DNA of 48,024 bases from positions 1 to 48,024 of the forward strand of contig JBKGZD010000002.1 of assembly GCA_046545795.1 (NCBI GenBank). The letters run 5' to 3'. This DNA comes from Bacteroidales bacterium (GTDB lineage Bacteria > Bacteroidota > Bacteroidia > Bacteroidales > UBA12077). Positions 1 through 48,024 of the stretch are shown one piece after another. The position numbers were made by a program, and so were the translations under genes. The first letter of the stretch is position 1. Each line of letters opens with the position of its first letter. The notes beneath the pieces were generated by a model. The model saw only the letters and a list, made by a program, of their open reading frames with translations. It ran no database searches and was not told the DNA's origin.

Positions 1-239
1 AAACTATCAGACCATTATCCAATAATGGCTGAAATTATGTACCAAAACTGATTTACCACACGAGAGGCGCATTCATAAGAAAGAAAAACTTTAACTGTTA
101 GGAGTTTAAAAAGCCTGCCGATAATTTGAAGCACCAGAATCACTCAAGATTATCCAAAAACGAGCTTACTAAATTAATGGAAATTTTAAAACTTACTTCT
201 ACTTCTGAATTTGCCTATCCAGCAAACCCTTAGAACCCT

Positions 240-1208
240 TTATATTTCATTCCCAGTAGTAAAAGGAAGTTCATTAAGATTAATGTTTCCACCAGAAAGG
301 ATTATGCCTACTTTTTTTGATTTAAAAACAAACCTGTTATCCATAATAGCAGCCAGGGCAACTGCAGCTGAGGGCTCCGCTACAAGTTTCATCCTTTCCC
401 AAATTAGCCTCATAGCTTTTACGATAGTATCTTCTTTTGTTGTAACAATATCATCAAGATATTCATTAATAATTTTAAACGTTAATAGGCTTAGGGATGT
501 TAGAAGTCCATCAGCTATTGTGTTGGGGCGGTCTACGGGTATCAGAAAGCCTTGTTTAAAGGATCTGTATGCATCATCTGCCATTTGAGGTTCGGCTCCG
601 TATACTCGAATCTCTTTTTTTATGTTTTTCGCAGCAATGGCCGTACCGCTGATTAATCCACCACCACCAACCGGGGCAATGATGACATCTAAATCAGGGT
701 AGTCTTCAAGTAGTTCTTTCGCTGCTGTACCCTGTCCGCATATTATTCTACTATCGCTTGATGGATGGATAAATATTGCGTTGGTTTTGCTGCTGATTTC
801 TTTGTATGTTTCTTCTCTTGAATCGAGAGAAGGCTCGCAGAAAGTTATATTGGCATTGTAAGATTTTGCAGCTTTAATTTTTGAAGGATTTGAAGTTTTG
901 GGCATTACCACGTGGGCTTTTATTCCTGCTGTTTTTGCTGCCAGTGCCAGGGCTGCGGCGTGATTACCGGAGGAATGAGTACCTACTCCATTACTTGCTT
1001 CTTGCTTGTCTATCTGTAATACCGCATTACTAGCGCCCCTGAATTTAAAAGAACCGGTTTTTTGAAGATTCTCACATTTAAAAAATAATTCTACATCAAC
1101 AATTTCATTAATGGTAGTACTGGTATGAACAGGAGTCCTGTTGATTTGTTTTCTTATTCGTTTGTGGGCATTGTTAATGTCTTCAAATGGGGGAATTTTA
1201 TTCTGCAT
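240..1208 (-). CDS. PLP-dependent threonine/serine dehydratase (fold-type II; threonine ammonia-lyase / serine racemase-like)
   Basis: 322-aa ORF. It has the PLP-lysine motif SFKFRGA near the N-terminus and the glycine loop GGGGLISG. Length is typical of catabolic threonine dehydratases. Confidence 0.8.
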   Translation of the reverse strand: MQNKIPPFEDINNAHKRIRKQINRTPVHTSTTINEIVDVELFFKCENLQKTGSFKFRGASNAVLQIDKQEASNGVGTHSSGNHAAALALAAKTAGIKAHVVMPKTSNPSKIKAAKSYNANITFCEPSLDSREETYKEISSKTNAIFIHPSSDSRIICGQGTAAKELLEDYPDLDVIIAPVGGGGLISGTAIAAKNIKKEIRVYGAEPQMADDAYRSFKQGFLIPVDRPNTIADGLLTSLSLLTFKIINEYLDDIVTTKEDTIVKAMRLIWERMKLVAEPSAAVALAAIMDNRFVFKSKKVGIILSGGNINLNELPFTTGNEI

Positions 1209-1986
1209 CTTGTTGTGTTTTTATTGAATCTTGATATTCTTTATATTTTTCTTTCACCCTTTCAAGAATAAAATATTTTCTTGTTGTTATCAAATACTCA
1301 TCGCTAAAATTACAAAATTCCATAAATTTTATTAATTCTTCATTTTCCAGTCCAGTTATTTCACCTACAATTTCCTTATTATACTTTGAACGTATTTTTT
1401 CGCTTATTGTTTTTTCTTCTTTTAGTTCCTTGTATTTTCTTAGTTCTTTACCTTCTCTGCTGAATATTGAATATATTAATGATACGGGACTTTCCAGACC
1501 GGGTTCGGGTGGTATTACAGTGTCCGGAGGGGGCTGCAGATCCCTCCATATTCGTGGATGTATTGCTTCTTTGGGGTTTTCTATTTCCAGGTCAAGGAAC
1601 TTTTCTTTGAAATCCTGGTAAGTCCCCCACGGTGTAACTTCAACTTGCTCAATCATATATGTTTTTTCCTCCATGGGAATACTTCTTACTATAAAGGGTT
1701 TGTAATCTCCTTCATAGGAAAAATTTTTATTTTCATAGCCTATTGCAGTTATGAGCAGTGTGTCTCCAGGAGCTCCCTTTATTTTAAAATTGCCTGAAGT
1801 ATCTGATATTGTGCCATAATAGTTTTCGGTATTAATGACATGGGCATATTCAACAGGTTTGAATGTTTTCTTATCATATAAATTGCCTATTATGGTTATT
1901 ACAGAATCTTCTTTCTGGGCATTTAACTGGCCAATGCTCAATAGAATGAGTATAAAAAAAGTTGTTATCTTAATTTTCACTTTCAA
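1198..1986 (-). CDS. Secreted protein with N-terminal carboxypeptidase-regulatory-like (CarbopepD_reg) domain, function unknown
   Basis: 262-aa ORF with a signal-peptide-like N-terminus (MKVKIKITTFFILILLSIGQLNAQ). This is followed by a GNLYD...TISDTSGNFKIKGAPGDTLLITAIGYE pattern typical of the CarboxypepD_reg fold. The ORF overlaps the downstream gene by 11 nt. Confidence 0.5.
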   Translation of the reverse strand: MKVKIKITTFFILILLSIGQLNAQKEDSVITIIGNLYDKKTFKPVEYAHVINTENYYGTISDTSGNFKIKGAPGDTLLITAIGYENKNFSYEGDYKPFIVRSIPMEEKTYMIEQVEVTPWGTYQDFKEKFLDLEIENPKEAIHPRIWRDLQPPPDTVIPPEPGLESPVSLIYSIFSREGKELRKYKELKEEKTISEKIRSKYNKEIVGEITGLENEELIKFMEFCNFSDEYLITTRKYFILERVKEKYKEYQDSIKTQQDAE

Positions 1987-2200
1987 AATTATTGCTTGAT
2001 GTAAATTTATAACAGTATTATTTGTTCTGCTAACCGTTTTTTATTTCTTAACACAATTTAACGATAGTGAGTTTCCTGGATTATATTACTATCGTTTATC
2101 ATTATTTATTAATGAATATTTTGTCTGGTATTATGATTAATACAGGTTTAAGAATGAATTTCACAAACTTTTTTTTGTTTATTTTTGTTCTGTAATCAGC

Positions 2201-3037
2201 ATGAAAAAATATAAAAATACAACTATGAGTTTAAAAGATGAAATTATAAAGGTATGGAATAATCGTGAATTGTTGAAGGAAGCAAAATATAAGGAAATGA
2301 TACGGGACGTAGTTGAAGATTTGGATAAAGGGCGGTTAAGAGTTGCTCAACCCGTTGATGGAGACTGGGAAATAAATGATTGGGTTAAAATGGCAGTTAT
2401 CTTGTACTTTCCAATCCAGGAGATGAAAAAGACAGAGGTGCCCCCTTTTGAATTTTATGATAAGATTGACTTAAAAAAAGATTATGATAAGATAGGGGCA
2501 AGGGTTGTTCCTCACGCTATTGCACGTTATGGTTCTTTCCTGGCAAAAAATGTAATTATGATGCCTTCTTATGTGAATATAGGAGCATATGTTGACAGTG
2601 GGAGTATGATTGATACATGGGCAACTGTGGGGTCATGTGCTCAGATTGGAAAGAATGTCCATATTAGTGGAGGTGTTGGCATTGGAGGAGTATTGGAACC
2701 GGTGCAAGCCGCACCTGTTATTATTGAAGACAATTGTTTTATAGGCTCACGCTCCATCATTGTAGAGGGGGTAAGGGTTAAAAAGGAGGCTGTCATTGGG
2801 GCTAATGTAACTATAACCAAATCCACCCATATTATAGATGTATCTAAGGAAGAACCGGTGACTTTGTATGGAGAGATTCCTGAAAGAGCTGTTGTAATCC
2901 CGGGAAGTTATACCAAAAAATTCCCTGCAGGAGAATACCAGGTACAATGCGCCCTGATAATTGGAAGGAGAAGTGAGTCGACTGATGTAAAAACCTCTTT
3001 GAATGATGCTCTAAGGGAGTTTAATGTTCCTGTTTGA
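2201..3037 (+). CDS. dapD: 2,3,4,5-tetrahydropyridine-2,6-dicarboxylate N-succinyltransferase
   Basis: 278-aa ORF. It has a left-handed beta-helix hexapeptide repeat region (IGKNVHISGGVGIGGVLEP...IEDNCFIGSRSIIVEGVRV) and the N-terminal helical domain typical of DapD. The true start may be the second Met at 2225 (MSLKDEII...). Confidence 0.85.
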   Translation: MKKYKNTTMSLKDEIIKVWNNRELLKEAKYKEMIRDVVEDLDKGRLRVAQPVDGDWEINDWVKMAVILYFPIQEMKKTEVPPFEFYDKIDLKKDYDKIGARVVPHAIARYGSFLAKNVIMMPSYVNIGAYVDSGSMIDTWATVGSCAQIGKNVHISGGVGIGGVLEPVQAAPVIIEDNCFIGSRSIIVEGVRVKKEAVIGANVTITKSTHIIDVSKEEPVTLYGEIPERAVVIPGSYTKKFPAGEYQVQCALIIGRRSESTDVKTSLNDALREFNVPV

Positions 3038-3100
3038 TTCATGAAGTAGTGTGTCATAACAAATGTAACATATCTTAGTTGAATGTAATTAAAATGAATA

Positions 3101-4225
3101 ATGAATATAGGATTTGATGCCAAGCGTGCATTTTTTAACAAAAGTGGACTTGGAAACTACAGCAGAAGTATTCTTCAGTTATTGAGCAATTATTACCCAG
3201 AAAATAATTATTTTTTATATACACCAAAAGCTCCTACTCATGCTGATTTTATAAATAACTCCAATCTGCACGTTAAGACTCCCCGAAAAAGAATTCATCG
3301 GGTTTTGAACGCATATTGGCGAAGTTACAAGCTTCCTGGAGAGTTTAAGTATGATGGTATTGATTTATTTCATGGCTTAAGCAATGAGCTACCCGTTGAT
3401 ATTTCAAAAAGTAGCGTAAAATCAATTGTAACCATACATGATCTTATTTTTATGCGTTACCCTTCCTTGTATAACCGCATTGACAAATGGATATATGAGA
3501 AAAAGTTTAAAACCAGCAGTAGAAAAGCGGATACTGTGATAGCAGTGAGCAAGCAAACGAAGGAAGATCTTGTTCATTTTTTTAATATTGATGAAAAAAA
3601 GATAGAAGTTGTTTACCAGGGGTGTGATTCCATTTTTTATGAATCAAAACCTGAGGAGGAAAAGGAACATATCAGGCAAAAACATGGCTTGCCAAAAACT
3701 TTTCTTCTATATGTTGGTACAATTGAAGAGCGAAAAAATGCATTGAGTATTGTTAAAGCCTTGCACAAAGGAGGGATTGATATCCCTCTTGTGATTATTG
3801 GAAAATCCACACCCTATAAAAAAACGATTCAGCAATATATTGCCGAAAATAAAGTTAAAAACGCTATTCAGTTTTATTCTGAAATACCATTTGAAGAACT
3901 TCCGGCTATTTATCAACTGGCAAAAGCTTTTGTATATCCTTCTGTGTTTGAGGGGTTTGGAATTCCAATTCTTGAGGCATTAAATTCACAGACTCCGGTA
4001 ATAACTACCCGTGGGGGTTGTTTTCATGAAACAGGCGGTTCTCATTCATTATATGTTGACCCTTTAAATACAGAAGAAATTGCAGATGCTATAAGGAGTG
4101 TTCTTTATAATGAAGATTTGCGTAAAAGAATGATAGAGAAAGGCTATGAACATGCTATGAAATTCCGGGATGAACATGTTGCAAAATTTATGATAGATGT
4201 TTATTTAAGAACAATAGAGAAATAA
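3101..4225 (+). CDS. GT-B fold glycosyltransferase (GT4 / Glycos_transf_1 family)
   Basis: 374-aa ORF. The C-terminal half carries the E-x7-E type motif (PSVFEGFGIPILEAL) typical of retaining GT4 enzymes. Confidence 0.8.
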   Translation: MNIGFDAKRAFFNKSGLGNYSRSILQLLSNYYPENNYFLYTPKAPTHADFINNSNLHVKTPRKRIHRVLNAYWRSYKLPGEFKYDGIDLFHGLSNELPVDISKSSVKSIVTIHDLIFMRYPSLYNRIDKWIYEKKFKTSSRKADTVIAVSKQTKEDLVHFFNIDEKKIEVVYQGCDSIFYESKPEEEKEHIRQKHGLPKTFLLYVGTIEERKNALSIVKALHKGGIDIPLVIIGKSTPYKKTIQQYIAENKVKNAIQFYSEIPFEELPAIYQLAKAFVYPSVFEGFGIPILEALNSQTPVITTRGGCFHETGGSHSLYVDPLNTEEIADAIRSVLYNEDLRKRMIEKGYEHAMKFRDEHVAKFMIDVYLRTIEK

Positions 4226-4232
4226 TATAGCG

Positions 4233-4275
4233 CCAAACAAAATATCCCGTTGAAAAGACGGGATATTTTGTTTGG
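4233..4275. terminator. Bidirectional intrinsic terminator hairpin between convergent genes
   Basis: Perfect 18-bp inverted repeat: ccaaacaaaatatcccgt (4233-4250), 7-nt loop, acgggatattttgtttgg (4258-4275). It is followed by a T-run (ctttttattt) on the + strand. It lies between the glycosyltransferase stop (4225) and the TonB stop (4291). Confidence 0.8.
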
Positions 4276-4290
4276 CTTTTTATTTAACTT

Positions 4291-4980
4291 TTATTGTAAT
4301 TTAAACACAATTGGTATGGTAAACTGTACTCTTACTGCTTTACCTCTTTGTTTTCCAGGTTCCCATTCGGGGGCATCACGTATTGCTCTGACAGCTTCTT
4401 CGTCCAATGCAGGGTCAACTCCTCTCATTACTTCCGCATTAGATATGGAGCCATCTTCATCTACTACAAATTTAACGAAAACTGTTCCTTCGATACCGTT
4501 TTCAGCAGCAACACTTGGATACTTGAGATTTTTCTGAATATAGTCTCTAAATGCGTTTATTCCACCGCCGCGAAATTCAGGCATGTCCTCAACTTTCATG
4601 AAAATTTCCCCCTCTTCTTCTTCTTCTTCTTCTTCTTCATCTCCAAATGAGTCATAACTGGTTTCAGTGTCATCGTCGGCTTCTGTTTCTTCAATATTCA
4701 GTTCGTCCTCAACTTCCACATCATCGTCTACGATGTTAATCTCTTCTACACTCTCTGGCGGAGGTGGAGGTGGTTCTTTTTTCTGCTCCTGTCTGGTAAC
4801 CGGAACTTGTTCCTGTTCAACCTCATCATCATCCTGGCTTGTGAATCCCTCACTTTCTTCAGGCTGTGTGGCCCATTCGAATGCTAAAAGCACTAATCCA
4901 ATTGCTATAATATAACCTATTTCAAGGAAAAGGCTTTTTTTCTTTTCTAAATCGGCTTTTGGTGACTTTTTAACTTCCAT
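4291..4980 (-). CDS. tonB: TonB-family energy transducer
   Basis: 229-aa ORF. It has an N-terminal TM anchor (LFLEIGYIIAIGLVLLAF), a Pro-rich segment (KKEPPPPPPE) and a long acidic linker. The C-terminal TonB domain pattern is present (MPEFRGGGINAFRDYIQKNLKYP...GIEGTVFVKFVVDEDGSISN...V). Confidence 0.85.
   Translation of the reverse strand: MEVKKSPKADLEKKKSLFLEIGYIIAIGLVLLAFEWATQPEESEGFTSQDDDEVEQEQVPVTRQEQKKEPPPPPPESVEEINIVDDDVEVEDELNIEETEADDDTETSYDSFGDEEEEEEEEEGEIFMKVEDMPEFRGGGINAFRDYIQKNLKYPSVAAENGIEGTVFVKFVVDEDGSISNAEVMRGVDPALDEEAVRAIRDAPEWEPGKQRGKAVRVQFTIPIVFKLQ
4612..4638. repeat. Perfect trinucleotide tract (CTC)(TTC)8 inside tonB, encoding a run of nine Glu
   Basis: Read directly as ctcttcttcttcttcttcttcttcttc. 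On the minus strand this is GAA x8 plus GAG, matching the EEEEEEEEE stretch in the TonB linker. Confidence 0.9.
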
Positions 4981-5131
4981 ATTTATATCTATTTTTGCTG
5001 GCTAAAATTAAATAATTCTTCTGTTATTATCAAAATATCTTGAAAATTTAATCAAGTAATTTTTTGTTTTACTAATTAACCCTTTGTTTACAACTCTTTT
5101 ATATATTAACGAGAACGTTTTTCTTTATATT

Positions 5132-6352
5132 TTAGAATGCTGCCATTAAAAGATCGATGTCTCTTGAAGGGATGTCGAAATGTTTTCCAATTTGGTTGCT
5201 TGTTAATATACCATTGTAAATGTATACTCCATTTCTCAGTCCCCTGTTTTCTTTCAGATAATTCAGAATTCCACCATATTCACCCATTTTAACGAGTATA
5301 GGGCTGAAAACGTTACTTAATGCAATCGATGAAGTTCTTCCTACTCTTGATGCAATATTCGGAACACAATAGTGTATTACACCATGTTTTATATAAGCTG
5401 GGTTATCGATTGTCCTGCATTCTGAAGTTTCGAGGCATCCTCCCTGGTCTATGCTTAAATCTACTATTACAGAGCCTTCTTTCATTTGTTTTATCATATC
5501 TTCGCTGATCAATATTCTTGGCTGGTCTTCTTTTTGATACATCGCCCCAATCACTGCATCGGCAGATTTCAGATCTTTCATAAATACGCTGGGATGGAAT
5601 ACAGAAGTATATAATCTTGTAGATATTCTTTTTTGAAGTCTCCTTAGTTTAATCAGGGAATTATCAAAAATCTTTAGTGAAGCTCCCAGTCCGAGTGCTG
5701 CTTTTGCGGCATATTCAGCTGCTGTCCCCGCTCCGAGCACTATTATTTCAGTTGGGGTTATGCCTGTTACTCCTCCCAACATAACTCCTTTTCCATTACG
5801 TGATTTACTTAAATATTCAGAGGCTACAAGAATTGAGGTAGTGCCGGCAATTTCACTCATTGCCCTTCTTACCGGGAAACTATTATCTTCATCTTTTAGG
5901 TATTCAAAAGCAATTGCAATAATTTTTTTCTGCATCATTTTTCTGATGCATTGCTTGTTTTGCTGAGGTAGGTTCAGGCTGGTAATAACGACCTGGTCTC
6001 CTTTTAATGTGTCTATGTCTTCTTCATTTAAAGGGGAGATTCGCAGAATGATATCACATTGATATACCTGTTCTTTATTATCAACAATAAATCCTCCCTT
6101 CTCGCTATAATCGGTGTCTTTATATTTTGCTTCCTTTCCGGCTTCACTTTCAATAATTATCTCGTGCCCTTGATTGACAAGCAGTTCAACCGCCTCTGGT
6201 GTTAGTGGCACCCTGCTTTCTGTGTTTTGCTTGTCTTTAGGCATGCCAATTAATAATTTTGAACTTTTCCTGCTTATTTCAAGCATTTCTTCTTTAGGAA
6301 ATAATCCTGTATTACTGAATGGAATATTACTGGAAACCCCTTTTTTGCTCAT
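5132..6352 (-). CDS. Alanine dehydrogenase / PNT-family NAD(H)-binding dehydrogenase
   Basis: 406-aa ORF. The N-terminal domain pattern is IGMPKDKQNTESRVPLTPEAVELLVNQGHEIIIESEAGKEA. The Rossmann motif is VLGAGTAAEYAAKAALGLGASLKIFD. It carries about 30 extra N-terminal residues relative to classical Ald. Confidence 0.6.
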   Translation of the reverse strand: MSKKGVSSNIPFSNTGLFPKEEMLEISRKSSKLLIGMPKDKQNTESRVPLTPEAVELLVNQGHEIIIESEAGKEAKYKDTDYSEKGGFIVDNKEQVYQCDIILRISPLNEEDIDTLKGDQVVITSLNLPQQNKQCIRKMMQKKIIAIAFEYLKDEDNSFPVRRAMSEIAGTTSILVASEYLSKSRNGKGVMLGGVTGITPTEIIVLGAGTAAEYAAKAALGLGASLKIFDNSLIKLRRLQKRISTRLYTSVFHPSVFMKDLKSADAVIGAMYQKEDQPRILISEDMIKQMKEGSVIVDLSIDQGGCLETSECRTIDNPAYIKHGVIHYCVPNIASRVGRTSSIALSNVFSPILVKMGEYGGILNYLKENRGLRNGVYIYNGILTSNQIGKHFDIPSRDIDLLMAAF

Positions 6353-6388
6353 ATTTTAATTTTTATGATATTGCTTTACATTTTCATT

Positions 6389-6805
6389 TCATTCGAATTG
6401 CAAAGTACGCTTACCTTCCTGTTTCTCTTCTATTTTTACATAAACAAAATTTTCCGGGAGGATATTTTTTATTTTTTCCGGCCATTCAATAAAACAATAA
6501 TTTCTTGATAGAAAATAGTCTTCTATCCCAAGATCATGCGCTTCGTTGATGTTTTCGATTCTGTAAAAGTCCATATGAAATATTTTTTCTCCCGATTCTG
6601 TTAAATACTCATTTATTAAAGAGAATGTTGGACTGCTTACTATATCGATAACGTCAAGTTCGTTGCACAGGGCTTTAATAAATGTAGTTTTCCCTATTCC
6701 CAAATCTCCAAAGAAGGCAAACTTTTTTCTGCCTTTTGTCTGAGCTAAGAATTTCTTGGCAGTTTGAGAGAGCTCTTCCAACGTATTTAACTCTAATCTT
6801 TCCAT
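6389..6805 (-). CDS. tsaE: tRNA threonylcarbamoyladenosine (t6A) biosynthesis ATPase TsaE
   Basis: 138-aa ORF with the P-loop GDLGIGKTT, followed by SPTFSLINEY and HMDFYR motifs characteristic of TsaE/YjeE. Confidence 0.85.
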   Translation of the reverse strand: MERLELNTLEELSQTAKKFLAQTKGRKKFAFFGDLGIGKTTFIKALCNELDVIDIVSSPTFSLINEYLTESGEKIFHMDFYRIENINEAHDLGIEDYFLSRNYCFIEWPEKIKNILPENFVYVKIEEKQEGKRTLQFE

Positions 6806-6823
6806 CTCTTTATTGTAAGCAAA

Positions 6824-8383
6824 TTACACTTTTGGTTTTAAAATTACAAATGGGATCATCATTTCTTCCATAGATATGCCTCCATGCTGAAATGTGTTTT
6901 TATAATAATTCACAAAATAGTTATAATTGTTAGGATAGACAAGATAATCCTGATTTGTAGCAAAAATATATGTGGAACTAACATGACTTTTGGGAAGATG
7001 GATTTTGTGTGGGTCTTCTATATCAAATACTTGCTCTTTTTTATACGAAAGATTTTTTCCGGTTTTATATCGAAGGTTAACACTTGTATTGCGATCTCCA
7101 ATTACTTTCACCGGGTTTTGTACTTGTATACTCCCATGGTCTGTAGTAATAATTATTTTTACATCCTTGTCGGCTAAACTTTTTAACAGGGATAGCAGCG
7201 GAGAGTGTTTAAACCAGGAAAGAGTTAAACTTCTGAATGCTGATTCATTATTAGCCAGTTCTTTTATTACTTCCATTTCTGTTTTTGAATGCGACAGCAT
7301 GTCAATATAATTAAAAATCAATACAGATAAGTTGTAATTGAACAGGTCAGTTATATTTTGGAGGATTTTTTTGCCTGTTTTGGCATGATTAATTTTTTCA
7401 TAAAAAAATTTTAAATTTAATCCAGAGCGCTCAATGTGTCTTTTTAGTAATTCTTTTTCCTGCAGGTTCTTACCTCCCATTTCTTCATCATTTAGCCAAA
7501 GGTCAGAATATATTTTAGAAATTTCCAGGGGCATTAATCCTGCAAACATGGCATTTCTGGAATACTGGGTTGCGGTGGGTAATATGCTCGAATAAATTTC
7601 CTCTTTTTCTATGGAGAAATATTCTGTAATGTATGGCATTATAGATTTCCAGTGGTCATATCGAAAATTATCTATTAATAGCAGAATAACCTTCTGATCA
7701 TTCTTAACTAAAGGGAAGACTTTTTCTTTGAGAAGGGTATGGGAAAACACGGGTTTGTCTTCTGTATCCTCCTTGAACCAGCTCACATAATTTTTTGTGA
7801 TGTATTTTGTAAATTGATTATTGGCCTCATTTTTTTGCATTTTCAATACTTCATGCATACCACTATCTTCGTTATCCGCTAATTCAAGCTCCCAATAGAC
7901 GATTCTCCTGTATATCTCAACCCAGTCATCCCATGATACAGATTGGTTGATAAGGGTGCTTAATTCTTGAAATTGAGATTGATACGAAGATATTGATTTT
8001 TCGGAAGTTAGTTTATTAAATTCTGTATGTTTCTTTATTGTTGAAAGAATTTGCTTTGGGTTTACCGGTTTAATAAGATAATCATCAATTTTTGAACCAA
8101 TTGCTTCATCCATTATATCTTCTTCTTCACTTTTCGTAATCATTACAACAGGGATATTGGGCAGTACGTTTTTGATCTTTCCTAGAGCCTCAATCCCACT
8201 AGTCCCAGGCATATGTTCGTCAAGTAGGATAAGGTCAAATGCATTGTTATTTATCATTTCGATTGCATCATCTGCATTTGTGGTTGTCGATACAAGGTAT
8301 CCCTTTGCTTCCAGGAACAAAATGTGAGGTTTCAGAATATCAATTTCATCATCGACCCATAATATTTTGATTGTTTTCATCAT
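6824..8383 (-). CDS. porX: PorX-type response regulator (CheY receiver plus PglZ / alkaline-phosphatase-superfamily domain), T9SS regulator
   Basis: 519-aa ORF. The receiver domain is ILWVDDE...DLILLDEHMPGTSG...ITK, with the phospho-acceptor Asp in LLDEHMPG. The long C-terminal PglZ-like region includes ITTDHGS. Length matches the roughly 518-aa PorX family. Confidence 0.8.
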   Translation of the reverse strand: MMKTIKILWVDDEIDILKPHILFLEAKGYLVSTTTNADDAIEMINNNAFDLILLDEHMPGTSGIEALGKIKNVLPNIPVVMITKSEEEDIMDEAIGSKIDDYLIKPVNPKQILSTIKKHTEFNKLTSEKSISSYQSQFQELSTLINQSVSWDDWVEIYRRIVYWELELADNEDSGMHEVLKMQKNEANNQFTKYITKNYVSWFKEDTEDKPVFSHTLLKEKVFPLVKNDQKVILLLIDNFRYDHWKSIMPYITEYFSIEKEEIYSSILPTATQYSRNAMFAGLMPLEISKIYSDLWLNDEEMGGKNLQEKELLKRHIERSGLNLKFFYEKINHAKTGKKILQNITDLFNYNLSVLIFNYIDMLSHSKTEMEVIKELANNESAFRSLTLSWFKHSPLLSLLKSLADKDVKIIITTDHGSIQVQNPVKVIGDRNTSVNLRYKTGKNLSYKKEQVFDIEDPHKIHLPKSHVSSTYIFATNQDYLVYPNNYNYFVNYYKNTFQHGGISMEEMMIPFVILKPKV

Positions 8384-8451
8384 GATATTATTCTAAAATT
8401 TAATTGTGCAGTTTAGTTTTTTTAACTGCTGTTTTTATGATTGGAGGACAA

Positions 8452-11181
8452 TTAGTTTTTTTCAAAATTTTCATGGAAAAAACTCATGTATTCCATCACT
8501 GATTTATTTTCTAATAGTTCAAGGTAATTTTTAACGGAAATATAAAAATAACTATAGTCTTTTTCATTAATTTCTGAAAATACTCTATCTTCCCTTTTTT
8601 GAAGTGTGTTATAATATTTTTTTGTTTCTTCTAAAGATTTGAATCTTTTTATGCTTATTAGGGTCTGATAATCATTTAGTTCTCTTGTTTCTGTGCTATA
8701 ATCTTTTTGAAGAAAATAGTCCAGATTGAAGTTAATCAGGTCAAAATTTAACCTCCCAATATCGATATCTGTTTTATTAGCTACTACTACACAATAGTAA
8801 TTATCTGCTTCACGTACTGAATATTTACTTTCCTCCTGCTCTTCTTCTTCCTGTTCATCAGCAGTTTTTTCGTTCTGGGTGTTTTTGTTTTCTTTTCTGG
8901 ATTTATTTGCTGCAAAATGTTCTTCAAGATTTTTAAGTTCAGTTTTATCTAGATATGCAAGCATATTTTGAGCGGATTCTGCTATTTCTGTATCCGGATA
9001 TTCTTTATTTATTTTTTCAAGAGCCTTACGGTATGAGATAATATCTTCTGTTTGTCCAATGGCAAGGGCTCTCAGAAATTCAAATCGAGGGATGTATTTT
9101 GATTCTGTGTAATCTTCTTTTGCCTGCTTATAATTTTCAATTACTTTATTATAATTACCTTTTTCGTATGCTTCAAGCGTATTGGCATAAAAATTTTCTG
9201 CTTTATTTTGCTCTTCTTCCAGTTTTTTAAAATAATTTGGGTCTTCCAGAATTTTCGCATGGTTGCTTTCAGGGTATTCTGAGATGATTTTCTTTTTGTA
9301 AGAATTTGCCTTTGAATTGTTACCCTGTTCTTCATATAATTTATAAAGGTAATAGAAGCTGGATAATTTTTGTGGGTGCTCCTTATATCTTTCGTTTAGC
9401 TCTTCAAAAGATTCGATAGCTTTTTGATTGTTCTCCAGTTCATTCATATAGATCATACCAACATTAAAGTATGCGTCCTGAATTTTTTTGTGTGAAGCTT
9501 CCATTGCTGAATCAGTCAGGGGTAATTTTTCTAAATAGTATTGTCTGTCTGTTTTTGGCAATTGTTCTTCCTCATTTTCTTCTAATTCCTCCGGGTTTTC
9601 CTGTCCTGTGAAATCTGCAAACGAACTACTGGATTTTTGTGATCTTCTCCAGTTGTCTTCAAGTTCACGTTCTCCCCATTTCTGTACAAAAGATGACTTT
9701 CCTCTCTCTACAGCGGTTTCACTATAGAAATACCATTGAGAACCATCTTGAAAATTATCTCTTTGTTGAGTTGTTCTTCCACTGGTTTGCCTTTGCTGTG
9801 CCTGACGTTCTTTTTCTTTCTGGTTTTTTTGCTCTTCTTTATATTGAGCAATCATATTATCTATGGCTGTATTTCTTTCCCTTTCATCCAGTTGAGCTAT
9901 TTTTTGCAAGCTATCCTCCATACGGATTGTATTCAGATTACTTACAAGCTTGTTTAGGTTGGAATTCTTAATGTATAAATCAGTATAACCGGGATAGTCT
10001 TTTTCGAGGGAAGTTACAGCACTGTCATAGTATGCTTGTGCATTTTCATATTGTTTATCTTCGAAATAGATATCTGCTAATGAAAGATAAGTAAGACCTT
10101 TTTGGTTAGGGTTTTTAGACTCTTTCTGGGTTGCTTTTTTATAATTATTTATCGCTTCGTTGATATTGTTGTTGTTTTCTTCTATTTTTCCAAGAGCATA
10201 GTATATTTGTTCTTTAAATTCTTCATTTTTGTCTTCTTTGAGCATTTTTTCCAGCTCTTTTTTGATCCCTTCACTTTTAATACCTGCCAATTGTGCTAGC
10301 TTTGCTTTTTGGAGCTTGGCATTGAAATTCATTGCATAATCCGGCTTAATGTTAGTGACCTTTTCGTAAGTGTCGTATGCGTTTTTATGCTGTTCTTCTT
10401 CTGCATACAATTGTGCAAGAATATAAGTGTATCTGGCTTTTTTATCTTTCTGCTCAGTTTTCTCAATGGCTTTTTTCAGGGGGTCGATAGCCTTTCCTCT
10501 ATTGTTTTGTTTAAGGTAAAAATGGGTATATGTTGCTAGTAATTCCGTTTCAATTTTTTGGGGGAGGCTGTCAATTTCGTCTATTTCTTCTAAAGTCTTT
10601 TCTGCATCCCGGAATCTTTCTCTTTCAATATAACTTTTTGCAAGCCAAACGCGGGCTTCCTTGATTTCTTTAGTTTCTCTATAGTTATTTATTGTATAAG
10701 AAAAGATTTCGGTAGCTGTTGAATAGTCCATCTGCCAGAAATATGCTTTCCCCATTAGCAAGTAGCTGTCATCTACAAACTTGTTATATTCTGATCGGTT
10801 ATAAAATTCTTTTTCTTCCTGGGTGAGTTTTCTTTTGTTTTTTAATTTTTCAGGTTTTGCAGTAATTGAATGCAAACTTATAACTTTTCCTGCTTTTTCA
10901 ATTGTTCGTTCCATCTGGGGGGTTATGTTCTCTGATAATTCTTCATCCCCATAAATAAATATTGGCAATCTTCTAGTATAGTCAAACTGGTAATCTTCTG
11001 CATACCTCTTCATTCCTTCTTCAAAGCTCTCCCTGCCATTAAAGAGTATGTTGAAATATGCAGTCAGGTTGTGGTATGATCTTCTGAAAGGTGTATTTTT
11101 TTTAGTACCACATTGAGAAAACAATACAAGAACTGTTAAAGCTAATATAATATAGCTGTAAATGGATTTTTGAACCTTCAA
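8452..11181 (-). CDS. Large TPR-repeat lipoprotein; candidate PorW/SprE-type T9SS periplasmic lipoprotein
   Basis: 909-aa ORF. The lipoprotein signal has a lipobox (LVLFSQC, with Cys followed by GTKK). There are many TPR-like helical repeats and a central Gln/Glu/Lys-rich segment followed by WYFYS...KWGERELEDNWRR. The size, TPR content and lipoprotein nature fit SprE/PorW, but this was not verified by alignment. Confidence 0.5.
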   Translation of the reverse strand: MKVQKSIYSYIILALTVLVLFSQCGTKKNTPFRRSYHNLTAYFNILFNGRESFEEGMKRYAEDYQFDYTRRLPIFIYGDEELSENITPQMERTIEKAGKVISLHSITAKPEKLKNKRKLTQEEKEFYNRSEYNKFVDDSYLLMGKAYFWQMDYSTATEIFSYTINNYRETKEIKEARVWLAKSYIERERFRDAEKTLEEIDEIDSLPQKIETELLATYTHFYLKQNNRGKAIDPLKKAIEKTEQKDKKARYTYILAQLYAEEEQHKNAYDTYEKVTNIKPDYAMNFNAKLQKAKLAQLAGIKSEGIKKELEKMLKEDKNEEFKEQIYYALGKIEENNNNINEAINNYKKATQKESKNPNQKGLTYLSLADIYFEDKQYENAQAYYDSAVTSLEKDYPGYTDLYIKNSNLNKLVSNLNTIRMEDSLQKIAQLDERERNTAIDNMIAQYKEEQKNQKEKERQAQQRQTSGRTTQQRDNFQDGSQWYFYSETAVERGKSSFVQKWGERELEDNWRRSQKSSSSFADFTGQENPEELEENEEEQLPKTDRQYYLEKLPLTDSAMEASHKKIQDAYFNVGMIYMNELENNQKAIESFEELNERYKEHPQKLSSFYYLYKLYEEQGNNSKANSYKKKIISEYPESNHAKILEDPNYFKKLEEEQNKAENFYANTLEAYEKGNYNKVIENYKQAKEDYTESKYIPRFEFLRALAIGQTEDIISYRKALEKINKEYPDTEIAESAQNMLAYLDKTELKNLEEHFAANKSRKENKNTQNEKTADEQEEEEQEESKYSVREADNYYCVVVANKTDIDIGRLNFDLINFNLDYFLQKDYSTETRELNDYQTLISIKRFKSLEETKKYYNTLQKREDRVFSEINEKDYSYFYISVKNYLELLENKSVMEYMSFFHENFEKN

Positions 11182-11560
11182 TTTTTATCCTTTTTTTAAA
11201 ATTAACTTAAAAAAGTTAATGTTATTATCCTCCTAACCCGAATAATTCATGAATTATAAAAATTTATGAATATGCAGGCCAAAATTGCAAAATTTTCAGA
11301 GAAAATTAATCGCAACTATGATTTGAAGCGAAGGATTGGGGATTATACATATTCATAACTATTACAGTTCATATTGATTCTTCGGCTTGCGTTTTAAAGC
11401 TTTTGTATTTGGTCCTTCCACAGTTTTTAAATGCGGGAACTGTTTATGAAACGTCCAGGATAAAATAAATATTAATACCACAAAAGGAAATGTTTATTTT
11501 ATCACGGTAATTCCATAATACCTTTAAAAATTTTAAAATAAACTTATGAAAACTAGAAGG

Positions 11561-11803
11561 CTATTGATTTATAGCAATAACCTCTTTTACTTCCGGTATT
11601 TCTTTTTTAAGAGCTTGTTCCACACCATTTTTTAATGTGAACATGCTAAAGGGACATGTGCCGCATGCTCCTGTTAGTTCGACCTTCACTGTCAGGTCAT
11701 CTGTAATTTCGTGCAACGTGATATCTCCTCCATCTGCCATTAAATAAGGCCTTATTTTTTCGATGGTTTCTTTTATTTTTTTGTCCATTTCTTGTTTGTC
11801 CAT
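11561..11803 (-). CDS. NifU-like (Nfu C-terminal domain) Fe-S cluster assembly protein
   Basis: 80-aa ORF with DGGDITL and the CxxC motif (GACGTCP) typical of the NifU C-terminal domain. Confidence 0.8.
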   Translation of the reverse strand: MDKQEMDKKIKETIEKIRPYLMADGGDITLHEITDDLTVKVELTGACGTCPFSMFTLKNGVEQALKKEIPEVKEVIAINQ

Positions 11804-11813
11804 ATCTGATAAT

Positions 11814-12932
11814 TTATTTATGTTTTATTTCAACACGCTTGGTTGGGTCTAAATTTTTATTTCTTTTATCAATTTCTTCCATCAGTTTTTGTGCCATTCT
11901 TTTAAAGGCTTCACTGACTTGCGATTCTCCTTCAAGAGCGGATGGTTTTCCTTCTTCTCCGCTTTCCATGATGCTTTGTACAAGGGGGATTTGTCCTAAC
12001 AATGGAATATTTTCTTTTTCAGCCAGCTTTTTACATCCTTCTTTTCCAAAGATATAATATTTATTTTCAGGTAATTCTGCCGGTGTAAACCAGGACATAT
12101 TTTCTACCAGTCCTAAAATGGGTACGTTGATTTGGTCGTTGGTAAACATTCGAATGCCTTTCAGAGCATCGGCAAGGGCTACTTTTTGTGGGGTACTGAC
12201 TATTACTGCTCCTGTAATTGCCAATTCCTGTACCAGTGTCAGGTGAATATCACTTGTTCCTGGTGGAAGGTCGATTACCATGTAGTCAAGCTCTCCCCAA
12301 TCTCCTTGCTGGATGATTTGTTTCAGGGCATTTGTAGCCATCGGGCCCCTCCAGATTAGAGCATCTTCCGGCTTGATAAAAAAGCCAATAGATAACATCT
12401 TTACACCAAATTTTTCCACGGGGATGACTATTTCAGCATCTCCAACATTTTTTACCTGTGGCCTGGTGTCTTCAACATTAAACATTTTCGGAATTGAGGG
12501 GCCGAAAATGTCGGCATCCAGGAGTCCAACTTTCGCTCCTGTATTAGCAAGTGCAACTGCTGTATTCACAGCAATGGTAGATTTCCCTACGCCGCCTTTC
12601 CCCGAAGCTATCGCTATAATATTTTTTACACCGGGTAGCATCCCTTCTTCTGCTTTTTTCTTTTCTTTTTTTCTTTCAGGGGTTTTGATATTAATGTTTC
12701 CTCTTATTTGCACATTATCTTCACCCAGACTTTCCTCAACAGCCTGTACACATGCTTTCCTGATTGAGGAAATCAACGGGTCGTTTGATTTTTTTGCTAT
12801 AAGGTTAAAACTTACTTTGTTGCCTTCAATCTTAATGTCATCAATCATCCCCTGAGATACGATGTCATGACCTGTTTCAGGGTGTTTTACCTTTCTGAGT
12901 ATATCGAGGATTTGTTTATTTGAATAGCTCAT
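11814..12932 (-). CDS. apbC: Mrp/ApbC/NBP35-family Fe-S cluster carrier ATPase
   Basis: 372-aa ORF. It has an N-terminal MIP18/DUF59-like domain, the deviant Walker A SGKGGVGKST, and DLPPGTSD and ENMS motifs. Confidence 0.85.
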   Translation of the reverse strand: MSYSNKQILDILRKVKHPETGHDIVSQGMIDDIKIEGNKVSFNLIAKKSNDPLISSIRKACVQAVEESLGEDNVQIRGNINIKTPERKKEKKKAEEGMLPGVKNIIAIASGKGGVGKSTIAVNTAVALANTGAKVGLLDADIFGPSIPKMFNVEDTRPQVKNVGDAEIVIPVEKFGVKMLSIGFFIKPEDALIWRGPMATNALKQIIQQGDWGELDYMVIDLPPGTSDIHLTLVQELAITGAVIVSTPQKVALADALKGIRMFTNDQINVPILGLVENMSWFTPAELPENKYYIFGKEGCKKLAEKENIPLLGQIPLVQSIMESGEEGKPSALEGESQVSEAFKRMAQKLMEEIDKRNKNLDPTKRVEIKHK

Positions 12933-13127
12933 TGAACCTAATTTTAATTTGATTTAAATAAACACCAAAATTAATTATAATATCTTTAATTTCATATGGT
13001 TATTTTTTAATTTTTTTAAGGTCATATTGATGTTTCCATAGAAAATAATTTATCTTTTTTAAGGCCTAGGGGAACCTCCATGAGATGGTTTTTATTATTT
13101 GTGATTTTGTCATGGAGGCTTCCATTT

Positions 13128-13463
13128 TTACGTGATTAATTCTTTGCTTGGATCCCAGAATATTTTTCCAAAATCAACTACTTTATCATCTTTTACTATT
13201 ACACCTTCATTTTCCAGGAGCTGTTTCATAACATCTGCTCCCGGGAAATGGCTTTTCCCGGTTAACATTCCATTCCTGTTGACAACCCTGTGTGCTGGAA
13301 TATGTTCTTCTTTATTTTTTGAGTTGTTCAGCGCCCAGCCTACCATTCTTGCTGCTCCCGGGGCGCCGATGAATTTAGCTATTGCTCCATATGAAGTCAC
13401 CCTTCCTGGTGGAATTTGTTTAGTCACAAAATAAACCTTATCAAAGAATGTCTCATCAGTCAT
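13128..13463 (-). CDS. Alkyltransferase-like (ATL) protein: MGMT DNA-binding domain without the acceptor cysteine
   Basis: 111-aa single-domain ORF. It shows the IPPGRVTSYGAIA...RMVGWAL helix-turn-helix pattern of O6-alkylguanine-DNA alkyltransferases. The active-site motif reads IPAHRVV instead of PCHRV. Confidence 0.75.
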   Translation of the reverse strand: MTDETFFDKVYFVTKQIPPGRVTSYGAIAKFIGAPGAARMVGWALNNSKNKEEHIPAHRVVNRNGMLTGKSHFPGADVMKQLLENEGVIVKDDKVVDFGKIFWDPSKELIT

Positions 13464-14157
13464 CTTCGGGCTCTTTAAGTGTTTTTTTCTTATCTAGTTT
13501 AAAAGCCAGGTATTTTATCTTTTTATTCTGCTGGATGAATTGTTGTTCGTAGAATGTCTTTATTTCACGCAGCATTCGAATTTTTTCATCTTTATTGCTG
13601 TGGACATCGTCAAGGTCATGAATGATACTGAGATTGTTGAATTTCACCACTTTTTTTGCATAAAAGTAAAGGTCGGTGTTATCTGTTTTAAGGTGTACAA
13701 TTCCGTTATGTTTTAAAAAATGCTGGTATCTTGAAAGAAACATTGCTGATATCAGCCTTTTACGAGCTTTTTTGGGTTGGGGATCAGGGAAAGTGATCCA
13801 TATTTCATCTATTTCATTTTCAGCAAAGAGTGAGGTGATAAAATCTATTCTTGTTCTTAGAAAGTGTGCGTTTGTGATATTATTTTCCAGGGCTTGCTTA
13901 GCTCCTCTCCACATTCTTGCCCCTTTAATGTCTATCCCTATAAAATTAATTCCGGGGAAATGCCTGGCAAGGTTTACTGTATATTCCCCCTTTCCGCATC
14001 CCAGTTCCAGAATGATGGGGTTTTTGTTTTTAAAATATTCAGTTCTCCATTGTCCTTTTAACTTGTAATCTGTTTGAAATACTTCGTGAAATTTTGGTTC
14101 TGTAACATTTGGGAACGTTTTCATTTCAGCAAAACGCTCTAATTTTCTCTTTGTCAC
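13456..14157 (-). CDS. trmB: tRNA (guanine46-N7)-methyltransferase
   Basis: 233-aa ORF. It has the SAM-binding motif ILELGCGKGEY and FPDPQPKKARKR (a FPDPWxKxRHxKRR-like motif), both diagnostic of TrmB. Confidence 0.85.
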   Translation of the reverse strand: MTKRKLERFAEMKTFPNVTEPKFHEVFQTDYKLKGQWRTEYFKNKNPIILELGCGKGEYTVNLARHFPGINFIGIDIKGARMWRGAKQALENNITNAHFLRTRIDFITSLFAENEIDEIWITFPDPQPKKARKRLISAMFLSRYQHFLKHNGIVHLKTDNTDLYFYAKKVVKFNNLSIIHDLDDVHSNKDEKIRMLREIKTFYEQQFIQQNKKIKYLAFKLDKKKTLKEPEDD

Positions 14158-14642
14158 TGTTCTGATATTTTTGCTTTTTCTATATTAATGCCAAAATCCT
14201 TTATATTTTTGAGTGGATTTGTTCTCATTGCTTGCTGAACATCAATAGTATAAGTTCCACTTTTGGGGAAACGTATGTATTGTTTATAGGGCGCAGAATA
14301 TTCAAAAATGTTTCCCCATCCTTTTCCGTACCATGCGCCTCTGTCATTAGCCAGGAGCAGTTCTACTGTATCTCTGACCCTGAAGCCTTCGGGTGAGGTT
14401 GTTTCTACAAAAAGGTAGAGGTTCTGATACTGGTATTCTGAGGTATGACGAACATAAAAGAAGATGTTGTAAGCATTTACAGTATCTTCAATATTAACGC
14501 GGTAGGTAAGAATATTAGAGCTGTCCCACTTAGCGTTTTTTAAGTCTGTACTTTCATTGTATATTCTGTTAGGGTTGCAACTGTACATTAAACTGAGGAA
14601 TACAATTGCCACGATTAACCAACTAGTTTCTTTTTTTACCAT
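14154..14642 (-). CDS. gldH: Gliding motility / T9SS lipoprotein GldH
   Basis: Start is taken at the internal Met (ATG at 14642-14640). This gives MVKKETSWLIVAIVFLSLMYSC with a lipobox Cys. The mature part has the GldH-like pattern (YNIFFYVRHTSEYQYQNLYLFV...LLANDRGAWYGKGWGNIFE). The longer ORF to 14738 would overlap the upstream gene by 116 nt. Confidence 0.7.
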   Translation of the reverse strand: MVKKETSWLIVAIVFLSLMYSCNPNRIYNESTDLKNAKWDSSNILTYRVNIEDTVNAYNIFFYVRHTSEYQYQNLYLFVETTSPEGFRVRDTVELLLANDRGAWYGKGWGNIFEYSAPYKQYIRFPKSGTYTIDVQQAMRTNPLKNIKDFGINIEKAKISEQ

Positions 14643-15780
14643 TCGATTTTCGTTTTTTCCTGGAAGATTTCTTCTTTTTTTTGTTCTTAGCTTTTTTGTC
14701 AAATCGATCCAGACTTTCTTGCCCAACATTGTTTTCAAAACTTATTGCATCATCCGTAATGCTGTCTGCATCTCTCAGGGTGTCTGGCTTATTCCCCTCT
14801 TTGTTAATTGTGATGATTTGTTTTACTCTTTCTACCGATACAGGGATTAAGTTTTCTGAAGGATCGGTACTGAATGAATACCAGAGGGTTTTTTTGAAAA
14901 TATCTGTTTTTTGGTGATATGCTGTTCCTTGTTTTGTTTCCAGCAGGATTTCAGTATCCGGGAAATTTTTCTTGGCATCAATATAACAGTCTAGTTCATA
15001 ATTCAGGCAGCATTTAAGTTTTCCACACTGTCCTGCTAATTTCTGTGGATTAAGCGATAATTCCTGGTGTCTTGCTGAGTTGGTAGTTACCGATACGAAA
15101 TCTGTCAACCATGTTGCGCAGCAAAGTTCCCTGCCGCAAGATCCAATACCCCCGATGCGACCAGATTCTTGTCTTGTACCAATCTGACGCATTTCTATAC
15201 GAATTTTAAATTCTTCTGCTAAAATTTTTATAAGTTCCCTGAAGTCTACACGCTCCTCGGCGATATAATAGAATATTGCTTTGGTTTTATCTCCCTGGTA
15301 TTCAACATCTCCTATCTTCATGTCGAGCTTGAGGTTGCGGGCTATTTCTCTTGCCTTAATCATCGTTTTATGCTCAAACGAAACAGCTTCCCGCCATTTT
15401 TCAATATCATTTTCCTTAGCTTTGCGGTAAACATTCTTAAATTCTGTTTCTTGCGCGGAAATATTAAGTTTTTTTAATTTTCTGAGTACCAGCTCGCCTG
15501 TAAGGGAAACAATCCCAATATCGTGGCCTGGCGAAGCTTCCACTGCTACTATATCACCCTCGGTAAGCCTCAGTTGATTTACATTGCGAAAAATCTCTTT
15601 CCGGGTGTTTTTAAAATGAATTTCAACCAGGTCGGTAGAGCCAGGGTGAGTAGGTATATCTTTAAGCCAGTTAATGTTATTCAGCTTTGTGTAATGCTCT
15701 GGCTTGCAAAAACTACATGGCCAATTTTCAGCCTGTCGTTTTGCTGTGTCTATATATTGATTGTTTTCTTGACTATCCAT
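14623..15780 (-). CDS. PSP1 domain protein (RicT/YaaT-like)
   Basis: 385-aa ORF. The PSP1 C-terminal domain pattern is RELCCATWLTDFVSV...QCGKLKCCLNYE. It has a Lys/Arg-rich C-terminal tail. The position between holB and gldH is a conserved Bacteroidota arrangement, from memory. Confidence 0.8.
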   Translation of the reverse strand: MDSQENNQYIDTAKRQAENWPCSFCKPEHYTKLNNINWLKDIPTHPGSTDLVEIHFKNTRKEIFRNVNQLRLTEGDIVAVEASPGHDIGIVSLTGELVLRKLKKLNISAQETEFKNVYRKAKENDIEKWREAVSFEHKTMIKAREIARNLKLDMKIGDVEYQGDKTKAIFYYIAEERVDFRELIKILAEEFKIRIEMRQIGTRQESGRIGGIGSCGRELCCATWLTDFVSVTTNSARHQELSLNPQKLAGQCGKLKCCLNYELDCYIDAKKNFPDTEILLETKQGTAYHQKTDIFKKTLWYSFSTDPSENLIPVSVERVKQIITINKEGNKPDTLRDADSITDDAISFENNVGQESLDRFDKKAKNKKKKKSSRKKRKSNGKKRN

Positions 15781-15858
15781 AGTATTTGTATTTGTAACTC
15801 AATTTCCAAAATATGAGTTAGAAAAATTGGATTTTTATTCCTGCAAAATTAATGAAAA

Positions 15859-16983
15859 TTATAGTCTTAACAATTTCATTAGTTTAATGGAAAGATCGAG
15901 GAATAATGTTTTAGCGTGAGCATTCATCTGAATATCACGTGATGCAGTATTAATCTCATTGTAAATCTTTTGTGCATTGTTGTTGTTTATGAATTGTGAG
16001 AATTTAATTGAAAATTCTTTTTCTTCCTGGGTTAGAAACGTGATTTTTTCCATTTCCAGGTTCATCATAAAATTTTCTCTCACCATTCTTGCCGCATATT
16101 GCAGAAACATTCTTTGCCGTTCTCTTCCAAGTGAAGCAATTTCATCAACCCAGTTCAGAATTTCTGTAACTTTTTTTGCGTAACTCAGGCGCATTAATTC
16201 AGTAAAACGCTTAAAATTTTGCAGTTCTTCTTCGCCTGTACGGAAATAATGCAAAGCATCAATATAGCTGCCATTAGCCAGATGTACGATTTCCTGGGCT
16301 TTTTTTGTTTCTAATCCCAGGTGGTCGCTCAGAGCATTAAACATGCTTTGATCATCAATTTTCGGAACCTTAATTATTTGTGTCCTTGAAAGGATTGTGG
16401 GAAGCAGCATATCCGGATTTTCAGAAACTAAAAAGAATAGTGTATTCGGTGGTGGTTCCTCAATTATTTTAAGCAGTTTGTTGGCAGCGCTGTTATGCAT
16501 TCTTTCCGGGAGCCAAATTATCATGGTTTTGTAGGGGGATTCATAACTTTTATAATTGAGCTTTCTTATTATATTGTTACTTTCGTTGGCCGGAATGATG
16601 CCCTGTTTATTTTCAAGCTCCAGTTTTTGATACCAGTGGTTTGGATTTATATACGGGTTTTCAAGAATTGTCTCTCTCCATTCCGTAGAGTAATTATCAC
16701 TGGTTTCCGGATTTGTTTGTGAAGCTTTTTTTACCGGGTATACAAAATGCAAGTCAGGATGAATTAATTTTCTGTATTTTTTGCATGAATTGCAAATTCC
16801 ACATGAATCCTCATCCTGTTTGTTTTCGCAATTGATATATTGAGCGTAAGCAATTGCCAATGCTAATTTCCCTGAGCCATTCGGTCCTATGAAAATCTGT
16901 GCATGGCTGATTCTGTCGTCATTTACAGTCTTTATAAGTTGTTTTTTAATTTCTTGTTGACCGATTATTTCTTTGAATTGCAT
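15859..16983 (-). CDS. holB: DNA polymerase III subunit delta-prime
   Basis: Start is taken at the second Met (ATG 16983-16981; MQFKEIIGQQ...). It has the AAA+ P-loop-like GPNGSGKLALAIAYAQ and the Zn-module CGICNSCKK. An SRTQ (SRC-like) motif lies in LSRTQIIK. Confidence 0.8.
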   Translation of the reverse strand: MQFKEIIGQQEIKKQLIKTVNDDRISHAQIFIGPNGSGKLALAIAYAQYINCENKQDEDSCGICNSCKKYRKLIHPDLHFVYPVKKASQTNPETSDNYSTEWRETILENPYINPNHWYQKLELENKQGIIPANESNNIIRKLNYKSYESPYKTMIIWLPERMHNSAANKLLKIIEEPPPNTLFFLVSENPDMLLPTILSRTQIIKVPKIDDQSMFNALSDHLGLETKKAQEIVHLANGSYIDALHYFRTGEEELQNFKRFTELMRLSYAKKVTEILNWVDEIASLGRERQRMFLQYAARMVRENFMMNLEMEKITFLTQEEKEFSIKFSQFINNNNAQKIYNEINTASRDIQMNAHAKTLFLDLSIKLMKLLRL

Positions 16984-17094
16984 ATCTATTATGTCTATAT
17001 TTGTATTGTTTGTTAATCTGCGCTTTTGCAAACAGCACTTCAAAGGTAATTAAAATAAAATTTTTATATTTAACTTTAAAAAATCTACCGACTT

Positions 17095-19479
17095 ATGTAC
17101 TCCATAGACAATTATAATTTCAATGGCAAGAAAGTTTTAATGAGGGTTGACTTCAATGTCCCCCTTGATGAAAATCAGAAAATAACTGATGATACAAGAA
17201 TAGTAACTGCATTGCCATCTATTCAGAAAATTTTAAGTGAAAATGGAGCGCTGATTTTACTTACACATTTAGGCAGGCCTAAAGGGAAGTATGATGAAAA
17301 GCTTTCAGTGAAGTATATTGTTCCCTATCTGTCACGTGTGTTAGAACGTGAGGTTAAATGTGTTGATGAATGCGTTGGTGATAAAGTAAAGAAAACGGTT
17401 AGCGAGCTTAAAACAGGAGAGGTTCTGATACTTGAGAATTTGCGATTTCATCCTGAAGAAAAGATGGGAGATGCAGATTTTGCCAGGCAATTAGCTGAGC
17501 TGGGCGATGTATATATCAATGATGCTTTTGGTACTGCCCACCGTGCTCATGCATCAACTTATACCATTGCAAAATATTTTTCGAAAGATAAGATGCTGGG
17601 CTATTTGGTGGAGAGTGAAATAAAGAACATTGACAGGGTCTTGAATGAGCCAGAACATCCTTTTACAGCGATTATCGGAGGGTCTAAAATTTCAACCAAA
17701 ATTCACATCATAAAAGCTTTAATTGAAAAAGTTGATAATCTTATAATTGCCGGTGGTATTGCTTATACTTTCAGTAAGGCAACAGGCGGGAAAATTGGTA
17801 ATTCAATAGTTGAGGATGAATACATGGATGTTGCCCTTGAAATTATTGACAAAGCAAAAAAATTCAAAGTAAACCTATACCTCCCAACTGACTGTATTAT
17901 TGCCGATAAATTCGAAAATGATGCAAACATAAAGCATACTGAGATAGACAAAATTCCTGATGGCTGGATGGGTTTGGATATAGGAATTAAATCTGCTAAC
18001 CAGTTTGCTAATGTTATTGAAAACTCAAAAAAAATCCTTTGGAATGGTCCCATCGGGGTTTTTGAGATGTCCAATTTTTCTATGGGAACACTGAAAATTG
18101 CTATGGCTGTTGCATCTGCTACAGACCGAGGCGCTTTTTCTTTATTGGGAGGTGGAGACAGTATTTCTGCTGTTAATAAATATGGATTAGCCAACAGAAT
18201 AGGCTTTATATCAACTGCCGGAGGAGCACTCCTGGAATATCTTGAAGGTAAAGAACTTCCAAGTTTAAGGGCAATTAGGGAGCAACTTACAATTGATAAT
18301 TATGATTTTAATGGAAAGAAAGTATTGATGAGGGTTGATTTTAACGTACCGATGGATGAGAATTATAATGTCATTGATAATACCAGGATAATAACCGCAT
18401 TACCTACAGTTAGAAAAATTTTAACAGATGGCGGGTCTATTATTTTCCTCACTCATCTGGGAAGGCCTGGTGGTGAATATGAAGAAAGTTTGTCTTTGAA
18501 ACACATTGTTCCTTATCTTTCAAGGATTCTGGATAAAGAAATTAAATTTGTTGATGATCCTATAGGTCGAAGAGCTAAATTGGCTGCAGAAAATTTACAA
18601 CCTGGAGAAATATTATTGCTTGAAAATCTTAGATTTCATAAAGAAGAGCTTGACGGTGATGAAGAGTTTGCACGTCAGCTTGCAGAGTTAGGAGATGTCT
18701 ATGTAAATAATTCTTTTGGTACGGCTCACCGGGCTCATGCATCAACATATACAATTGCAAACTATTTTCCTCATAATAAGATGCTGGGTTATCTTGTTGA
18801 AAATGAAATCAATAATATAAACCGGGTGATCAGGCGCCCGAAAAGACCTTTTACAGCTATCTTAGGAGGGTCACAGGTATCAACAAAAATTCATATCATA
18901 CGCTCTTTGCTGCAAAAAGTTGATAACCTGATTATAGCTGGTGGAATAGCTTATACTTTTGTTAAAGCAAAAGGGGGAGATGTTGGCGATTCATTAGTTG
19001 AAGATGATTACCTGGATGTTGCAAGAGAAATCCTGAATAAAGCTGAAGAAATGGATGTTCGATTGTTGTTGCCCATTGATTGTGTAGTTGCTGATGAGTT
19101 TAGCAACAATTCGAATGTAAAACATAGTGATATTAGTAAAATTGAAAAAGGCTGGAGAGGAATGGATATTGGCATCAAATCAGCAAATAAATTTGCCGAA
19201 GTGATTGAGAGTTCATCTTCTATACTTTGGAACGGGCCAATAGGGGTTTTTGAGATGTCGAACTTTTCCAGCGGAACACTTAGAATAGCATTGGCTGTTA
19301 CACGTGCTACCGATAAAGGTGCGTATTCTTTAATAAGTGGAGGCGATTCTATTTCTGCATTGAATAAATACAACCTGGCTCATAAAGTTAGTTATGTTTC
19401 AACTGCTGGTGGTGCTCTTCTAGAGTTTATTGAAGGAAAAGAGTTGCCTTCATTAAAGGCAATTAAGGAAAATATTTAA
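17095..19479 (+). CDS. pgk: Tandem-fused double phosphoglycerate kinase (two complete PGK units in one 794-aa ORF)
   Basis: Residues 1-397 and 398-794 each contain the full ordered PGK motif set. The motifs are VLMRVDFNVP, D(D/N)TRI, THLGRP, ENLRFH, FGTAHRAHAS, GGS(K/Q)xSTK, AGGIAYTF, WNGPIGVFE, GGDSIS and STAGGALLE. There is no stop codon or ATG at the junction (18285/18286). Confidence 0.9.
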   Translation: MYSIDNYNFNGKKVLMRVDFNVPLDENQKITDDTRIVTALPSIQKILSENGALILLTHLGRPKGKYDEKLSVKYIVPYLSRVLEREVKCVDECVGDKVKKTVSELKTGEVLILENLRFHPEEKMGDADFARQLAELGDVYINDAFGTAHRAHASTYTIAKYFSKDKMLGYLVESEIKNIDRVLNEPEHPFTAIIGGSKISTKIHIIKALIEKVDNLIIAGGIAYTFSKATGGKIGNSIVEDEYMDVALEIIDKAKKFKVNLYLPTDCIIADKFENDANIKHTEIDKIPDGWMGLDIGIKSANQFANVIENSKKILWNGPIGVFEMSNFSMGTLKIAMAVASATDRGAFSLLGGGDSISAVNKYGLANRIGFISTAGGALLEYLEGKELPSLRAIREQLTIDNYDFNGKKVLMRVDFNVPMDENYNVIDNTRIITALPTVRKILTDGGSIIFLTHLGRPGGEYEESLSLKHIVPYLSRILDKEIKFVDDPIGRRAKLAAENLQPGEILLLENLRFHKEELDGDEEFARQLAELGDVYVNNSFGTAHRAHASTYTIANYFPHNKMLGYLVENEINNINRVIRRPKRPFTAILGGSQVSTKIHIIRSLLQKVDNLIIAGGIAYTFVKAKGGDVGDSLVEDDYLDVAREILNKAEEMDVRLLLPIDCVVADEFSNNSNVKHSDISKIEKGWRGMDIGIKSANKFAEVIESSSSILWNGPIGVFEMSNFSSGTLRIALAVTRATDKGAYSLISGGDSISALNKYNLAHKVSYVSTAGGALLEFIEGKELPSLKAIKENI

Positions 19480-19580
19480 TTAAGGCTATTGAATTTATTG
19501 TGAAAATAATTTAATAAACCGAGTGAACATTTCGTTTAAAATTAAATTTAAACATTAGTTGATAAGAAAATATAAAAGTT

Positions 19581-20870
19581 ATGATAGAAAAATACAATTT
19601 ACCGCTAATACAAAACGCAGACCTCGACGGGAAGGTTGTTTTGGTACGTGTAGACCACAATGTTGTGAAGAAGGGTGAAATTCATGACCCTTACCGTATT
19701 GATGCCACGATTGGCACAATGTATCACATTAATGCCAAAGGAGGTAAAATAATACTTATGACTCATGTGGGACGCCCAAAGGATAAAAAGTCAGGGGAGA
19801 TTGAGATTAATGATGATTTATCCGTACAGCCTATTGTTGATTATTTACGGAATAAATTGCATATAACTCTTAAAGTGCCAGAATTTCAGCAACACGAAGG
19901 CAAGGGTTATTTAGGAATTGAAACTTCTGTAAACCATCTAATTCGTGAGTTGCGTGAAGGACAAATTGATGGGATTTATTTACCCAATACTCGTTGGTTC
20001 TATGGCGAAGAAGCAGAAGGGGAGGAAGCTGATCGATTTGCACATCAATTGGCCGGACTTGCAGATATTTTTATTAACGATGCATTTGGTTCCTGGCAGC
20101 CTCATGCTTCTACCGTGGGAGTGAATAAATACCTTCCTTCTTATGCAGGTTTTCTGATGCAGAGCGAGATAGAAAATCTTGAACGAATATATGACCCCCG
20201 AAAACCTTTTGTAGCTGTTGTAGCGGGAGCAAAATTTGATACCAAAGCAGAGCCATTGTATGCTCTTCTTGAAAAAGCAGATTATCTGCTTTTGGGAGGT
20301 GTTATTTATAACGCATACCTGGCCGCCAAATATGGTTTTGAAATAAATGGTATTACAGAAGAAGACCGTAAACTAGCTAAAAAATTTGTTGATTATACTG
20401 AGAAACATCAGAACAAGATTATTGAGCTTCCATATATTGTTGAATCTGATACCCTGGAAGGGAAATTTGAAGGACAATACAGGGAACACTATATTCATGA
20501 TCTCGAACCAGGAACAAAGTTGAATTATGTCTTGGACGTTTCGCATAAATCATTTGAAGAAGACAGGGTGCAGGAAGTATTTCATACCGCCCAGACTATT
20601 TTTGTTAATGCTGTCATGGGTTTTACTCCCCATTTTAATGATGGTACCATTGCACTCGACCAGCTTATTGATGAAAATGTTGATGCTGTAAAACTATATG
20701 GTGGTGGTGATACGATGCAGGAATTGAAACGATTGCTCCCGGGACTATATATTGTCGCACTTGATCATCCCAAGTATTACATTTTTACAGGTGGCGGAGC
20801 TGTGTTGAAAGCCATTCAGGAAGGTACAACTCTTGGACTTGAACCTATTAAAGCCCTGAAAAATTCTTAA
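19581..20870 (+). CDS. Divergent PGK-fold kinase paralog, substrate unknown
   Basis: 429-aa ORF colinear with PGK but with altered motifs. The changes are VRVDHNV (VDFNVP), DPYRID (DDTRI), THVGRP (HLGRP), PNTRW (ENLRF), FGSWQPHAS (FGTAHRAHAS) and AGAKFDTK (GGxKVSxK). Further changes are LGGVIYNAY (GGGMAxTF), VNAVMGF (WNGPxGVFE), GGGDT (conserved) and FTGGGAVLKAI (STGGGAxLE). Confidence 0.75.
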   Translation: MIEKYNLPLIQNADLDGKVVLVRVDHNVVKKGEIHDPYRIDATIGTMYHINAKGGKIILMTHVGRPKDKKSGEIEINDDLSVQPIVDYLRNKLHITLKVPEFQQHEGKGYLGIETSVNHLIRELREGQIDGIYLPNTRWFYGEEAEGEEADRFAHQLAGLADIFINDAFGSWQPHASTVGVNKYLPSYAGFLMQSEIENLERIYDPRKPFVAVVAGAKFDTKAEPLYALLEKADYLLLGGVIYNAYLAAKYGFEINGITEEDRKLAKKFVDYTEKHQNKIIELPYIVESDTLEGKFEGQYREHYIHDLEPGTKLNYVLDVSHKSFEEDRVQEVFHTAQTIFVNAVMGFTPHFNDGTIALDQLIDENVDAVKLYGGGDTMQELKRLLPGLYIVALDHPKYYIFTGGGAVLKAIQEGTTLGLEPIKALKNS

Positions 20871-20889
20871 TTTTGTACTTGCAGCGCTT

Positions 20890-20946
20890 AACCCTCATGT
20901 CTTCTATTTTTATCACAGAAGGAAAAAAGCATGAGGGTTTTGTACT
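20890..20946 (+). terminator. Terminator-like imperfect hairpin downstream of the PGK-like gene
   Basis: aaccctcatg (20890-20899) pairs with catgagggtt (20930-20939). An inner cttct/agaag pairing sits within the loop, and the structure is followed by a T-rich tract (tttgtactttt). The large internal loop makes this weaker than the other two terminators. Confidence 0.35.
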
Positions 20947-21081
20947 TTTCATTATTCAGTTGAAAACCTGGGTTGAAATTGTTTTACATAGCCGATTAAA
21001 AGGCATGGTAGAGAATTTTTGAATAAAACAGTTGTGTAATAAATCAGAAAAATATTGAACAGACGTTAAATAAATTACTGC

Positions 21082-22422
21082 ATGAAAGGATTTAAAGCTT
21101 ACGACATACGCGGAATTTTTAATTCAGATTTTAATTCAGATGATGTTTACAGGTTAGGATATTTTTTGCCTGAACTTTCGCCAACCAACAAAGTTTTGGT
21201 AGGTAGAGATGTAAGAGAGAGCTCTGATGAAATTTTTGCGTCATTATTAAGAGGTTTAACAGACCGGGGTGTTGATGTCTACGATGTTGGTCTTGCTACT
21301 ACACCGATGGTTTATTATCTTACAGGGAAGTATGATTTCAAACTTTCCGTACAAATTACCGCATCACATAATCCTAAAGAATACAATGGTTTCAAAATAT
21401 CAGGGGAAAAGGTACTCCCTATTGGATTTGACAATGGTCTGAACAAACTCCGGGAGTTAGTCCATTCCGGTAATATTGTTCCGGCCGATAAAAAGGGTGC
21501 ACGTATAGATTTTAATGTAACAGATGAATACGTAAAATTTTTACGAAATTATATTCCTGGAGATTTATCAAGCCTGAAAATTGGGATCGACTGTTCAAAT
21601 GGAATGGCCGGTCTGTTTATTAAAGAGCTGCTGGGAGACCAGCCTCATTATATTAATTTACAACCTGATGGTCGCTTCCCAAATCATGAACCCAACCCAC
21701 TTGAGCCTGATAATCAGGAAGATATTAAGGCGCTGGTAAAGAAAGAACAATGTGATATCGGCGTTATTTTCGATGGAGATGGTGACAGGGTTATGTTTAT
21801 AGATGAGCATGGTGAGTTTATTTCTCCTGACCTTATCATAGCGTTTTTGGGCCACTATTTTCTTACTAATCCGGGAGAAAAAGTCTTGCAGGATATCCGT
21901 AGTTCAAAATCTGTTCAGGAGTATCTGGAAAAATTTCAGGCAAATGTTTATACCTGGAAAGTGGGCAGGGCATATGCTGCATCACGGCTAAAGGAGATTG
22001 ACGGGATTTATGGGGGAGAGCTTGCCGGGCATTATTATTTCAAAGATTTTTATTATTCAGATTCCGGAATAATGGCAGCTCTGATAGTTTTAGGAATAAC
22101 TTCAAAGTTTAAGAAACAAGGAAAGCCAATTTCCTCAATAATTGGGGATATAAAAAATTATACAAGCAGCGGGGAAATTAATTTTAAAATAGAGGAAAAA
22201 CTTGATGCTATTGAGGCTGTAAAAGATTATTATATACAGAACAATAAGCCCTTAAAGATACTGGACTTTGATGGGTACAGGCTGGAGTTTGCTGATTGGT
22301 GGTTTAATATTCGTCCGTCAAATACAGAGCCCTATCTCAGGCTGATTGTTGAGGCTAAGAATGAAGAACTTCTTAATTTAAAGGTTGAGGAAATAAAAAA
22401 ATTAATCAGACCCTATTTTTAA
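21082..22422 (+). CDS. Alpha-D-phosphohexomutase (phosphomannomutase/phosphoglucomutase type)
   Basis: 446-aa ORF. It has the catalytic phosphoserine loop TASHNPKEYNG, the Mg-binding loop FDGDGDR, the sugar loop GGELAGH and the phosphate-binding loop RPSNTEP. Confidence 0.85.
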   Translation: MKGFKAYDIRGIFNSDFNSDDVYRLGYFLPELSPTNKVLVGRDVRESSDEIFASLLRGLTDRGVDVYDVGLATTPMVYYLTGKYDFKLSVQITASHNPKEYNGFKISGEKVLPIGFDNGLNKLRELVHSGNIVPADKKGARIDFNVTDEYVKFLRNYIPGDLSSLKIGIDCSNGMAGLFIKELLGDQPHYINLQPDGRFPNHEPNPLEPDNQEDIKALVKKEQCDIGVIFDGDGDRVMFIDEHGEFISPDLIIAFLGHYFLTNPGEKVLQDIRSSKSVQEYLEKFQANVYTWKVGRAYAASRLKEIDGIYGGELAGHYYFKDFYYSDSGIMAALIVLGITSKFKKQGKPISSIIGDIKNYTSSGEINFKIEEKLDAIEAVKDYYIQNNKPLKILDFDGYRLEFADWWFNIRPSNTEPYLRLIVEAKNEELLNLKVEEIKKLIRPYF

Positions 22423-23030
22423 TGGCATTACAAAATTTTTATAAAAAGGGAGTGCTTGAAGCCGGGTGTGACGAAGCTGGCCGGGGATGTCTGGCAGGTC
22501 CTGTTTTTGCTGCTGCAGTTATGTTTCCTCCTGGCTATGCGAATCCAGACTTAAACGATTCTAAAAAATTAAAAGCAGAAAAAAGGAATGAATTAAGAAA
22601 AATTATAGAAAACGATGCAATGGCTTATGCTGTTGCAAAAGTTGATCCAGAAGAGATAGATGAGCTGAATATTTTTAAAGCCTCAATAATTGCAATGCAC
22701 AGGGCAATAGAACAACTATCTTATTTACCAGAACATTTGCTTATTGATGGGAAATATTTTTATAAGTATAAGTCTATCTCGCATACCTGCGTAGTTAAAG
22801 GAGATTCAAAATTTTTATCAATTGCAGCAGCATCAATACTGGCAAAAACTTACAGAGATGATTTTATGATGGAATTGCATGAGCAATATCCTGAGTATAA
22901 CTGGTATAAAAATAAGGGATACCCAACTTCTCAACATCGGGAGGCTATCAAATCAGAGGGTATTACCCGTTTTCACCGAAAAAGCTTCCGGCTTTTACCG
23001 GAAGCTTACCAGGCGAAATTGGATGTTTAA
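22422..23030 (+). CDS. rnhB: Ribonuclease HII
   Basis: 202-aa ORF. It has N-terminal catalytic GCDEAGRGCLAGPV (the DEAGRG motif), DSKKL and the ASILAK motif. The start overlaps the upstream stop by 1 nt (taATG). Confidence 0.9.
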   Translation: MALQNFYKKGVLEAGCDEAGRGCLAGPVFAAAVMFPPGYANPDLNDSKKLKAEKRNELRKIIENDAMAYAVAKVDPEEIDELNIFKASIIAMHRAIEQLSYLPEHLLIDGKYFYKYKSISHTCVVKGDSKFLSIAAASILAKTYRDDFMMELHEQYPEYNWYKNKGYPTSQHREAIKSEGITRFHRKSFRLLPEAYQAKLDV

Positions 23031-23074
23031 GCCAAATTAATTTTTTGCTGTCGGATATAATAAAGATTCATGGG

Positions 23075-23590
23075 CTATTCGTCTTCTTTTGTTTCATCTA
23101 CAAACTGCCTTTGGGCAAGTTCCCTGTCAATCATGAGCAGACCTTGTCCGCTTCCGTCAATAATTTTAAGTTTTTGCAGAAGTTCATCGGCAGAGGCCTC
23201 TTCTTCTACCTGCTCAGCAACAAACCACTGTAGCATATTGTCTGTACTGTGGTCTTTTTCTTCCCTGGCTAAATTTACCAGATCATGTATCATTTGAGTT
23301 ACCTTTTGCTCGTGACTATAAACCTCATCAACCACATTTACCGGGTTATCCCACTTTGCTGGTGGTTTATCTATAGCTTTCAGACTAACTTTTCCTCCCC
23401 GGTCAAATATATAATTGTAGATTTTCATTGCATGTGTCATTTCTTCCTGGGCCTGGATGTACATCCAATGTGCAAATCCTGACAGGTTCATGTCCTCAAA
23501 ATATGCCGACATTGACAGATAAAGATATGCAGAATACATTTCTGCATTTACTTGTTCATTAAGTGCTTTTTCCATTTTTTCTGATAACAT
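23075..23590 (-). CDS. ftnA: Non-haem bacterial ferritin
   Basis: 171-aa ORF with ferroxidase-centre pattern. The elements are LNEQVNAEMYSAYLYLSMS, QAQEEMTHAMK and a late EQVEEE helix. Confidence 0.85.
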   Translation of the reverse strand: MLSEKMEKALNEQVNAEMYSAYLYLSMSAYFEDMNLSGFAHWMYIQAQEEMTHAMKIYNYIFDRGGKVSLKAIDKPPAKWDNPVNVVDEVYSHEQKVTQMIHDLVNLAREEKDHSTDNMLQWFVAEQVEEEASADELLQKLKIIDGSGQGLLMIDRELAQRQFVDETKEDE

Positions 23591-23685
23591 AGTTTTTCCT
23601 CCTTTTTATGTTTAATGTTCATTATAGAATGAGATTAATATTTGTTAACAATATTTGCTGGAAATTGTTTTCCCTAAAAAAAGCC

Positions 23686-24174
23686 ATGTATATTTTACCG
23701 TATAAACATATAAGACTAAAGTCGCAATTAAGTTCTGCTGAGGTTCTTCATAAAATTACTCAAATAACCGATCAGGATCAAAAAAGTATTTACTGGGGCA
23801 AACGATTTTATAAGAAATTCAGTGGAGAAATAGGGGAGAGAAATTTTTTGATTAGACCCGTTGTACCCTACTGGAACATATCTCCAGTTGAAATTGAAGG
23901 ACGATTTATCTCTGAAAACATGAATGAAAGTACATTTGATTTACGTATTATTTGTCCCTATTTGAGATTTGTTATTCCATTGGGAATTCTGGCTGTGGTT
24001 TTATTCTTCTTTAATTATAGAATGACAGAAGATGCAACAATATTCTTGAGTAGCATTTTTATTGTCGTTTTTACGGCATATTTGCTGGTAAATATTCCTT
24101 TTCAGATTCAGGCAAAAAAAAGTCTCAATGACTTATTGGAGATCACTGAAGGAAAAGAAGTTAGAGAAAGCTGA
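23686..24174 (+). CDS. Hypothetical membrane protein
   Basis: ORF with two predicted C-terminal TM helices (FVIPLGILAVVLFFF; IFLSSIFIVVFTAYLLV) and no recognisable motifs. Start is set at the internal Met (MYILPY...). The 23608 start would leave only 17 bp to the divergent ferritin start. Confidence 0.35.
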   Translation: MYILPYKHIRLKSQLSSAEVLHKITQITDQDQKSIYWGKRFYKKFSGEIGERNFLIRPVVPYWNISPVEIEGRFISENMNESTFDLRIICPYLRFVIPLGILAVVLFFFNYRMTEDATIFLSSIFIVVFTAYLLVNIPFQIQAKKSLNDLLEITEGKEVRES

Positions 24175-24339
24175 AACATGACACTTAAAAATATACTTAT
24201 ACTTTATTTAACCTCGCTTTTGGATAATTTTGGTAGTTTTTGTTGTTATAATTCACCGCACATATTCACAACATTCTGATAATTAAAACTCTGATTACTC
24301 CTAAAGACGCCTGTTTAAAGACAATTCGAAGATTTTTAT

Positions 24340-24738
24340 TTAAAGGTATTGATCTATAGTTTGTGATTTTAGGTATTCTTTGAATTCATTTGCCATTTTG
24401 CTGGTAACATTATTGAGAATACATTTATTAAACGGGCATACTGGTTTATCCATCGGGCAGGTATTGATTTCAATTTCTCCTTCTATTGTTTCATACAGTT
24501 CCAGGAAGGTTATATTCTCTGGGTTTTGTTTTAGTTCGAATCCACCATTTGGTCCTCTGTGCGAAATAAGATATCCCGCTTTTACAAGCCTTTGCATGAT
24601 TTTGGCCACATGATGCCTTGAAGTATTAGTCCTTTCCGCTATTTTAACCACATTCATTCCACCTTTTTCCCTGGCAACTAATATTATTCCATGCAGGGCA
24701 ATTGATGCAGCTTCCGATAATGATACTATTTTTGACAT
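24340..24738 (-). CDS. Rrf2-family transcriptional regulator (IscR/NsrR-like, putative Fe-S binding)
   Basis: 132-aa ORF. It has an N-terminal winged-helix pattern (ASIALHGIILVA...VVKIAERTNTSRHHVAKIMQRLVKAGYLISHRGPNGGFEL) and a Cys cluster CPMDKPVCPFNKC (C-x6-C-x4-C). Confidence 0.85.
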   Translation of the reverse strand: MSKIVSLSEAASIALHGIILVAREKGGMNVVKIAERTNTSRHHVAKIMQRLVKAGYLISHRGPNGGFELKQNPENITFLELYETIEGEIEINTCPMDKPVCPFNKCILNNVTSKMANEFKEYLKSQTIDQYL

Positions 24739-24845
24739 TGTGAATTCAAGTAATTTTGGTATTTAATTACGCAAATATACAAAAAAATAAAGCAATATTT
24801 TTTAAATTAATTTTGAAAAATGCATGAAAGATATTAAGGTAGGTG

Positions 24846-24919
24846 TGGAGACTACGGGGCTCGAACCCGTGACCTCCACGCTGCCAGCGTGGCGCTCTAG
24901 CCAACTGAGCTAAGTCCCC
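24846..24919 (-). tRNA. tRNA-Ala (anticodon GGC)
   Basis: A manual cloverleaf was built on the reverse complement. Acceptor stem GGGGACT pairs with AGTCTCC and contains the G3:U70 Ala identity pair. D stem is GCTC/GAGC. Anticodon stem CCACG/CGTGG carries the loop CTGGCAG, giving anticodon GGC. T arm is ACGGG-TTCGAGC-CCCGT and the discriminator is A. The 3' CCA is not encoded. Confidence 0.95.
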
Positions 24920-25116
24920 AGGCAGACACAAAAGTAATATTTTTATTTGAATCCTCCATATGTAAATTGTAAATAATAATTAAAATCAATTATGGAGATT
25001 TCCTTCAACTTTAAAAAATAAATAAGATTTTCTGAGGAATCCAAAAAAATGAGTTCTCCTTATTAAATATTTATATTTGTGCTTTATTTTTGAAAAATTT
25101 AATCATTTAAATCTGT

Positions 25117-25962
25117 ATGGAAGTATTTGAAACTAAACAGTCAATTACAAATAGATTATCTGAATACAGAGAAGAAGGTAAATGCATAGGTTTTGTTCCT
25201 ACAATGGGGGCTTTGCATGATGGGCATATATCTTTAATTAGATGTAGCCGGGAAAATGATGATGTTACTGTGGTAAGTATTTTTGTAAACCCGACACAAT
25301 TTAACAATAAGGCTGATTATGAGAAATATCCACGTATAAAGGATGCTGATATAGCTCGTTTAAAGGGAGAAGGCTGCGATATTGTGTTTACCCCCCCGGA
25401 AAAAGAGATGTATCCGGAGAAAGATACAAGAGTTTTTGATTTTGGTGAATTAGATAAGGTTATGGAAGGCGCCTGTCGTCCGGGTCATTTTAATGGTGTT
25501 GCACAAATTGTAAGTAAACTTTTTGAAACAATTAAACCTGACAAAGCGTATTTTGGAGAAAAAGACTTTCAGCAACTTGTAATTATAAGGAAGTTGGTTG
25601 AAAAAATGAATATGGATGTGCAAATTATCTCATGTCCTATAATTAGGGAAGATAATGGTCTGGCAATGAGCTCCAGAAACGAACGTTTAACTGACGAAGA
25701 AAGAGAAAATGCTTCATTGATTTCTAAAATGTTGCACAAAGCGAAAGAGACTGCTAAAGAACACTCCGTGGATGAAATAAAGAAAATGGTTGTTGAGGAG
25801 CTAAACAAAAATCCATATATAGATGTTGAATATTTTGAGATTGTAAAAGAGGATAATCTTCAACCTGTTCATTCATGGGATGAAGATTATTATAAAAGGG
25901 CATGTATAGCAGCATGGGTAGGTGGTGTTAGGTTAATAGATAATGTAAAATTTTATTTTTAA
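25117..25962 (+). CDS. panC: Pantoate--beta-alanine ligase (pantothenate synthetase)
   Basis: 281-aa ORF with GFVPTMGALHDGHISL (HIGH-like motif), FVNPTQF and FGEKDFQQ motifs. Confidence 0.9.
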   Translation: MEVFETKQSITNRLSEYREEGKCIGFVPTMGALHDGHISLIRCSRENDDVTVVSIFVNPTQFNNKADYEKYPRIKDADIARLKGEGCDIVFTPPEKEMYPEKDTRVFDFGELDKVMEGACRPGHFNGVAQIVSKLFETIKPDKAYFGEKDFQQLVIIRKLVEKMNMDVQIISCPIIREDNGLAMSSRNERLTDEERENASLISKMLHKAKETAKEHSVDEIKKMVVEELNKNPYIDVEYFEIVKEDNLQPVHSWDEDYYKRACIAAWVGGVRLIDNVKFYF

Positions 25963-25989
25963 TTTTGCGACGAAATAATCTGGTAAGTT

Positions 25990-26340
25990 ATGAATATTGA
26001 AGTAGTTAAATCAAAAATACACAAAGTAACAGTTACTGAAGCCAACCTTCAGTATGTAGGTAGTATAACTATTGATGAAGATTTAATGGAGGAAGCTAAA
26101 ATTATTGAAAATGAAAAAGTTCAGGTCGTGAATATCAATAATGGTGAACGGCTTGAAACCTACGTCATAAAAGGGGAAAGAGGTTCTGGAGAGGTTTGCC
26201 TCAATGGGCCGGCAGCTAGAAAAGTGGCTGTGGGAGACGTTGTTATTATTATTTCGTATGCATCGCTGGAGTTTGAAGAGGCCAAAAAATTTAAGCCACA
26301 GATATTATTCCCTGATACATCAACTAATAAACTGGTATAA
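25990..26340 (+). CDS. panD: Aspartate 1-decarboxylase (pyruvoyl-dependent)
   Basis: 116-aa [26 protein letters not shown] contains the Gly-Ser self-cleavage site. [10 protein letters not shown] and NGPAAR motifs are also present. Confidence 0.9.
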
Positions 26341-26345
26341 ACGAA

Positions 26346-27359
26346 TTGAAAAGTTTTTTATTTAAAGCGGCAAGGTCTCTTTTTTTCTTAGCCATTGGCA
26401 TTGTATTGCTTATTTTTGCCTTCAGGGGAGTAAGTTTAGAAGATCTTACGGATAGTTTGAAAAGAGCAAATTTTTTTTGGGTAGGATTAACGCTGCTGTT
26501 TGCTTTTGTTGGTTACGTAAGTCGAGCTTACCGCTGGAAATTGCTTATTAAACCACTTAACTATGACCCTCCGCTAACAAATGTTTTTTATGCCTTAATG
26601 ATTGGATATACAGCAAATTTTGCTTTTCCTCGGGTAGGTGAAATTACACGATGTGGAACACTTAGGAAATCTGATAAGATACCACTTGATTCATTGTTAG
26701 GAACTGTTATTATTGAACGTGCGATTGACCTCCTTGTACTTATCTTTATTATCCTGGGAGTTTTCTTCGTAAAAATGGATTTCTTTGGGGCTTTCCTGAG
26801 TAATAACGTTTTTAAACCAACGATGAGAAAAATGATGGATGTTTTTCAGTTGTCTACTGTATGGAACTGGTTGGTTTTGATTTTTATTTTGGTGGCTATA
26901 TATCTCCTGCTTAAATTTTTGAATCGTCGTTTTTCATCCAACATTTTTCTAAAAAAACTAAAACAGATAATCAGAGGTGTAATAAGGGGAGTTAAGACCA
27001 TCGCAAGGATGAAAGACAGATGGAAATTTATTTTTCATACAATTATCATATGGATTATATATTTCCTGATGACTTATTTCCTTGTTTTTGCGTTTCAATC
27101 TACATCACACCTGCAGCCAATTGATGGTTTATTCCTTTTAGTTATTGGAGGAATAGGAATGTCTGCTCCTGTTCAGGGTGGAATTGGTGTGTTTCACTGG
27201 ATAAATACTTTGGGATTGACGGTTTTGTATGAAATCCCCAGGGCTGAAGCCGTTGCCTATGCTACGGTTTCACATGAATCCCAATCAATTCTTGCGATTT
27301 TATTAGGAGGGGTATCTTTTTTGTTACTTTCAATAAATAAGAAAAAAATAACGCGTTAA
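26346..27359 (+). CDS. Polytopic membrane protein, UPF0104 / lysylphosphatidylglycerol-synthase-TM-region family (flippase-like)
   Basis: 337-aa ORF with a TTG start 5 nt after the panD stop. It has about 8 hydrophobic helices. The YRWKLLI and PRVGEITRC pattern is reminiscent of the LPG_synthase_TM family. Confidence 0.55.
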   Translation: MKSFLFKAARSLFFLAIGIVLLIFAFRGVSLEDLTDSLKRANFFWVGLTLLFAFVGYVSRAYRWKLLIKPLNYDPPLTNVFYALMIGYTANFAFPRVGEITRCGTLRKSDKIPLDSLLGTVIIERAIDLLVLIFIILGVFFVKMDFFGAFLSNNVFKPTMRKMMDVFQLSTVWNWLVLIFILVAIYLLLKFLNRRFSSNIFLKKLKQIIRGVIRGVKTIARMKDRWKFIFHTIIIWIIYFLMTYFLVFAFQSTSHLQPIDGLFLLVIGGIGMSAPVQGGIGVFHWINTLGLTVLYEIPRAEAVAYATVSHESQSILAILLGGVSFLLLSINKKKITR

Positions 27360-27372
27360 AATAAAATTGCCT

Positions 27373-27864
27373 ATGGATTATCTTGAGCTGATACAATCAA
27401 AGATTGTAGAAAAGGATGATTTATCGCCTCTTTTGACTTACTGGAAGTTTAAGAACTATAAAATTGTCTTCACGAACGGGTGTTTTGATTTGCTACACAG
27501 GGGTCATATTGAATATCTTGCGCAAGCTGCAGGTTTTGGTGACGTTTTAATTGTTGGTGTTAATACAGATAAGTCTGTTAATTTGCTAAAAGGTAAAGAT
27601 AGACCTGTGCAGGAAGAAGAGTCCAGAAAACTGATTCTTGCTTCTTTGAGATTTGTTACAACTGTTGTCCCTTTTGACAAGGAAACTCCTTTTGAGCTTA
27701 TAAAATTTATAAAACCAGATGTTTTAGTTAAAGGAGCTGATTATAAAGAAAGTGAAATTGTTGGTGCTGATATAGTTAAAAAACATGGGGGTAAGGTAAT
27801 GCCGGTTGAATTAACCCCCGGATATTCTACATCAGATATTATAGGAAAGATTAAAAAAACATAG
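27373..27864 (+). CDS. Cytidylyltransferase-fold nucleotidyltransferase, RfaE domain II-like (D-glycero-beta-D-manno-heptose 1-phosphate adenylyltransferase)
   Basis: It has FTNGCFDLLHRGHIEYL (HxGH motif), GVNTDKSV and PDVLVKGADY. Start is taken at the ATG at 27373 rather than the TTG at 27367. Confidence 0.7.
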   Translation: MDYLELIQSKIVEKDDLSPLLTYWKFKNYKIVFTNGCFDLLHRGHIEYLAQAAGFGDVLIVGVNTDKSVNLLKGKDRPVQEEESRKLILASLRFVTTVVPFDKETPFELIKFIKPDVLVKGADYKESEIVGADIVKKHGGKVMPVELTPGYSTSDIIGKIKKT

Positions 27865-27869
27865 GATTT

Positions 27870-29231
27870 ATGGCTAAAAAAGCTAAAACAATCTATTTAT
27901 GTACTAATTGTGGGGCAGAATCGCCTAAGTGGGTTGGGAAATGTCCTTACTGCGGCGAATGGAATACTTACAAGGAGCAAAAAATTTCAAAAGGCACAGC
28001 AGAGTCAAAATATTCGGAAGATTCCCCTCAAAAAATACAGAAGCTCACAGAGATATCTATTGAAAAGGAAAAGAGGTTATCTACTCAATATTCTGAAGTA
28101 GACAGAGTCCTTGGAGGTGGTATTGTGTATGGGTCATTGATTCTGGTGGGCGGTGAACCGGGAATTGGAAAATCAACCCTTGCACTTCAGATAGCACTGC
28201 AATCTAAAGAAACAAGGACATTGTATGTCTCAGGAGAGGAAAGCCCAAGGCAAATAAAACTGCGTGCCGGCAGGCTGGGAGAAGAGCATGAAAATATATA
28301 TCTCCTTAATGAAACAGAGCTTGATAATGTTCTTAATCAATGTTCTGAATTTAAACCTGATGTATTGATAATTGATTCTATTCAAACTTTATTTTCTCAA
28401 AATATTGATTCTACTGCCGGGAGTGTAACCCAGGTAAGAGAATGCGCAGCACAACTACTCAAATTTGCTAAAAGAAGCAATACACCGGTATTATTAATAG
28501 GTCATATCAATAAAGACGGGAATATCGCAGGTCCTAAAGTCCTTGAACATATCGTGGATGTTGTTTTACAATTTGAAGGAGATTCTAATTACGATTACCG
28601 CGTTTTAAGGTCACTGAAAAACAGATTCGGTTCTACCTCTGAAATTGGTATTTTTGAGATGCATAACGATGGATTAAATGAGGTGCATAATCCCTCAAAA
28701 CTTTTGATTAATTTGCGGCAGAATGGTCTGAGCGGAGTGTCAATTGCGGCTACATTGGATGGCATGAGACCATTTATGGTTGAAATTCAATCGCTTGTAA
28801 GTCCTTCCGTGTATGGGAACCCACAACGTTCTGCTACGGGGTTTGACATAAGAAGACTTTCAATGCTTTTAGCTGTGCTGGAAAAAAGATCCGGGCTTAA
28901 TATTTATAATAAAGATGTTTTCCTCAATATAGCAGGTGGAATAAAAGTAGTAGATCCGGCGGTTGACCTTTCTATTCTCACCTCATTGTTATCTTCAGTA
29001 TTAGATAAACCCGTCCCGGAAAATGTTTGTTTTGCAGGGGAAGTAGGACTGTCAGGCGAAATACGTGCTGTTAACCAGGTTGAAAATCGTTTGAGTGAGG
29101 CTGAAAAAATTGGCTTTAAGAATATTTATATTTCTGGCCATCATAAGATTAATCCGGATAATTATAACAACATCAAAATTTATAAGGTCTATAACGTGGG
29201 CGATTTACTGAGACATTTATTTAGAAGATAA
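27870..29231 (+). CDS. radA: DNA repair protein RadA/Sms
   Basis: 453-aa ORF. It has the N-terminal Zn finger CTNCGAESPKWVGKCPYCGEW, Walker A GGEPGIGKST, the KNRFG motif and a Lon-protease-like C-terminal domain. Confidence 0.9.
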   Translation: MAKKAKTIYLCTNCGAESPKWVGKCPYCGEWNTYKEQKISKGTAESKYSEDSPQKIQKLTEISIEKEKRLSTQYSEVDRVLGGGIVYGSLILVGGEPGIGKSTLALQIALQSKETRTLYVSGEESPRQIKLRAGRLGEEHENIYLLNETELDNVLNQCSEFKPDVLIIDSIQTLFSQNIDSTAGSVTQVRECAAQLLKFAKRSNTPVLLIGHINKDGNIAGPKVLEHIVDVVLQFEGDSNYDYRVLRSLKNRFGSTSEIGIFEMHNDGLNEVHNPSKLLINLRQNGLSGVSIAATLDGMRPFMVEIQSLVSPSVYGNPQRSATGFDIRRLSMLLAVLEKRSGLNIYNKDVFLNIAGGIKVVDPAVDLSILTSLLSSVLDKPVPENVCFAGEVGLSGEIRAVNQVENRLSEAEKIGFKNIYISGHHKINPDNYNNIKIYKVYNVGDLLRHLFRR

Positions 29232-30940
29232 TGAATGATCTATTATTATCAATACAAGATTTATCGGTAGCCTTTAAAAATAATGGTAAGCTCTTTAAAG
29301 CTGTAAACCATGTTTCTCTTGATTTGAAAAAAGGTGATTCCTTGGGTATTGTGGGTGAATCAGGTTCTGGTAAAACATTAACAGCTCTTTCTGTTCTTAA
29401 ATTATTGCCCCCTGCCGCAAATCTGTTAGAAGGGAAAATTCATTTTCTTCAGAGGGAAGGCAGTTTGATTGATATAATTCAACAATCCGACAAAATTCTG
29501 AGGAAAATACGGGGAAATAATATTTCTATTATTTTCCAGGAACCCATGAATTCTCTGAATCCTGTTCATAAATGCGGAGAACAGGTTATTGAAAACATTC
29601 TTGAGCACCAATCTCTTAAAAAGCATGAGGCTAAAGCACTCACGCTCGAACTTTTTACTGAGGTAAAATTGCCTTCGCCTGAGAGAATATTTAATAGCTT
29701 TCCTTATGAACTTTCTGGGGGGCAGCGGCAACGTGTGATGATTGCGATGGCTTTGTCAAACAATCCTGATTTGCTCATTGCTGATGAGCCTACAACAGCA
29801 CTCGATGTTACAGTTCAAAAATCTATCCTGACTCTTCTGAATCAATTAAAAGATAAATATGGGATGAGTCTGATTTTTATATCTCATGATTTGGGTGTAG
29901 TTTCTGAAGTAGCTGATCACATTGCTGTAATGCATAATGGGAAAATTATTGAGAAAAATGAAGCCGCTGAGATTTTCCAAGATCCTCAGCATGATTATAC
30001 AAAAGGATTATTAGCGTGCAGACCATCTATTGATAAAAAAATCAACCGGTTGCTTACGCTCAACGATTTTATTGAAAGCGCTGGAGGAAGGAAAGAAGAT
30101 ATCAGAAAAATAAAAGATAAGGGAGGAACAGAACAAAGAAATAGCAATCCACTTGTGCAGTTGAGAGAAGTTTCTAAATATTATCCGCTGAAAAGAAATT
30201 TTTTTGGTAAGATTAGTGAGTCGTTTCAAGCGCTAAAAGATATTAATCTTCAGATTTCAGAAGGTGAGGTGCTGGGTATTGTGGGTGAGTCCGGAAGTGG
30301 AAAGTCGACACTGGGAAGGGTTCTTCTTGGTCTTTTACCTAAAGAAAAAGGACAAATTGTATATAAGGGCAAAAACATGGATACCTTTGGTAAACAAGAT
30401 TTTGCTGAGTTCAGAAAAAAAGCACAGATAATTTTCCAGGACCCATATAGCTCACTCAATCCCAGGCAATCTGTTGGAAAGATAATTTCAGAGCCTCTTG
30501 AGTTTTATCGTTATTATTCAACCAAGAAAGAATGTAAGAAACGTACATTGGAGCTATTAGAGAATGTTAAACTCGGAGAAGATTATTACAATCGTTATCC
30601 GCATGAACTGTCCGGTGGCCAGAGACAGCGTGTAGCTATTGCACGGGTTTTAGGGGTAAAGCCTGAATTGATTATTTGTGATGAGGTAGTAAGCGCTTTG
30701 GATGTTTCTGTACAAGCAGAAATTTTAAATTTATTAAAGGAGTTGAAGGAGCGTTATAATTTGTCTTATCTTTTTATTTCCCATGATTTTGCAGTAATAC
30801 GCTTTATGTCAGATAATATTGCAGTTATGAAAGATGGTATAATAATAGAGAACGGGAGCGCTGATCAAATTTTTCATACTCCCGTTAAGCATTATACAAA
30901 GTCTCTTTTAAATTCGATTCCCTTTTCTGGTTTTAGTTAA
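29231..30940 (+). CDS. ABC transporter ATP-binding protein with duplicated NBDs (Dpp/Opp/YejF-type)
   Basis: 569-aa ORF. Each half carries Walker A ([16 protein letters not shown]), the signature LSGGQRQR and Walker B ([16 protein letters not shown]). No permease gene is adjacent. The start overlaps the radA stop by 1 nt. Confidence 0.85.
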
Positions 30941-33315
30941 AAGAAATCATCATCTTCTTCTCTCTTGAGATCACTATCGTCTTCAATATCTTGGCAGTCT
31001 AATTCAAAGTTAAATCCTTCAGGTTTTTCAAACTTATCTTCTGGTGAAACCAAACTGTCTAGTTTTTCATCTTCATAAATTTTTTCCATATAAAGTGCCC
31101 AGATTGGTAATGCCATATTTGCTCCCTGTCCAAGTTTGATATTATCAAAATGTATGCTTCGGTGTTCGCCTCCAACCCATGCACCAGAAACTAAATTAGG
31201 CGTTACACCAATAAACCAGCCATCTGATTGATTTTGAGTTGTCCCTGTTTTTCCTGCAATCTTGCTTTCAAAGTCATATTTTGAACGCAATCTTCTGCCT
31301 GTTCCGTTATCAACTACACTTTCTAAAAGATTGATCATTAAATATGCTGTTTGTTCACCTATAGCTTCTCTTTTTTCTGGTTTGAATGAGGATATAACGT
31401 TACCATTTTTATCTTCTATTTTTGTAATGAACTGTGGCTTGATATACACCCCTTTATTTGCATATGTACTATATGCCCCAACCATTTCGTAAAGTGAAAT
31501 TTCTGCTGTTCCAAGAAAGATAGAAGGTACAGGATCAATATCGCTCTCTATCCCCATTTTTTGCATGACATCAATTACAGAACCAGGGTTGAATTGTTTT
31601 ATAAGCCAAGCGGAAATCCAGTTGACAGAATTGGTTAATCCCCATTTGAGGGTTACCATTTTACCATCTTTATCTGAAGGGCCGCTGTTTTTAGGTGTCC
31701 ATGTACTATCTTCTATCTGGAAAGTATTTGGCACATTCGCTACCTTATGGCATGGAGGATAACCTTCTTGCATGGCTAATGTATACAAAAAAGGCTTGAT
31801 TGTCGACCCTACCTGTCTCTTGCTTTGGATAACATGATCATATTTAAAATATTTGTAATTTGGGCCTCCAATATAAGCCTTGACATGACCATTGACTGGA
31901 TTCATCGACATAAAACCCGGACGTAAAAAATGTTTATAATAAAGTATAGAATCTAAGGGCGACATAACTGTATCTTTCATACCATCCCATGAAAAAACCT
32001 GCATTTTTACTGGTTTATTGAAAATGGCACGTATAGAGTCTTCATTGACACCTTTATTTGATAACCTGTAATATCTGTCTGTACCCTTTACTACTCTGTT
32101 AATAATTTTTTCCCTCTCAGATTTTGAAAGATCTTCAGAAAAGGGAGCATAAGATCTGCCTTTTTTTTCTTCGAAAAAGTCCTTCTGAAGATCTTTTCCC
32201 AGGTGCTCTTTAACTGCTTCTTCAGCATGTTCCTGCATTCTGGAATTAATGGTAGTATGTATTTTCAAACCATCTTCATAAAGATCATAAGGTTCTCCAT
32301 TTGGCTTTTGATTTTTATTGCACCAACCATATAATGGGTTATTGGCCCATTCAATGGAGTCTCTCCAATATGATTGATACGTGAGGTACTGAAATCTTTG
32401 GGGTTTGTTTTTTGTAAGCAATATCCTTATTTGTTCCCTGAAATAAGTTGCAATTCCTTTGGTATGATTTTCCAGATTCAGATCTAGTTCTATAGGCAGT
32501 ATACTTAGTGAGTCAAATTGATGATCGGTGATAAAGTCATATTTGTTCATTTGTCCCAGAACAATATTCCTTCTTTGCTTTGACCGTTCCGGGTGAAGTA
32601 GAGGGCTGTACTTGGTTGGAGCCTTAAGAAGACCTATTAGTGTAGCTGCCTCTTCAATTTTCAATGAGTCAGGTTCCGTGTTAAAAAATGTTTGAGCTGC
32701 TGATTTAATACCATAGGATTGTGCACCAAAAGGTACAGTATTCAGGTACATTGCTATGATTTCTTTCTTTGTATAATTTTTTTCTAATTTAATAGCTGTT
32801 ACCCATTCCTTAAATTTATTGATAGCCAAATTTGTATAATAAGCAATTCTTGACTTATAAATTCCTTGATCACGAGGGAAAAGATTCTTTGCTAATTGCT
32901 GAGTGACTGTACTCCCCCCTCCTGAACTTTGACCTAAAAGCAATGTCTTAAAAGTTACTCGCATCAGCCCGCGTGGATCAACTCCCGAATGTTTATGAAA
33001 GCGAATATCTTCTGTTGCTATTAAAGCGGTTACTATCTCTGGAGAAATTTCTTTAAAATCTACATAAGTTCTGTTTTGCTGGAAATATTTCCCCAAAGTT
33101 TTATCATCTTCAGAAATCAAATGTGATGCCAGGCTATTGTCAGGATTTTCCAGTTCTTCAAAGGAAGGCATTGGTCCGAAAACTTCAGCTCCTATAAGAG
33201 AGAAAATGATAAGCAAACAACATATTGGAAGAACAATGATTAACCAGAACAACCGGATATAAAAATTTTTGGTGAATTTCGATTTATCCTTCATAATTTC
33301 TTGCTTTTCGGTCAA
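30937..33315 (-). CDS. mrcA: Class A penicillin-binding protein (PBP1A; glycosyltransferase plus transpeptidase)
   Basis: 792-aa ORF with an N-terminal TM anchor. GT51 motifs are EDIRFHKHSGVD and GGSTVTQQLAKN. Transpeptidase motifs are STIKP (SxxK), SVN (SxN) and KTGTT (KTG). Confidence 0.9.
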   Translation of the reverse strand: MTEKQEIMKDKSKFTKNFYIRLFWLIIVLPICCLLIIFSLIGAEVFGPMPSFEELENPDNSLASHLISEDDKTLGKYFQQNRTYVDFKEISPEIVTALIATEDIRFHKHSGVDPRGLMRVTFKTLLLGQSSGGGSTVTQQLAKNLFPRDQGIYKSRIAYYTNLAINKFKEWVTAIKLEKNYTKKEIIAMYLNTVPFGAQSYGIKSAAQTFFNTEPDSLKIEEAATLIGLLKAPTKYSPLLHPERSKQRRNIVLGQMNKYDFITDHQFDSLSILPIELDLNLENHTKGIATYFREQIRILLTKNKPQRFQYLTYQSYWRDSIEWANNPLYGWCNKNQKPNGEPYDLYEDGLKIHTTINSRMQEHAEEAVKEHLGKDLQKDFFEEKKGRSYAPFSEDLSKSEREKIINRVVKGTDRYYRLSNKGVNEDSIRAIFNKPVKMQVFSWDGMKDTVMSPLDSILYYKHFLRPGFMSMNPVNGHVKAYIGGPNYKYFKYDHVIQSKRQVGSTIKPFLYTLAMQEGYPPCHKVANVPNTFQIEDSTWTPKNSGPSDKDGKMVTLKWGLTNSVNWISAWLIKQFNPGSVIDVMQKMGIESDIDPVPSIFLGTAEISLYEMVGAYSTYANKGVYIKPQFITKIEDKNGNVISSFKPEKREAIGEQTAYLMINLLESVVDNGTGRRLRSKYDFESKIAGKTGTTQNQSDGWFIGVTPNLVSGAWVGGEHRSIHFDNIKLGQGANMALPIWALYMEKIYEDEKLDSLVSPEDKFEKPEGFNFELDCQDIEDDSDLKREEDDDFF

Positions 33316-33406
33316 ATTAAAGAATTAATGTGATTTAATTTATTTTGGTTTTTCAAAAGTATTAACTTTGCCCTTTTTATTTTATTATATAAATCCCATA
33401 ATTTCT

Positions 33407-35782
33407 ATGGAAGATAATTTAGTTATAGTAGAGTCACCTGCAAAAGCCAAAACTATAAAAAAATTTTTAGGTAAAAATTTTTTAGTTAAATCAAGTTATG
33501 GTCATATCAGAGACCTTGAAAAAAAGAACTTTGGAATAGATATAGACAATAATTATCAACCCAGATACACTATTCCAGAAAATAAAAAAGAGATTGTAAA
33601 AGAGCTTAAAGATTTAGCAAAAAAGGCAAATGTTGTATGGTTAGCTACTGATGAAGACCGTGAAGGGGAGGCCATAGCATGGCATCTATACCAGGTATTG
33701 GAATTATCGCCTGAAAAGACCAAGCGAATTGTTTTTCACGAAATAACAAAAGGAGCAATTCAGGAAGCAATTAAAAATCCCAGGGAAATTGATGTTAATC
33801 TTGTTAATGCTCAAACTGCAAGAAGAATTTTAGACCGTCTAGTGGGGTTTGAACTATCGCCGGTATTGTGGAAAAAAGTAAAACCTTCACTATCCGCAGG
33901 GAGGGTTCAATCTGCAGCAGTGAGGTTAATCGTGGAACGGGAAAGAGAAATTTTAAATTTCAAATCCACCTCCTCATATAAAGTTACAGGAACATTTGTT
34001 TCCGGGAAGGAACAATTTCGCGCTGATTTGAACCAAAAACTAAAAGAAGAAAAAGAAGCAAAGGAGTTCCTGGAAAAGTGTAAATCCGCCGCTTTTCAAG
34101 TGGATAGTGTGACCAAAAAGCCAGCTAAAAAACATCCATCTGCTCCTTTTATTACTTCAACCTTGCAACAGGAAGCAAGTAGAAAATTAGGTTTTTCCGT
34201 GGCCCGTACCATGAGAGTTGCACAAAAATTGTATGAGGCGGGAAAAATTACTTATATGAGAACTGATTCAGTTAATCTTTCTAATTCTGCTATAAGTTCT
34301 GCTAGTGAGGTGATTGAAAAATCTTTTGGGAAGAAATACGTTAAAACAAGGAAGTATCAAACGAAAGCAAAAGGAGCCCAGGAAGCTCACGAAGCAATAC
34401 GACCAACTTATATACAAAATCGAGAGATTGGAGGAACTGAACCAGAAAAGAAATTGTATGAGTTAATCTGGAAACGTACAGTAGCTTCTCAAATGAGTGA
34501 TGCAGAACTCGAAAAAACTAATGTTAAAATTACCATTTCCAATGATGATAAGTATTTTAACGCCAGTGGAGAAGTAATAAAGTTTGATGGATTTTTAAAG
34601 TTATATATAGAGTCTACTGATGAGGAAAATGAAAAAGAAGAAACTGGCTTACTGCCTGAATTGAGAGAAGGTGATAAGTTGTCTTATAAAGAAATTAGAG
34701 CTATTCAGAAATTTTCCAATCACCCCCCAAGATACACTGAAGCAAGCCTGGTAAGAAAGATGGAAGAACTGGGAATAGGAAGACCTTCCACATATGCGCC
34801 TACAATATCAACCATTCAGGAAAGAGGGTATGTAGTTCGGGAAGATAGACCTGGAACATCCCGGAAGTATAAAGAGATTGTCCTTACTGAAAATGTGGGA
34901 GTGAATAATAAAACTGAAAATGCGGGAGCAGAAAAAAAGAAACTATTTCCTAATGATATTGGGATGGTGGTTAACGATTTTCTTAACAAACATTTTCCGG
35001 AAATAGTAAATTATAATTTTACCGCTGATGTTGAACAGGATTTCGATAAAATTGCTCAAGGATATATAGAATGGTCAAAAATGATTGATGATTTCTATAA
35101 AAAATTCCATCAAAAAGTTGAAAAAACACTTGAAGTTGCAGAAAGAAGCAGTGGGGAACGTATATTGGGCAAAGATCCAAAATCAGGCAGGCAGGTTGCG
35201 GTAAAAATAGGACCTTATGGACCTATGGTTCAGCTTGGGACAAGAGAAGAGGAAGAAAAACCTAAATTTGCCAGTTTGCAGAAAGGACAGCATATCGAAA
35301 CTATAACTCTTGATGAAGCCTTAAAAATGTTTGATCTACCCAGAAATTTGGGTAAATTTGAAGGGGAGGATGTTACAGTAGCCATTGGACGATTTGGCCC
35401 CTATGTTAAACATAAAGGAAAATATGCCTCTTTAAAGAAGGATGTGGATGATCCTTTTACAATAACTCTCGACCGGGCAATAGAACTTATTGAAGAGAAA
35501 AGAGAGCGCGATAAGAAGAAGATTATTAAAGGTTTTGAAGATGATAAGGATTTATTGATTCAGAGAGGTCGTTTTGGTCCTTATATTACTTACAAATCAA
35601 ATAATTATAGGATACCTAAAGATAAAGAACCGGAAAAATTGTCACTTAAAGACTGCTACGGTATTATTGAAGCAAAAGACAAGAAACAAAGCAACAAAAA
35701 ATCCAAAAGTAAAACCAAAACAACAAAACCGAAAACAAGAAAAACAACAAAAAAGTCCAATAATAAGAACAAAAAGAAATAA
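33407..35782 (+). CDS. topA: DNA topoisomerase I (type IA)
   Basis: Start is taken at the ATG at 33407 (MEDNLVIVESPAKAKTI, Toprim). DEDREGE is present and the active-site Tyr lies in ITYMRTDS. C-terminal GRFGPY-type repeats replace Zn fingers, and there is a Lys-rich tail. Confidence 0.9.
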   Translation: MEDNLVIVESPAKAKTIKKFLGKNFLVKSSYGHIRDLEKKNFGIDIDNNYQPRYTIPENKKEIVKELKDLAKKANVVWLATDEDREGEAIAWHLYQVLELSPEKTKRIVFHEITKGAIQEAIKNPREIDVNLVNAQTARRILDRLVGFELSPVLWKKVKPSLSAGRVQSAAVRLIVEREREILNFKSTSSYKVTGTFVSGKEQFRADLNQKLKEEKEAKEFLEKCKSAAFQVDSVTKKPAKKHPSAPFITSTLQQEASRKLGFSVARTMRVAQKLYEAGKITYMRTDSVNLSNSAISSASEVIEKSFGKKYVKTRKYQTKAKGAQEAHEAIRPTYIQNREIGGTEPEKKLYELIWKRTVASQMSDAELEKTNVKITISNDDKYFNASGEVIKFDGFLKLYIESTDEENEKEETGLLPELREGDKLSYKEIRAIQKFSNHPPRYTEASLVRKMEELGIGRPSTYAPTISTIQERGYVVREDRPGTSRKYKEIVLTENVGVNNKTENAGAEKKKLFPNDIGMVVNDFLNKHFPEIVNYNFTADVEQDFDKIAQGYIEWSKMIDDFYKKFHQKVEKTLEVAERSSGERILGKDPKSGRQVAVKIGPYGPMVQLGTREEEEKPKFASLQKGQHIETITLDEALKMFDLPRNLGKFEGEDVTVAIGRFGPYVKHKGKYASLKKDVDDPFTITLDRAIELIEEKRERDKKKIIKGFEDDKDLLIQRGRFGPYITYKSNNYRIPKDKEPEKLSLKDCYGIIEAKDKKQSNKKSKSKTKTTKPKTRKTTKKSNNKNKKK

Positions 35783-35805
35783 CCAGGGATGCTAACATTT
35801 AATTC

Positions 35806-36915
35806 ATGAAACTAAAAGATTATTTTGAACCTTATGATTTCAAAGGGTTGTTATGTGAAAAAGGCGAAATAGGAAAAAAGGTATCTGCTTTTTCGGAGGA
35901 AAAAGATTTTTCTCCTAATGAAATAGATATTGCTATTGTCGGAGTCCCTTTTTCAGGAATAGATCTGAAACCAACAAATGCTCCATCTGAAATAAGAAAT
36001 CAATTGTATAAATTGGCAGACATACTTCCTGTTAAGTTCAAAATACTGGATTTAGGAAATATTAAGAAAGGAAGTACTTTCAATGATACATTGATTGGAA
36101 TACGTGACATTTTAGATTACATAATGTCACAAAATATTTTTACTTTGGTACTGGGTGGCACAGGACTTCTTAAATCGGCATTGATACAGGCATTGTTTGC
36201 TAAAGGCAACCAAATTGAATATACTGCTATAGAACCTTTCCCTTCAATTTTTAATGAATTGGAGATGCTACCAGCCCAGGTAAAAAATTTCTTTTTCTAT
36301 AATCTTATTGGAAGCCAGGCTTATTATATGAAGCCAATGTATGCCAAATGGTTGAAGGAGAAACACTTTAACCACTATCGGTTGGGTGAGGTGAGAGAAA
36401 ATATTTCTATTGTTGAGCCAATAATCAGGGATTCTGATTTTTGCACAATTTCACTGAATGTACTGAAGCACGCTGACGCACCAGGACAAGAGAATGCTTA
36501 TCCAAATGGTTTTTATGGAGAAGAAATTTCTCAAATTGCAAGGTTCATAGGTCTGTCTGAAACCATTAAACTATTCGGTCTTTTTGATTATTATCCTGAT
36601 AACGATTTGAATATGCAAACATCACAACTGGCTGCTCAGTTGTTATGGTTTGTTATTGAAGGATACTCAAATAAAATAGTTGAAAACGTTCCTGCAGATG
36701 ATAATATCCAGAAATTTATAGTTAATCACAGTGATAATTCATACGAGCTGATTTTTTATAAAAGCGAGAAAACAGGAAGATGGTGGATGGAAATTCCTTG
36801 TCAGTCTTCACAAAGTGTGCAGATCAAAGCTTGCAGTTATGAAGACTACAAACAAGCAAGTGAACATAATGTTCCTATAAGGTGGATACGAGCTTTTCAA
36901 AAATATAATAGTTAG
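35806..36915 (+). CDS. Arginase/formimidoylglutamase-fold protein lacking the metal-ligand motifs (probable non-catalytic ureohydrolase homolog)
   Basis: 369-aa ORF. Family-like stretches include IAIVGVP, LVLGGTGLL (in place of GGDHS) and TISLNVLKHADAPG (in place of SxDxDxxDPxxAPG). None of the canonical His/Asp Mn ligands is visible. Confidence 0.5.
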   Translation: MKLKDYFEPYDFKGLLCEKGEIGKKVSAFSEEKDFSPNEIDIAIVGVPFSGIDLKPTNAPSEIRNQLYKLADILPVKFKILDLGNIKKGSTFNDTLIGIRDILDYIMSQNIFTLVLGGTGLLKSALIQALFAKGNQIEYTAIEPFPSIFNELEMLPAQVKNFFFYNLIGSQAYYMKPMYAKWLKEKHFNHYRLGEVRENISIVEPIIRDSDFCTISLNVLKHADAPGQENAYPNGFYGEEISQIARFIGLSETIKLFGLFDYYPDNDLNMQTSQLAAQLLWFVIEGYSNKIVENVPADDNIQKFIVNHSDNSYELIFYKSEKTGRWWMEIPCQSSQSVQIKACSYEDYKQASEHNVPIRWIRAFQKYNS

Positions 36916-37107
36916 TAAATAGGTTGAATAATCAAAGAATCCAAACGAAATTCATGAAAAAATGCAAATTATAAGTAACCTTTACCCGTTTAAAGAAGTA
37001 TAAACTACTTGTAGTTATTAACATTTAGTTGTTAATAAATTTGTTTTGATAGAAAATTTTTTTTTATTTTACGTTCAGTATTCAACAATTGAGGATTTAA
37101 GGAGTTT

Positions 37108-38061
37108 ATGAAACGTTTTTGTTTTATTTTTATGTTTGTTTTATTTTTTGCTATTGCAGGGAAAAGCCAGCAGGATCCTCAGTTTAGCCAGAATATGTTT
37201 GCACAGCTTACCTTTAACCCTGCTTATACAGGAAGTCATGGTCAAATTTGCGCGACAGCATTACATCGCCAACAATGGTTTGGTTTTGATGGTGCTCCTG
37301 AAATAAGCCTTTTTAATGTGGATGCTGCAATCAGTCCGTTTAACATTGATGCCGGAGTAGGACTTTCAATAATACAAGATCAATTTGGATTTAACAATAA
37401 CTTAGGTGCGAATTTAGCCTTAGCATATCGATTTGACGCTTGGGATGGGAAATTTGCAGTCGGAGTTAGTGGAGGAATGATAAACTATTCGCTTAACCCT
37501 GAATGGAGTATTCCTGGTGGAACGGATGTACATACCTCCCCTTCAGAGGATGAAAATATCCCCCAGGAAGTAAAAGATGAAATGGCCCTTGATCTTAACT
37601 TTGGGTTATATTATAATACAGACGATTTGTATATTGGACTTTCCTCAACCCATATTAATGAACCCTCTTTTATTCCAACAGACGGAGACTTTGAACCTAC
37701 AATCAAACGAAATTATTATTTTATTTCAGGATATAACATATCGCTGGGAGAAACTGATTTTGAACTGAATCCTTCATTATTAGTTCAATCTGACGGCTCT
37801 ACATCACAAATTGGGTTAAATACTCATGTTTCTTACAATAAAAATTTTTGGGGTGGCGTTTCTATTAGAACTGATAGAACCATTACAGGAATGGTTGGAG
37901 CACGCTTATTTGAATGGGTCAGAGTAGGGTATTCTTATGATATGAGCGTTTCAGAAATTAGCCGTTATAATCAGGGCTCACATGAAATAATGGTGGGTTT
38001 TTGCTTTGATGCTAAAGTAGATAAGAGCCCTAAAAAATATAAAAGTATTAGATTTTTATAA
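37108..38061 (+). CDS. porP: PorP/SprF-family type IX secretion system outer-membrane protein
   Basis: 317-aa ORF. A signal peptide is followed by the family hallmark QQDPQFSQNMFAQLTFNPAYTG. It has a beta-barrel-like alternating pattern and a C-terminal aromatic residue region, and lies immediately upstream of gldK. Confidence 0.85.
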   Translation: MKRFCFIFMFVLFFAIAGKSQQDPQFSQNMFAQLTFNPAYTGSHGQICATALHRQQWFGFDGAPEISLFNVDAAISPFNIDAGVGLSIIQDQFGFNNNLGANLALAYRFDAWDGKFAVGVSGGMINYSLNPEWSIPGGTDVHTSPSEDENIPQEVKDEMALDLNFGLYYNTDDLYIGLSSTHINEPSFIPTDGDFEPTIKRNYYFISGYNISLGETDFELNPSLLVQSDGSTSQIGLNTHVSYNKNFWGGVSIRTDRTITGMVGARLFEWVRVGYSYDMSVSEISRYNQGSHEIMVGFCFDAKVDKSPKKYKSIRFL

Positions 38062-38104
38062 CTAAGTAATAAATTATTATTTTGCAAAAATAAACCTCAA
38101 TATT

Positions 38105-39436
38105 ATGAAGAAATTAATCTTGTTCTCGACTTTTTTGGTATTCATTGTCAGTTGTGGTAAATACAAAGGAGGTGAGCTTGTAGGAGTTAAAGGAAGAAAA
38201 GATTGGCAGGAACCCCAACCATATGGTATGGTGTTTGTTCCAATGGGCAGTTTTACTATGGGTCCTAGTGATGAAGATGCGTCATGGGCAAATACGACTA
38301 AAAGTAAGACCGTCTCTGTTGATGCATTCTGGATGGATGAAACAGAAATTACGAATAATGAGTATAGACAATTCGTAGAATATGTTAAAGATTCAATTTT
38401 GCGCTGGAATTTAGGCGAACAAATTGAAGATTTTAGAATAACTGAAGATGAATTCGGAAATCCACTTGACCCTCCAAGAATCAATTGGGAAACTGAAATT
38501 GATCCAACCGATGAAGAACAACGTGAAATCATTGATGAAATGTACTATGGGGAGCAAGACAGGTTGTTTGGCCGTAAACAAATAGATACAAGAAAATTGA
38601 TCTATGAATATTATTGGATCGATTATCAGCAAGCTGCAAAGAGATCTAATATGTATGATCATGAATCACAGCAATATGATGGTACAGTGATCAACCAGGA
38701 AGGAGAGGAGATGGAAATTGATAGCAGACAAGCTTTTATTATGAGAGGACAAGTTAATGTTTATCCAGATACCTTGGTGTGGATACGAGATTTTACATAT
38801 TCTTTCAATGAGCCATATACAGATTTATATTTCTCGCATCCCGCCTATGATGATTACCCTGTTGTTGGTGTTAATTGGGAACAGGCAAAGGCTTTTTCTA
38901 TATGGAGAACTAAAACACTTAATGATTATTTAAGAAGTGAAGGAGAAGGAGAGGTTCAAAGTTATCGTTTACCAACAGAAGCTGAATGGGAATATGCAGC
39001 AAGAGGGGGCCACGATTTAAGTCCTTATCCATGGGGCGGCCCTTATACAAGGAATGACGAAGGCTGTTTTCTTGCTAATTTTAAACCAATGAGAGGTAAT
39101 TATGTAGATGATGGAGGAATGGTGAGCATGGCCGTGGGAAGCTTTGCACCAAATGAATATGGCCTTTATGATATGGCTGGTAATGTTGCAGAGTGGACAG
39201 CAAATGCTTATGATGAATCATCATATTTTTTCACTCATGACATGAATCCAAACTATCAATATGAATCCAAGCCTGATGATCCTCCAGGAATGAAGCGAAA
39301 AGTAATAAGAGGAGGCTCATGGAAGGATATTGGATATTATCTCCAAAATGGAACGCGAACGTATGAATACCAAGATTCAAGTACCTCTTATATAGGTTTT
39401 AGGTGTGTTCGCTCATATTTAGGAGGCGCAGAGTAA
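38105..39436 (+). CDS. gldK: GldK/PorK T9SS ring lipoprotein (FGE-sulfatase/SUMF1 fold)
   Basis: 443-aa ORF with lipobox FIVSCGK. FGE-like motifs are PVVGVNWEQAKAF, RLPTEAEWEYAARGG and VIRGGSW. The gene-order context is gldKLMN. Confidence 0.9.
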   Translation: MKKLILFSTFLVFIVSCGKYKGGELVGVKGRKDWQEPQPYGMVFVPMGSFTMGPSDEDASWANTTKSKTVSVDAFWMDETEITNNEYRQFVEYVKDSILRWNLGEQIEDFRITEDEFGNPLDPPRINWETEIDPTDEEQREIIDEMYYGEQDRLFGRKQIDTRKLIYEYYWIDYQQAAKRSNMYDHESQQYDGTVINQEGEEMEIDSRQAFIMRGQVNVYPDTLVWIRDFTYSFNEPYTDLYFSHPAYDDYPVVGVNWEQAKAFSIWRTKTLNDYLRSEGEGEVQSYRLPTEAEWEYAARGGHDLSPYPWGGPYTRNDEGCFLANFKPMRGNYVDDGGMVSMAVGSFAPNEYGLYDMAGNVAEWTANAYDESSYFFTHDMNPNYQYESKPDDPPGMKRKVIRGGSWKDIGYYLQNGTRTYEYQDSSTSYIGFRCVRSYLGGAE

Positions 39437-39459
39437 CAACTAAATAATTTTTATAGCTT

Positions 39460-40539
39460 ATGATGAGTATAGGAGAAATAGTACAAACAGCTGGATGGCG
39501 GAAGTTTATGGCAAAAGTTTACGGCTTTGGTGCTTCAGTCGTATTGGTAGGTGCCCTGTTTAAACTTCAGCATTGGCCAATGGCAGGGACAATGCTTACT
39601 GTAGGGTTAACAACAGAAGCACTTATTTTCTTTTTCTCAGCATTTGAGCCGTTACATGAAGATGTGGATTGGTCTATTGTTTATCCTGAACTAGCAGGGA
39701 TCGAAGAAGAAGATCCTGAAGAAGCAAGAGAACGAAACCGTGCAAGAAGAGAAGCCATGGAGAATTTTACCAGCGCTACACCAGGCTCAGAAAGTCCACC
39801 TGCCGGAGCAACCAGTGCTGGGACAAGTGGGGCAACTGCAGCGAATCTTACTAAGTTCGATGAAATGCTTGAGAATGCAGATATATCCCCGGAATTATTT
39901 GAAAGATTAGGAGAAGGTTTGAAAAAGCTAAATGAAACTACGGAGAATTTAAAACATGTTTCAGATGCTGGATTAGCCACCAATCAATATGTTGAAAATA
40001 TTCAGGCCGCTGCTGAATCAATTAGTTATTTAACAGATTCGTATAATAAAACTCAATCAGAGTTAAACGAAAATGTGTCTAATTTAAGTGGTGTATTTAA
40101 AGATTCTGCTGAGTCAATTAAACAATCAGGGCAGCATATGGCTGAAAAGATTTATGAAGGGGGAGAATCATTTGTTAATGATGTTCAGAAATCAGGACAA
40201 GATTTGGCTAATTCCTATAAAGAAATTTCCGAAAATGTTCGCTCTGAAGTACTTGAGAAAAATAAAACCTTTAATGATCAACTGGAAACTTTGAACAACC
40301 ATTTGGCTGCATTGAATTCTACTTACGAACTTCAACTGAATTCTACCAATGAGCATGTTCAAAATGCGCAGAGCTTATATGGAGATATGAACCAAATTAT
40401 GAATAATCTCAAGGATTCTGTAGATGAAACTCAGAGATATAGAGATGAGATTTCTAAACTAAATCAAAATCTTTCAGAGCTGAATAATGTATATGGTAAT
40501 ATGTTATCAGCTATGTCTGTAATGGATAATAATCATTAA
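39460..40539 (+). CDS. gldL: GldL/PorL T9SS/gliding motor inner-membrane protein
   Basis: 359-aa ORF with two N-terminal TM helices. The second helix carries a conserved Glu (TVGLTTEALIFFFSAFEP; E53 at 39616-39618). It has a long cytoplasmic C-terminal coiled-coil-like region and lies between gldK and gldM. Confidence 0.85.
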   Translation: MMSIGEIVQTAGWRKFMAKVYGFGASVVLVGALFKLQHWPMAGTMLTVGLTTEALIFFFSAFEPLHEDVDWSIVYPELAGIEEEDPEEARERNRARREAMENFTSATPGSESPPAGATSAGTSGATAANLTKFDEMLENADISPELFERLGEGLKKLNETTENLKHVSDAGLATNQYVENIQAAAESISYLTDSYNKTQSELNENVSNLSGVFKDSAESIKQSGQHMAEKIYEGGESFVNDVQKSGQDLANSYKEISENVRSEVLEKNKTFNDQLETLNNHLAALNSTYELQLNSTNEHVQNAQSLYGDMNQIMNNLKDSVDETQRYRDEISKLNQNLSELNNVYGNMLSAMSVMDNNH

Positions 40540-40562
40540 TCATGATAAGAAAGTAGTATAGT

Positions 40563-42221
40563 ATGGGTCACGGTAAAGAAACTCCTCGTCAGAAAATGAT
40601 TGGTATGATGTATCTTGTGCTAACAGCAATGTTAGCATTAAATGTGTCTGCCGAGGTTTTAGATGCTTTTAGGCTTGTTAATGAAGGGATTAAGAAGACT
40701 ACCGATAATTTTATGGAAAAGAATGAGACCATTTATAAAGATTTTGAGCAAGAGGTAGCCACAAATGAACAGAAGGCTGGAAAATGGAAAAAAAAGGCGG
40801 ATGAAGTAAGGGAGTCAAGCCAAGAGTTATATGAATACATGCAGGATATCAAAGTTGAATTAATTAAAGAGAAAATGGGAGATAATGTTGAGGAGAATCC
40901 CGCATTATATGAGGAGAATGGCATGGTGAAGGTTAAACATGAAAAGGTAAAAGGTGAAGATAAATGGGACCTTGTTACACGTTTGCTAATTGGAGAGAAT
41001 AACAATGGTAGGGCCTATGAATTAAAAGATTTGATAGTAGAATATAGAGAGAATTTAATATCAATGATTGATGAAGGAGAAGGAGATAGTGAAGTTATTG
41101 AGACCATTGAAACAAATCTGAATACTGACGATCCTCCACCCACAGAAGGACGTGAGCAAAAATCATGGGAAATTAAACATTTTAACGATATTCCTTTGGG
41201 TGCAGTATTACCTATTCTAAGTACCATGCAGGCTGATATTCGTAATGCAGAATCAGAAATGATAAGGTATCTTTATAATCAAATAGAGGCCGGGGCTTTT
41301 ACATTTAATAAGTTAGAACCAACTGTAATAGCTAATTCTGGTTATGTATTTCAAGGGAATGATTATAAAGCAGATGTTTTCCTTGCAGCTCGTGATACTA
41401 CCGCTCCTCCAACTGTTCTCATAGGTGAATGGGATAGCATACCCAAAGATGACGGAACTCATGAGATTGTTATGCGTAATGTAGAAGATACCCTTGATGT
41501 TATTGGGGGTAAAGGTAAATATCAAAAGAAAGCTACAACCACCGGACGCCAAGAATGGGGTGGGGTTATTATGTTGATGGGCCCAGGAGGAGATACAATA
41601 AAAAAACCATTTCGACAGGAATATCGTGTAGAAGAACCTAATTTGGTAATCTCACCAAACAAAATGAATGTGTTTTATGTAGGTGTACCTAATCCCGTGA
41701 GTATTAGTGTCCCAGGGGTACCTGCTGAAGATCTGAAACCATCCATAACCAATGGAAGTATCAAAAAAGTTGGTCCCGGTAATTATGAAGTGAGCCCCAA
41801 GGATGCAGGAAGGGAATGTGTAATCAATGTGAGTGCAGAGGTAGAAGGTGATGTTCAGTCTTTTGGATCGCGAGATTTTAGAGTTAAAAAACTTCCTACA
41901 CCTACAGCACAGGTAGCCGGTAAGTCGGGAGGTAATGTTCGTCAGGAAGTACTCGCTGCACAGAGCGCAGTATTCGCGGAAATGGAAGATTTCTTATTTG
42001 ACCTCGAATATAAAGTAACACGATTTACTATAACCACCACTGACCAGGGTGGTTATGTAAGGGATATCAGAAAGGAAGGAAGCCGTATCGATGCTGAAGT
42101 AAAAGAATGGCTGAGAAACAATGCGGCAAAAGGAAGAAAGGTCACTTTTGAGGATATTAAGGCGGTTGGACCGGATGGTACGACAAAAAACCTTAACCCT
42201 ATTACATTTACTATACAGTAA
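40563..42221 (+). CDS. gldM: GldM/PorM T9SS/gliding motor periplasm-spanning protein
   Basis: 552-aa ORF. The N-terminus GKETPRQKMIGMMYLVLTAMLALNV contains Arg9 and Tyr17 at exactly the positions reported as functionally important in F. johnsoniae GldM. A single TM helix is followed by a large periplasmic region. Confidence 0.9.
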   Translation: MGHGKETPRQKMIGMMYLVLTAMLALNVSAEVLDAFRLVNEGIKKTTDNFMEKNETIYKDFEQEVATNEQKAGKWKKKADEVRESSQELYEYMQDIKVELIKEKMGDNVEENPALYEENGMVKVKHEKVKGEDKWDLVTRLLIGENNNGRAYELKDLIVEYRENLISMIDEGEGDSEVIETIETNLNTDDPPPTEGREQKSWEIKHFNDIPLGAVLPILSTMQADIRNAESEMIRYLYNQIEAGAFTFNKLEPTVIANSGYVFQGNDYKADVFLAARDTTAPPTVLIGEWDSIPKDDGTHEIVMRNVEDTLDVIGGKGKYQKKATTTGRQEWGGVIMLMGPGGDTIKKPFRQEYRVEEPNLVISPNKMNVFYVGVPNPVSISVPGVPAEDLKPSITNGSIKKVGPGNYEVSPKDAGRECVINVSAEVEGDVQSFGSRDFRVKKLPTPTAQVAGKSGGNVRQEVLAAQSAVFAEMEDFLFDLEYKVTRFTITTTDQGGYVRDIRKEGSRIDAEVKEWLRNNAAKGRKVTFEDIKAVGPDGTTKNLNPITFTIQ

Positions 42222-42239
42222 CTTAAAATACAACATATT

Positions 42240-43085
42240 ATGAAAAAAGTATTGATAACAATAGTATTTTTTGGAATCATTTTCGCTGCCTGGAATCTAA
42301 AAGAAACAAAAGCACAAAGTGTAAGGGATGAAGTTTATACTAAAGAAAATGTACCTGCCAAGGAACCTTTGGAGTATTCTCATCTCCGGGAAGCTGATGT
42401 TATGTGGTCGAAAAAGTTGTGGCAGATGATTGATTGCCGGAAGAAAATGAATCATCCACTATATTTCCCTACAAGAGATATGAGAGACAGAAAAAGTTTA
42501 ATACAACTTATTGTTCATGGTATACAAGAAGAGGGGCTTACTGTTTATGAAAGCGATCTTTTCAAAGAAGATGGTATATTAAGTGAAGATGAGGCATTAA
42601 CAGAGTTGGGGGCAGGAACAGAAACAACGGAAGTGCAACAGGATGATGGTTCTGTCGAAGAAGAGGAAGTTGAAAGGGGAGTCCAGTGGGATGAGGTAAC
42701 GCAATACCTGGTAAAGGAGCAATGGTATTTTGATAAAAAGCATTCAACACTGAAAGTTCGAATTTTAGGTATTTGTCCTATTCGTGAATATGTCGATGAC
42801 GATACAGGAGAAAAACGTAAACGAATGGCTTTTTGGGTCTATTTTCCTGAAGCGCGGCCAATTTTCGCCAAGCATGAAGTTTTTAACAGGGAAAATGACG
42901 CTCAGCGAATAAGTTTCGATGATTTTTTCCATCAGCGAAGGTTTGATAGTTATGTTACTAAAGAGAGCAATGTATATGGAAACAGAGACATTCAGGAATA
43001 TACGACAGGTGAAAATACATTACTTGAGGCTGAAGAAATCAGAAATGAAGTGTTCGAATTTGAACATGATCTTTGGGAATACTAA
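42240..43085 (+). CDS. gldN: GldN/PorN T9SS ring periplasmic protein
   Basis: 281-aa ORF with a signal peptide. The GldN-like pattern is READVMWSKKLWQMID...NHPLYFP and KEQWYFDKKHSTLKVRILGICP. It is the last gene of the gldKLMN block. Confidence 0.85.
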   Translation: MKKVLITIVFFGIIFAAWNLKETKAQSVRDEVYTKENVPAKEPLEYSHLREADVMWSKKLWQMIDCRKKMNHPLYFPTRDMRDRKSLIQLIVHGIQEEGLTVYESDLFKEDGILSEDEALTELGAGTETTEVQQDDGSVEEEEVERGVQWDEVTQYLVKEQWYFDKKHSTLKVRILGICPIREYVDDDTGEKRKRMAFWVYFPEARPIFAKHEVFNRENDAQRISFDDFFHQRRFDSYVTKESNVYGNRDIQEYTTGENTLLEAEEIRNEVFEFEHDLWEY

Positions 43086-43124
43086 TTTTAAAATCAGGCT
43101 ACTGTTGTTAATAGATATATAATG

Positions 43125-43154
43125 AAAAGCCCGGAAAATTTTCCGGGCTTTTTT
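43125..43154. terminator. Bidirectional intrinsic terminator between gldN and the convergent manC-like gene
   Basis: Perfect palindrome aaaagcccggaaaa/ttttccgggctttt (43125-43152), with a GC core gcccgg/ccgggc. It is flanked by an A-run upstream and a T-run downstream. Confidence 0.85.
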
Positions 43155-43182
43155 GGATTATTTTGGTGTTTGTATTTTTTGT

Positions 43183-44265
43183 TTATATATATTTTTCGCC
43201 TTTTTCCTTCTTAATGGTCTCAACTATATCTTTGATTTCCTGCTCATCACTTTTCTTATAAATCAGTAATTTATCCTCGGAATCCACAATTATATATCCT
43301 TTAAGCCCTTTAATAACGGCAACTTTTTCATCAGGAAATTTAACTATTGAATCTTCAACGTTATACAGCATAACATTTTTTCCTGATACAGAATTGCCTT
43401 GCTCATCCTCATCCAGGAATTCATGCAGCGATCCCCATGTACCAAGGTCAGCCCAACCAAAATCCGAGGTATAAACGTATACATTTTGTGATTTTTCCAT
43501 AACTCCATAATCTATCGAAATACTCCGTGTTTCAAAATACACTTTTGAAATAAAATCAACTTCTTTTTTGGTATTGTATATTCCCATTCCTTTGCTGAAT
43601 AAAGTGTCTATATCGGGCAGGTGCTCCTGAAACGATTTCTTGATAGCATCAAGGCTCCATATGAATATTCCTGAATTCCAGTAATACTCACCGCTCTCAT
43701 AAAATTTTTGTGCAAGGTCTTTATTGGGTTTTTCTGTAAATGTTTTTACTTTATAGATGTTTGAACTTTCTATTTTCTCTCCTATTTGGATATATCCATA
43801 TCCTGTCTCCGGCCGGTGAGGAGTGATTCCAAGAGTAAGAAGGGCATTGTTTTTTTCTGTAAACTGAAAGCCATCTTTAATAATTCTTATAAACTCTTCT
43901 TCTTTTGTTATGAGATGGTCAGAGGGAAGAACTGCAATATTTGCATTTGGATTTAAGCTTTCTATTTTATAGTTGGAATAGGCTATACATGGAGCAGTGT
44001 TCTTTTTTTCTGGTTCTAATAAAATTTGATGTTCTTTTAATTCCGGTAATTGCCCGGCAGTTAGGTCTTTGTATCTCTCATTTGTCACAACTAAAATGTT
44101 TTCAACAGGGCTAATTTTTTTGCACCGTTCATATGTTTGTTGTAATAATGTTTTTCCTACTCCCAGAATATCTAAAAATTGTTTGGGCTTTTTTTTAGTA
44201 CTCAAAGGCCAGAATCTTGTTCCTGTTCCCCCTGCCATTATAACGCAAAAATTGTTATTTTTCAT
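43183..44265 (-). CDS. manC: Mannose-1-phosphate guanylyltransferase (nucleotidyltransferase domain only, no PMI domain)
   Basis: 360-aa ORF. It has N-terminal IMAGGTGTRFWPLS (GGxGxRxWPLS motif), PSDH and GYGYI patterns. Confidence 0.8.
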   Translation of the reverse strand: MKNNNFCVIMAGGTGTRFWPLSTKKKPKQFLDILGVGKTLLQQTYERCKKISPVENILVVTNERYKDLTAGQLPELKEHQILLEPEKKNTAPCIAYSNYKIESLNPNANIAVLPSDHLITKEEEFIRIIKDGFQFTEKNNALLTLGITPHRPETGYGYIQIGEKIESSNIYKVKTFTEKPNKDLAQKFYESGEYYWNSGIFIWSLDAIKKSFQEHLPDIDTLFSKGMGIYNTKKEVDFISKVYFETRSISIDYGVMEKSQNVYVYTSDFGWADLGTWGSLHEFLDEDEQGNSVSGKNVMLYNVEDSIVKFPDEKVAVIKGLKGYIIVDSEDKLLIYKKSDEQEIKDIVETIKKEKGEKYI

Positions 44266-44436
44266 GATTTAAAATTTTCTGGTTAGTAAATTCCAATTAC
44301 AAAAATAATATCTAATCAGAACAATGTTTGATAAATATTCGTTAAAATATTACAAATTATTTAATAAATATAGAGATAATTTTAATACCTACATATATTT
44401 TTCTTATTTTGGAATGGTAGAAAATTTTTAAAAACT

Positions 44437-47400
44437 ATGTCAACTTTACTAAGAAGATCCGTAATAACATTATTTTTCATCTTTTTTGTAATTCCTGCTT
44501 TCAGTCAATATTTTGGACAAAATAAGGTAAATTACGAACAATTTGATTTTACTATTCATAATACGCCACATTTTCAAATTTATAATTATCTGGATAATAA
44601 TGAAGAAGTTCAGGGTCTCGGAAAACAGGCAGAGTACTGGTACGACAGGCATTTTGCCATATTTAGAGATACGGTTCTGAAAAATCCTCTGATTGTTTAT
44701 AACGATCACCCTGATTTTATGCAAACTACAGTTGTTTCCGGTTTAATTGGTGTAGGAACAGGAGGTGTTACTGAGGGGTTAAGGAAAAGGGTGGTAATGC
44801 CTTTTACAGTATCCAATAAAGCCACGGATCATGTCTTAGGGCACGAAATGATCCATGTGTTCCAGTATAATGTTATTCATCAGGATGACAGCCTGGGATT
44901 TGAATCTTTGGATAACCTTCCGCTATGGATGATAGAAGGTTTGGCCGAATATATGTCAATTGGACCATCAGATAATCAAACTGCTATGTGGATGCGTGAT
45001 GCATTGCTGCATGATAATGTACCCTCTATAGATGATATGACTAAATATCCCAATAGATATTTTCCATATCGATATGGGCATGCTTATTGGTCTTTTATCA
45101 CTGGCATATGGGGTGATGCGATGATAAAACCTATTTTTAAAAGTACTGCTCAAAAAGGAATGAAAAATGCGATTAACGAGTTATTTGGATTGGAGTCTGA
45201 TAGCCTGTCTACATTATGGGAAAAGTCATTCAAGAAAACTTTTGAGCCTTACGTTTTTGATACCCTTCGTCCTGTTGGGAAAGAACTATTTTCTAAAAAA
45301 AATTCCGGTAATATGAATTTGTCTCCTGTTCTCAATCCATCTGGTGAGCAGGTAACTTTTCTTACTAATAAGAATGTCATTAGTATTGACTTAATGGTTG
45401 CAAACACCGAAACAAAAGAAATTGTTAATAAACTGACAAGTACAATTCGTAAGACTCATATTGATGAGTTTAACTATATAGAATCAGCAGGTTCCTGGTC
45501 TCCTGATGGGAAAAAGTATGCTCTGACAACTTTTTCTAAAGGGCGGAATAGGTTAGTTATAAGTAGTGTATCAAAGAATCGTGCGAAACTGGAGCGTGAA
45601 ATTAAACTACCGGAAATACAGGCGTTTAATAACCCAGAATGGTCGCCTGATGGAGAAACAATACTTTTAACAGGACTTGTCGATGGTAAGAGTGATCTTT
45701 ATTTATATCACCTAAAAAGTGGGGAAATAGAACAGCTGACTGATGATCGTTATTCGGATTTGCAGCCCTCCTGGAGCAGTGATGGGGAAAAGATAGTGTT
45801 TATATCTGAAAGAGGGGAGGATACAAAATTAGATAAACACATATATGGGAACTACCGGGTTTGTATCCTGGATAGAGAAACCAAGGAGGTAGAAGTTCTT
45901 GATATATTCCCGGATAAAGATAACTTCAGTCCGACTTTTTCTCCAAACGATAGTTCTATTTACTTTTTATCCCATGCAGATGGATATAGGAATTTATATG
46001 AATATGAGATAAATGAAGATAAAGTATACCGGCTGACGAAATTTGTAACAGGTATTGCTGGTATAACAGATTTATCCCCTGCATATAGTGTTGCAGAGGA
46101 GACAGGTGAAATTGCCTATACATTGTATGGGGATGATAGTTATCAAATTTATCTTGCCAGCCCTGATGAGTTTGATAAAGAGGAAGTGGATAAACATATG
46201 GCCAATTCTGAACCAGAGAAACTACCGCCTGGTAAAAATCGTTCCCTGAATCTTGTTGAAAACAATCTTGAAAATTACCCGGAAAAATCTGATACTGTTT
46301 TTTCAAATGAGTCATATAAACCTAAATTTCAATTAGAATATTTGGGAAGTAGTGGCATGGGAGTGGGTACAGGTCAATTTGGTACATACGCTTCCGGAGG
46401 AGTAAGCGCCCTATTTAGTGATGTTTTGAAACAACACCAGCTTTTTGTTAATCTTCAGGTACAAGGAGAAATATATGATTTTGGCGGCTATGGAGCATAT
46501 TACAACAGGGAAAAAAGGTTAAACTGGGGAGGTTCTTTTAGTCATATACCTTATCGCTTTTTCCGGTATGGTATTGATACTGTGCATACAGATATTACTG
46601 GTGATGGTGAGAAAGAGGTTCTTACGAACGTGATTGAAATGAGACAGCGCTTTTTTCAAGATCAGATCTCGGTGTTTGGACAATATCCTTTATCACAGCA
46701 ACTAAGATTTGAAGGATCAGCGTCTATTTCAAGGTATAGTTTCAGGATAGATAGTATTAACAATTATTATTATGGTTCCTTTTTAGGACAAGAGAGGGAA
46801 AAAGTTGACGGACCGGATCCCTACTATGTTGGCCGGGGGCAACTTGCATTTGTTGGAGATAATTCTAATTTTGGAATTACAGGGCCCTTGTCGGGATACA
46901 GGTATCGTTTCCAGGTGGAGAAAATGTTTGCAGAATATGATGTTTTCAGTACCCTCGCAGATTACAGGAAATATTTTTATTTCAAACCAATTGGTTTGGG
47001 TTTCAGGGGAATGCATTTTGCCAGGTATGGTTCGGATGTAAACAGACTTTATCCGCAATATGTGGGGGATAATTATTTTATCCGTGGATATGCCTATAAT
47101 ACACTAAGCGAAAACCCCTCTAATCAGGATTATATAACTATTAATAACTTATTGGGTTCTAAAATTGGGGTTTTTAATGCTGAAGTTAGAATGCCAATTT
47201 CAGGACCCAAACAACTGACACCTATTAAATCAAGGTATTTTTATTCTACCCTCGTGGGATTTTTCGATGCTGGTTTCGCTGTTGAAAGTTGGGATGACTT
47301 TAAACTTTCATGGGAGCCTTCAGATGAGTATCGTTCTCCTGTATTCAGTACTGGAATTTCGTTGAGGATAAACCTATTTGGCTATGCTATTTTAGAGCCT

Positions 47401-47475
47401 TATGTTGCTATTCCTTTTCAACTAGAAAGGAAAGGGGTTAATTTTGGCCTGTTTATAACAGGTTCTGGTTGGTAG
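44437..47475 (+). CDS. Large outer-membrane-type protein: gluzincin-like HExxH domain plus PD40/TolB-like beta-propeller repeats plus Omp85-like C-terminal beta-barrel
   Basis: 1012-aa ORF with a signal peptide (FFIFFVIPAFSQ). HEMIH (aa 136-140, nt 44842-44856) is followed by WMIEGLAEY, a Peptidase_MA_2-like third-ligand Glu motif. Repeated SPDG/PD40 motifs are SWSPDGKK, EWSPDGET, SWSSDGEK and FSPND. The C-terminal roughly 390 aa has alternating beta-strand character, an IRGY motif (47080-47091) and a terminal aromatic residue (...ITGSGW). Confidence 0.6.
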   Translation: MSTLLRRSVITLFFIFFVIPAFSQYFGQNKVNYEQFDFTIHNTPHFQIYNYLDNNEEVQGLGKQAEYWYDRHFAIFRDTVLKNPLIVYNDHPDFMQTTVVSGLIGVGTGGVTEGLRKRVVMPFTVSNKATDHVLGHEMIHVFQYNVIHQDDSLGFESLDNLPLWMIEGLAEYMSIGPSDNQTAMWMRDALLHDNVPSIDDMTKYPNRYFPYRYGHAYWSFITGIWGDAMIKPIFKSTAQKGMKNAINELFGLESDSLSTLWEKSFKKTFEPYVFDTLRPVGKELFSKKNSGNMNLSPVLNPSGEQVTFLTNKNVISIDLMVANTETKEIVNKLTSTIRKTHIDEFNYIESAGSWSPDGKKYALTTFSKGRNRLVISSVSKNRAKLEREIKLPEIQAFNNPEWSPDGETILLTGLVDGKSDLYLYHLKSGEIEQLTDDRYSDLQPSWSSDGEKIVFISERGEDTKLDKHIYGNYRVCILDRETKEVEVLDIFPDKDNFSPTFSPNDSSIYFLSHADGYRNLYEYEINEDKVYRLTKFVTGIAGITDLSPAYSVAEETGEIAYTLYGDDSYQIYLASPDEFDKEEVDKHMANSEPEKLPPGKNRSLNLVENNLENYPEKSDTVFSNESYKPKFQLEYLGSSGMGVGTGQFGTYASGGVSALFSDVLKQHQLFVNLQVQGEIYDFGGYGAYYNREKRLNWGGSFSHIPYRFFRYGIDTVHTDITGDGEKEVLTNVIEMRQRFFQDQISVFGQYPLSQQLRFEGSASISRYSFRIDSINNYYYGSFLGQEREKVDGPDPYYVGRGQLAFVGDNSNFGITGPLSGYRYRFQVEKMFAEYDVFSTLADYRKYFYFKPIGLGFRGMHFARYGSDVNRLYPQYVGDNYFIRGYAYNTLSENPSNQDYITINNLLGSKIGVFNAEVRMPISGPKQLTPIKSRYFYSTLVGFFDAGFAVESWDDFKLSWEPSDEYRSPVFSTGISLRINLFGYAILEPYVAIPFQLERKGVNFGLFITGSGW

Positions 47476-47491
47476 TTTTTATAAAAGCCTT

Positions 47492-47947
47492 TTATTTAGT
47501 ATCGTTTGAAATATTTATATCCTTTTTGGTTTCCTTTAAGCGGTAATGTTCATCAATTATATCTTGCAGGGTGTGCTTTGATAAATAATCTATTATCTGA
47601 ATATTAAGATCCTCCCATAACCTTTTGGTAGGGCAGGTTGCTTCCATCTTACAAATTGTATTATCACACAGACATTCTACAATACATATTTCTGACTCAA
47701 AAGCTTTGTAAATATCATATATTTTAATTTCAGATGGTTTGCGGGTTATTTTATATCCGCTTTTTTTCCCTTTTACATTTATAATTAGATCCTGGGCTTT
47801 AAGTGCAGAAATGATCTGGTCTAAATATTTAAAAGATATTTGCTGGTTTTTGGCAATTTCTTTTTGAAATACACTTCCATCCTCCCCGTGTAATGCTATT
47901 TCAAGCATTGTCCTTATCCCGTAACGTATTTTAGTATTAAATTTCAA
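47492..47947 (-). CDS. Rrf2-family transcriptional regulator (Cys-rich, putative Fe-S sensing)
   Basis: 151-aa ORF. The N-terminal pattern is YGIRTMLEIAL...FQKEIAKNQQISFKYLDQIISALKAQDLI. A Cys cluster CIVECLCDNTICKMEATC is present. Confidence 0.8.
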   Translation of the reverse strand: MKFNTKIRYGIRTMLEIALHGEDGSVFQKEIAKNQQISFKYLDQIISALKAQDLIINVKGKKSGYKITRKPSEIKIYDIYKAFESEICIVECLCDNTICKMEATCPTKRLWEDLNIQIIDYLSKHTLQDIIDEHYRLKETKKDINISNDTK

Positions 47948-48024
47948 TTCGTTTCTGTTTAGAAGTTTAACATGTCAGAGAAACAAAAAAGTATGTAACA
48001 AATTTAACAATTTCCTATGAAAGC

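Follow-up and report, generated by a model that had tools for sequence, protein, structure and literature searches.

Why would an enzyme known as a textbook monomer be encoded twice over in a single gene? Phosphoglycerate kinase (PGK) is among the most conserved and best-studied of enzymes, a hinge-bending monomeric kinase that is usually seen as unregulated. In the stretch of Bacteroidales DNA analysed here (48,024 nucleotides, referred to as the window), one open reading frame holds two PGK units head to tail (Table 1), which raises the questions of whether the fusion is real, how it arose and what its second unit does.

Table 1. Features of the tandem PGK locus (positions in the window)
Feature	Position	Strand	Basis and remarks
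PSP1/RicT and holB (DNA polymerase III delta')	14623..17043	-	Pfam and NCBIfam; divergent from the tandem pgk; synteny anchors
Whole tandem PGK-PGK gene	17095..19479	+	ORF listing; ATG start; 794 aa and stop codon; two PF00162 stretches
PGK unit 1, aa 1-397	17095..18285	+	13/13 audited substrate-binding/catalytic residues intact (human PGK1 numbering)
Unit 1 Lys198 (AAA), equivalent to human PGK catalytic Lys215	17686..17688	+	Site audit
Linker-less junction, aa 391-410, LRAIREQ/LTIDNYDFNGKKV	18265..18324	+	CTT at 18286-18288 in place of the unit 2 Met codon
PGK unit 2, aa 398-794	18286..19476	+	Fold and substrate-binding residues kept; K215Q, A164S, G371S (human numbering)
Unit 2 Ser540 (TCT), A164S; NDAFG motif reads NNSFG	18712..18714	+	Clade-specific; position 98% conserved elsewhere
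Unit 2 Gln594 (CAG) at the catalytic Lys215 position	18874..18876	+	Site audit
Unit 2 Ser748 (AGT), G371S; GGGD phosphate loop	19336..19338	+	Site audit
PGK3, divergent third PGK-family gene, 429 aa	19581..20870	+	PF00162, 274 bits; 101 bp downstream of the tandem gene
Phosphomannomutase/phosphoglucomutase (PMM/PGM)-family gene	21082..22422	+	Four PGM_PMM Pfam domains; downstream neighbour of PGK3

Two complete PGK units in one polypeptide

A profile search of the 794-residue protein finds PF00162 in two stretches, with 984 bits in total and the best of them covering the whole profile (positions 1-379 of 379). An earlier note, made from the letters alone, had described two complete PGK units in one reading frame and had expected two such matches. 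BLASTP aligns the halves without a gap, with 265 identities in 395 positions (67%) and 87% positives, in a register shifted by one, residue k of unit 1 pairing with residue k-1 of unit 2. The two profile matches and the gapless alignment bear out the description, and the note's estimate by eye of two-thirds identity proves accurate. The predicted polypeptide, with its two complete units, has a mass of about 87 kDa. The motif STAGGALLE-x-EGKELPSL is present in both units as the note had it, but its x stands for two residues (YL in unit 1, FI in unit 2). A match to PF06962 (rRNA methylase) at aa 23-76, which scores 23.8 bits against a cut-off of 22.7 with no single stretch passing, was rejected as spurious.

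How old is the duplication? The many DNA differences seen earlier between the halves amount to 67% identity overall and 43% at third codon positions, and exact in-register matches reach 17 nt at most. Between the halves, dN is 0.25 and dS about 2.9, which is saturated. The low third-position identity and the saturated dS indicate that the duplication is old. An in-register scan of the two halves shows no recent gene conversion.

In the AF2 model (pLDDT 89.8, falling to about 70 at the junction) each unit superposes on solved PGKs with TM of 0.94-0.97. The best solved-structure match of unit 1 is the canonical monomeric PGK of Geobacillus stearothermophilus (1PHP; E = 2e-121, 49% identity, TM 0.94), to which the window protein is alike in its full-length units, basic patch, hinge and nucleotide site, and from which it differs in having two linker-less units in one chain, the second without Lys215. 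None of the solved structures compared contains a chain spanning both units, and with a pTM of only 0.58 the packing of one unit against the other is not fixed by the model. In PGK, both the N- and the C-terminus of the chain lie in the N-domain. With no linker between them, the units would thus be tethered N-domain to N-domain, probably forming a covalent pseudo-dimer of the order C1-N1-N2-C2.

The junction and the reality of the fusion

The junction reads ...LPSLRAIREQ/LTIDNYDFNGKK, with Leu at the first position of unit 2 and no stop codon, exactly the linker-less join, with the Met codon turned to CTT, that had been reported for it. Could it nevertheless be an artefact, either two adjacent pgk genes merged by an error of sequencing or assembly, or a polyprotein that internal initiation or cleavage divides into two enzymes? 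Some unrelated database "double PGKs" do look artefactual: their halves are 97-100% identical, and they frequently come from short contigs (3.0-3.7 kb for P0407, P0408 and P0441; 57.6 kb for P0402). Such entries, together with plant gene models of 865-909 aa, were excluded as likely products of merged assemblies or gene models. For three genomes, moreover, the gene annotated by NCBI comprises only the C-terminal 400 aa. The 795-aa reading frame is continuous in these genomes, however, and fusions of the PGK-PGK type can evidently be hidden by annotation pipelines. At least 150 clusters, from a variety of projects and assembly programs, share the same open junction, and this recurrence in independent assemblies excludes a sequencing artefact at the junction. 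Its length is invariant in 119 aligned homologues, the spacing from STAGGA of unit 1 to RVDFNVP of unit 2 is 40 aa in all 112 double PGKs compared, and one double PGK lies on a 4.6-Mb contig. Across the Bacteroidales double-PGK family the codon at the junction specifies Leu, Tyr or Phe and is no conserved start codon, and an unfused adjacent pgk pair occurs at none of 87 loci. The sequencing-error version of the artefact is thereby essentially refuted, and the artefact explanation as a whole is extremely improbable.

Family, origin and selection

Double PGKs make up at least 150 protein clusters (90% identity) in NCBI, JGI, ENA and Logan assemblies, the most distant at about 55% identity. With 119 double PGKs of about 794 aa and two PGK units the window protein shares 99-57% identity, and it has the length, the two units and the junction spacing by which Bacteroidales double PGKs are defined here. 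Eight species-level genomes carry such a gene, all of them from uncultured Bacteroidales/Bacteroidota. The order PSP1-holB-pgk is also found in genomes with a single pgk (L009-L011); the tandem gene, standing at the PSP1(RicT)-holB-pgk position of the single gene, therefore descends from the housekeeping pgk. Compared with Bacteroidota single PGKs, its halves show 55-62% identity.

Measured against the closest relative (L082), unit 1 has an omega of 0.088 and unit 2 one of 0.094; these values, which rest on that one pair, NG86 dS being saturated or undefined in most comparisons beyond about 90% identity, indicate that both units are under strong purifying selection (omega about 0.09). Together with the recurrence of the fusion in at least 150 clusters and the saturated dS between halves, they sustain the earlier view of an old, maintained fusion. 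In a neighbour-joining tree the C halves of the window's subfamily form a clade (bootstrap 87). A single origin of the Bacteroidales fusion would be the most parsimonious reading, but the deep phylogeny is poorly resolved and monophyly of all halves has a bootstrap of only 56. The halves of three proteins pair as sisters in the tree (bootstrap 89-100), a pattern suggestive of old intragenic conversion or of compositional drift that the halves share.

Catalytic residues of the two units

Are the two units equivalent enzymes? The basic patch that binds 3-phosphoglycerate (3-PG) or 1,3-bisphosphoglycerate (1,3-BPG) is complete in both (R38, H62, R65, R122 and R170, five of five). K215, K219, N336, E343, G373, D374, G395 and G396 are all present in unit 1; unit 2 has all but K215, where it carries Gln594. 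Lys215 is described as an essential catalytic residue (PMC2441801), and it touches the transferring phosphoryl group in a transition-state analogue complex (PMC5594045). It is invariant in 110 of 110 diverse and 71 of 71 Bacteroidota single PGKs (181 in total) and in all other double-PGK halves, and in the window's clade all nine clusters have the change to Gln in unit 2. The unit 2 of this clade departs from otherwise conserved residues at three positions only, and all three lie in active-site motifs. Judged by its phosphoryl-transfer residues, the window protein would qualify as a PGK through unit 1, whereas unit 2 alone would not. In its rate of evolution, however, unit 2 of the clade is only marginally ahead of unit 1 (84% vs 87% identity). 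The earlier note had taken the two units for equivalent enzymes, and the absence of Lys215 from unit 2 had gone unremarked there.

A sister clade of 22 clusters shows the opposite arrangement. Here unit 1 is altered instead, by N336D, to which some members add R65Q, R122G, R170Y, D374N or G396E, and the altered unit evolves faster (72% vs 82% identity). All audited catalytic residues are intact in both units of 120 of the 151 Bacteroidales-family clusters, and in these the rate of evolution is equal in unit 1 and unit 2 (71% vs 69%). The single protein in which both units are altered is P0100 (R65Q and N336D in unit 1, D374E in unit 2); P0402 carries a conservative R65K in both.

A third PGK gene downstream

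The tandem gene is followed by PGK3, which had escaped mention in the earlier note. Its product is about 30% identical to either tandem unit. Throughout the PGK3 family R170Q, H169W and a gap at E343 are invariant and the phosphoryl-transfer residues are intact. PGK3 could supply PGK activity too. PGK3 adjoins double PGKs in six loci and none of 72 single-pgk loci. The PMM/PGM-family gene beyond it scores under the NCBIfam cut-offs for PMM/PGM and for archaeal GlmM, and is kept as a neighbour in L001-L003, L082 and L087. Sigma70 promoters, terminators and the Bacteroidetes -7 motif TAnnTTTG occur at chance frequency only in the scans made, which are uninformative on an operon or an internal promoter.

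What does the second unit do?

The explanation that we favour, with moderate confidence, is that an anciently fused tandem duplicate of the housekeeping pgk has become asymmetric, with a catalytic unit 1 and a unit 2 of little or no turnover. The housekeeping pgk of an uncultured Bacteroidales lineage would have been duplicated in tandem and fused in frame into one polypeptide. The ancestral double PGK would have had two catalytically competent units, as is indicated by the 120 clusters in which neither half has lost an audited residue. In the window's sublineage, unit 1 with its full catalytic set would run the reaction 1,3-bisphosphoglycerate + ADP <-> 3-phosphoglycerate + ATP. Unit 2, as strongly constrained as unit 1, retains both its 3-PG basic patch and its nucleotide-binding residues but has lost Lys215 to Gln and carries A164S and G371S besides; it would bind substrates with little or no turnover and play a structural and/or regulatory role. 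It is possible that Gln at position 215 might leave some residual activity. The pseudo-dimer would then be drifting toward one catalytic and one non-catalytic unit, on the same path as the N-half of hexokinase 1/3 and the C-half of eukaryotic phosphofructokinase (PFK).

Alternatively, both units may be fully active, giving either doubled sites per polypeptide or a covalent-dimer stability like that of hyperthermophile homodimers, with K215Q tolerated or compensated. The many clusters with both units intact and evolving at equal rates are consistent with this, as is the retention of R38, H62, R65, R122, R170, K219, N336, E343 and D374 in the window's unit 2, and PGK dimers and tetramers are known (PMC7729029). 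However, the residue that was replaced contacts the transferring phosphate and is invariant in single PGKs and in all other halves, and in each of two separate clades catalytic positions have changed in exactly one of the units, as would be expected of redundancy giving way to specialisation. We therefore regard two fully active units as somewhat unlikely. Could unit 2 instead have taken up a different chemistry, with another phosphoryl acceptor or donor, and belong, with PGK3 and the enzyme of the PMM/PGM family, to a new pathway of sugar phosphates or bisphosphates? The three clade-specific changes of unit 2 fall in active-site motifs of an otherwise constrained unit, and PGK3, with its invariant signature and intact phosphoryl-transfer residues, is found only beside double PGKs and is then followed by the PMM/PGM gene. 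Yet the 3-PG basic patch of unit 2 is complete and its adenine- and ribose-binding residues are retained, double PGKs stand without PGK3 within 6 kb at L004 and L005, and the promoter and terminator scans do not link the genes either way; a new chemistry thus seems very unlikely.

The asymmetric reading with a catalytic unit 1 also has a bolder form, in which the protein would be an obligate covalent pseudo-heterodimer. One unit would catalyse while the unit without Lys215 would sense 3-PG, 1,3-BPG or adenine nucleotides and exert allosteric control, and the whole may act with PGK3 and the PMM/PGM-family enzyme as a module of three PGK units. We consider this unlikely; if true, a bacterium would have repeated the course that hexokinase and PFK took in evolution.

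Comparison with known systems

Kinetoplastids have PAS-PGK and similar PGK fusions, so that the fusion to triosephosphate isomerase (PGK-TIM), the only one known to the earlier note, is not alone. No published description of a PGK-PGK, double or tandem PGK was found in literature searches, in agreement with that note; double PGKs are already present in public databases, labelled only "phosphoglycerate kinase". A 2020 review of PGK lists only monomers, archaeal dimers and tetramers, PGK-TIM and PGKs with regulatory domains (PMC7729029). A conserved linker-less PGK-PGK polypeptide widens the known quaternary forms of the enzyme.

Thermotoga maritima PGK-TIM (fus; NCBIfam NF010569) resembles the window protein in that a PGK is covalently fused to a glycolytic module, but the partner in the window is a second PGK. 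NF010569 scores 515 and 497 bits against a cut-off of 883, covering only profile positions 5-393 of 645, and a Pfam search of the window protein gives no match to the TIM domain (PF00121); it is not a bifunctional PGK/TIM. The archaeal homodimeric and tetrameric PGKs of Pyrococcus woesei, Methanothermus fervidus and Sulfolobus likewise have more than one PGK unit per particle (PMC7729029). Theirs are non-covalent assemblies of identical subunits in hyperthermophiles, whereas the window's would be a covalent pseudo-heterodimer of 67% identical units, encoded in a Bacteroidales region of 36% G+C.

The closest parallels are found among tandem kinases. The mammalian 100-kDa hexokinases HK1-3 go back to a 50-kDa kinase that was duplicated and fused in tandem; both halves of HK2 are active, and HK1 and HK3 each have one half that is non-catalytic yet binds ligands (PMC11956552). 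Eukaryotic ATP-dependent PFK is a tandem-fused bacterial-type kinase whose C-half is non-catalytic, stabilising and allosteric (PMC12203962). The tandem PGK shares with them the duplication and in-frame fusion of a complete kinase, and the loss of a catalytic residue (K215Q) in a half that is retained under selection (omega 0.094). Like HK1-3, the PGK family spans proteins with both units intact (most clades) and proteins with one unit altered (two clades). It differs from HK1-3 in fold and kingdom, and a regulatory role of the altered PGK unit would be by analogy; it differs from PFK, whose former active site is extensively remodelled, in that the window's unit 2 is changed at three conserved positions only. 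To our knowledge, the drift of one half to a non-catalytic role is known in hexokinase and PFK from end points only. The double PGKs offer a natural series (most clades have both units intact, one has a changed unit 2 and another a changed unit 1), which shows a duplicated enzyme half drifting toward a non-catalytic role.

A second bacterial PGK-PGK family, the P0244 group, comprises seven known clusters. Its protein is again linker-less, 797 aa long and with Leu for the Met of unit 2, and it occupies a housekeeping position, pgk-pgk followed by tpiA (locus L081), on a contig of 68% G+C. Its halves are 72% identical to each other and only about 40% to the window's units; by this comparison of sequences, the fusion of the P0244 group is of independent origin from that of the Bacteroidales family.

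Two complete PGKs in one reading frame

The double phosphoglycerate kinase (PGK) is encoded by one ORF that matches the Pfam PGK profile (PF00162) twice, with a summed score of 984 bits; the best-matching stretch covers the full profile (all 379 positions), bearing out the earlier note's description of two complete PGKs in one ORF. BLASTP of unit 1 (aa 1-397) against unit 2 (aa 398-794) gives 67% identity and 87% positives with no gaps, close to the two-thirds identity previously estimated. At the junction, ...LPSLRAIREQ runs straight into LTIDNYDFNGKK. The linker-less join, with CTT for the Met codon (18286-18288), is as had been claimed, and no stop or frameshift occurs there in the window sequence. 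DNA identity between the halves is 67% (43% at third codon positions), exact in-register matches reach 17 nt at most, dS is saturated and dN is 0.25. The duplication is old, as proposed, not recent.

An AlphaFold2 model built with 64 homologues reached a pTM of 0.58 and a mean pLDDT of 89.8, the latter falling to about 70 over aa 391-400. Each unit is confidently predicted to be a PGK, a confidence that covers single units and not their mutual orientation (pTM 0.58). Solved PGKs cover one unit each (TM 0.94-0.97 on the target, about 0.47 on the query), and no solved chain among the structural matches spans both. The C-terminal helix of PGK folds back onto the N-domain; together with the linker-less junction, this would tether N-domain to N-domain.

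Conservation and age of the fusion

Among 5.8 billion proteins searched, at least 120 clusters have a length of about 794 aa and are 57-99% identical to the window protein; they are drawn from NCBI, JGI, ENA and Logan assemblies, and further searches brought the total to about 150. Junction length is constant in an alignment of 119 double PGKs: STAGGA of unit 1 and RVDFNVP of unit 2 lie 40 residues apart in 112 of 112, the corresponding tail plus head measuring 38 to 67 residues in 71 single PGKs. Because family members have Leu, Tyr or Phe at the junction, unit 2 lacks a conserved start codon. Two unfused adjacent pgk genes were found in none of the 87 fetched loci. One double PGK sits on a 4.6-Mb contig whose name (ctg97523c) suggests a circular long-read assembly. 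The double PGK is real and conserved, not an artefact, and the fusion has been maintained, as the note held. In three NCBI genomes (L083, GCA_034006085.1; L084; L085) the ORF is continuous (795 aa), only its C-terminal 400 aa are called phosphoglycerate kinase (MDD2387315.1 and others), and the N-terminal unit falls in an unannotated gap; annotation can therefore mask the fusion.

In a neighbour-joining tree with 26 representative single PGKs, all halves cluster apart from the single enzymes with weak support (bootstrap 56). The C halves of the window's subfamily form a clade (bootstrap 87), and its N halves also group in the tree, so the duplication is older than the radiation of this subfamily. 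Three proteins have sister halves (bootstrap 89-100) at only 66-78% within-protein identity, a placement that we attribute to shared drift or to intragenic conversion long ago; repeated fusion may be an alternative. In comparison with L082, the closest relative, dS is not saturated and ω amounts to 0.088 in unit 1 and 0.094 in unit 2.

Catalytic residues in the two units

Have both units remained catalysts? Thirteen substrate-binding and catalytic positions were audited in 168 double proteins, using a human PGK1 reference whose length (417 aa) and motifs matched expectation. Both units retain every audited residue in 120 Bacteroidales-family clusters, where their rates of evolution are equal. 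In the nine clusters of the window's clade, unit 2 carries K215Q (Gln594 in the window); only two other otherwise conserved positions are altered there, both within active-site motifs (A164S in 9/9 clusters, G371S in 6/9). Single PGKs invariably have Lys215 (110/110 diverse and 71/71 Bacteroidota sequences). This lysine touches the transferring phosphoryl group in a transition-state analogue complex (PMC5594045) and has been termed an essential catalytic residue, citing Flachner et al. 2005 (PMC2441801).

In a sister clade of 22 clusters (P0093, P0100, P0241, P0394, P0414-P0439), N336D is universal in unit 1; Asn336 binds the ADP β-phosphate (PMC2441801). Some members add R65Q, R122G, R170Y, D374N or G396E in this unit, which evolves faster than unit 2 (72% vs 82% identity); P0439 combines N336D with R65Q, R122G, R170Y and G396E. 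The C-terminal unit is generally intact, except in P0100, the only protein whose two units both carry non-conservative changes (unit 1 R65Q and N336D, unit 2 D374E). Outside the Bacteroidales family, P0402 has a conservative R65K in both. Judged from these residues, the pattern fits redundancy after fusion, then loss of catalysis in either unit, with the altered unit kept.

Genomic context

The double gene was located in eight loci (GTDB contigs, one genome per species), all from uncultured "Bacteroidales", "Bacteroidetes" or "Bacteroidota bacterium" genomes. The window is ordinary chromosomal DNA (36% G+C) that also encodes GldH, PSP1/RicT, holB, RNase HII, ferritin, PanC, PanD, a class A penicillin-binding protein (transglycosylase plus transpeptidase), a topoisomerase (Topoisom_bac plus Toprim) and an ATPase with KaiC and Lon_C domains, which we read as RadA-like. 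A divergent PSP1-holB pair lies upstream of the double gene and likewise upstream of single pgk in related genomes (L009-L011); it follows that the double gene originated at, and still occupies, the housekeeping pgk position. Compared with Bacteroidota single PGKs, its halves show 55-62% identity. Neither Pfam nor NCBIfam gives a match for the 188-aa ORF that lies between the ferritin and Rrf2-regulator genes.

PGK3, a divergent PGK-family gene downstream, encodes a protein that shares about 30% identity with either unit. The 120 clusters of its family (74-99% identical) have an invariant signature (R170Q, H169W, gap at E343) and retain R38, H62, R65, R122, K215, K219, N336 and D374; ω is 0.075. 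PGK3 was found beside double PGKs only (0/72 single-pgk loci), and a PMM/PGM-family gene usually comes next. Desulfobacterales have homologues at about 80% identity, which suggests horizontal transfer. The window's PMM/PGM-family protein scores 354 against a cut-off of 618 (PMM/PGM) and 331 against 439 (archaeal GlmM).

Coordinates of the double PGK, its neighbours and related loci
Feature	Locus	Position	Strand	Remarks
Double PGK	window	17095-19479	+	ATG start, 794 aa
PGK3	window	19581-20870	+	429 aa, starts 101 bp past double PGK
PMM/PGM-family gene	window	21082-22422	+	under every NCBIfam equivalog cut-off
188-aa ORF	window	23608-24174	+	
PGK3	L001	8612-9895		
PGK3	L002	8637-9917		
PGK3	L003	11113-12390		
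PGK3	L006	8397-9674		
PGK3	L087	7001-8287		
PGK3	L086	7001-8293		
Double PGK	L083	2816-5203		
Sister-clade example	L083	2816-4009		
P0244-family PGK-PGK	L081	8001-10394		ENA ERZ21831019 ctg33840l

Possible roles of the two units

We lean slightly towards the double PGK being the cell's glycolytic and gluconeogenic PGK, acting as a covalent pseudo-dimer; in the window's sublineage unit 1 would be the catalyst, and unit 2 would keep substrate binding with weakened catalysis and take a structural or regulatory role. Eukaryotic PFK (PMC12203962) and the 100-kDa hexokinases are the nearest functional parallels; in the hexokinases both halves (HK2) or one half (HK1 and HK3) are active (PMC11956552). 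Full activity of both units, as the intact clusters might lead one to expect, is possible yet rather doubtful given Gln at position 215. A new chemistry of unit 2, tied to PGK3 and the PMM/PGM-family enzyme, would suit their shared neighbourhood; we consider it improbable. An artefact or a processed polyprotein is hardly credible beside so constant a junction.

Known PGK forms and other multi-PGK proteins

The PGK forms named in a 2020 review (PMC7729029) are monomers, homodimers and tetramers from archaea, the PGK-TIM fusion of Thermotoga, and PGKs that carry PAS, CNB or transmembrane modules, in some of which the PGK domain is "dead". A PGK-PGK tandem is absent from the review, and our literature search found no description, in line with the earlier note. 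NCBIfam has a PGK/TIM model only, and both units score under its cut-off. The double PGK is a variant of a known enzyme, already in public databases without comment and undescribed in the literature searched; the lineage-specific loss of catalytic residues in one unit lifts it above mere curiosity.

When 1.84 billion representative proteins were scanned exhaustively with HMMER, 27,640 PGK homologues emerged, and the 150 best-scoring include few multi-PGK proteins: the Bacteroidales family, the P0244 family and molluscan proteins. The P0244 family (seven clusters known) is a second, independent bacterial PGK-PGK fusion of 797 aa, also linker-less with Leu in place of Met; its halves are 72% identical mutually and about 40% to the window's units, and its contig (68% G+C) has tpiA immediately after. 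Among predicted proteins of molluscs, the number of PGK domains is two in Bulinus truncatus (P0247; P0392 is a further multi-PGK entry) and four in Aplysia californica (P0251, XP_035826093.1, 1918 aa, with a testis-type THEG repeat as well). Several plant gene models of 865-909 aa have two PGK units each and may be merged tandem genes.

What the first reader, a model, noticed from the sequence alone, without database searches (positions are those of the whole stretch)
19581..20870. Third, highly divergent PGK-fold paralog immediately downstream, with a remodelled acceptor-binding patch
The 429-aa ORF is colinear with PGK. It keeps nucleotide and phosphate-handling elements: both Lys of AGAKFDTK, GGGDT and the C-terminal TGGGA. 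It also keeps several residues of the basic patch: R in DPYRID, H/R in THVGRP and R in PNTRW. It loses the HR of FGTAHRAHAS, which reads FGSWQPHAS here (nt 20091-20111). It also loses the WNGPxGVFE motif (VNAVMGF here) and carries an insertion in the N-lobe (EFQQHEGKGYLGIETSVNHLIREL). That pattern is what one would expect of a kinase that still uses ATP but binds a different acidic or phosphorylated acceptor than 3-phosphoglycerate. It is co-oriented with the double PGK, 101 bp downstream with no hairpin between them, and is followed by a terminator-like hairpin. The three PGK-fold modules therefore probably form one transcription unit.
Basis: partly seen in the sequence, partly recalled or inferred. 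Interest (0 to 1): 0.7.

Follow-up and report, generated by a model that had tools for sequence, protein, structure and literature searches.

The report
Divergent, widespread phosphoglycerate kinase paralog family
This gene belongs to a previously undescribed, strongly conserved branch of the glycolytic enzyme phosphoglycerate kinase, found in many uncultured anaerobic bacteria; it keeps the catalytic core but has rebuilt part of both substrate pockets, so it probably still works in sugar metabolism with altered substrate or cofactor handling.

Summary
It is not a one-off. It belongs to a discrete, monophyletic subfamily (51-89% identical to each other, about 33% to canonical PGKs) found in at least 77 species-level MAGs of Bacteroidales, Cloacimonadota, Leptospirales, Desulfobacterales, Nitrospirota and others. 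All are annotated simply as 'phosphoglycerate kinase'.

In 76 members versus 93 canonical PGKs, the phosphoryl-transfer core and most 3-PG ligands are invariant (D23, N25, R38, H62, R65, R122, K215, K219, N336, GGGDT, TGGG). H169W, R170Q, P338V, W335V and a deletion of F342/E343 (the ribose-binding Glu) are also invariant. So both pockets are remodelled, not just the acceptor patch.

Gene neighbours are EMP/gluconeogenesis enzymes: fused PGK, PGI, class II FBA, PPi-type PFK and PMM. GAPDH or TPI never appear. Linkage to the fused double PGK is real but limited to some Bacteroidota clades.

The most likely reading is a specialised 3-PG/1,3-BPG phosphotransferase isozyme. A new acceptor, or a non-adenylate donor such as PPi, is not excluded. 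I rate it a new variant of a known kind, of moderate to high interest.

The parts
19581..20870 (+). Divergent PGK-family gene ('DIV'), 429 aa, full two-domain PGK fold
   Evidence: ORF. PF00162 at 274 bits, full length. AF2 pLDDT 92.1, pTM 0.88. Foldseek returns only PGKs, best 1php E = 3.8e-29. Under purifying selection: pN 0.07-0.16 against saturated pS of about 0.8.
20091..20105 (+). SWQPH (residues 171-175). It replaces the canonical (T)AHRAH, giving H169W, R170Q and a one-residue deletion in the 3-phosphate-binding loop
   Evidence: W and Q in 76/76 family members; H in 92/93 and R in 90/93 canonical PGKs. Role of R170 taken from PMC7729029.
20607..20636 (+). NAVMGFTPHF (residues 343-352). 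It replaces WNGPxGVFExxxF: N336 is kept, G337A and P338V are substituted, and F342/E343 (the ribose-binding Glu) are deleted
   Evidence: A, V and the deletion in 76/76 family members, against G 92/93, P 82/93 and E 91/93 in canonical PGKs. The anchors N336, G340, F347 and G350-T351 make the 2-residue deletion robust to alignment choice.
20223..20246 (+). AGAKFDTK (residues 215-222). The catalytic K215 and the nucleotide-phosphate ligand K219 are retained, and a new invariant Asp appears at position 217
   Evidence: both K in 76/76; D in 71/76 against S/E/K/A in canonical PGKs.
20700..20714 (+). GGGDT (residues 374-378), the Mg/phosphate-binding loop, retained
19776..19811 (+). Family-specific 5-residue insertion directly after H62-x-x-R65-P66 (GRP-KDKKSGEIEIN). 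K69, K70 and G72 are nearly invariant. They are candidates to compensate for the lost R170 (inference only)
19881..19916 (+). N-lobe insertion of about 10 residues (EFQQHEGKGYLG), predicted to form a small beta element
   Evidence: Alignment. AF2 places a strand at 108-110 with pLDDT of about 90.
19480..19580 (+). 101-bp spacer between the fused PGK and DIV, with no stable hairpin
   Evidence: z = +0.28. In orthologous loci the spacer is 27-166 bp.
20890..20939 (+). Terminator-like hairpin followed by UUUUGUACUUUU
   Evidence: -21.3 kcal/mol, z = -3.2, 2 of 200 shuffles fold as well.
17095..19479 (+). Fused double canonical PGK (794 aa), the upstream neighbour and probable operon partner in this clade
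21082..22422 (+). PMM/PGM-family phosphohexomutase, downstream beyond the hairpin. This position is conserved only in the query's close relatives

Best explanation
The gene encodes an active member of a distinct, ancient and horizontally mobile subfamily of phosphoglycerate kinase. It most likely still transfers a phosphoryl group between the C1 carboxylate of 3-phosphoglycerate (giving 1,3-bisphosphoglycerate) and a phosphate-bearing partner bound in the C-domain, and it works in the EMP/gluconeogenesis pathway alongside the canonical PGK.

What differs from textbook PGK is the periphery of both pockets:
- One of the three arginines that clamp the 3-phosphate, and that latch the closed state, is replaced (R170Q), together with H169W.
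- The loop that reads the ribose (P338, F342, E343) is shortened and has lost its carboxylate.

I infer a specialised isozyme with altered nucleotide (phosphoryl-partner) preference and/or altered domain-closure kinetics and regulation. It is not a redundant copy and not a dead one.

Shown: the fold, the retained catalytic residues, the family-wide fixed substitutions, purifying selection, the phyletic spread and the gene neighbourhoods.
Inferred: the substrate identity and the physiological role.
For: 1. Full-length PGK fold.
2. Invariant in 76/76 members: D23 and N25 (2-OH ligands), R38, H62, R65, R122, K215, K219 and N336. The GGGDT and TGGG loops are kept in 75/76. Roles of these residues are from PMC7729029.
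3. Constraint is stronger than on the canonical fused PGK in the same genomes. Amino-acid identity is 77 vs 63% (L010) and 79 vs 71% (L001). pN is 0.07-0.16 vs 0.10-0.25.
4. Operon-like neighbours in three phyla are EMP/gluconeogenesis enzymes. These are the canonical fused PGK (12 loci, gap 27-166 bp), PGI (gap 18-25 bp; equivalog NF010697 at 659 bits), a class II FBA-family gene at a 2-bp gap in FBA-DIV-PFK-PFK clusters, PFK immediately downstream in about 10-15 Nitrospirota loci, and PMM in the query's own clade.
5. The subfamily is discrete and monophyletic: at least 51% identity inside it and about 33% to canonical PGKs. Distant members (39-45% identity) still carry SWQ and NAVMG-type motifs.
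Against: - R170, a direct 3-phosphate ligand and part of the closed-state salt bridge in human PGK, is lost in every member.
- The ribose-binding Glu is deleted, so neither '3-PG' nor 'ATP' is secured by sequence.
- DIV co-occurs with a canonical PGK in the same putative operon, which argues against simple redundancy.
- DIV is never next to GAPDH or TPI (0 of 81 loci, against 5 of 5 canonical PGK loci fetched). This is unexpected for an enzyme that exchanges 1,3-BPG with GAPDH.
- No member comes from a cultured or characterised organism, so there are no biochemical data.
- I could not determine whether any genome has DIV as its only PGK.
Confidence: 0.5

Rival explanations
1. DIV is an ATP-dependent kinase that phosphorylates the carboxylate of a different 2-hydroxy acid carrying a different anionic tail. 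Candidates are 3-sulfolactate, a phosphonate analogue, malate/tartrate-type diacids, or a longer phospho-aldonic acid such as 4-phosphoerythronate. The remodelled H169W/R170Q loop and the inserted KDKK loop would set the new specificity.
For: - The H169W/R170Q change plus a one-residue deletion is invariant in the 3-phosphate-binding loop, and F24H and F123W flank the site.
- It co-occurs with a canonical PGK in one putative operon.
- Two intact DIV paralogs sit in tandem in Cloacimonadota, which suggests sub-specialisation.
- It is never linked to GAPDH or TPI.
Against: - Six of the seven classical 3-PG ligands are invariant, including both 2-OH ligands and two of the three phosphate-binding Arg.
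- No neighbour in 81 loci belongs to a sulfonate, phosphonate or alternative acid pathway. The neighbours are EMP enzymes.
Confidence: 0.22
2. DIV acts on 3-PG/1,3-BPG but has given up the adenine nucleotide. It would use a non-nucleoside phosphate partner, with Pi/PPi the most attractive option (1,3-BPG + Pi -> 3-PG + PPi) and polyphosphate another. It would then feed PPi-dependent glycolytic enzymes such as PPi-PFK.
For: - The ribose-binding Glu343 and F342 are deleted, and P338V, W335V, G337A and a bulky A240Y in the base/ribose pocket are all invariant. Every phosphate/Mg ligand (K219, N336, D374, T375, Gly loops) is kept.
- In about 12 Nitrospirota loci the next gene is a PFK carrying GGDDT and PKTMDLD. 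These correspond to the Asp104/Lys124 signature that established work associates with PPi-dependent PFKs (my own knowledge).
- The hosts are anaerobes of lineages known for PPi-dependent glycolysis (my own knowledge).
- Co-expression with an ATP-forming PGK would then be non-redundant.
Against: - No gain of positive charge is evident in the C-domain to bind Pi in place of ADP. Instead a new Asp appears at 217.
- The PFKs reach no NCBIfam equivalog cut-off, so their PPi dependence is inferred from two residues only.
- PPi could not drive the gluconeogenic direction, which autotrophic or sulfate-reducing Nitrospirota need.
- No PGK of this kind is known.
- The pocket could equally have been reshaped for another nucleotide.
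Confidence: 0.12
3. DIV is a non-catalytic PGK-fold protein, either a regulatory subunit or partner of the fused PGK or a decaying duplicate.
For: It has lost two hallmark motifs and is adjacent to the fused PGK, whose own second module has lost the catalytic K215 in this clade.
Against: - All phosphoryl-transfer residues are invariant across at least 5 phyla.
- pN is far below pS, and DIV is more conserved than the canonical PGK.
- It occurs without the fused PGK in most lineages.
Confidence: 0.03

Closest known systems
Canonical bacterial phosphoglycerate kinase (EC 2.7.2.3; PF00162), e.g. Thermotoga maritima 1VPE and Geobacillus stearothermophilus 1PHP
   Same: It has the two-domain PGK fold (TM 0.77-0.84) and about 29-31% identity. 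It keeps D23, N25, R38, H62, R65, R122, K215, K219, N336, GGGDT and TGGG, and its gene context is glycolysis/gluconeogenesis.
   Different: It carries H169W, R170Q, a deletion of T167, F24H, F123W, Asp at 217, A240Y, W335V, G337A, P338V and a deletion of F342/E343. It has three family-specific insertions: after GRP, in the N-lobe, and before the C-terminal TGGG. It is never found in a gap-pgk-tpi cluster. It scores only 274 bits on PF00162, against about 490 for a canonical module.
GTP/GDP-preferring PGKs (EC 2.7.2.10: Entamoeba histolytica; dual ATP/GTP PGKs of Hungateiclostridium/Pseudoclostridium, PMC6543838)
   Same: These show that PGKs in PPi-dependent anaerobes can have altered nucleotide preference, so they serve as a functional analogy for a 'specialised isozyme'.
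   Different: As far as I know (my own knowledge, not tested here), those enzymes are otherwise canonical and keep the ribose-binding Glu and R170. DIV is a separate deep clade. No sequence comparison with them was run.
Catalytically dead PGK-like proteins of Kinetoplastea/Diplonemea (PGKL; PMC7729029)
   Same: They are divergent PGK-fold paralogs that coexist with functional PGKs.
   Different: Those have lost key catalytic and substrate-binding residues and are fused to other domains. DIV keeps every catalytic residue, stands alone, and is under strong purifying selection.
PPi-dependent variants of normally ATP-dependent kinases (PPi-PFK; Entamoeba PPi-acetate kinase)
   Same: They are a conceptual precedent: loss or occlusion of the adenosine pocket with the phosphate-handling residues kept. 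DIV sits next to PFKs with the PPi-type signature.
   Different: They are unrelated folds. No PPi-dependent PGK has been described. For DIV this remains a hypothesis.

Membership tests
Phosphoglycerate kinase family (Pfam PF00162, PGK fold) | Full-length match to the PGK profile above the gathering threshold | tested here: met
   274.1 bits against a cut-off of 27; residues 10-413 on profile positions 1-377 of 379.
Phosphoglycerate kinase family (Pfam PF00162, PGK fold) | Two Rossmann-like domains joined by a hinge (3D fold) | tested here: met
   AF2 pLDDT 92.1, pTM 0.88. The top 50 Foldseek PDB hits are all PGKs, E about 1e-25 to 1e-29, TM 0.7-0.85.
Functional PGK, EC 2.7.2.3 (3-PG + ATP <-> 1,3-BPG + ADP) | Phosphoryl-transfer residues R38, K215, K219, the D374/T375 Mg-phosphate loop and the Gly-rich helix N-termini | tested here: met
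   R38, K215 and K219 are invariant in 76/76 family members, and the D374/T375 loop and Gly-rich motifs in 75/76; the query has all of them.
Functional PGK, EC 2.7.2.3 (3-PG + ATP <-> 1,3-BPG + ADP) | Complete 3-PG basic patch: H62, R65, R122 and R170 (plus H169), with D23/N25 for the 2-OH | tested here: not met
   D23, N25, H62, R65 and R122 are kept. R170 is Q and H169 is W in 76/76 members, and T167 is deleted.
Functional PGK, EC 2.7.2.3 (3-PG + ATP <-> 1,3-BPG + ADP) | Nucleoside-binding motif WNGPxGVFE with the ribose-binding Glu343 | tested here: not met
   The motif reads VNAVMGF-TPHF. N336 and G340 are kept, P338 is V, and F342/E343 are deleted in 76/76 members.
Functional PGK, EC 2.7.2.3 (3-PG + ATP <-> 1,3-BPG + ADP) | Measured 3-PG kinase activity, or complementation of a pgk mutant | not testable with these tools
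   No characterised member or cultured host was found. No literature on the subfamily was found.
Functional PGK, EC 2.7.2.3 (3-PG + ATP <-> 1,3-BPG + ADP) | Typical genomic association with gap and tpi (supportive, not defining) | tested here: not met
   0 of 81 DIV loci have GAPDH or TIM within +/-8-10 kb. 5 of 5 canonical PGK loci do.
NCBIfam NF010569 (bifunctional PGK/TIM), the only NCBIfam model hit | Score above the curated equivalog cut-off | tested here: not met
   203 bits against a cut-off of 883. Only the PGK half aligns.
Dead PGK-like pseudoenzymes (kinetoplastid PGKL type) | Loss of catalytic or substrate-binding residues, with relaxed constraint | tested here: not met
   Catalytic residues are invariant. 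pN 0.07-0.16 against pS of about 0.8.

The most novel reading that the evidence does not exclude
DIV would be the founding member of a PGK class that no longer uses an adenine nucleotide. It would couple the acyl phosphate of 1,3-BPG to Pi/PPi (or to polyphosphate or another non-nucleoside phosphate acceptor). That would give anaerobes with PPi-dependent glycolysis (PPi-PFK, PPDK) a dedicated catabolic source of PPi.

This reading would explain four observations:
- The ribose-binding loop is deleted while every phosphate/Mg ligand is kept.
- The gene sits next to PPi-type PFK genes in Nitrospirota.
- It is co-expressed with an ATP-forming PGK in Bacteroidales.
- It spreads horizontally among anaerobic sediment and digester lineages.
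Probability: 0.1. Interest if true: 0.9.

Novelty: new variant of a known kind. Interest (0 to 1): 0.58.

Why it matters
PGK is treated as one of the most uniform and universally conserved enzymes of central metabolism, and automated annotation labels every member of this subfamily simply 'phosphoglycerate kinase'. A discrete, strongly constrained and horizontally mobile PGK clade has lost a 3-phosphate-clamping arginine and the ribose-binding glutamate. It sits beside canonical PGK, PGI, FBA and PPi-type PFK genes in several phyla of uncultured anaerobes.

It follows that metabolic reconstructions of these lineages (Cloacimonadota, Thermodesulfovibrionia, sediment Bacteroidales, Leptospirales) may hide an uncharacterised step or cofactor choice in glycolysis or gluconeogenesis. 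If the donor or acceptor has changed, for example to PPi, another NTP or a new acyl-phosphate, this would bear on the unresolved question of how PPi-dependent glycolysis is energised. It would also add a new reaction to the small set of enzymes that form acyl phosphates. If it is merely an isozyme, it is still a natural experiment on which PGK 'invariant' residues are dispensable.

Tried and rejected
- **Artefact or pseudogene: rejected.** The ORF is intact, more than 100 homologues cover it at 99-100%, and it is under purifying selection.
- **Recent foreign insertion in this window: no support.** GC is flat at 0.33-0.40 across 15-24 kb, and the locus is syntenic in relatives.
- **Obligate partnership with the fused double PGK: rejected.** It is absent outside some Bacteroidota clades, and 4 of 4 more distant fused-PGK loci lack DIV.
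- **Functional link to the downstream PMM: weak.** It is conserved only among close relatives (7 loci), and a hairpin separates the two genes.
- **Sigma-70 promoter scan: uninformative.** It found 21 sites against 21.3 expected, and Bacteroidota promoters are not covered.
- **Search for a cultured or characterised member: none found** among 240 listed homologues or cluster names.
- **Literature searches for a described divergent, second or PPi-dependent PGK: nothing relevant**.
- **Docking or distance measurements on the AF2 model: not possible.** Coordinates are not exposed, so the proposed compensation by K69/K70 or H26 remains an inference.
- **Two apparent pocket changes (L256G, G238V): discounted.** L256G depends on a one-residue alignment shift, and V at 238 lies within canonical variation.
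- **Possible eukaryotic origin of the Asn/Asp-rich far members: not supported.** The gene has a continuous ORF with no intron.
Full report
**1. Observation**

The window carries a 794-aa fused double PGK (17095-19479, +). After a 101-bp spacer comes a 429-aa ORF at 19581-20870 (+), and after that a PMM/PGM-family gene (21082-22422). The 429-aa protein matches Pfam PGK end to end (274 bits, E = 2.4e-81), whereas the two canonical modules of the fused gene total 984 bits. Its best solved relatives are bacterial PGKs at about 30% identity (T. maritima 1VPE, 148 bits).

An AlphaFold2 model built on a 45-sequence alignment is confident (pLDDT 92.1, pTM 0.88). It retrieves only PGK structures from the PDB.

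The spacer upstream has no significant structure. A 10-11 bp-stem hairpin with a U-rich tail follows the stop codon (-21.3 kcal/mol, z = -3.2).

**2. It is a family, not an oddity**

A search of 5.8 billion proteins returns hundreds of 426-445-aa proteins that are 74-99% identical to the query. Those that carry a name come from Bacteroidales, Bacteroidota, Desulfobacterales or Desulfobulbaceae MAGs and are called just 'phosphoglycerate kinase'.

A scan of one genome per GTDB species gave at least 77 loci at 51-89% identity. The hosts are Bacteroidales, Cloacimonadota, Leptospirales/Spirochaetota, Delongbacteria, Desulfobacterales, Nitrospirota (Thermodesulfovibrionia, Dissulfurispiraceae) and Nitrospinota. 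Identity then drops abruptly to 33-34%, which is where canonical PGKs begin.

An exhaustive HMMER search of 1.84 billion cluster representatives shows a handful of deeper members at 39-55% identity, followed by the mass of canonical PGKs at 33-38% and at most about 180 bits. The deeper members still read GS(W/H)QPH(A/V)S and NAV(M/V)G. The most distant one, P0131, reads GSWQAQAS and SNHVMGF.

A neighbour-joining tree places the whole family on one long stem emerging from bacterial PGKs. Inside it there is a Nitrospirota clade, several Cloacimonadota clades and a shallow mixed clade. In the mixed clade a closed Desulfobacterales genome (CP070789.1, 80% identical to the query) nests among Bacteroidales, which indicates horizontal transfer. 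No cultured organism appeared among 240 listed homologues. Six literature searches found no description of such a PGK subfamily.

**3. What is kept and what is changed**

I aligned 76 family members with 93 diverse canonical PGKs and human PGK1. The human sequence was written from memory and used only as a numbering ruler. The motifs agree with the window's own canonical modules.

Kept in the family:
- In 76/76: D23 and N25 (2-OH ligands), R38, H62, R65, R122, K215, K219 and N336.
- In 75/76: the G372-G373-D374-T375 loop and G394-G396.

The roles of these residues are as summarised in PMC7729029.

Changed, and equally invariant within the family:
- N-domain (3-PG side): F24H, F123W, deletion of T167, H169W, R170Q.
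- C-domain (nucleotide side): Asp at 217, A240Y, W335V, G337A, P338V, and a two-residue deletion removing F342 and E343.

R170 is one of the three arginines that bind the 3-phosphate and, in human PGK, part of the salt bridge that stabilises the closed state. E343 (residue 323 in B. stearothermophilus numbering) is the ribose 2'/3'-OH ligand. In canonical PGKs H169, R170 and E343 are present in 92, 90 and 91 of 93 sequences.

Two further apparent changes are not robust and I do not rely on them. L256G depends on a one-residue alignment shift, and V at position 238 lies within canonical variation.

Family-specific insertions lie directly after GRP66 (KDKKSGEIEIN, with near-invariant K69, K70 and G72), in the N-lobe (about 10 residues) and before the C-terminal TGGG. 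The lysines next to R65 could compensate for R170.

**4. Constraint**

In genome pairs that carry both genes, DIV is more conserved than the canonical fused PGK.

| Comparison | DIV | Fused PGK |
|---|---|---|
| Amino-acid identity, L006 | 89% | 85% |
| Amino-acid identity, L001 | 79% | 71% |
| Amino-acid identity, L010 | 77% | 63% |
| pN across the pairs | 0.07-0.16 | 0.10-0.25 |

Synonymous sites are saturated (pS about 0.8). Both copies of the tandem DIV-DIV pairs in Cloacimonadota retain all catalytic residues. A decaying or non-catalytic protein is therefore very unlikely.

**5. Neighbourhoods**

I called and clustered ORFs in 81 DIV loci and annotated the recurrent neighbours.

- **Fused double PGK.** It lies immediately upstream and co-oriented (gap 27-166 bp) in 12 Bacteroidota/Delongbacteria loci. 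These belong to two groups with different outer flanks, so the pair itself is conserved there.
- **PFK-family gene in Nitrospirota.** It follows DIV at 52-146 bp in about 10 loci and is present in 15. Twelve of these loci carry a PFK that reads GGDDT and PKTMDLD (in a thirteenth only GGDDT matched). These are the Asp/Lys signature associated with PPi-dependent PFKs (my own knowledge). None reaches an NCBIfam equivalog cut-off.
- **Class II FBA-family gene.** Three loci have FBA - (2-bp gap) - DIV - PFK - PFK.
- **carA-x-carB.** It precedes DIV in four loci.
- **Glucose-6-phosphate isomerase.** In another Bacteroidales group it sits 18-25 bp upstream (NF010697, 659 bits against a cut-off of 443).
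- **PMM.** It is downstream only in the query's close relatives.
- **GAPDH and TIM.** They occur in 0 of 81 DIV loci but in 5 of 5 canonical PGK loci fetched in passing.
- **Seen from the fused PGK's side.** Four more distant fused-PGK loci lack DIV. One of them (L088) sits beside a classical gap-pgk-tpi operon.

DIV therefore recurs with EMP/gluconeogenesis genes in three phyla. Its link to the fused PGK is clade-limited.

**6. Interpretation**

The chemistry-defining residues are all intact: the carboxylate and 2-OH recognition, the transferring-phosphate lysines, and the Mg/phosphate loops. The gene context is the EMP pathway. The simplest reading is that DIV still interconverts 3-PG and 1,3-BPG (confidence about 0.5).

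Four things argue that it is not redundant with the canonical enzyme:
- The co-operonic canonical PGK.
- The invariant loss of R170 and H169.
- The deletion of the ribose-binding loop.
- The tandem paralogs in Cloacimonadota.

The nucleoside pocket is altered at least as much as the basic patch, and no neighbour hints at an alternative acid pathway. I keep it as a rival at about 0.22.

The most novel reading not excluded is a non-adenylate donor/acceptor such as Pi/PPi (about 0.1). It fits the retained phosphate ligands, the lost ribose ligand and the adjacency to PPi-type PFKs. Against it, there is no obvious gain of positive charge, and PPi could not drive gluconeogenesis.

**7. Transcription unit**

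The absence of a hairpin in the spacer, the hairpin after DIV, and the 27-39-bp spacers in orthologous loci are all consistent with co-transcription of the fused PGK and DIV, with PMM separate. This has not been shown experimentally. The sigma-70 promoter scan was at background level and does not cover Bacteroidota promoters.

**8. Verdict**

This is a real, well-defined and apparently undescribed PGK subfamily: a new variant of a known kind. Its exact reaction is unresolved. Decisive tests are a per-genome census of canonical versus DIV PGKs, enzyme assays with a panel of phosphoryl donors and 2-hydroxy acids, complementation of a pgk mutant, and a ligand-bound structure.

Noticed in passing
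window 18874-18876 (residue 594 of the fused PGK, 17095-19479): The second module of the fused double PGK reads GGSQVSTK, so the catalytic Lys215 equivalent is Gln. The same K-to-Q change is present in the three closest orthologues (L006, L007, L075) but not in the other nine fused PGKs examined. In this clade the C-terminal module may therefore be catalytically impaired.
   Followed up: partly
L088:4001-9414; also L086, L087, L089: The fused 794-aa double PGK is widespread in Bacteroidota (more than 100 clusters at 57-99% identity) and often occurs without the divergent paralog. In L088 it lies directly upstream of a classical gap - pgk (398 aa) - tpi - secG operon. The fused enzyme may itself be an accessory PGK rather than the housekeeping one.
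   Followed up: partly
L023:2610-5187, L025:8001-10588, L027:2119-4706, L028:490-3078, L056:8001-10579, L026:8001-10147: Cloacimonadota MAGs carry two divergent-family PGK genes in tandem (about 73% and about 59% identical to the query, 40-60 bp apart). Both have intact catalytic residues and they belong to different clades of the family tree.
   Followed up: partly
L002:10001-11293 (CP070789.1, closed 3.4-Mb Desulfobacterales genome): A family member 80% identical to the Bacteroidales query nests among Bacteroidales sequences in the tree. It sits alone, with ATP sulfurylase about 2.5 kb upstream and no glycolytic neighbours. This looks like inter-phylum horizontal transfer.
   Followed up: partly
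L054:6075-11327, L058:1002-6174, L062:3119-8512: Nitrospirota loci carry a compact cluster: a class II FBA-like gene (452 aa, weak Pfam match and no NCBIfam hit), the divergent PGK, and two different PFK-family genes. One PFK has GGDDT/PKTMDLD and the other PKTIDND.
   Followed up: partly
L090:5917-7572 (metagenome contig; protein cluster of P0126/P0398): These are distant family members (about 42% identity) with long Asn/Asp/Lys-rich low-complexity insertions. The called gene is N-terminally truncated, and the real ORF continues upstream (…ICLIRCDHNCVKEGK…) without an intron. The host is unknown and contig GC is 44%.
   Followed up: partly
window 21082-23030: The PMM/PGM-family gene (446 aa, below all NCBIfam equivalog cut-offs) is followed by an RNase HII gene whose ATG overlaps its stop codon (22422). 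This pairing recurs in L006 and L007.
   Followed up: no
window 17163-17322 (residues 23-76 of the fused PGK): There are weak sub-threshold matches of the PGK N-terminal region to rRNA methylase and MnmM profiles (PF06962 at 23.8 bits; NF053511 at 20 bits). The same faint PF06962 hit is precomputed for many fused PGK orthologues. It is probably a Rossmann-like chance similarity.
   Followed up: no
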